From Paraspadella gotoi (lineage: Eukaryota > Animalia > Chaetognatha), in the NCBI GenBank assembly GCA_051294375.1, contig CM119266.1, positions 6,775,431 to 6,839,430 of the forward strand: DNA of 64,000 nucleotides, read 5' to 3'. This document shows, one piece after another, positions 1 through 64,000 of the stretch; the stretch's first letter is position 1; every line of letters starts with the position of its first letter. The position numbers were made by a program, and so were the translations under genes. The notes below the pieces were generated by a model. It saw nothing but the letters and a program-made list of their open reading frames with translations, did not search any database and had not been told where the DNA came from.

Positions 1-459
1 TTGAGTTTTTTTCCAAACTACAATTTCTTGCGATGACAACAGAAAAACTAACCATCAAAAATCTACGACTAATTGAATAATTAACCCGTATTTAAAGTTT
101 GTTTTTGAAAGAGGGTTTTTGAAAACGGAGATAAAGCGCCAAAAAACTGATTATTGTGAAATTAAAAATGAGAGAAATAAAATTGTTTTTATTCCTGTTG
201 CCCTCAGTCATAATTTTGAACGTTTTTTTCTTCCGCAGTTAAATCATATTTTATTTTCAGCTTTTACTGATAAAGTTAATAGCAAGTAGAACATAAATTT
301 ACCAAAGATGAAACGGCAAAATTGAAAAAAAAGGTGAAACTTATGCCGATCAAAATTTGTCATTCATAACAATTTTTACCCAAATGAAGAGGATTCTGAC
401 CACAATCATGAAATGAATCAAAGCAGCCACAAATAACACTCCGGTGCTAAAGATCGAAA

Positions 460-1197
460 ATGAACAACAAAAACCTCAAAAAAAAGTTTTTTGCGACGAA
501 AATGAACGAAAAAGAATCACGAACTTTGACGCCTCCGATTATGAGGGAGATAAGAGACGACGACGACGACGACGACGAAACCGACGACGAAATGCCTCCT
601 CCCTGCGACGAAGATTCGCCGCTGTTGCCCCCGCCGGCGACGCCGATAAAAACAAACAAACTTTTAAAAATGAACCCAAACTTAAACAGGAACGTAAACA
701 ACTCATCGATGGACGATCAAACGACGACGATGACGACGACGACGACGACGACAAAGGGAAAGGCGTTCGTTTACATCCTCGCCTTCTTCGCCGCCATCGG
801 AGGCTTTCTCTTCGGCTACGACACTGGAGTCGTGTCCGGAGCGATGCTCCCTCTCAGGAAAGAGTTCGTTCTCTCGCCGGTTTGGGTGGAAGGTGAGATG
901 CTGCGTGGGTGACGCTTTGTGGGCTACGCTCTGTGGGTGAGAGGCTGTGGGTTTGGGGAAAAAGTAAGGTTGGATGGGGGTAAGGCAAGTTTTGGTTAAT
1001 TCAGGGTCAATTGAAATGCATCTGCTTGCATATGTGAGCGGGGGAGCAGCTTGAAAGTGGACTCACAATTTTACAGGTTGGGGTTTATTCTTTCTTATGA
1101 ATTTGGTTTATACCTATCTAATTATGTATCTAGCTATCTATCTAGCTATAATTTTATTATCTTGGATGGATGGATGGATGGGCGAGGCCTGTTAAGA

Positions 1198-1257
<60 letters not shown>

Positions 1258-2432
1258 ATATCTATCTAATCTAGCTAATCTATCTGTCTGTCTGTCTAAC
1301 TCTGATAGATCTTCCCCACTGATGATGTAATGACTCTTTCCAATCAGTCATTGTCAGCGCCACCATCGCCGGCGCCGCGGTGAGCGCCCTCTTGAGCGGC
1401 GTCATCAACGATCTCTTCGGGCGGCGCCCCGTCATCCTTATCGCCAGCGTCGTCTTTGGCGCCGGCGCCATCGTTCTCGGCGTCGCGAGGGACAAAGCGG
1501 CGCTGCTCGGCGGGCGGATCATCCTCGGCGTCGGAATAGGCCTGATGTCGATGACGACGCCGATGTACATCGCGGAAGTGGCGTCCCCGGATGTAAGGAA
1601 ATCCATTTTATCTTATTTAAAAATAAAATCTAAATATGAACTTGTTAGAATCAGAATTAAAGACAGATCTAAATCAAATCAAAATTTAATCAAATATCAA
1701 ATAAAAAATAAAATTAATTCTACTAAATAGTCTTAAGTATAACGAAGTCGTATAAATCAAATTTAATTCTAATCCAAGTTTACTCTAAATTAAATCTAAA
1801 GTAAATGTTAATCAAGTTAGGAATAAATTCAAGTAAAATTAAATCTCTAGCGAATCAAAGTATAATCTAAACCTGATTTTGATTAAATCTAAATTTAATC
1901 AGAAATTAAATAAAAATTCGACCCAATTTCCCCAGATTCGCGGTCGCCTCATCACTTTGAACAACGTCTTCATCACCGGCGGCCAATTCGTCGCCTCCGT
2001 CGTCTGCGCCGCTTTCATCCAAGTTGACGAGGGATGGCGCTACATGTTGGGCGTGGCCGCCATTCCCGCCGTCGTACAATTCGTTGCCTTTTTGTTTCTA
2101 CCAGAGTCTCCCAGATGGCTCGTCTTGCACGGTATTTATTTCTTTATCGCTTTATAGATGTAAAATAAATATTTTTTTGGGCATAATTATTTTGCTTCAA
2201 AAGTTAACTGTTAAAATAGTTAATTATTAAATTTTAAAATGTTCGTTTTATCCCAGGACAAGCCATAGCCGCGAAAAAAGTTTTGAGAAAAATTCGGGAT
2301 AACGAGGAAGAGGTCGATCAAGAATTGGGATCGATCGAAGCCGATCGTCGGAAATCGTCTGCTACAGATGTTAAAGGATGGAGCCTTTTAGTAAAGGTTG
2401 TTACTTCTTTTATACGTTTACTAATTATTCTT

Positions 2433-2491
<59 letters not shown>

Positions 2492-2535
2492 TTCTTTTAT
2501 TTATTCTTTATTTATTTATTTATTCTTTTATTCAT

Positions 2536-2570
<35 letters not shown>

Positions 2571-4142
2571 TTCTTTTATATATTTATTTATTCTAAATTT
2601 ATTCTTCTATATATTAATTTATTTAATTATTTGTTTATTTGTGTTTTTTTTTTATCAAATTTGAAAGGCAAGTTTATTTACTTGTTTAACTTTATTTTGA
2701 TTTTTACAGATGATGCAAAACAGAAAAATTCGTCGTTCACTTATTGTTGGATGCAGTCTCCAAATGTTCCAACAAATCGCGGGCATCAATACAGTCATGT
2801 ATTACTCAGGTTTTTTTTTCTGTAAAATAAAATTCAACCTCGTGATTTCATAAACTCTGTTTTAATTCAATGTTCCTTTTTTTTCTTACAGCGACCATAA
2901 TAAAAATGTCGGGTGTGACTTCGGATTCTGCCGCTGTTTGGCTGGCGGCGCTGACTGCATTCATCAACTTCGCCTTTACTTTCGTCGGCCTCGCTCTCGT
3001 CGAGAGGGTGGGGCGAAGAAAACTTACCCTAGTGTCGCTCGCTGGTAAGGATGTTAAATGTGTTATTCCTTTAACCATTTTTGTTAGTTTTCAACTTAGT
3101 TTTCTGTAAAAAAGACAAATTTACGTATTTTTCTACTATCGATTCCTTTTCGGATTTGTTTACTTAATACTTATACTTAGTTATAGTTAATTAGTTTTTC
3201 TGTTTTCCTGTAACTTTTTAATCTTAATTTCCTTTTCTTGATTTGAAACAATGTTTGAGGCGTGACAATCAGCTTGGCCTTCCTCGCCATCGGCTTCCAA
3301 CTCTCAGCCTCCGATTCGCCGAACACGACATCACGTGATCCGATCTATCCTAACACGACAAACGCACGTGCGTGCGCCGCCGTCGCCACGTGTACCGTTT
3401 GCGCGCAAGAAGAAAAATGCGGATTTTGTTACGAGGAGATTGGAGGAAAAATAGGTGAAGAGGACTTGATAATAAACAAACTCGGAAACTATAATTAATG
3501 ATTAAAATTAACAATTAAAGATGATAAACAATTAAAGTTAACAATTAAATTAAAGAAAAATTGAAAATTAAAATTGAATGGAAATTACAATTAAAATTAA
3601 CAATTAGAATTGACAATTAATTCTAACAAATCAAAATTAAAAGAAATGTCACAACTAACAATATAAATTAGCAATTAAATTAAATAAATAAACAATCCGG
3701 TCTCCAGGCAACGCTTCTTGTCTTCCCGTCGAATATTCGAGAGACACTTCGAAGCCAACGTCGCCTTATTTCTGCAACGCGACGACGACGACGACGACGA
3801 CGACGAAGACCAACGCGACGAAGGAAGAAAGTCAAGTTTGGGCTTATGATTATTGTCCTTCGCGATACGCGTGGATGTCAACTGGTGAGTTTAATTAAAA
3901 TTAAAATTCCATTATTTTTAATTAAAACAAAATTAGTCAAAATAATTTTAAACGATAGTAAAAGATAGTAAAAGTGCCGCTTGAAACTGATAAACTCTCT
4001 CTCTCTCTCTCTCTCTCTCGCCAGTCGCCATGGTGATCTATTTGATGTTCTTCGCCCCGGTATGGGTCCGATGCCGTGGACAATCAACGCTGAGATTTAT
4101 CCCAATTGGGCCAGATCTATGGGCATCGGAATTGGTGAGGTT

Positions 4143-4194
<52 letters not shown>

Positions 4195-4823
4195 ATTCAC
4201 GTCTCTCTCTCTTCTCCCATCATCATTCCTCTTTATCATTAATCTCTTCTCCAGCAACATCAACCAATTGGTTCTTCAACCTTCTCGTCTCCATGACATT
4301 TTTGACTCTGACCAAAGAATTGACGCCGTCCGGCGCCTTTTGGTTGTACGCGGGATTCGCTGCCATCGGCTTCGTCTTTCTCTTCTTCACTTTACCAGGT
4401 CGAGTTGCTCCTGCCAAATCTGCTGCTGCTGCTGTTGTTTTATTGTCGTTGTTGTCATCGGTGCTGCGGTAGATTCCTCGGGAGCTGTTATTACTAAATT
4501 AGACTTTTTAATTTATTTTGTCAATCCTATAAGAAATTGTAGTTTTTAACCGGATGAAAATTGTTTTACTTCTTCTAATCTCAATCTTACCGAAGATCAA
4601 TCAAAACAATATTTAATGCTTGTAAATTAATTAACATTGAATAAAATATATAATTTTTTTTAACGTAGAAACTCGCGATCGAAGTTTGGAAGAAATCGAG
4701 AAATTATTCGGCGGAGGATTTTTGCGTCGAACCGGAAGTCGAACCGGAAGTCGGGCCGAGATAGTGCCGGGAGTGACGCCGGAAATCGCGACGGAACCGG
4801 CACCGAAAGCAGGAGAAACTTGA
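460..4823 (+). CDS. SLC2A13: Proton/myo-inositol cotransporter-like MFS sugar porter (SLC2A13/HMIT family), 11 exons
   Basis: GT-AG exons joined by hand: 460-892, 1348-1592, 1936-2131, 2257-2396, 2710-2809, 2892-3044, 3260-3454, 3708-3884, 4025-4134, 4255-4398, 4669-4823 (TGA). Sugar-porter motifs [87 protein letters not shown] large Cys-rich extracellular loop ([13 protein letters not shown]...WAYDYCP) is characteristic of HMIT. One 1-nt deletion near 4057-4060 must be assumed ([10 protein letters not shown]). Confidence 0.93.
1198..1267. repeat. (TATC)n microsatellite, representative of very many SSRs in the window
   Basis: Other arrays include (TTTA)n 2433-2590 and 7240-7346; (GA)n 9618-9669, 19669-19763, 40727-40862 and 46179-46266; (CT)n 43227-43337; (ATG)n 21418-21470; (TTCA)n 26625-26690; (TCAA)n 36840-36915; (TTTTC)n/(TATTC)n 49704-49930. 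Confidence 0.95.
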
Positions 4824-5539
4824 TGTTACGGCAAATGGCGCGGTGTGACGCTATCGGCATGACGTGCGTCAAACTCGGGTCACAAACTTTCGTCTTCTTG
4901 ATGTTTTTGAGTTTTTTTTTTCAACCAAAATGATTTTGTTTATTATTTTTATTATTATTATCATCATTATTATTATTATTTCGAAATGTTGCGAGATTTA
5001 AGATTTTGTAATGCTGTTATTTATTGTCATTACTTCAGTTATTATTTATTGACGGTATTTAAATGACTTTTAGATAATAAAGATCCAACCTCAAATAGCG
5101 TTTTTTTTATTGCTCTCAAGGTCATGTTATTCTTTCTTACAAAAATATTTAATAATTTATTACGTAGGAACGGTTTGTAGAAAAGACTGACTTATATTTT
5201 GAAGATAAACATAGAAAAGTTTCAGAATTATTTATTCATACCATCAACGAAATGATACATAAAATAGAGCTGGAAGAAATACATGTTGTAATACAGTAAA
5301 GAAATAATAATATGAATACTAATAAATATAAACAATTATAGATAATAAATTTTTTTTCAATAATTACAAGATGTGGTAAAATTACAATATTTTATTTATC
5401 TGTAAACAGCAGGAAAATAATGGTAAAAGTCCTAGTAATGCTAAGCCGGTTCCGATTTTCGAGGGAACACAACACTATTTTTCTCCTTTTATAAGATGGT
5501 TTACTACAGTCTGTTAATAAGCATAACTAATCCTTTTTG

Positions 5540-8225
<2,686 letters not shown>

Positions 8226-8327
8226 GATCGGGAGTGGAGGGTGAGTGGAGGGAAGTGGACGGAATTTTCGAGGGGAAGCAGAGATGGATGGCAAGAATCA
8301 GTTTCCGGGTTCAAGTTATGGACTGAT

Positions 8328-8975
8328 CTGTGGTCAAAGTTAAAATAGATATTTTTTTTTTACTTTTTAACCTTTTTTTTTAGGTATTTCTAGACATCTA
8401 TCGGGATTTTAAAAAAGCTTCGACCTCGAAATTAAATACTCTCACAATTTTACGGTCGAGTCTTTATTTTTACGACGAATTTTATTTCAAAGATAAAAAA
8501 TTACGTAAAAAATTAAGATTCAACCGGAGAAAGAGTTGAAGACTTTTAAAAACGCCGGTTGGAAAAAGTCAATGACCCAAACATTTTTGTAGCCTTTTTT
8601 TTAAGAAATTCTTTGAACTTAAAATTTTGTAAATGAGGCTAACCATTAAATTTCTATATTCATATTTTTAAATTCCAGCTAAATTTTTGTCGCAATATAC
8701 TGCAAAATAAATTATTAGAGTTTATATGTCTAAATGTCTAAAATTCTAAATGTTCGAAATGGCTATTCGCAAAGGAGTGGGCAGAAGAAAGAGGGTTCAA
8801 ACCCTACACCTATACGGTCCCATAGAATAGTGTTCATTGCTTATTTTAATTCTTGATCTAAGCCTCAATTTACTCTTCAATTTACCTTCATCCCAATCGA
8901 AAGTTATTTGACAACATCATTTTTGAATTCTTACATTTTATAAAACAGCCAAAACGTTCAAAAAGTTCAACTCAC
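8328..8975 (-). other. Putative 5'-UTR intron of the SH2B gene
   Basis: Minus-strand donor AG|gtgagt at 8975 and acceptor ttgaccacag| at 8328, about 100 nt upstream of the ATG at 8225. No transcript evidence. Confidence 0.4.
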
Positions 8976-9614
8976 CTCTAATTTTAGACGTTGAAGTTTG
9001 AATATTTTCTTCTAATTTAACGACATTTAGTTTTGTTTTCTTCATTTCGCGTCTTGGGCAACGAATGAAATGTGTTTAAGAACACCTCTCTCTCTCTGCT
9101 CTCGGTCTCTCTCATCCTCTCTCTCTCTCTCATCTCCTCTCTCGGTCTCTCATCTCTTCCTCTTCGTCCTCTCTCGTCTCCTCTCATCACGACCGTTGAG
9201 TCGACCTTCGACCTCCTTGGTTATGAAAACGGAGATCGGCGTTAAATAGACGAAAGATACGTAGATGAGTAATTAAGTAGGTTAAACTAAAAAGGTAAGG
9301 TGTGAATGCACAAAAAAAAACGGAATTATAACTTTAATGACATAGGTTGTATTTGTAATTCGGCAGATATTATTGACATTTCATCAATACTGATTTAAAA
9401 AAAAACAAACAAAACAACAACCGATTGATGAGGGAAATATTTCTCATTATTTCTAAAATACCCTAATGTGATGTAAAAATAAGGTTAAAATATCGAAGAA
9501 AATTACGACTTCAAATCTTGAGAAAAATATTAAATTGTCACCCGAAGAACTTTGGAATGCGTGACAAGATTAAACCTTGGAACCAGATTTGAAAACTTTG
9601 GGGGATCTATTGTG

Positions 9615-9673
<59 letters not shown>

Positions 9674-9986
9674 ACAAATGAGGATTTGGTTGGGGAGGCG
9701 GATCTTCCACCAGGGGAATTTTTTAAGTTTTATTACGCAAATGACGACAATTTCTTATTTTAATCGAATTAAATAAGGGAATTTGACTGACTTGTTTTCT
9801 TTCATAATATTCATCTTAATATGGTTTAATCATTATTTTGAAAACCTTTTTACTAATACATATTTTCTCACTATTTACGCATTGCACTTTCAAAGCTTAT
9901 AATTAATGTGAACCTCTCACGATTAGTTTCATAATGACAATGATTTTATTCATAAATAAACACGCTACAAAGTCATGTAAAAAACT

Positions 9987-10040
<54 letters not shown>

Positions 10041-10711
10041 GATGAGAGTGGAGCAGACGGTCCTTTTTGAATAATTAAATTTGAAGAAATTTCAATTTTT
10101 TTGTGATAAGGATTAAATCCTTTTCTTGAAAGGATACATGTCAACTCATGTTTCGATTTCACATTAAAATTTGAAAACGTGACAGAAACGTGACAAAAAC
10201 GTGACTCATTCGATTTTCTTAACTAATTATTTCTTTAACACGTGTTAGTTGATAAGATTCCCTCGGGAAAATATTCTACATTGTTATTATTATTAATATG
10301 TCATGGCAGTGTCTGGAATAATATTTTGTAGGTATATACTAGTTGTTATACAACATATACGTTTAGATCAGATTTTTTTCGGTTCAAGGACACAGATATT
10401 TTCCATAATCTCTATCATTAATCAGCAAAAAAACAAAAAAAAAACCCAAAAAAAAACAACTGATTCTTAAGTCGAAGAAAAATTTGTATTTTGTGTTTAC
10501 AAGGTCATATGATTTTTTGAAATTTTTTAAATGAAATTCGAACTTTTTTACGATTTTTTTGTTTCGATCTTTTTTTTTCACGAAGATTCGATTCCAAATT
10601 TCGAAGGTGAATCGATCGATCGAACGTACGTACGTACGGACGGACGGATCGACGGATCGACGCCGAATCCTGTCCCCTCAGCAAAATTCCATTGGAATAA
10701 AAGTGATTGAG

Positions 10712-10780
<69 letters not shown>

Positions 10781-11809
10781 GGAATATAGGATTAAAGAAA
10801 GAAATAATTAATAAAGTGTGAAAAAATAAAGTTAAAAAGTCAGTAAAAGAAGTAAGTAAATAAAAAAGTTTTTGAAAAAATGTGGGAAAGTAAGAAAGTA
10901 TACCAAAAAGCTTTTAATTAAATTGAAAGAAGTAAAAAGTAAGTCAATAAGAAAAAGGTCCTTTTATATGCTACTGATTTTTATGCCTATGCACTGCATA
11001 AAGTAATTAACACGACAATAGATAAAAATCCTCATTACAATATCCTTATAAAAGCGAGTTATTTTTGGTGGGTTTGGTGACCTTGGCCGAAACAAACTTC
11101 GTCATTCAATTTTTATTAATTTTGTTTTAATCTTCAGACGATAAAAAAAAAAGATATAAATTTTGGTTCATCTGGTGCTTTGTTCCTTTTTTAAAAAAAG
11201 TCGATTGGTACTTCAGATACATATAATTATATAGTCATTCGATGACACCCCCCCCCCTTAAAAAAAGGAACAATGAGATAAGAGGAACTTCGCGATCTTT
11301 TTTTTTTGTGTCACTGAATAAAAATACGAAAATATTTTGGTTACAGTGAAACCTGAGACGATACAGATCTGAATGGGTTTAGGTTTAGGTTTAGGTTTGG
11401 GTTTACCACAACAAATTTCCTCTTTCCATTCTATCCTAAACTCAAGAGATTGAAGTTTTAATATTTTATTAGTACATATTTTCTTTAAATTCAAAGAATC
11501 ATCTATGACTACATATGTTAGGTACGGTTGCATAAAAAGCTGAAAGGATTTGTAAATATTGAGTTTTATTCTATCAGAGCTTCGTGAGCTCTCTGTCTCT
11601 CTCGCGTTTGCTAATTATAGAGTCGAAAGTTTGAACAAAGTATAACAAATTTCATAAACAAGTAAATATATGTATTATCAAAGAGTGCAAGAATCAGTAC
11701 ACGTTATATAATCCATACACGGTATAACAAAAATAAATCATTGACCTATAAAGCTACAATCATCTCGTACTACGTAACTTATCAACAATTACGATTTTAT
11801 ATTTGAAAA

Positions 11810-14800
11810 TCAGTTGACCCTTAACAACCCCCAGACAAGCGTTACCCCCGCCACACCCATCATCGCCCTCGTAAAAACGTCGCCCGGGATACAGCCTTTT
11901 CCTCCGTTCGAATCCACTCTCAACGGAATCTCATTCGTTCTGGCTTTCAGCCAATCGTAGGCCTCCGTCGCTCCCGCCTTTTTCAATTCGGGACCAATCA
12001 CGTCGAGGCATTGCTTGTGATATTCGTTGAGCCAATGGCGTTGTCGGTTGCTAAGCAACGAAACGTCGATTAGTTTTGGTTCGTAGGGAACGAGAGTGAC
12101 GGTTGTGATGCGGAGGAAGGGACGACCGGGCGTTTCGAAAGGAAGCGCGACCTGGAGTGGGGGAGATAAAGTGGTGAAATTCATTCCTTTGATTATTTGA
12201 CTAATCATTAATCAAGCTAAATCAGAGGGATTAAAAAGATTTTACTAATTTATTGATTGTGATATGAATTTGATTTACTTTCAAGGGAGTTTGTCTACAG
12301 AACAGTATGTTTTAAGTAACGTAAAACAAAAATATATAATGTATTTTGCATTATTTAATCTCTTTATTTGTATTTTTTAAGAAGTAGTGATGAAGCTATT
12401 ACTATAGAATAATTAAAATTATAAACAATTAAACTTACCCTCTCGGCGAAGCAGATGTTTTCTAGCCTCACCCCAAACATCCCTGCCAAATAGTAGCCCG
12501 GCTCGTCGGAGAAAAACTGACCCTCCTTAACCACCTCGGCCCTGAGCCCTGGCGGCTCGTGGACAGAGAGGTAAGAGCCGATGCCGTGCCCCGTGCCGTG
12601 TAGATACTCCATGCCCCGACGCCAGAGGGGCGAGCGGGCTCGGATCTGGAGTTCGTTGCCCGTCACCTGGGTTTGGAGGTGGGTTGGGGTGTGTGAGTGT
12701 GGCGAAAAATGAAGACGTGAGTCGGTTGAATGTGAAAAATATCGGGTTACTGAAGGTGACGGAAAAGAAAAGTGAGAAATGGGAAATAAATATAAAAGGT
12801 TGGAAATGAAGTGTTGGAGACTGAAGATAGTAAATAACGATTGGAGATTGTATTAATAAATACAATTTTAGTTTTTCAAAAGAATTACTTAACAAAAAAG
12901 AACAAAACAAATATGAGTAAGAAAAAAAAACCAAAGAAGAAAAAAGAAAAGAAAAAAGAAAAGAAAAAAGAAAAGAAAAATGAAACGAAAAAAGAACCCT
13001 GGTTCATTAGCCTTTCTCCCTTATTTCTTATTGTCATGACCTTTGATGACCAATTGATTAATGAACATGAAAAACCCACCTTGTTGTCCGGAAAAACAGA
13101 CATGGCCAGATCGATTTGTCCCATTAGGACTCGAGTGTAGGAGTCGATCTGTAGTTTGTTCGGAGTTCCGTAGTGAAAAGTGCGAGTCACGTCCGTGGTG
13201 CCATCTCTGTACAAGGGCGGCCAGATGAATTTTTTGATACGAAGGAAATGTATATAAATATTTCTTAATACTTAGTTTATATATATATATATTTTTCCTT
13301 TCTTTTAAATCAGTTTAAAACTTATATAACAAATACATTTTGTTAATTAAATATAAATTAGAGTTAAAATCAAATTAAAGGATTAAGGAACAAAAACGGG
13401 GGCTTTTGGAAAAGAGAGCCCGAAAATGAATTAAAAATTAAAGATGAGCGCGAGAATTGATTCGGCCGCCCCTGTACTGTCCGCCGGAATCGAGCAACAA
13501 TTGTCCGGCGCCGATTTTTGCCGGAGATGAATTTTTTGAGGGATTGTAGTGGATGATGGCGCCTGAAGGGGGAGGAGGAGGGGAGGAGGGGGAGGAGGAG
13601 GAGGGGGCGAAGGAAGAAAAGAAAAGGGAGAGGAGGAGGAGCGGAGGAGGGAGAGAAGAAGAAAAGGGAAGGAGGAGGAAGATAGAAAAGGGGAAAAGGG
13701 AAGATAGAAAGGGGAGGCATAGAAAAGAGGGAGAAATAGAACAAGAGGATAGAAAAGAGGAAAAGGGGAGGCAGAGGCATAGAAAAGGCGGAGGATAGAA
13801 AAGGGAAAGGGAGGATAGAAAAGGAGGATAGAAGAAAAGTGTGAGGATTAGAAAAAGGGGAGAAAAGGGGAGGATAGAAAAGGGAAGGGAGGCATAGAAA
13901 AGGGGATGATAGAAAAGGGGGATGATAGAAAAGCGGAAGGAAGATAAAAGAGGGAGGATGAAAAGCGAGAAAAGCGGGAAGGAAGAGGACAGAAGGGATT
14001 AGATAGGCAAGAGGTGAATAGAAATAAAAGATGGAGAATAATAAAAGAGGAAAAAAAAAAAAACATCAGTGATGAGAAGCGAATTAAAAATAATGGCCCA
14101 AAAAAAAAAAAATTGGTAAAAGTATCAAAAATTTATATATATGTATTAAAAATTTAAAATAATAAATATGAAGATATAAAACGAAGTAACATTCGCCAAT
14201 CTTTCCCCTTCCCCCCCAGCCGCCACCCCTCACCATTGCCCCATATCCGCGATCGATCGGGAAACTCTCCCCCATAGCTCTCCTCCTTACTCTTCCTCAT
14301 CGTCCCCACCTCCTCCGCCACTTCCGCTTCCGTCGGCCGCTCTCCAGCGTCGACGCGCCGCTCCAGCGCCGCTGCGTACTCGATCAACGCCGCCGCGTCG
14401 CGGACGTGCGCCGCTCGCATCCCGGCGCGCTCCGTGGGATTCTTGACCGCCTTGGCGTCGCGGATCGGCGGCGGCGTGAAGAGGCGGCGGTGGGCGGGGA
14501 TGCGGCGGAAGATCTGGAATTGGGGGCGTGGATGGGATGTGGAAGAGAAGGAAAAGAAAAAAAGAGTGAAAAGGAGTCAAAAAGAGTGAATTAAAGAACG
14601 TGTATATTCTTGTGAACAAAGTTAGTTGAAATATAAAATTGAAAAAAAATAAGTAAATGAAATCGGGACAACCGTTACTAATTAATTAGTTAATTAATTA
14701 ATTAATAGCGGATGATTTTTTAAAAAAATTTTATGAGGGAAAAGGAAAGAGAGTAAGACTATTCTTATTTTCTCAAGAATTTTACAAAATGTTTGTTTAT

Positions 14801-16287
14801 TTTAGAAAAAACGAAATCCGAAAGAAAATGAACACTTTATTGCGAAATAGGATATTCTGCGTCTGTAAATATTTTTAATTTTCAACCCCTTTAACCTTGA
14901 ACTTTAACTTTAACCTTATCTGAGACTTAAAAACGATTCAAGTCGAAACGAACTACGTATAAAGGCCAAATCAAAAAAAAAAAAAAATTATTGTGCTAAA
15001 AAAAAACATTGAACGATTCAAATACTTCCCAAATTGATTCTTATAATTAGTAACCTTTCGCGCACTGACCTTTTTTCGAACTTACCTCGTAATTGGAATG
15101 CTCGGAAAACCAAAACTTTAACTTTGGATCCTCCAACAGTTTGTCGACTTCGTCGTAGAAATCTTCGTAGTCGCGAATCTCCACATCGACGTTTGGGCAA
15201 AAGGAGGATGTCATCTCCGACTCTTTGATGTAGTAACCGAAAGTCTGGGGACAGATAAAGCGTTTAACGTTAACGATAATTTACATTTACATTCGCAGCT
15301 ACATTGTTGCTTTGTTTTGTCAGCATGGCTCATGAAAAATGAAAATGAGTTACAACTTGAATTTCGAACAAAGAAAGTCTTTATTCTGAGACTCAAGCGA
15401 TCCTTTGCTGCTGCCGAGAAAGCGAGACCATCGGAATANNNNNNNNNNNNNNNNNNNNNNNNNGAGGGAAGGCGCACGACGGGCGCTTTCGAAAGGTAAA
15501 GCGCGACCTGGAGTGGAGAAAAGTGCCGTTGTCAAGAACCATTCCTTTGATTATTTGACTAATCATTAATCAAGCTAAATCTGAGGGATTTAAAAAAGAT
15601 TTGTACTAATTTTATTGATTGTGATATGAATTTGATTTACTTTCAAGGGAGTTTGTCTACAGAACAGTATGTTTTAATTAACGTAAAACAAAAATATATA
15701 ATGTATTTGCATTATTTAATCTCTTTATTTGTATTTTTAAGAAGTAGTGATGAAGCTATTACTATAGAATAATTAAAATCATAACCAATTAAACTTACCC
15801 TCTCGCGAAGCAGATGTTTTTCTAGCCTCACCCCAAACATCCCTGCAAATAGTAGCCCGGCTCGTCGGAGAAAAACTGACCCTCTTACCACCTCGGCCCT
15901 GAGCCCTGGCGGCTCGTGGACAGAGAGTAAGAGCCGATGCCGTGCCCCGTCCGGGTAGATACTCCAGCCCCGACGCCAGAGGGGCGAGCGGGCTCGGATC
16001 TGGAGTTCGTTGCCCGTCACCTGGTTTGAATGTGGGTTGGGGGTTGTGAGTGTGGCGAAAAATTGAAGACGTGAGTCGTTGAATGTGAAAAATATCGGGT
16101 TACTGAGGTGACGGAAAGAAAAGTGAGAAATGGGAAATAAATATAAAAGGTTGGAATGAAGTGTTGAGACTAAAGATAGTAAATAACGATTGGAGATTGT
16201 ATAAATAAATACAATTTTAGTTTTTCAAAAGAATTACTTAACAAAAAAGAACAAAACAAATATGGGAAGAAAAAAAAACCAAAGAAG

Positions 16288-16319
<32 letters not shown>

Positions 16320-19300
16320 CGAAAAAAGAGCCCCTGGTTCATTAGCCTTTCTCGTTTATCTCTTATAACACATGTACCATTGACCTATGACAATGACCAT
16401 TGTCAAGACCTTTGAATGGACCAATGATAATGAACATAAAAACCCACCTTGTTGTCAGGAAAAACCGACATGGCCAGATCGATTTGTCCATTAGGACTCG
16501 AGTGTAGGAGTCGATCTGTAGTTTGTTCGGAGTTCCGTAGTGAAAAGTGCGAGTCACGTCGTGGTGCCATCTCTGTACAAGGGCGGCCAGATGAATTTTT
16601 TTTTGTGATACGAATAAAAATGTATATAAATATTTCTTATACTAAGTTAGAATATTTTTCCTTTCTTTTAAAACTCAGTTAAAACTTAATATACAAATAT
16701 GTTTTTGTTAATTAAATATAAGTTAGAGTTAATAAATCAAATTAAAGGATTAAGGAACAAAACGGGGGCTTTTGAAAAGAGAGGCCGGAAATGAATTAAA
16801 AATTAAAGATGGAGCGCAAGAATTTGATTCGCGCCCCTGTACTGTCGCCGGAATCGAGCACATTGTCCGGCGCCGATTTTTTGCCGAGTGAATTTTTTGA
16901 GGGATTGTAGTGGATGATGGCGCCTGAAGGAGGGGGAGGAGGAGGAGGAGGAGGAGAAGAAGAAAAAGGGAGGAGGAGGAGGAGGAGGATAGAAAAGGGA
17001 AAAGGGGAGGATAGAAAAGGGGGAGGATAGAAAAAGAGGGAGGATTAGAAAAAAAGGGGAAAAGGGGAGGATAGAAAGGGGAGGATAGAAAAGGGGAGAT
17101 AGAAAAGGGGATGATAGAAAAGGAAGGAAGATGAATAGGGGGAGGATGAAAAGCGGAAAAGGGAAGAAGAGGACAGAAGGGATAGATAGGCAAGAGGTGA
17201 ATTAGAAATAAAAACGGAGAATAATAAAGAGGAAAAAAAAAAAAAACATTCAGTGATGAGAAGCGAATTAAAAAAATGGCAAATTTAAATAATTTAAATT
17301 AAAATAATAAATAATAAGATATAAAACGAAATAACATTCGTCAATCTTCCCCTTCCCCCCCAGCCCCCTCCCTCACCATTGCCCCATATCCGCGATCGTC
17401 GGAAACTCTCCCCCATGCTCTCCTCCTTACTCTTCCTCATCTTCCCACCTCCTCGCCACTTCCGCTTCAGTCGGCCGCTCTCCAGCGCCGACGCGCCCTC
17501 CAGCGCCGCTTGCGTACTCGATCAACGCCGCCGCGTCGCGGACGTGCGCCGCTCGCATCCCGGCGCGCTCCCGTGGGATTTTCTTGACCGCCTGGCGTCG
17601 CGGATCGCGGCGCGTGAAAGAGGCGGCGGTGGGAGGGGATGCGGCGGAAGACTGTATTGGGGGCGTGATGGGATGTGGAAGAGAAGGAAAAGAAAAAAAG
17701 AGTGAAAAGGAGTCAAAAAGAGTGGATTAAAGAACGTGTATATTCTTGTAACAAAGTAGTTGAAATATAAAATGAAAAAAAAAATAAGTAAATGAAATCG
17801 GACAACCGTTACTAATTAATTAGTTAATTAATTAATTAAATAGCGGATGATTTTTTAAAAATTTTTATGAGGGAAAAGGAAAGAGAGTAGACGATTCTTA
17901 TTTCTCAGAATTTTACAAAATGTTTGTTTATTTTAGAAAAACGAAATCCGAAAGGAAAATGAACACTTTATTGCGAAATAGGATATTCTGCGTCTGTAAA
18001 TATTTTTTAATTTCAACCCCTTTAACCTGAACTTTAACTTTAACCTTATCTGAGACTTAAAAACGAATTCAAGTCGAAACGAACTACGTATAAAGGCCAA
18101 TCAAACAAACAAAAAAATTATTGTGCTAAAAAAACATTGAACGATTCAAAACTCCCAAATTGATTCTTATATTAGTAACCTTTCGCGCACTGACCTTTTT
18201 TGAACTTACCTCGTAATTGGAATGCTCGAAAACCAAAACTTTAACTTTGGATCCTCCAACAGTTTTGTCGACTTCGTCGTAGAAATCTTCGTAGTCGGGA
18301 AATCTCCACACCGACGCTTGGGCAAAGGAAAATGTCATCTCCGATTCTTTTGATGTAGTAACCGAAAGTCTGGGACAGATAAAGCGTTTAACGTTAACGA
18401 TAATTTACATTACATTCGCAGCTACATTGTTGCTTTGTTTTGTCAGCAATGGCCCTCATGAAAAATGAAATGAGTTACAACTTGAATTTCGAACAAAGAA
18501 ATGTTTTATTCTGAGACTCATAGCGATCCTTTGCTGCTGCCGAGAAAGCGAGACATCGAATACTACTTCTAACTCCTCTCTCTCTTCTCTCTCTCTCTTT
18601 CTCTCTCTCTCTCGTCTCTCTCTCTCTCTCTCTCTCTCATTTTCTCTCTCACAGCCCTAACCTGTCCACAATCCGGTCGCAGATGTTTGACCATCAAATC
18701 GCCGACTCTCCTCTTTCCGACGAACCACTTGAGTGGAAGGCCTTTGGATTTGGGACGATGACGAACGAGTAGACGACGGGGTTGTAGGGAACGTCTGATC
18801 CACGGATGTTGAGAAGCCAGGCCACCTTGGGGCGGAGGGGCACGGTTATGGTTGAAGGACTTTTCTTTGACTGGCATCAGATAAGCCCATTGACTCATTA
18901 TCAAACGGACATCATTAACGGACTTCTTAAAGCTGACAAGCCTATAATTGGCCGTCGCCCATCAACCCACCTCCATCAAGTCCAGCACCAGCAAGACATC
19001 AGCCCCTTCCTCCTCCATCTTTTCACGAATCATCGTCGTCTTCTCTTCCCACGTGACGCCAGCGAACTTCAAAGGGTGAATCTCGATGTTTCTCTCAGAT
19101 GGGCGTGGCGGTCGGTCTGAGAGATTTTAGTCGCCACTTTTAGAACTTTGGTCGGTTATTTCAACGGCTTATTCATTTATGTTTCAGCTCGGTTGGAAAA
19201 ATTGCTTGAGGTAAAGCTCAAATTAATTGTTTAACTATATTAGACTTTAAAATTTTTTATTAAAATTTTAAAATAAATGTAAAAATTTAATATATTTCAC

Positions 19301-19667
19301 TAGATATTAGATTTAATTATATTCTTCATATAAAGTATATTTTTTTATAATATAATGGGATGTTAGTGTTGTTATATAATCTGTTGGATATAAACGTTTA
19401 CAATAAAGGATTATTATTATTATTAAAATAAAGTTTTCAAAAATTCATAATAATTATAGCAACGTCGAAACATTTTTTAAGAGTTGCAAATCGTTTCTCG
19501 TTCTCCTCAGTCTTTAGAAAACCTGTGGTCCAATCCGCGTCGATCAAATCAACTTCTAATGGAATCAGCGTCACATTTTTGCGCAAGATTTTCGGGTTTG
19601 TCGTCGCCAATTCCCACTCCTGGTTGAATTATGTTAATGATGAGATGGCATGTCTTATCATTTGTTT

Positions 19668-19765
<98 letters not shown>

Positions 19766-20679
19766 GACCTTGATGGAAAAAAGCTTAGGATCGGCGCCGA
19801 TTTTCGATCCCTTCTCTAGTCGGTCACCCAACCAAGTCCACATCGTGGGCACCAATTCCAAAATGCCCCAGTTGCAGTCCAACTCGTTTTCAGCCTGAAA
19901 AATGAGGAACAGTCAAAAATGTTTTTGGACAATGGAAAACCGGGGCAAAGCCAAAAAGACGATTTCAAAAAAAAACAAAAAAAACGACATTATAACATTA
20001 AAACGTTCGAGTCGAAATCTCATAACTGATAGAGTAAGTAGGGTTCTATGGGAAGTTAACGAAGAAAAAAAGTCCGTTTCAAAAAATAAAACTTTGTAAA
20101 CAAAAATAAACTTTGTTTACTCTCTCAATATTAATAAGAAAACATTTAATCAGTCTTGAGTCTCATCTTTTGTTAAAATTAATAAATCCTATGGCTAATG
20201 TTCGATCAATACATGGCGAAAATACCAACAGAAGGGTGACGTGCAATTATGGTCCGTTTAAAATAATACTGAATTTTATTTCCCAAGTTTCAAAGGCGGT
20301 GCGAAGACAATTGAGACTCAAGAGACCCGCCCTCACCCCTCGATCCTACCTGCAAGAAATATCGTCCGTCCGTCCAAATGACGGCGGCGTCGTCAACAAC
20401 GCCGGCAACGCCGGCCGATCCCGAGAATCCGGACAACCAACGGCGCCGCTTGTCAAAGTCGCCGATGTATTCGCTGATGTGTTGATCGGCGGCGCTGACG
20501 ACGTAGGCGTCCAAAGCGGCGTCTCGCATTCGGCGCCGGATGGCGGCCAATTTTGTGTCACTGGGGGTCAGGGGGGCGTCGGAGCATTTGCGGCGTTCCG
20601 ACGCCGGTTTAAAGGCGGCGTCGATGGAGACCACAACGACGACGACGACGACAAAGAGGAAGGATAATCTCGTTGTCAT
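11810..20679 (-). CDS. Xaa-Pro aminopeptidase (aminopeptidase P, M24B) with signal peptide and GPI-type hydrophobic tail (XPNPEP2-like topology), 11 exons after collapsing the duplicated segment
   Basis: Exons 20679-20350, 19894-19769, 19619-19523, 19116-18971, 18825-18662, 15244-15086 (duplicate 18369-18210), 14513-14234, 13562-13472, 13206-13080, 12666-12439, 12151-11810. Motifs DQHISEY, WLSGFSGSAG, IWTDGRYFLQ, VAWLLNIRGSDVPYNP, KNPTE. All five metal ligands present: DSGGQY, DGTTD, HGTGHG, EPGYY, RLEN. Hydrophobic N-terminus ([21 protein letters not shown]) and C-terminus (AMMGVAGVTLVWGLLRVN). Several small indels occur in exons 5-7. Confidence 0.9.
13210..13476 (-). mobile_element. TA-flanked inverted-repeat (Tc1/mariner-type MITE-like) insertion forming intron 8 of the aminopeptidase
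   Basis: Minus strand reads cag TA[CAGGGGCGGCCgaatcaatt ... aattcatctGGCCGCCCTTG]TA cagagat. The arms at 13209-13231 and 13455-13477 are inverted repeats (19/23 identical by eye). The same structure appears in the duplicate copy at about 16575-16843. Confidence 0.7.
13680..13990. repeat. Degenerate purine-rich minisatellite (GGATAGAAAAGGGG-like unit) in an aminopeptidase intron
   Basis: Repeated 'gatagaaaag' cores with G/A spacers; also seen in the duplicate at about 16985-17165. Confidence 0.75.
15439..15463. other. Assembly gap (25 N); other gaps at 24018-24027, 29621-29645, 51679-51703, 55608-55618 and 62340-62349
   Basis: N runs seen directly. Confidence 0.98.
15464..18561. repeat. About 3.1-kb second copy of 12113-15438 (aminopeptidase exons 6-10 plus the start of exon 11), probable assembly artefact
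   Basis: Near-identical collinear sequence on both sides of a 25-N gap (15439-15463). Differences are mostly 1-2 nt indels that break codons. Confidence 0.9.
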
Positions 20680-21109
20680 GGCGACCGTAAAAAGAGCAAC
20701 CGAAGAAAAATGATAAAGCCTTGTATAAATAAATGTTTTATTACGAAATATTTTACTACGTTTCTGATTTTCTGGTAATCGAAACTTTTACATTTCTTTA
20801 AAAGTGAATTTAAATATCGAAAAGCAAATTTCGAGGAATTTCATTTTTTTATTCTTCTTTATTTGACGAAATTATTTTTTTTTAAATCGAATTATAAATA
20901 TTCTAGGCGCCCAGAAATTCACTGTTAAACTTTTCGAAGGTGAATCAATTGTTTGTCCTGGGAAACTAACATCTTAAGCGTGAGATATATGTCGACTATC
21001 GACTATCGAGTGAAATCAATGTTTGTAAGTCTCCACAATGATACCTTTGTCGAAGAAAAAACTTAAATCGAGAATTGAATGAAGAAAAATTAGATTTTTA
21101 TTGAACTTT

Positions 21110-21152
<43 letters not shown>

Positions 21153-21415
21153 TTTTTTCTCTTTTAAATTGTCTCAAATACGAATGAAAATCTTTTGAGA
21201 AAACTTTTGGTGAGGTTTTAAAAACCGAAACGCGGTCGGTAAATCCGGGATTTTTAAAAAAAATTAACAAACAAGAAGAAATGAAAAGGAACTAAATTTT
21301 TTTTTTCTTTGGTGTGATAGAGAGAGAGACGCGTCAAGGAATAAGGAATATTTAGGCTCGAATTAATTTCTCGTGAAATGAAAAGGACGACGACGACGAC
21401 GACGACGACAACGAC

Positions 21416-21473
<58 letters not shown>

Positions 21474-21563
21474 ACGAGGACATTCGATAACTTTGATGGC
21501 CACTTTTGAGGCCTTTATACAAATAATCCATGACTGACTTATCGCGCGGTCATTGTCAGAGCG

Positions 21564-21640
<77 letters not shown>

Positions 21641-22392
21641 TGTTTTTCTCAGTTGTGTGTGTTTTCGCTTCTCTCTTTTTCCATAACAATTGTATCAGAT
21701 TTCAGATATCTGAAGCGAGAAAATAATATTTTATTCATGAGATCAAATTTGATGGCTTCTTAATCGATTCCCTATTTTTTGCCTCTTGACTTTTCAGTTG
21801 AGTGTTTCAGTCAAACGTTTTAGTGGCATTACGTAAATGGCCAACCCGGCTCACACGAGCTTTATTTCTTTTTATCTTTACTTTTTACACGTATTGCGGC
21901 GTTTAATTTCAGTCACTTCACCTTTTACACTTAAACATACCAATTTTTGTAATGGATGACTTATGTTTTTAAAACATCTATTGTAGAAAATCTATAATTC
22001 AACCTTTGCCTTGTCCCCTCCACCCCATAATCATTTCCCCTCCCCTTAAGAAATTCGAGGTCTTTCGTTTTCACCATCGATCTGTCACGGTCATCAGTCA
22101 CGGTCGAAGTCACGGTCGAAGTCACGGTCGAAGTCACAAATCGGTCACGTTCTGATTAAAGGATAAACATTTGTCAAGGTCGTATAGTCAAATAAAAATA
22201 TTTTCAATATCACTGAAATCTTACTAATGGCGATCTCTGTATAACCAACATTTTTAAATTTTATTTTTATGTATCAATTTAAATCTAAACCTGAAAATCT
22301 GAGCAACTTCAGTTAACTTGTGGGAAATAACTTTTTATAATTTGATGAGAGATAAAAATTGAAATCGCAAAAAACCGACGTTAAAATTAATT

Positions 22393-22582
22393 GTGGCTCA
22401 TTGAGTAAAGCCATCAGCTCATGACCATTAGGTACCGGGTTCAATCCCAACGGAAAGCGTGAGAACAGCCGAAAACCGCCTTGGGGGCGTGGAAAACCCT
22501 CAAGCCTGGTTCCAATCCCCCGTTCCATAGAAGTTAAGGATAGTAATCATCAGCCCACTAAGCGCTTTATCCACATAGCCTA

Positions 22583-22625
<43 letters not shown>

Positions 22626-22626
22626 A
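22393..22626 (+). mobile_element. tRNA-derived SINE, copy 1
   Basis: A-box-like TGGCTCATTGAG, B-box GGTTCAATCCC, a body shared with 24442-24686 and a (TAAA)n tail. The sequence atccacatagcctataaat is repeated on both sides of the tail. Confidence 0.75.
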
Positions 22627-22868
22627 TCCACATAGCCTATAAATGAAAACCAAATTCTGGAGATCAAGTTTAGGAATCGTAATTGTGATTAAAAAGACGG
22701 ACATGTAATAAATTTGATTTAAATTAAATTAAATTTAATTAAAATCGACTTGCTGAAGTAGATTGGTAGCTAAATAGAGAGTCCAGTTTACAATTAAAGT
22801 ATAGACCACGAATTATCTTAATAATTACTTAATAATTAACCCTTAAATAGTTATCAAAACGAATCTTC

Positions 22869-22899
<31 letters not shown>

Positions 22900-23660
22900 G
22901 AAATAAAATCTGAACTCTTCACAATTCTTACAGTCAATAATGTAGCAGAATAATTTGTGGTTCATTTCAAATGAGATTGAATAATAATTGAATAACGTTA
23001 GAATAACAGGATTTATAAGAATTGAGAAATTGAGAATTGTCAACTTTATCATAAAATTGAATGAAACGAATAGAGATTTTCAATACTGACATTTCAATAT
23101 CTTCATCTTGAGCCAAGTCACGTGACGTCGACTAGTTAATCCATTCTCTTCATCTTCATCTATTGTCTTATTTTGTTTTCATTATTAATCATGTTGTTTT
23201 AATTTGTTTTTTTATCTTCTCACTCATTCATTTCTGCGCCAATTCGGATTATATTCAATCTTAGGTATGTATATTTTTCTTCTGATCAATTAATTATTTT
23301 ATTCATGACTTTATTTAAATTTTCTCTAAACTTATTTACCATTTTTATGCTTATTAATTGAGCCATTGATTTCTCCGCCAACGAAAGACGAGTAACTCGA
23401 TCCAGCCACCCAAGATTCCCACGAGAGGGCGTCGTCTCTCCAGATCAAAAAACCGATGATCAAAGATCGAAATTTAAGATTCTCTCAATATTTGCCACTT
23501 AACAATATTTGTCCCTTTTTTTTATTGCGTCTCGAATGGAAACGGATTTTTGCCGCCAATAAAATAGGGTTGATCTCTCGATCTCAGTCAGATATCGATC
23601 TTAAATTTTTCTTTTTTAAAAAACCGAAAATATTTCACTCAAATAAGAACCCCCAAAAAA

Positions 23661-26600
23661 ATGAAATTCGTTGTTTTCATCGTTTTGACCTTTTGTTCGT
23701 ACGCGGCGGTTGGATCTTTTAACGGTATTAAATCTAATGATTAAAAACAAGTTATATAAGTGTTTTAATGATCGTTTTAACTCTCACACTGTCACTGCAA
23801 CGATGAGACGAGAACTCTTCAGTGACCTCATCAATAAAACAACAAGAAATTTAAATAATATCGATAACATCGCAAAGTGATCTCGGAGTTAATAAACGAG
23901 ACTGTGAGAAAGTCTTGATTAAAAGCAAGAATCCTTCCAGGATGTATCCTAAGAGAGCCAAAGCTTAAATAGAATTTGGGTAGTGGGTGGTAGTGTCGGT
24001 TAAGCCATTGCGAGAGGNNNNNNNNNNCCTTAAATCGAGGGGTCAGATAAGTTTCAACTACAACAACAACATTTTCAGCTCCTGGTCTCTGCGCTCGAGT
24101 CATCAGAGGTCAATGTGTCACTGAGGAAAATTGCAAAGGAAGAATATTTCGTTCTTTTTGCGGGGAAAAGACGAAAGACGTTTGTTGCAAGGGACCGAGT
24201 GAGACGGGTAAGGGAGAGAGAAGGGGCAGGGAAGGAGGGAGGGGGAGAAGAGTAAGGGAGGGAGAAGGGGTAGGGAGGGAGGGAGGGGAAGAGGGAAGGA
24301 AAAAGAGAGAGAAAAGAAAGATAGAAAGAAAGATATAAAAAACAAAGAATAAATAAATCAATAAATCAATAATAAATAAATAAATATGTAGTCGGGCATA
24401 GCAAAGTTCACCCCGCCTCTAAGCATGACACGTTCAATCTTGACCCGGTGGCTCATTGAGTAAAGCCATCAGCTCATGACCACTAGGTACTTGGTTCAAT
24501 CCCAACCCGGTACCTACCCGGCGGGAAGTGTGAGGACGGCCGTAAGCCGCCTTGAGGGCGTGGAAAACCCCCAAGCCTGGTTCCAAGCCCAGGACCCGTT
24601 CCATAGCTGTTAGAGGGGGTTATAGAAGATAGTAATCTTCAGCCCACTTAGCGCCTTATCCACAAATAAATAAATAAATAAATAAAATGGTTCTCAGTCT
24701 AGGTCAAATTAAAATTCTATTCCGATCGCCAGCGGTGTTTGGAGCGACGTCAACGTCCCCGTTAACAACAACGACAACAACTCAGGCGCCGATTTTGGCG
24801 GAAAAATTCATTTCGAAAAATTGTGGAAAAACTCGTTACGACGACGACGACGACGATAATGACGATGAAAATGTTATCAATCGTCGCATCATTGGTGGAC
24901 ACGAAGCCAGAATCGGCGCCTGGCCTTGGATTGTGAGTTTCACAGTTTGTGAGTCGCAGTTTGTGATTCCGTGAAGGGTAGAACCTGAGTTAGAATTTAG
25001 AAGATTCTTTTCAAGTCGAGACCATCAACTGTTACCGGTTCAGGCTATATTAATAAAAATCCATAAGATGGAAAGATTTTGGATGAATATTTTGTTTCCA
25101 TCTCACGTGAATGAAGGTGATGTGACATCACATTTAGTTTCGATTTCACAAATTAAGGTTTCGTTGAAACACAACGACGAACACCAATGCGGCGGAAGCC
25201 TAATCGGACGCCAATGGGTGCTAACAGCAGCTCACTGTTTTGTGGAGTAAGTCAATTTTTACAGTCTCTCTTTTCAATGTTGTACTTCTATTTCACGGTT
25301 TTGTTCCTCGCTTTAATTTAAAATTTTTACCATTTTATTTAATCTGATTTTTTTTTTAAATTAGTTAATGCACAAAGTTTTACCCAGACAAATAATAGCA
25401 ATCGTTTTAATCAGCAATTTTCTTCTTCACATAAGTTTGTCATTTGTTTTTTTTTTCTTCAAGAGATGTCTCTACTTATCTCCTCTCTTTCCTGTTGCAA
25501 CTAAACCGAAAATCAACAAAAGACAAACGCTTTCCTCCATAGATTAAGCAGCCCCGTTGGATGGACGGCGACTGCCGGCGAACACGACGCCAACGACGAA
25601 ACCGGACACGAATTCGTCGTCGGCATCAACAGAATTTTCCTTCACGATTACAACAGCCGAAGAAAAGTGAACGACGTGGCTCTGCTGTTGCTGGAGAAGC
25701 CTGTGCCTTTCGATATCGGGGATGATGGAGAAGTCGTCGGCTTCATCAACGACATCTGTCTGCCATCGGAGGCTGATATCGTGGAACCGGGGACGATTTG
25801 CCATCTCATGGGATGGGGACGGTTGGGGAATGGTAAGGTCTTTCGAAGACAAACTATGAGCGTCTTCCTTTTTAGAAATAAATCAAGTAATTCTTTTTTT
25901 ATTTTCGATTGCAGTATCACGTTGATATATTTTTATATCCAGATAAATTACAAATATCCATAATTTTTAGTAAAGTTATTAAAGTTTATGAAGTGAAATA
26001 AGTACAGTAGATAATAATATACTAAATAGTGGTAAATACATTACGAGCCTTTCATTCTTGCGCCCTTTTTCGACCACTAAATAATAACATGGTAAATATT
26101 AAATAGTAAATATGAAACCATATACATTGCTTACTAAAAATGCATAAAATATAAATAGAAATGATCCCTAAGCCGGTCCAGCCTCTGACGTCCTTCAAGA
26201 AGTAGAGATGAAGCTCCAACCTCTTCGTTCCTGCATCGAGACCTACAACGACACACTCGACGGAGTCTTGCAGCGCGACCCTTACGTCGTCGACCAGAAG
26301 ATGCTTTGCGCGGGATTTAAAGAGGGAGGGAAAGATTCTTGCAGGGTGAGATCTGAGGTCAAGGGTGGGTCTTGGGTCTTGGGATCTGAGGTCTGGGATC
26401 TGGGATGTTAGGTCAAGGGTGGGTGTTGGGTGATGGTAATACCACAATCTGTATTGAACAATGCATTGGACTGGCGATAAAGTCCCACTTCTGCTATATG
26501 TATGCAAAATGAGGGAGTATTTCACTGAGATTATTCCGGAAGTTATACAGGTGTTGGTTATTTAATATTCGTTCGTTTATTCACTCATTAACTCAATTCT

Positions 26601-26939
26601 TCATTCATTGCTTCCTTGATTCCATTCATTTATTCATTCAATCATTCATTCATTCATTCATTCATTCATTCATTCATTCATTCATTTATTCATTCCATTC
26701 CATTCCATTCCATTCCATTCTATTCCATCCCCGATTCCATCCTCAAGGGCGACAGCGGCGGCCCTTTAACTTGTCGGCGTCCCGACGGTCGCTTCTTCGT
26801 CGCCGGCGTCACGTCCTACAGCAGAGGTTGCGGTTTCGCCAACGTTCCTTCGGTCTACGCCAAAACCGGCGCCCATTTGGCGTGGATTCGTGCCACGATC
26901 CGCGCCAACACGGTCGGTGGCGGGAAAGTCGATGCCTGA
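23661..26939 (+). CDS. Secreted trypsin-like serine protease (S1A), 6 exons
   Basis: Exons 23661-23724 (signal peptide [19 protein letters not shown]), 24733-24932, 25158-25246, 25543-25832, 26173-26345, 26748-26939, all in phase. Activation site RR|IIGG with a propeptide CG. Catalytic triad intact: LTAAHC, NDVALL, GDSGGP. KDSC gives Asp189 (trypsin-like specificity). Exon 1 is the least certain. Confidence 0.9.
24442..24686 (+). mobile_element. tRNA-derived SINE, copy 2 (in intron 1 of the protease)
   Basis: gtggctcattgagtaaagccatcagctcatgacca...ggttcaatcccaac...gggcgtggaaaaccc.caagcctggttcca...gatagtaatc.tcagcccact.agcgc.ttatccaca followed by (TAAA)n, homologous to copy 1. Confidence 0.75.
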
Positions 26940-28049
26940 GAATCAAAAAATTCGAACAAAAAATTTAGGGTCGCGAAATCTCAAAACAAACTTTTTGGTT
27001 TGTTTATTAATGAATTTGACTAAATTCAAACTATTTAAAATATGGTAATTTTACGTAATTCGGCGAACAATTTTTTTTTTTTGGTATTATATTTGCTTCC
27101 TTGCGATTTCTTCTCCTACATCTGTAGTTCATACACGCTTGTGAATTATTTCTGTATCAATAAAACAACAAACATATGTGAAATAAAAATTGATTTTATT
27201 ATTTAATATGTATTGCTCCAATATAAAAAAGTTAATTACATAATTACATACTCTAAAAATACCGAAGAAGTTAGGTGGCGCTCTTCACCAAACCGCGCCC
27301 CCTTCAACGCCCCCCTTCAACGCCCCCCTTCACCGCTTTTCCCCGAAATGCGACGCAGCACATCGACGTCACTTTGACGCGCGTCCACTTGGCGGCGTCA
27401 CGTGGGCGATTGTGACGGCGCGTGGCGAATAATGGGTGACGCGTGCGAAGAGGGCGCTAATTGTCGACGCCTTCGCTCGATCGAGGATTTAATGGAATCG
27501 AAAGAATCAATTGTCTGATCGACATTGTCGTCTTAATTGCTCATTGCTGACCTCTGGTTGTCGTTATTTTTGCCAGACCATGGATGTACTATTTACCGTC
27601 GTAAACATGTAAACAGATTGTAATAAAGTAGTCAGTACGAGCCGTAACTTAATGTACTTGTGTGCGCTTACTTTATACAATATACATCATATCATTCTCG
27701 AGAAATCTATGCTATGTCTAATTGTCTATGTCTAATTGTCTATGCCTACGTTGGAACAGTTGCGTCTTTATAGGATTTAGCGGAAGTCCGCTGGGAGAAT
27801 CCTCCTCTTCTCCTCATTCTCCTCCTCCTATTTCACCTCCTCCTCATCCTCTTTCTCCTCCTCCTCCCTCTTTCTCCTTCTCCTCTTTCTCTTCCTCCTC
27901 TTTCTCCTCCTCCTCTTCCTCTCCCCTCTTCTTATTCTTCTCAATTTTATCCTCATTACGATTTGTTTTCTCTTTCTTCTCTTCCTCTTCCTCTTCTTTC
28001 CTCTTCCTCCTCCTTATTAGATGGAATCTTCGCTTTCGCCGTCGAAGAG

Positions 28050-28400
28050 AAGAGAATAGGAAAAGAGAAAAGAAGAGAAGAAAATAGGAAAAGAGAAAAG
28101 AAGAAAAGAAAATAGGAAGAAAATAAAATAGGAAAAGAGAAAAGAAGAAAAGAAAATAGGAAAAGAGAAAGGAAGAAAAGAAAATAGGAAAAGAGAAAAG
28201 AAGAGAAGAAAATAGGAAAAGAGAAAGGAAGAAAAGAAAATAGGAAAAGAGAAAAGAAGAAAAGAAAATAGGAAAAGAGAAAAGAAGAAAAGAAAATAGG
28301 AAAAGAGAAAAGAAGAGAAGAGAATAGGAAAAAAGAAAAGAAGAGAAGAAAATAGGAAAAGAGAAAAGAAGAAAAGAAAATAGGAAAAGAAAAAAGAAGA
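28050..28400. repeat. 28-bp purine-rich minisatellite (AAAATAGGAAAAGAGAAAAGAAGAGAAG-like), about 12 units
   Basis: Visible tandem units; the 28-aa periodicity of the spurious minus-strand ORFs equals 3x28 nt. Present again at about 29845-30190 in the duplicated block. Confidence 0.85.
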
Positions 28401-29370
28401 GAGGAGAATTGAAGAGAAGAGAGAAGGAGAAAAGAGATGACAAAAAAAATAATTTCACTCACAAACGTTTCTTTTCTGTGCATCTTATTTTTTAATTTGT
28501 CTATTTATTTATTCATTTATTCCTTTTGCTTTACAAATGTACTCCAATCTCTTTGTCTTTTTCGTTTATTTATAAAAGTCGTTACGTTCAAATCTTTCAC
28601 AACTCTAAGTGATTAATCTCACGCAAGAAATTCTCTTAATTTCTGACTTCCATAGCTAGCGATTTTTATGGACGCGAGCATTTGGAATAGCGAGCGAAAT
28701 AGCGAGCATAGAAAAGCGCGGGATTTCCGTTTCGACCGAAACTCGTCTCTCGCGCGCAAAGCGACGCGTTGAGTCACGTGATCGTGCGAAGTGAGTCACG
28801 TGATATCGTGAATTATCTGTTGTCGATTTGGACGAAGTCTTGCGACGTGAATGAATCGTGAGGAACGAATTATCGATAACGAAGAATGAGAAATGAACGA
28901 AACGACGAAGAAGAATTGAATGAATTCGTTAAGAAATGAGATGATTCGTTAAGAAATGAACGAAACGACGAAAAATAAATGAAAATTTGAAATTTCAAAC
29001 GATAGTAAAACAAAGAAAAATTCAAACGCGCCCCCCCCCAAAAAAAACCTCGAAAAATGACGCCAATTAAGATTACAACTTTCAAGAGATTTGAAAATGA
29101 GTGGAAAAAATGAAAAAGTTAATCCAATGCGGAATTTGACTCACGCAAAATGCAGTCACTTTGTTGGTGAGAATTTCACGTCAACTATTATGAAAAATTG
29201 CCGTATTATTGCTTACTTTTAAAGATTAAAATATTTATATTTCGAAAGTTAAGATTAAGGATTAAGTTAGTATTTGATGTGTGAATTTTAAAAAGGTTCA
29301 ATTTATTAAGAATCACAGTTGGTGTCGTCCATTCATCCAAGTGAAACAGTTAAAAAATAGTTCTATCGAT

Positions 29371-29497
29371 TCATTGATAGGAAAGCCAAGCATTCTGGGA
29401 TTTGTTGATTGAAAGCTTGCAAGTTTCTGTTTTGTTATTATCTTGTAAGAGGGATGGAGTCCTTAAGCCCGTCCAAAGTCAGGGACAAGATAGCTTG
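29371..29497 (-). repeat. Dispersed ~130-170 bp repeat family, copy A (duplicated at ~31173-31298)
   Basis: Reverse complement shares agctatcttg.ccctgactttggac, ctcttacaagata, tgcaagctttcaatca and ttggctttcctat.aatga with 39221-39385 and 45716-45885. Confidence 0.8.
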
Positions 29498-29645
29498 TAT
29501 GTTGAATGAATGAATAATTGTTGTATTAAATTGTATTAAAACTACTGAAAAGCAAACTGAAATTCACTTTCGAACTGAAAATTGTATCGAAACCAAAAAA
29601 TGAAAAAAAGAAAAAAAAAANNNNNNNNNNNNNNNNNNNNNNNNN

Positions 29646-31420
29646 TTCTTTCTCCTCCTCCTCCTCTTTCTCCTCCTCCTCTCTCCTCTTTCTCCTCCTC
29701 TCTCTCTCCTCTCCTCCTCCTCTTCTTTTCTTCTCAATTTTATCCTCATTACGATTTGTTTTCTCTTTCTTCTCTTCCTCTTCCTCTTCTTTTCTCTTCC
29801 TCCTCCTTATTAGATGGAATCTTCGCTTTCGCCGTCGAAGAGAAGAGAATAGGAAAAGAGAAAAGAAGAGAAGAAAATAGGAAAAGAGAAAAGAAGAAAA
29901 GAAAATAGGAAGAAAATAAAATAGGAAAAGAGAAAAGAAGAAAAGAAAATAGGAAAAGAGAAAGGAAGAAAAGAAAATAGGAAAAGAGAAAAGAAGAGAA
30001 GAAAATAGGAAAAGAGAAGGAAGAAAAGAAAATAGGAAAAGAGAAAAGAAGAAAAGAAAATAGGAAAAGAGAAAAGAAGAAAAGAAAATAGGAAAAGAGA
30101 AAAGAAGAGAAGAGAATAGGAAAAAAGAAAGAAGAGAAGAAAATAGGAAAGAGAAAGAAGAAAAGAAAATAGGAAAGAAAAAAGAAGAGAGGAGAATTGA
30201 AGAGAAAAGAGAAGGAGAAAAAGAGAACAAAAAAAATAATTTCACTCACAAACGTTTCTTTTCTTGCATCTTATTTTTTAATTTGTCTATTTATTTATTC
30301 ATTTATTCCTTTTGCTTTACAAATGTACTCCAATCTCTTTGTCTTTTTCGTTTATTTATAAAGTCGTTACGTTCAAATCTTTCACAACTCTAAGTGATTA
30401 ATCTCACGCAAGAAATTCTCTTAATTTCTGACTTCCATAGCTAGCGATTTTTATAGGACGCGAGCATTTGGAATAGCGAGCGAAATAGCGAGCATTAGAA
30501 AAGCGCGGGATTCCGTTTCGACCGAAACTCGTCTCTCGCGCGCAAAGCGACGCGTTGAGTCACGTGATCGTGCGAAGTGAGTCACGTGATATCGTGAATT
30601 ATCAGTTGTCGATTTGGACGAAGTCTTTGCGACGTGAAGAAATTCGGAGGAACGAATTATCGATAACGAATGAGAAATGAACGAAACGACGAAGAAGAAT
30701 TGAATGAATTCGTTAAGAAATGAATGAATTCGTTAAGAAATGAACGAAACGACGAAAAAAAATGAAATTGAAAATTTTCAAACGATAGTTAAAACAAAGA
30801 AAAATTCAAACCGCGCCCCCCCCAAAAAAAACCTCGAAAAATGACGCCAAATTAAGATTACAACTTCAAGAGATTGAAAATGAAGTGGAAAAAAATGAAA
30901 AAGTTAATCCAATGCGGAATTTGACTCACGCAAAATGCAGTCACTTTGTTGGTGAGAATTTCACGTCAACTATTATGAAAAATTGCCGTATTATTGCTTA
31001 CTTTTAAAGATTAAAATATTTATATTTCGAAGAAGATTAAGTTAAGTGTATTAAGTAGTAGTTATAGTTAGTATTTGATGTGTGAATTTTAAAAAGGTTC
31101 AATTTTATTAAGAATCACAGTTGGTGTCGTCCATTCATCCAAGTGAAACAGTTAAAAAATAGTTCTATCGATTCATTGATAGGAAAGCCAAGCATTCTGG
31201 GATTTGTTGATTGAAAGCTTGCAAGTTTCTGTTTTGTTATTATCTGTAAGAGGGATGGAGTCCTTAAGCCCGTCCAAAGTCAGGGACAAGATAGCTTGTA
31301 TGTTGAATGAATGAATAATTGTTGTATTAAATTGTATTAAAACTACTGAAAAGCAAACTGAAATTCACTTTCGAACTGAAAATTGTATCGAAACCAAAAA
31401 ATGAAAAAAAGAAAAAAAAA
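29646..31420. repeat. About 1.8-kb second copy of ~27845-29620, probable assembly artefact
   Basis: Collinear near-identical sequence on both sides of the 25-N gap at 29621-29645; differences are mostly small indels. Confidence 0.9.
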
Positions 31421-31546
31421 AGAAAAAAGAAAAGTAATCATAACGAAGTCTGGGACGACGAGTCCAACGATGGGCCTTGGGCAAAAGGCATTTGGTTCTC
31501 GGTCCCGGACGAGGACGAAATGAGCGGGAAGAGGAGAGAGGGAAGA

Positions 31547-31631
<85 letters not shown>

Positions 31632-31726
31632 TTGAGAAAATAAACCTAATGATTGTTTAATTTACCAAAACGATTTTTTCTAATAATGTATCAACGATTG
31701 ATTAAACTTGGTTTGTTGTTTTTCAG

Positions 31727-47680
<15,954 letters not shown>

Positions 47681-49546
47681 ATTAAAACAAGTACGAAACT
47701 GAAAAGAACAAAACGAAACAAAACTATACAATACGAAATAAAAAAGTTCCCTACAAAACGAAACGACGATTTTAAACGAACTTGACTAAACATAACAAAG
47801 ACCAAACAAATAATAAAAAAAACAAGTAAAAGCGATTTAAACCAAACAAAAACAAAACAGACGAATAAGCGAAAAAAAAGAAACAAATAAATAAACAAAT
47901 ATTAAACTACTAAAAAAACTCAATCAACAAAACAAAACGAGACAACCCTTTAAAAAGAAAAACAATACAGACCAATAAACAAAACATAATAAGACAAACT
48001 AATAAACAAAAACGAAACAAGATATTTTAAAAAACCGATGTGTAAAAAACAATCAAGAATTTCAATATTCATCGCTTAAATTAAATTATTGTTTTGTTCT
48101 ACATCTCACTGCTTATATTTTATTCTCGCTTTCAATCACAAGTCTTGCGTCTTTATAATCGATTTTTTTGTATTTGTTATAAAACTGTATTTTAGTAATC
48201 TGTGTAATATCGCACAGGATTTTTTTTTCTTGCAAAAAAAACAAAATGACAACTTTAATCCAACTTAAGATACCACGATGGCTTTAATATATACATATTG
48301 ATTAATTGGGAAATTTACTCATTCCTGCCTTTTGGACACAAAAATGTTTTAAAATTTTCTCTGTATAAACAAGTTCAAAATGTTTTTACTAGTCCACTAG
48401 TATTCGCTAATTGTCACGATTTTACTCTTTACTTTGTCTTCCTGTGAAAATATAGAAAAAAAACACGTGAATCGTCCAATTTTTTTCGCACTGGTAAATT
48501 ACTTTCAATATAAAAGATGTATAGAATGACAAAAGATTATGATTTAATTAAATTATTTAGTAATTATTAGTTTAAACGATTCCGATGAAGACGAGATAAC
48601 CCATAAGATATACCTTTTGTTTTTTTATACCAAAACGCGTCTCAATATAATATAGAGGGCATTTTGAATTCGACTTGATTGAACAAATGATCATCGAAAT
48701 TAAATCGCCCAAAAAAAAAGTTTATCCTTCTTCCCGAAACTTTTTAAAAGCTTTCATACGAATATGAATTGGAAGGTAATGTTTGCTTGATATTAAAAGA
48801 AACAAAAACGATTTATAGCTAATTCTGATAAAAAATGCGCATTAAAAAAAAGGAGAATATTCGGGAGTGGCTCCCGTCTAGTTTCTACCGATGAATTAAT
48901 GTAGAAAAAAAAAACCTCTCGAGTTAATTAGATAAAGGGAGGATTCTCTTTCGCTAATTATTGGCGGATCAAAATCTAACCTAAAAAAAAAAAAAGTTTA
49001 AATTTTCTCGAATCGAAAATGAGATTTAAACTTCGATTTAAAAGAAATAAAACGATAAAATGTCTAGAGGCCCAAGTTTCGCGCGAGAGATAAAACGACA
49101 ATAAAAATCCATTTTTTTTAAAGATGACCTGAAATAAAACTTAATTTGAGGAGAAGATGTTACTTTAAAACGAAAGTTAATGAGTAAGAACATGTAAATG
49201 TTTATTGTTTAAAGATTGTCGCCTGTTTTATTGATAAACTAAAAACCGATTAACTGACGAAGCGAAGCCAAACTGTCACACCTTGAGGATGACCCCAGAA
49301 AACAAATGAATATCTTCACAAAGTTCGTAAATAAAAAATACAATGGTTTAGGTAATTCAATTTAAAATGAAGTATCACTCGATAGATTATACGAAAGAAG
49401 ATCCAAAGATTGTATTTCTTTAAAAAACTACATATATTTTAAATATTTGAATTTATGCGTCTCGAGTTTTCTTTTTCTTTCAACTCCCTTCGGCTGGGAA
49501 AGCGTGTTTGCTTTCGTAAGCTCTCACACACAAAACTCTCTCTCTC

Positions 49547-49592
<46 letters not shown>

Positions 49593-50583
49593 TTAGTTCA
49601 CCCGGTCAACTCCTTCATGACTCATTCTCTCAATTTTTCCCCTGAAGTCGGATTTTTTTTTCAGTGCAAAAAGGATTCGTCACTCAAACGTACAAATTTT
49701 AATTTCTTTTTCTTTTCTTTTCTTTTCTTTTCTTTTCTTTTCTTTTCTTTTCTTTTCTTTTCTTTTCTTTTCTTTTCTTTTCTTTTCTTTTCTTTTCTTT
49801 TCTTAATTTTTTTTCTATTCCATTCTAATCTATTCTATTCTATTCTATTCTATTCTATTCTATTCTATTCTATTCTATTCTAATCTATTCTATTCTATCC
49901 TATCCTATTCTATTCTATTCTATTCTATTCGTCAAAATTGCCTTTTATTATTGCAGTAGTATCACTACAGCAACAAGTCATGCTAAACTAGAACTTGTAA
50001 ACATCACAGGACGTCAGTTTTTTCTCGAGGGAGAGTTGTGAAGGTGACGAGTGTGAGAGAGTAAAAAAGGAGGAGCTTCGGCTTTATAGCTTAAGGTAAT
50101 GGATTCGGGAAAGACGGAGAGAGACAGAGAGCGAGTGAGACCTGAGAGAGAGAATTTTCAAAGAAACTGGGGAGTAATTCATTGTAGAAAATTGAAATAA
50201 TCTCGGGATCTTAGGAGAAACAACAATAAAAAAAGGTGATGATAACTATTATTATAAATAATATTGTTGTATTTAATAGTAGTATATTATCAGTATAAGC
50301 TAAATTAAGTAGCATAACAAAAACTTGAAAGAAAAGATGTTTTTTCTTCTCTTTCTCTCTTTTGCCTTTAATCTTCCAAAGAAAAAAAAATCCTTTTATT
50401 TGTTTTAACTTTACTTTTCTTCCTTTTTTGTTGTGGAAAAATTTCCTTTTCCTGAATTCTTTTTTTTTTTCTTATTTGTTTTCGTCGAGATTTTGTCGCA
50501 GATAAAAAGAAAATCGCAAATTCTTTTTGAGTTTTTTTTTCCGAGTTGTTTCGTAGTTAAACGATTTAAACAAGATTTTGATA

Positions 50584-50632
<49 letters not shown>

Positions 50633-50851
50633 AGAAGAGAGAGAAGAGAGGAGAGAGAGAAGAGAGAGAGAGAAGAAAAAGAAGAGAGAGGAGATGGGGG
50701 TCTTCTTGTCAACACTTCGAATCCTTTTCCGCTCACGTTACAATTTGCTTGTCACTCCACACTTCACACCATTCTCTCCTGCCACCCTCTCCTTCACTCC
50801 TTTCGATTACTGTATCACTTTTTACACTTTCCCTTTTTCCCAACTCTCTCT

Positions 50852-50918
<67 letters not shown>

Positions 50919-53286
50919 GCAATAGTATGATAAAATACTTAGTTGTGGACGTCATCTGTACATCAACTCCCACATCTTTTGAATCCAGAACGTTCAGTGA
51001 ATTAACGAACAACGACGATAACGACGACGACGATAACGACGACGACGCCAAGTCCTCTTTATCGCCATCCGAATTTCCCGCCGTGAATCAAGCTGCTTTA
51101 TATTTCCCCTTTTTTTTAACACAACCTCTTAATTGTTTTAGTCGCCGTAAGTTTGACACGTTTGACGATTTAAACCAATCCCTGACTTCATTATTATAAA
51201 TCGAATTAAAACAAACATTTATTATTCGTTTAATTAACCGAGTTATTTTTTTTATAAAATCTTATACTACTAAGATTTAAAAGATTAGAAATCCTGATTT
51301 TCGGGAGTTTGTACGTACAACTTACGTACGTCTTCGAAAAATAGTGAAAGGAAGAAAACTCGAAAATATTCCCCCCACTTAATGTAATTAGGGTCAAAAA
51401 ATGATTGAGCGGGGATCTTTTTCGAAATTGGGCCATCGATAGGGACGATAACGACGACGACGACGTCGACGAGAGTGGAAAAATTTTTTTCAATCGAATT
51501 TTCTCCGCCCCGGAAAATTAATAAAATTCGTCGTGAGAAAAAATAAGTTAATTTCGTATCGTAAATAATAATTAAAGATTTATTAATAAGGCTGTTAATG
51601 AGTTATGAGTTAATTTTTTGTTTTGTAATTGTAAATCATTTTTGTTTTGTTTTGTTAGTTTTTTTTTTTTTTTTTTTTNNNNNNNNNNNNNNNNNNNNNN
51701 NNNTATGTTTCTTTGTCAAATATGTTACCAGCTATATAATTTTTTACAACTTTATTATGATAAACAAGCAGTGTGTCAAGCTTTTAGTTTGCAGTTAAAG
51801 ATAATGAAAAATGACGATTTTTTTCACAGACAAGAGGTAGATGTCCAGACTGTTTATATCAAGCTGAAAACATTTTTTTATTTATCATTTTTAATATTTA
51901 AAAATACATTTTATCAAGCTACAATATAAATTTTGCTTGTTTTTACTTTAACTGAAAAATATAAGCAATTTTATGGAATAAAAAAATTTAATAATAAACA
52001 AAATGTAATTCAGTCTTTCATTTTTCAAATTACAAAAAAAAGAAAAAATTTCATATGCCTTCATTGAAATTTTAAAGCAAAAACTGTTTAACTTTTAACT
52101 CTGATTTAAACAAAAGCTGTGTAAAGATTATGGATTTAAATTTAATAAAACTCTTTTAGAAAAGGTGCCCATGATTAGGGCTTTAATTTGATACCACATC
52201 ACCTTGCTACCTCTTTCTTTCAAAGTTATTAAAAAATAACTTTTTTTTAAATTAAGCAGTACAATCTTTGTTAAATAAAAATTTCGGCAAAGCGGAGTAT
52301 CTCACTATTTCTATTGGGTACAATACTTAAATTTCAAAATAAAACTGAAGAAATTTTTTTGTCATTTAGAGACATAAATCACTTTCAGATGTACCCATCG
52401 TATAATAATTTATTTATTTATTTCCCCAAAAAAGCCTAATTAGAAAATTGAAATTTTTTCAAATTGTTGGAAAAAAAATTTCGTACCGACCTATGCTCAT
52501 TGAGAATAATGGTTTTGCATAGAAAATCAAAAATATCAAAAAAATAAAAAAATCAGCCTCTAGAAAAATCAAAGGCTAGAGGCTGATTTAGAATTGCAAA
52601 ATTTTTTCATGACTCATAATCCATTATTCTCAGTTTCAAAATATTTTTTTCCAAAATCATTAAATCAATTTTTTTTTATTAATTTAAAATGTTTTTATGA
52701 TGTTGTTTTGTTTGAAGAATTGAAAAAAAGTGAAAAATATAGTAATTATATAAGGTTTTTGAAAATACCTTTAAAATATTAAATAATTAGACACAAGGGG
52801 AGTAAGCAGAGAAAACTTCCCATTCATAAAGAAAATGAAAATGAATTTGTCATATTGTTATTTAGATTAATTGACTAATTACAAACAAATGATTCATATA
52901 AATTGAGGAAATGATGGTAAAAAATATTCATCTTGGTCTCGTTAACTATTAGGTTATCGTTAAAGTTTTCTTTTAATAATATTAATATTTTTTTTTGCAT
53001 TATAAAAGCAATGGTCTAAAATTTTGTAAGCATTTCGAGCTATATTGCTCATCTTTTTTACTATTTTTGATCTAGTTAGCTTTTTTGTTGATGGTCAAGG
53101 GTTATGGTCAGATACAGTAATGTCCAGTAGTGTATATCGCACATATTACCAAAAGTAATGATCAATTAATTTAGCTCAGAAACAATTTTAAAGGGACAAA
53201 ATCAGCACAGAACCGTTTCGCCACGTTATTTTTCATTGTGTCCTAGGTCAAGTTTTTATCCTTTGGCAAAACTGCGTATTTAAAAT

Positions 53287-53330
53287 TTGCTGATGAAGAC
53301 TCGTACCACTAAGAGTCGAAACATGTTCAA
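53287..53330 (+). ncRNA. Minimal type I hammerhead ribozyme of the Penelope-like-element kind
   Basis: ttg-CTGATGA-a-GACTC(gtaccactaa)GAGTC-GAAAC-at-GTT-caa: intact core, 5-bp stem II, palindromic stem III (ACATGT), GUU triplet and 3-bp stem I (TTG/CAA), followed by AATAAA. Confidence 0.7.
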
Positions 53331-55918
53331 TAATAAAAATAAAAATTGCTATTTCAACGATTTTTTCGTTTCATCTCTAAATTTGCTCCCATAATTTTTC
53401 TCTGTGGTACGTGGTCTGTGGCCCTCAATAGATGGACGGACTAGAGAGCTAGGATAATACATTAAGGTTGACTAGTCTTAATTTTGAAGTTACCTGAAAT
53501 AATTGTTAGATTGCCAAAGTTTGTATTAGAAATTAAACAGTGATAAAATATTGCGTTCTTAATCCCTTGAGATCTAGAAATGGAATAAACACTAAAATCT
53601 CGGCCTCCCTCTCGTCTCTTTCCTCTTGTTTATTCTATTAGACAAAAATGTTACAAAATAGGCGCTGAGTTCCTGGGAATCTGATGAAATGATTAAACTT
53701 TGGAACTGAGGAAGAATTTTAGAAGAGGGACAAAATTTGGAAAGAAAGTTAATTACTAAATTGGAGGCTTAATTTAAAAATATTTACTAACACTCCCCGC
53801 CGGCAAAACGAAGGAATTTTGTTAAATGGCAAATAGATGAGGTAAGCGAAAACAGTGGGTACAAATGTCACAGTAAGGCAGAAGTACAATAATCTTATTG
53901 TCCTCTATAAACGAGTAACACATTGATCAACATATAGCTAAATTCGGGAAAAGTTTAAATTAAGGACAAAAATAAATCTGCGCTGCATCTAATTATGAAA
54001 AACCCGTAACAAAAATAAAATAAGTTTTGAAAATAAGTCGAAAACTGCGGCAAACAGTTCGGAACTAAATGTAAAATTAATTATTATATATATATTGGGT
54101 AAACCAATATATAACAACATCAAACAAACATTCCCGCGCGATATGGCCAATCTTCATTCACTGATTCTATTTTCGATATCTTCCTCAAAACATCAAATCA
54201 AGTTTTAATCGATCTCATCGGTTCACAAATATTCGGATATAAAGAAACTCATCCTGCTCTTCCTTGCTCCCAATCCTAAAATGGCTAAAGTGAAACGGTG
54301 TCAGTTCAGCAAATTATAATTAAGAATTTCGCTTTCATAATATTTTCATAATTTTAAATTTAATTTATTAAATTCAAAATTAAAATTGAGTCTTCGATAA
54401 CTATTAATCTTTATTTTTCACTCTAAATAGATAATATTAATTAAGAATGATTTCGTGATCGCCAATTTTGTTTTTTTTGTCCAATGGCCTTTCAAAGGCG
54501 AGCTCAGACGTGCTAGCCCTTCCCTTGCTCTCAGCAGTGATTGCCGGCAGCCTCAATTCGCCTGAGCCATCGGTGCCGCAATGCCGTCCTTCCGACGGGC
54601 AACGTCCGTCTTTTTAACGGCGGCGGGTCGGACAGCGACAACTCCGAACTTTTGTTTCGCAGTTCGACGCCGTCTTCGGTCGTGTCGTTCAGTCTGCGGC
54701 GCCATTTTACCACCTCAGCCCGACCATTCTACTCTTTTACTTGAGTCGTTCTTGTTGCATTGTCAACTGTCTGTCTGGCATTGCTCATCGGCATCGTCGC
54801 CCTACAATGTCATCGTTGTGTCAGTAAGAGAAAGGTGCAAATTGAATCCAGTGCCGGAAACATGCAAAAATCATTTAAAGTCGAAATGACAGAGTGCGAA
54901 CAGATTCGGTGCAAACAGGTTATTTTGAAGTAACAAGGGCTGCCAAAAAACTTATGATTTTAGTCGTCAAGTTCCAAGTATCGTTTGTTGGTTCCTGTAC
55001 TCTGCTCAATCATTGCAACAAGAATAAAGCAAGCGTCCAGGTTCGCGACAGCGCAAAACTCCGAAAAAACAATCGCGACCTCGAGCATCACCAATAGGTA
55101 AAACTCTCTCTATTGTGTTAAATTGTATTGATAATTTTTTTTTAAATATATATATTAAATATATATATAAATATATTTGAGAGAACAATTGGCGTGGAGG
55201 ATGCTATTGGTAAGCCTTAGTTACCCAACTTCCCGATCGAATTTTTAAATGAGGTTTTTTTTCCATCTATTTGAGACATAACACTAACTATTAGTACTAT
55301 TATTTTTTTTATTTTTTCTTATTACAATTCTATGAATAAATATGAATAAGTAACTTTTTAAAAAAAATTATCATCTTTCACCCTATATTCAGTCATATCT
55401 AAAAAACAAAAAAAGATTTTGCATTGATATTTTGGATATCAACATATGAAACTATAACGTTTCAAAAAATAAAAAGAAATATAATAATATTGAATAGTGA
55501 TTTTTTTTTATGCACGGAACAGTAACGTTACGCCATTTTTCATTGTGTCCTAGAGTGACAAGTGCTCTGAATTTAAGAGTTAAAAAAAAAAAATTTAAAA
55601 CACGAATTNNNNNNNNNNTACGTTTCTTCATCCCAAAATTCGTCGGCGTCTTTTGTTTTTCTTTGTTGTTTCTTTTTTGTTTTTTTGTTTTTTAGTCTCG
55701 TTTCTGGTCGTAATTGGAGAAGGAGATTACCTCTTCACCTTCTCGCCAATTTCTTCGCTTTTGAGTTTCACCGATGCCAAGAAAAAACATTTTCTTAATC
55801 TTTTCACTACGATGGGATTTCACTATTTTGAGATAAAAGTTTTTTTCGTTTTTGTGAGTGTTGAGATTATATAAAAATCGTTATTATTCCAAAAATGTAA
55901 GGCACATCCTTAACAAAG

Positions 55919-57032
55919 AATTTAGGCTAAGTTTCGATGTCTCTGTAGTCTGTAAAATATATGAAGCAGGTTGATAAAAATTATGATATCTTCAGCTTCA
56001 AAATTTATACCCAAAAAGTCTTTTTAAAATCGTAGATAAGATAAACAGTAGGGTGAAGTGAAAGGTTGGAATCAAAATTTAGCACTTATATCTTAAAAAA
56101 TATCATATTAGTGAATACTAATCTGTAATTATTTTTCTTTTTTTACAAATATAGTAGCCCAGTCAGCTTAATTTGTATATATAGTACTACCCTTATATAA
56201 TGTCAAAATTTCAAAATGATTTTTTTTAAATTCCGAGAACAGATTCAGATTCCTTGTAAAAAGTTGATAAAATAAAATATAAATCTTTTTTAAAACTTAT
56301 GTTATTAAGCAGGTTATAATTATAAAAAAAGATATTTTTAAATTAGAAATTAAAAATCAGAATCTTAAATATAATTTTTTACATTCTTGACCAACTTAAT
56401 AAAAAAATTTTAAAAAAGAATTATTCTTTCCTATATCAACTTTTTGCAAGGAATCCAAATCCGATATTAAAATTTTAAAATTTACACTTTGAAGTTTTAG
56501 CCTATTATATATTTGTTATTATATATAAATATAGCTCACTAGTGCCCAATAATGTATAAAATTAAAAGATAAATTCTTCAAAGTATATTTATTGGTTTTT
56601 TTATATTCTATATGTTAAATTTTAATTTAATAAAGTTTTATTATTTTCACATCACTCTAATAGTCAGGTAACCTCACTACAAACTTTTTTGTACGTGCCA
56701 GGGCAAAGCCTTTAGATCCGACTTCATTGTAAAAAAATCATTATTTTAATATGTTTTTTATTTTCATGGACATATGAATTTTTATTTAAAAATTGTAAAA
56801 TTTGTAATCCTTACGTGATTTATTTGACAAAATGAAAACATCAAAACTCCATTGTAGCAAATATTGAAAAATTAAATCTTAAGAGATATTTTAACGACAA
56901 ACATTATTCTATAAAAAATATTTAAAATTTATTGAAAAAAATATATGGCAAATATCACGAAATTAATTTAGGCTAAGCTGCGACGTCTCTTTATAAAGCA
57001 AGTTGATAAAAATTCTGATGTCTTCAGCTTCA
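55919..57032. mobile_element. Decayed AT-rich DNA-transposon/MITE-like remnant
   Basis: Direct repeat aatttaggctaag...gttgataaaaatt.tgat.tcttcagcttca at ~55919-56000 and ~56965-57032, with an internal inverted pair gattccttgtaaaaagttgata (~56248-56268) and tatcaactttttgcaaggaatc (~56434-56455). Confidence 0.45.
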
Positions 57033-57511
57033 CAAGTTAAATTTTTAGTAAAAAATAAAGTACAATAAAAATTTTATTTGAAGTAAAAATTACAAGTCAA
57101 AATAATTTTAATCCTCAATTTTAAGGTGAGCATTCGTGCTTTCGAGGAGTCGCCTGAAGTGCGTGTTTTATCGTAGTACTTTGTGGTGAAAAAAACTTCA
57201 ATATTAAGCTAAATAAAGAGACTATATTTGTTAAATAATCAATGAAGGAAAAAATGACGCGAAGGACGTTTTTTATTTTCAAACAGTTTTTCTAGCTTTT
57301 TTAGGAGGCGGGTTTTAAATTTTTCACCTACAAATCAGCACGATGAAGAGATATAAAAAGATTATGAAGATTATAAAAGGATTATAAAGACCAACCAAGA
57401 TGCACAACGTACATTTAAAAGTTTATGGTGGCAGGCAAAGTCTGAAATTTTATGTTGCCACTTTTTTATTTCGATAGAAAACGATATTTTCACTTCACTT
57501 TTCAAAACAGA

Positions 57512-57542
<31 letters not shown>

Positions 57543-57766
57543 ATCTCTCTCTCTCTCTTCTCTCTCTCCTCTCTCTCCTCAACTCTTGCTTTCTCTTTGT
57601 GTGTGTAGTAATGTTCTCCTTTCTCTCTTTTTTTAATTCTTTACCTTCGTAATATAATTTTTAAAAAAGAAGTAAATCGGTGGATTCAGAAAAATTTTGT
57701 GTGAGAATAACTTTTGCGATAGAGAAAAAATAAAAAAAAAAGAAAGAAAGAATGAAAAAAGGAAAA

Positions 57767-57817
<51 letters not shown>

Positions 57818-60395
57818 GAAGGAAGAAAGTAAGTTTAGTAACCGTAACCTCTTTCCTACTGCAAGATTCTCCATCTTATTTTGGTCACTAATTCGATTCA
57901 ATTTCAATTTATTTCGATTTGATTTAAAAATAAAAAATAATTTTTTTTAATGTCGTTTTTGGGGTTTACTCGTTTTTTTTTTTAAGGAAATTCTAATTCT
58001 AATTCTAATTCTGCCTTTAAACATCATATTCATTTCTATTATTTTTAATTACTAGACTCGTTTTTTTAGAACAAAGTATTTTCTACTTTTAAAATTGGTA
58101 TGGAAAAGGTTCTGACCGCAACAACATATTTCATATATTTTTTTAAAACTAACGATGATTTAAAACCTTTAAGTTCAATTAAAAACAGAACACTCAAGTA
58201 CAAAAACGATGGCCAGTTATAAATCAATCAATTTTTTTCTAAAAACTCATACATAGTTCACAATGACTTTTGCCTAAAAACTCAACCTAATTGATTCAAA
58301 ATGACCCATTTTTTTGTTTGGCTAAAACGAAAAAAATTGTCTGCTTTGCGTTTTTCGGTTTCTGATCATAAACAACTCTCGATTTCATTCGAAATCTCAT
58401 CATTTTTCTGTTTCGATTTTTCGCCTCCTAAATACGATTCTTTTTTAGTATTAGAATAGACATGCTTCCGTCTGGGTTTGTTATTTATTACGTTGGAAGC
58501 TCATTTTCTGGTATAAGTTACGATCTCTGGCTTTAAATATATGCGTCATCGCGTTGGAATAGACTTGTGGGGTCACTTTTTCTCCGTCCCAAAAGCATCT
58601 CTGAGGCGTAGTTAAATAATGCACTTTTCCGATTGGTGTTTTTCAGATGCAATCCTGGTGGGCACTTTTTCTTTCAATACGCCCATCATGGGCCTGATTG
58701 GGCTACTGTAGATCTAAACCACATCCTACTGGAAGCCAATAGTTCTTCAGGCATTCTAGACCTTGCGGCCTTTGTTATTCTAACGGACGGATTTTTGTAA
58801 TATTTCCTTCAGTTTTGATCATTTTGACGACGGCATTTTTTTAATACCAATTCTAGTGACTTCTTTTTACTGTAATCCCAATTCGAGCGACTGCATTGTG
58901 TTCGCATCTCAATTCGCTCGATTGCATCTTAAGTTAATCGTTAATTCATGCGGCTGCATTTCTGTTTTCTATGAAAGCGAAAAATATGATGAGTCTTCCG
59001 AGTTCTGAGATCGGAGTGCGAGGCGCTCTGTTTGATTTCGTGAGCAAAAATCTTCCGTTTGTTTGTTTGCTTGTATTTTTATTTCTTTTTTCTTTCTTTT
59101 TTTTCTTTCTTTCTTCTATTCTTCTATCTATCTTTCTTTCTTTCTTTTTTTTTTTTCTATTTACCTTTTCTCATCTTTACCGGCCTTTCCATTCCATCAC
59201 GCTTATCAAATCTCTCCTCTCATTGGTCCAAACCATTCTCGTCTCCTCATTGGTCGATTCCTCGGGTGCAGCGGCGTCCAGCGTCTTACCTTACCATCGC
59301 CGAGCCCTCTGCGCAGGCTGCGCGACGCCGCCCGGGACATGCGCTCAACTGTTGCAGTCAACAGCTGCGGTCGTCGTCGCCGTTTGCATTTTTTTTCCGC
59401 TCCGTCCTAGATTTTTCAATTTTTTGTGTGTGTTGGATTGAGGGGGGGCGGGGTAAGGAAGAGAAGGAAGGACGGAGAAGCATTCCCCTTTTTTTTACGG
59501 ATCCGGTTTAAGATTTAATTGTTTCGAAGAGGAGAGGCCAAAGAAATTTAAGGTAAGGTAAAAAAAAAATAAGGCGAGGTCGTCTTTAAAATAAAAGGTC
59601 AGTTGAATCTCGCGAGTTTTTATGATTAAATCGAAAAGAACGAAACTCGTTTAGAAGTTCTTTCTTTCTTTCTTTTTTTTTCTTGTTTTTCTTTCTTTCT
59701 TTTTCTTTCGTCTTCAGACGGAAAATGAATCATCAACGCGTGGAGTCTGATGAAGGAACGAACGTTCATGAAAAGGAATGAATGGATGAATGAATGAACG
59801 AATAAATGGGTGATTGAAAAATTAATTTAAAAAAAAATGAAAAAATGAATGAATGATTGAATGAATGATTAAAAGAGTAAATGAGTGAATTAGTGAATAA
59901 TTGTTTGAATGAGTAATTGAATAAATGAATAAATAAATGAATTGGTAATGAACTAATAAAAAAATAAATGAAAGAATTAATAAATGCGTTAAGGAAGTCT
60001 ATGAATTTCTTACGGAAATTTAAAAAAAGTTAAAAAAATAGAAAGAAAACAAAGAAAAAGTCCTTCACAACCTTTGCACGCAATTAACTTCATTTACAGC
60101 GAATCTTAACTAAACGTTTTACTTCAAAACCAAATCTCAAGATTTAAATCTCAAGATTTATTGTTCTAAATCTAAAAACCGGAAATTTCGTTAAAACCGG
60201 AAAAAAAATTCTCTCTCACTCTCGAAATTTTTTCGTCAAGAATTTTTCTGTCTTCGGAAATATCCTCGTTATCTCCGAAAAGTCAAATCCCTTTTTGTAA
60301 AAATTAAATTAAATTTACAACTTGAGAGTTAATCATATTTACGAGTTTTTACTGTTTTTTTTTAAATGACTAATAATAATTGGCCGTGGTTTGTC

Positions 60396-60626
60396 TTTTT
60401 AGTCGAGCTGCGAGTACTCGCGGAGCAACTTTATAAGTCCCTTTTCGGTCCGTCTGTCAGTCAGTCGGTCGGTCGGTCGGTCGGTCGGTCGGTCGGTATC
60501 TCTGTCCGTCTGTCCAACGTTAAAAATGTATATAATTTGCCAATAGTTGGTTGCTCATTTGATAAGACAGAAAAAACCTCAAATTTAAAGGACCTTTTTT
60601 CGAGTACTCGCGACGCAACTAAAAAG
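60396..60626 (+). mobile_element. Non-autonomous Helentron/DINE-1-like (HINE) element, copy 2
   Basis: tttttagtcgag...gcaactttataagtcccttttcggtccgtctgtc(ggtc)n...cgagtactcgcgacgcaactaaaaa: T-rich ends, a repeated palindrome cgagtactcg and a GTCY microsatellite. Related to 33107-33189. Confidence 0.55.
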
Positions 60627-62033
60627 GTTGACAATTGTTTTATTTTTTCTATTGTTTTTTAAACATTCATTCCTTCCTCCTCCCATATCTCCTCCTCCTG
60701 CTCCTCCTCCTCCTCCTCCTCCTCCTCCTCCATCGATTTAAGCTTTCGTTCAACGAGATCTCGAAACCTGGACACCGTTAAAATAAAAAAAAGCCTCATC
60801 TTCGTCCTCTGATTGGTCGAAGCCGCTTTCGATCCAACGTCGAATCTCTCGACCAATCGCGTGGCTTCTCCTCTTCCTCGCGACGTCGCTCGATCGAATT
60901 CTCAAGGGGAAAAAACCCGAAAGAAAAAATTGATAAAACAGCGTCTCTTGGGGTTGGGGGGGGGGGAGAGAGTTTTGGGGGGGGAGAGTGGGGAAGGGGG
61001 GAAGGGGGAGAAGAGAGAGTAAGAGAGATAAGAGAAATGAGAGAGAGAGAGTACCGATCAAAGAAAGCGAATGAGGGAAAAAAAAGAAGCTCAACTAAAC
61101 AAACGTAAAACGAGGTAATGAGTATAAAGCAGTTGTTAGTTTATATAATTTTATTGACAGCTTGATCTTATGATTGATTTATAGATTGACTGATTAACTA
61201 ATTGATTAACAACCTGCAGTATTCCTTGATTAATTGATTGATCGTTTTTCGTCATTCATACCTTAAGCTAATACCAATTTCTTCATACTTTTGTTCAGTC
61301 CTTCATACATCCGTTCAATCATTTAACCACCATTTAATTATTCACATTCACTAAACTAATTCGTTAATCACATTCAATCGTAATCGAGACGAATCACATT
61401 CACGAGAAACTTTGACGTCGCGAGATTTTTCGAACTTCACGCGAAAAAAAAGGAAGAAAGGGAAAAAAAAGGAGTGAAAAGGTGAAATGATAACAATAGA
61501 ATTTATAGGAAGATGGGAAGGGATTAAATAGGGAGAATGAGAAGCTTGCAAAGAAGAGAGAACAGAAGGAGAAAAAGCTCATGTTGAAATCAAAAAGGAA
61601 AATTAAAGGGAAAAAAATATCAAAAATGTTTTTTCAAAGTTTTTTTTTCTCGTCTGCGCATGAGGCGAGGAAGAGAGGGAGGAAGGGGAGGAGGAGGAGG
61701 AAGAAGAGGACGAAGAAGGAGATATAAGTTTGAGAAAGGAAAAAACAGAAGGAGAGAGAGGAAGAAGACGAGAGGCGATAAACATAAACAGTTGATAAAA
61801 GAAAGAAGACGATGATGATGATAGTGATGATGATACTGAGATGATGATGATGATGTGATGAAAGTTATATTGCGATGATGATGATGATGATGATGATGAT
61901 CATAATAATGATGATGTGCTGAAGATGATAAAGTTGTTGATGATGCTGCTGATGATGACAATGGTGACGATGATAATAATTATGATAAGGATGTTGATGA
62001 TAATGATGAAATTAACAATGACGACGACGACGA

Positions 62034-62069
<36 letters not shown>

Positions 62070-62986
62070 GATGATTGATGATGATGATGATAACGACGCT
62101 GGCGAGAAGGATAACATCTATGATGCTCGATCCTCAAAAAAAAAAAAAAAAAAACTTCGATCTTTTTCTTTTTATCTTCCTCCTCCTCCTCCTCTCCTCC
62201 TCCTCCTCCTCCTCCTCCTCCTCCCATTACTCCTGACGCGATCGGGTCAGGTCGCTCTCTCCCAAATTTTTTTTTTCGTTCACATCTTTACTTCCGCGAC
62301 TCACCTTTTTCGTCGTCGTCGTCGTCGTCGTCGTCGTCGNNNNNNNNNNTATTTTTGTCAACCGAAATCCCGGAGAACCAAACCTCATTTTTTCTGCTCA
62401 AACTAACGAATTTTGTTATAAATTACAAAACAGTTTTTGACTTTATTCATTTTCGCCGTTTGGAGATGATCATAAACCATATTTTTTGTCATCTTTTAAA
62501 AAATCAAAACATTTATGAAGGATAAATTATAAATTTAATAAACAAAACTTAAAATGTGTATTTTAAATAAAAATTCCGCGACGTGAAAGTATATAATTGA
62601 ATAATTGAAATTGGAAAGTAAAAGATTTGGAAAATTTGATTTTTATTTCGAATTTAATAATGCTAAAAAGTGTAATGAATTTAAACATGGTTCCTATCTA
62701 TTTCATTCTGAAGTTTATATTTTATATAAATATATAATAATAAGAGTTTTTATTCGAATGCAACAAGGTTGATTCAGTTCAACAAACATATAATATATAT
62801 ATATATATAGATACTATATTCTTACCCTAAAGGATACGCTTTCACCTCCTCCTCTTTTCCGATTCGTATTTTCCTTTTTTCACTTTTCCTTTTTTTCCTT
62901 TGCTTCTTTTCGCACCCGACTACGAATCCCCGTTGCTTCCACGAATAAAGTTCCATTTTTTGGCGCTCTGTCTCTCTCTCTCTCTC

Positions 62987-63038
<52 letters not shown>

Positions 63039-63133
63039 CTCTCTCTCTCTCGTTAAAAGGGACTCATCTGGGAAAAAAAGAATTCTGGAAATTTTATCAT
63101 TCTTTCGGCGCCAAAGTAAAAAAAAACCGTACT

Positions 63134-63170
<37 letters not shown>

Positions 63171-64000
63171 TCTTTTAAAACTTGAGAAACAAAAATACCT
63201 TTGATCGCAAATGTTTCTGTTTGATGTTTTTCTTAACAAATTTTTTTTCCTCTTTAAATTAGATTTTAGAATCTGTAACAAATTTTCAACAGAATATTCT
63301 TTTTTTGAATTTCGTCCTATAATTCAAAAGATGTCTTAAAAACGAATTTTTTTCTGCGGTTTATAATTAAAACATACGTGTTAAACCAGCAATTAAAATA
63401 GTCCCAGACAATGCTGGACACAATTCTCACCGGGTCCCCTTAAATTTTTGTACTTTCAATTATAAAAATTGCGTCTTCATCTTCGCATCGATCTTCATTT
63501 TTGCGAAAGTCAATAAACGTCGCATCTTGAAACTTGTATATTTATGTTTCGTCTTTCTTCGTTTTATTCTTCTCTTTCTCTTAACTTTCAACTTCTTATC
63601 TTTGGGCAACATTTCTTTTCCTTCTTACAGGTTTTTACTTTTATCATCATCACAGTTCAGTTTAATCCCTTGAAAGCGATTTACATGTATTGGTGCGGCC
63701 ACTGGTTACTTTTATCATTATTTCTTTTCGTTTCTCTTCTACTTTTCTTATCATCTTTGAGTTCTTTTCTAATTGTAGGGTGGATTAAAATCTACCTACC
63801 TCTCTACCCTATCTCTACCCATTAGGGGCGCCGTAGGCAAGTTATTGGCTAAAGTTATTGTGCTAAATTAGGAACGGTTAATTAATTTATTTTAGAAACA
63901 TCATTTTATCTTTTCATAATCAATATATATATATATTAGATAATCAATATATGTACGCATTCTAAACTGTTAGATATCATTACAACGGTTACAGGTCCAC

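Follow-up and report, generated by a model that had tools for sequence, protein, structure and literature searches.

The 265 nucleotides that split the metal-binding motif of a secreted aminopeptidase P gene are likely a dead transposon lying on an old intron site, with no sign of an intron-spreading family. Our leading interpretation, which we hold tentatively, is that an old Tc1/mariner-type MITE relic replaced an ancient intron and that the spliceosome removes it through a GG donor.

The window, meaning the whole stretch of 64,000 nucleotides that was analysed, is part of an animal genome with abundant simple repeats, and contains genes for a sugar transporter, a protein that we take to be an SH2B-like adapter (Pfam gave no match), a secreted aminopeptidase P, a trypsin-type protease and a homeobox protein. 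A 36-nt tandem repeat with several frames open (35217-35648) is located within an intron of the homeobox gene. The models of the aminopeptidase and transporter genes keep frameshifts at noisy spots of the assembly; in an exon of the transporter (about 4055-4075, plus strand) a one-base frameshift is probably an assembly error. The aminopeptidase exons matched Pfam Peptidase_M24 and M24_C, and the best named matches of the protein came from insects, molluscs and a crinoid with an identity of at most 60%, while a homologue search with the last exon alone gave no match. The gene and the two exons next to the insert are the following.

11810-20679, minus strand: gene for secreted X-Pro aminopeptidase (aminopeptidase P); hand placement gave 11 exons and 10 introns, nine of the latter GT-AG.
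13472-13562, minus strand: upstream exon, ending in ...DSGGQY plus AG, covered by contig 25 of run X9, whose loose end at 13563 enters the previous exon.
13080-13206, minus strand: downstream exon, A plus DGTTDVTRTF..., matching Pfam Peptidase_M24; the loose end of the X9 contig at 13077 enters the next exon.

The downstream exon also matched residues 422-461 of PDB 3ctz (E value 3e-6). Two Asp residues that are presumably metal ligands, those of DSG and TTD, are encoded on either side of the insert, the anatomy of which is given below.

13212-13474, minus strand: putative non-autonomous Tc1/mariner-type relic, recognised from its sequence, 263 nt between two TA dinucleotides.
13455-13477, minus strand: 5' arm of the inverted repeat, holding a TA (13476-13475), the exon-final CAG and the GG donor.
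13209-13231, minus strand: 3' arm of the inverted repeat, holding a TA (13211-13210) and followed by the AG acceptor at 13208-13207.
13472-13477 and 13207-13212, minus strand: 6-nt direct repeat GTACAG, which allows seven cut registers giving one mRNA.
13207-13471, minus strand: intron of 265 nt, most likely GG...AG, lying in phase 2 within the codon that follows DSGGQY, seen spliced in X9 contig 25, with a register that is ambiguous over 6 nt.

The 263-nt element bordered by these two TA dinucleotides interrupts the Tyr-Arg-Asp codons of the gene. Alignment of the arms showed 19 matches over 23 positions (82.6%), with 13/14 in the core, and excision of 265 nt in the 13471-13207 or the 13469-13205 register restores LLDSGGQYRDGTTDVT. 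The first-pass annotation had described a TA-bordered element of this length with 19/23 inverted ends, the removal of which as 265 nt restores Tyr-Arg-Asp, and both its coordinates and its arms were confirmed. It had also assigned the ends to the Tc1/mariner kind, and the TA duplication and the CAGGG start do agree with IS630-Tc1-mariner elements: in passages of the literature on this group, maT elements start with CAGGG (PMC8472432) and a Tc1-like MITE starts with TACAGGGG (PMC4678618). TA is present on both sides of the element, but none of seven DNA runs contained an empty allele that would prove the duplication. The end match exceeds chance: of 3317 stretches of 285 nt drawn at random from the non-low-complexity part of the window, 5 reached the same best 14-mer match in any register, a count that may include the element itself and its second copy. 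When the geometry was fixed, the inverted-end score of the element was 19/24, compared with 2-13/24 in 26 other scored introns of the window and 4-12/24 in 23 distinct introns located at the same codon in other eukaryotes, none of which has inverted ends.

Prediction of the RNA fold gave a terminal stem of 14-15 bp between the arms, with 14 bp fully paired and a single difference that is a G-U pair; the predicted fold was more stable than shuffles (z -2.6, 1/200) and its interior is decayed. The first-pass annotation suggested that the paired ends bring the weak splice sites together; the predicted stem would bury the donor and the pyrimidine tract, and it could hinder U1 and U2AF as conceivably as it could help them.

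The presence of the insert in genomic DNA was determined from seven runs labelled as DNA, from six samples and two studies, a contig being counted as bridging a junction when it had at least 31 letters on each side; X8, which reaches 11 letters into the insert, was not counted, and X4 was left out of the comparison. The acceptor junction was bridged in six of the seven runs (X1, X2, X3, X5, X6 and X7) and the donor junction in four (X1, X5, X6 and X7), while an empty (joined) site was found in none of the seven. X1, which may be the source of the assembly, covers the whole stretch by a single contig without gaps, its one differing letter not being at the junctions. X5, X6 and X7 bridge the donor junction without any listed difference there, and the claim that the insert lacks a usable GT donor is borne out by the contigs of these three runs and of X1. 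A 27-nt deletion allele at 13404, inside the element, is carried by X5 and is a sign of an old, unconstrained interior; together with the decayed arms, it points to an insert that is old and fixed. In X2 and X3 (sample S2) the contigs branch at 13468-13497 and the depth upstream drops by about a third to a half, which suggests a heterozygous exon variant.

A further stretch of the gene is found beside an assembly gap.

15470-18530, minus strand: indel-rich second copy of part of the gene, abutting a gap of 25 N (15439-15463).

Comparison of this copy with the first showed 47 mismatches with 70 gap openings, and 83 mismatches with 75 gap openings, mostly small indels, and no second contig over the aminopeptidase exons was found in the seven DNA runs. 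A real gene duplication was rejected, since the copy is rich in indels, lies at a gap and lacks a separate contig in these runs. Runs of 25 N are, we assume, a mark of overfilled gaps, and the second copy is probably an artefact of this kind, at best a second noisy read and not a paralogue. Overfilled assembly gaps are described in parts of two reports (PMC3504050, PMC9635638). The use of the duplicate copy as independent evidence against a base-call error therefore has to be given up, as the copy is probably produced by gap filling. Another duplicated block, at about 27700-31400 around a 25-N gap (29621-29645), is probably an artefact of the same type.

Contig 25 of X9 (931 nt, depth 65) joins 13206 to 13472, skipping exactly 265 nt with 0 other letters, and its loose ends enter both neighbouring exons, which identifies it as a spliced transcript. 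None of the runs listed as containing this sequence is on record as RNA, and X9 is taken by guess as an RNA run; it belongs to a third study and another sample, whose donor may differ in genotype, and the result comes from one contig, in which minor forms are dropped. The junction reads TAC AGA GAT, which is the GG-AG product. The insert had been proposed to be spliced either as GG-AG or as GC-AG, and the first of these is the product seen in X9. The GC-AG product (13469-13205), which would read AGG and differ by one base, is absent from this run, as is the product of the CA|GT donor that would delete Tyr-Arg; the spacing between the Tyr and DGTTD is exactly one residue in all 91 scorable homologues (of 120). 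Two-step splicing of the stwintron type was rejected as well, the start of the intron not being G-GT.

Seven cut registers fit the same mRNA because of the direct repeat at the junctions: GG..AG, GG..CA, AG..AC, CA..TA, AC..GT, TA..TG and GT..TT. We infer the GG..AG register because it alone combines an AG end with a preceding exonic AG and the ancestral phase, and removal by the ordinary spliceosome as a GG-AG intron is, in our judgement, likely. The GG donor is weak, with a G at position +3; nearly all GG and GA donors of a copepod have an A at this position (PMC5714493), and GG is placed low among the non-canonical donors in the part of a study on human cells that deals with them (PMC6280755).

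The same mRNA would result from SOS splicing (AKAP17A, CAAP1 and RTCB), triggered by the pairing of the ends, with cuts at the CA..TA or TA..TG borders. The seven registers are compatible with it, the terminal 14 bp pair as RNA in the predicted fold, and passages of PMC12779559 describe exonic DNA transposons removed in this way in worms and in human cells. However, the pathway is reported there as imprecise, with many junctions and indels, while one exact joint is seen here (in contigs that drop minor forms), and the arms are shorter than the 54-nt Tc1 repeats tested in that work (PMC12779559). The normal AG acceptor, the exonic AG before the GG and the location at a spliceosomal intron position also argue against SOS splicing, which we regard as improbable. 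The corresponding complete scenario, in which a transposon displaced the ancient intron in the metal-binding motif and is precisely removed in the SOS manner, by pairing of its ends and without a working donor, as a domesticated non-spliceosomal intron of an animal gene, is slightly more improbable still.

If the animal or allele behind the joined contig instead lacked the insert, there would be no splicing and the insert would be a disruptive allele. X9 does differ in sample and study, and does not cover the unique parts of the intron. However, an empty site was found in 0 of the 7 DNA runs, the decayed arms and the deletion allele indicate an old and fixed insert, and the exons are intact and identical to X9 (0 other letters), so that this explanation is highly improbable.

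Metagenome contigs were scanned with a pattern consisting of the motif and a donor behind it, which returned 53 loci; the scan catches only intron-bearing genes, and shows that the position is widespread while saying nothing on how often the intron was lost. In 29 of the 53 loci a GT-AG intron was complete and shared the codon and phase of the insert, and for the other 24 no downstream AG and DGTTD exon was found within the contig sequence. The 29 loci represent 23 distinct peptides (median identity 0.65), 16 of the GGQY type and seven of the GAQY type. Human genes, we believe, also have an intron at this position. The position of the insert is ancestral and, loss and regain aside, the intron site was not newly created.

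The exact match in position and phase to the ancestral intron would also be obtained if this intron had never been replaced, its donor having changed from GT to GG and its inverted ends having arisen by local template switching or selection for pairing. No further copies of the ends were found in the seven DNA runs, in keeping with such a history, and many donors of this genome are weak past the GT, one of them reading CAG|gtgccg. The GC-rich 19/24 inverted match with TA at both ends is, however, far above the values of the 26 window introns and the 23 homologous introns, the start matches known Tc1/mariner ends as far as these are described in the sources cited above, and the Arg in place of Leu is left unexplained. 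A decayed donor is quite unlikely.

The residue that follows the Tyr bears on the origin of the exon end. Among 28 homologues from named animals, three of them not scorable, it was Leu in 24 of the 25 scorable ones, Phe in one and Arg in none; the closest match (P0001) has a Leu where the window gene has an Arg, the third base of which (A) fits a Leu codon too. Arg was found after the Tyr in 6 of the 120 homologues overall, a set skewed to insects and molluscs, and in 2 of the 23 intron-bearing peptides. Since nearly all animal homologues have Leu and the window gene has Arg, we infer that the last three bases of the exon are the first three of the element. The residue is variable, and the change from Leu to Arg could therefore predate the insertion.

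According to the replacement reading, the insertion would have taken place at the TA within the Tyr codon, three bases 5' of the old GT donor, and the first bases of the element (CAG) would have rebuilt the end of the exon. Splicing from the GG of the element to the old acceptor could have been immediate, giving an in-frame mRNA with Arg replacing Leu. A later deletion would have taken the competing GT donor and the body of the old intron and left TA-CAG as the acceptor, and loss of the old GT would have ended a competing, frame-breaking product. The order may also have been the mirror of this one, the element entering at the TA in an old TACAG acceptor and a deletion then reaching back to the exonic TA, which would give the same product; the second repeat would have landed in the interior of the element afterwards. 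The ancestral acceptors end in CAG at 16 of the 23 distinct loci, as this route needs, and a single replacement would account at once for where the intron lies, for its TA flanks and GG donor, and for the Arg. Transposon insertion is a known way of gaining introns (passages of PMC3443670); a transposon replacing an ancient intron in place was not found in a literature search that covered few subscription journals.

The ancient intron may instead have been lost first, a TA-targeting element then inserting at an intron-free TAC AGA GAT and being spliced as GG-AG at once. The window gene has neither of the ancestral neighbouring introns (72 nt upstream and 61 nt downstream): the GT at +61, present in 16 of the 23 distinct loci, is absent, and the flanking introns of the gene are elsewhere. 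The absence of both neighbours favours prior loss and speaks against replacement. There are, moreover, just two TACAG sites in about 2090 nt of exons, leaving few places for a spliceable insertion, and parallel gains are common in Daphnia (43/90, in the portion of PMC4202315 that reports them). This history nevertheless requires a prior change of Leu to Arg and an exact landing on the old position, and at least 4 of the 23 other loci (L002, L011, L016 and L050) keep this intron without both neighbours, which makes missing neighbours weak evidence. We consider it rather unlikely as a whole; it would amount to a parallel regain at a proto-splice site and is the mechanism put forward in the first-pass annotation, reduced to a single old event. 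When replacement and loss with regain are set directly against each other, we lean slightly to replacement.

The annotation had further proposed a mariner-derived family that generates introns. An active or recent introner family that made many TA|CAG introns would be compatible with a transposon origin, and the TA duplication, the inverted ends and the length-neutral removal are those described for TIR introners in parts of PMC9860276. No other copy of either element end was found in the seven whole DNA runs at 80-82% likeness, a test that could miss a decayed family with arms of about 24 nt around dissimilar interiors, and no similar TA-bordered introns were found elsewhere in the window. 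The depth over both ends in the deep runs (X1, X2 and X3) was flat and that of a single contig, so that the ends look single-copy, and the arms differ from each other. Hand placement in four of the window's genes gave 28 introns, of which 27 are GT-AG without inverted ends, the GG-AG insert being the remaining one; the sample is small, hand placement favours GT, and RNA backs only the aminopeptidase introns that flank the insert. As the position is also not new, such a family is very unlikely. An ordinary intron at the same codon and phase in distant homologues, together with a lack of further copies of the ends, had been named beforehand as counting against the proposal, and this is largely what was found. 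A search of 27 selected frames among the 222 open reading frames of the window gave no transposase. Because neither a second copy of the ends nor a transposase was found, the transposon origin of the insert rests on its anatomy, on which we judge it to be likely.

Two sequences in the window bear on the question of further copies.

13355-13425, plus strand: fragment of a separate dispersed repeat with a GC-rich hairpin at its end, nested inside the intron.
39001-39012, plus strand: look-alike of the element end, not counted as a family member.

The fragment at 13355-13425 draws dozens of contigs, mostly of less than 90% likeness, over that part only; these contigs stop at about 13355 and 13425, short of the arms, and the interior repeat was rejected as evidence of a family. 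A related copy at about 32190-32364 (plus strand) has subterminal inverted ends that are imperfect, a hairpin at its 3' end and short tandem units, and both copies resemble non-autonomous elements of the Helentron/HINE type. The look-alike at 39001 had been offered as a similar end and receives no support: the 3 kb downstream of it contain no TA-flanked partner arm, and between 39012 and 54698 the minus strand showed no sequence resembling the end. It adjoins what we take to be a B-box-like motif, and at this place ARAGORN found no tRNA gene and Rfam nothing. Nearby, 39240-39282 (minus strand) gave a Twister-P5 ribozyme-like match (E 0.0036, below the gathering score), just downstream of which the sequence at about 39285-39320 (plus strand) looks twister-like by eye. 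A SINE-like repeat is present in two copies of opposite orientation (about 22400-22580 and 24420-24670), which presumably carry a B-box-like motif as well. Finally, TA-flanked inverted ends around a long imperfect inverted repeat (arms 56171-56298 and 56405-56532) were observed at 56049-56659, a probable MITE of another family.

The insert represents a single old event in one gene, and a new intron-generating family is not demonstrated by it. If the replacement reading is true, introns can share a position without having been inherited continuously, and studies of intron presence and absence would score such a takeover as conservation; a transposon would take an old site by borrowing its acceptor, which would ease the first step of intron gain. 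The insert is also a natural, apparently fixed GG donor within the catalytic motif of an otherwise GT-using genome. Being compact, it would also serve to test which machinery, the spliceosome or the recently described SOS pathway, removes elements of this type.

Comparison with the TIR/TSD introners (Gozashti et al. 2022, PMC9860276; 2025, PMC12130899), as portrayed in parts of these papers, showed that the insert is like them short and non-autonomous, with inverted ends and a target duplication, and that one splice site is carried by the element and the other comes from the flank, the length of the mRNA being kept. These introners are, however, multi-copy families at new positions, whereas the insert looks single-copy, is decayed and lies at an ancestral position, and its GG is not among the donors listed in those parts (GT, GC, GA and AT). 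The MITE-derived introns of Fritillaria borealis (PMC11282704; bioRxiv 10.1101/2025.08.15.670264, passages of each) share with the insert the exonic TAC before the intron and the inverted ends, and their AG..AC register is one of its seven; in that species GT-AG introns make up less than 10% and the non-canonical ones occupy new positions, whereas here 27 of 28 are GT-AG. The GA- and GG-donor introns of Eurytemora affinis (PMC5714493) resemble the insert by a constitutive GG after an exonic AG and a normal AG acceptor. They make up about 12% of the introns of that species, almost always with A at +3, at lineage-specific positions and with no inverted ends reported, in contrast to the insert, which is a single case with G at +3 at an ancestral position. 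The insert has in common with IS630-Tc1-mariner MITEs of the maT/DD37D-like kind (sections of PMC8472432 and PMC4678618) the TA duplication, the CAGGG start, the short arms and the non-coding content, and differs from them in that neither family copies nor a partner transposase were found and in that its interior holds a piece of another repeat. As in SOS splicing (passages of PMC12779559), a transposon with pairing ends leaves an animal mRNA without a GT donor; that pathway is imprecise and was mostly described for recent or engineered insertions, whereas the insert studied here has one exact junction, short arms and a location in a catalytic motif.
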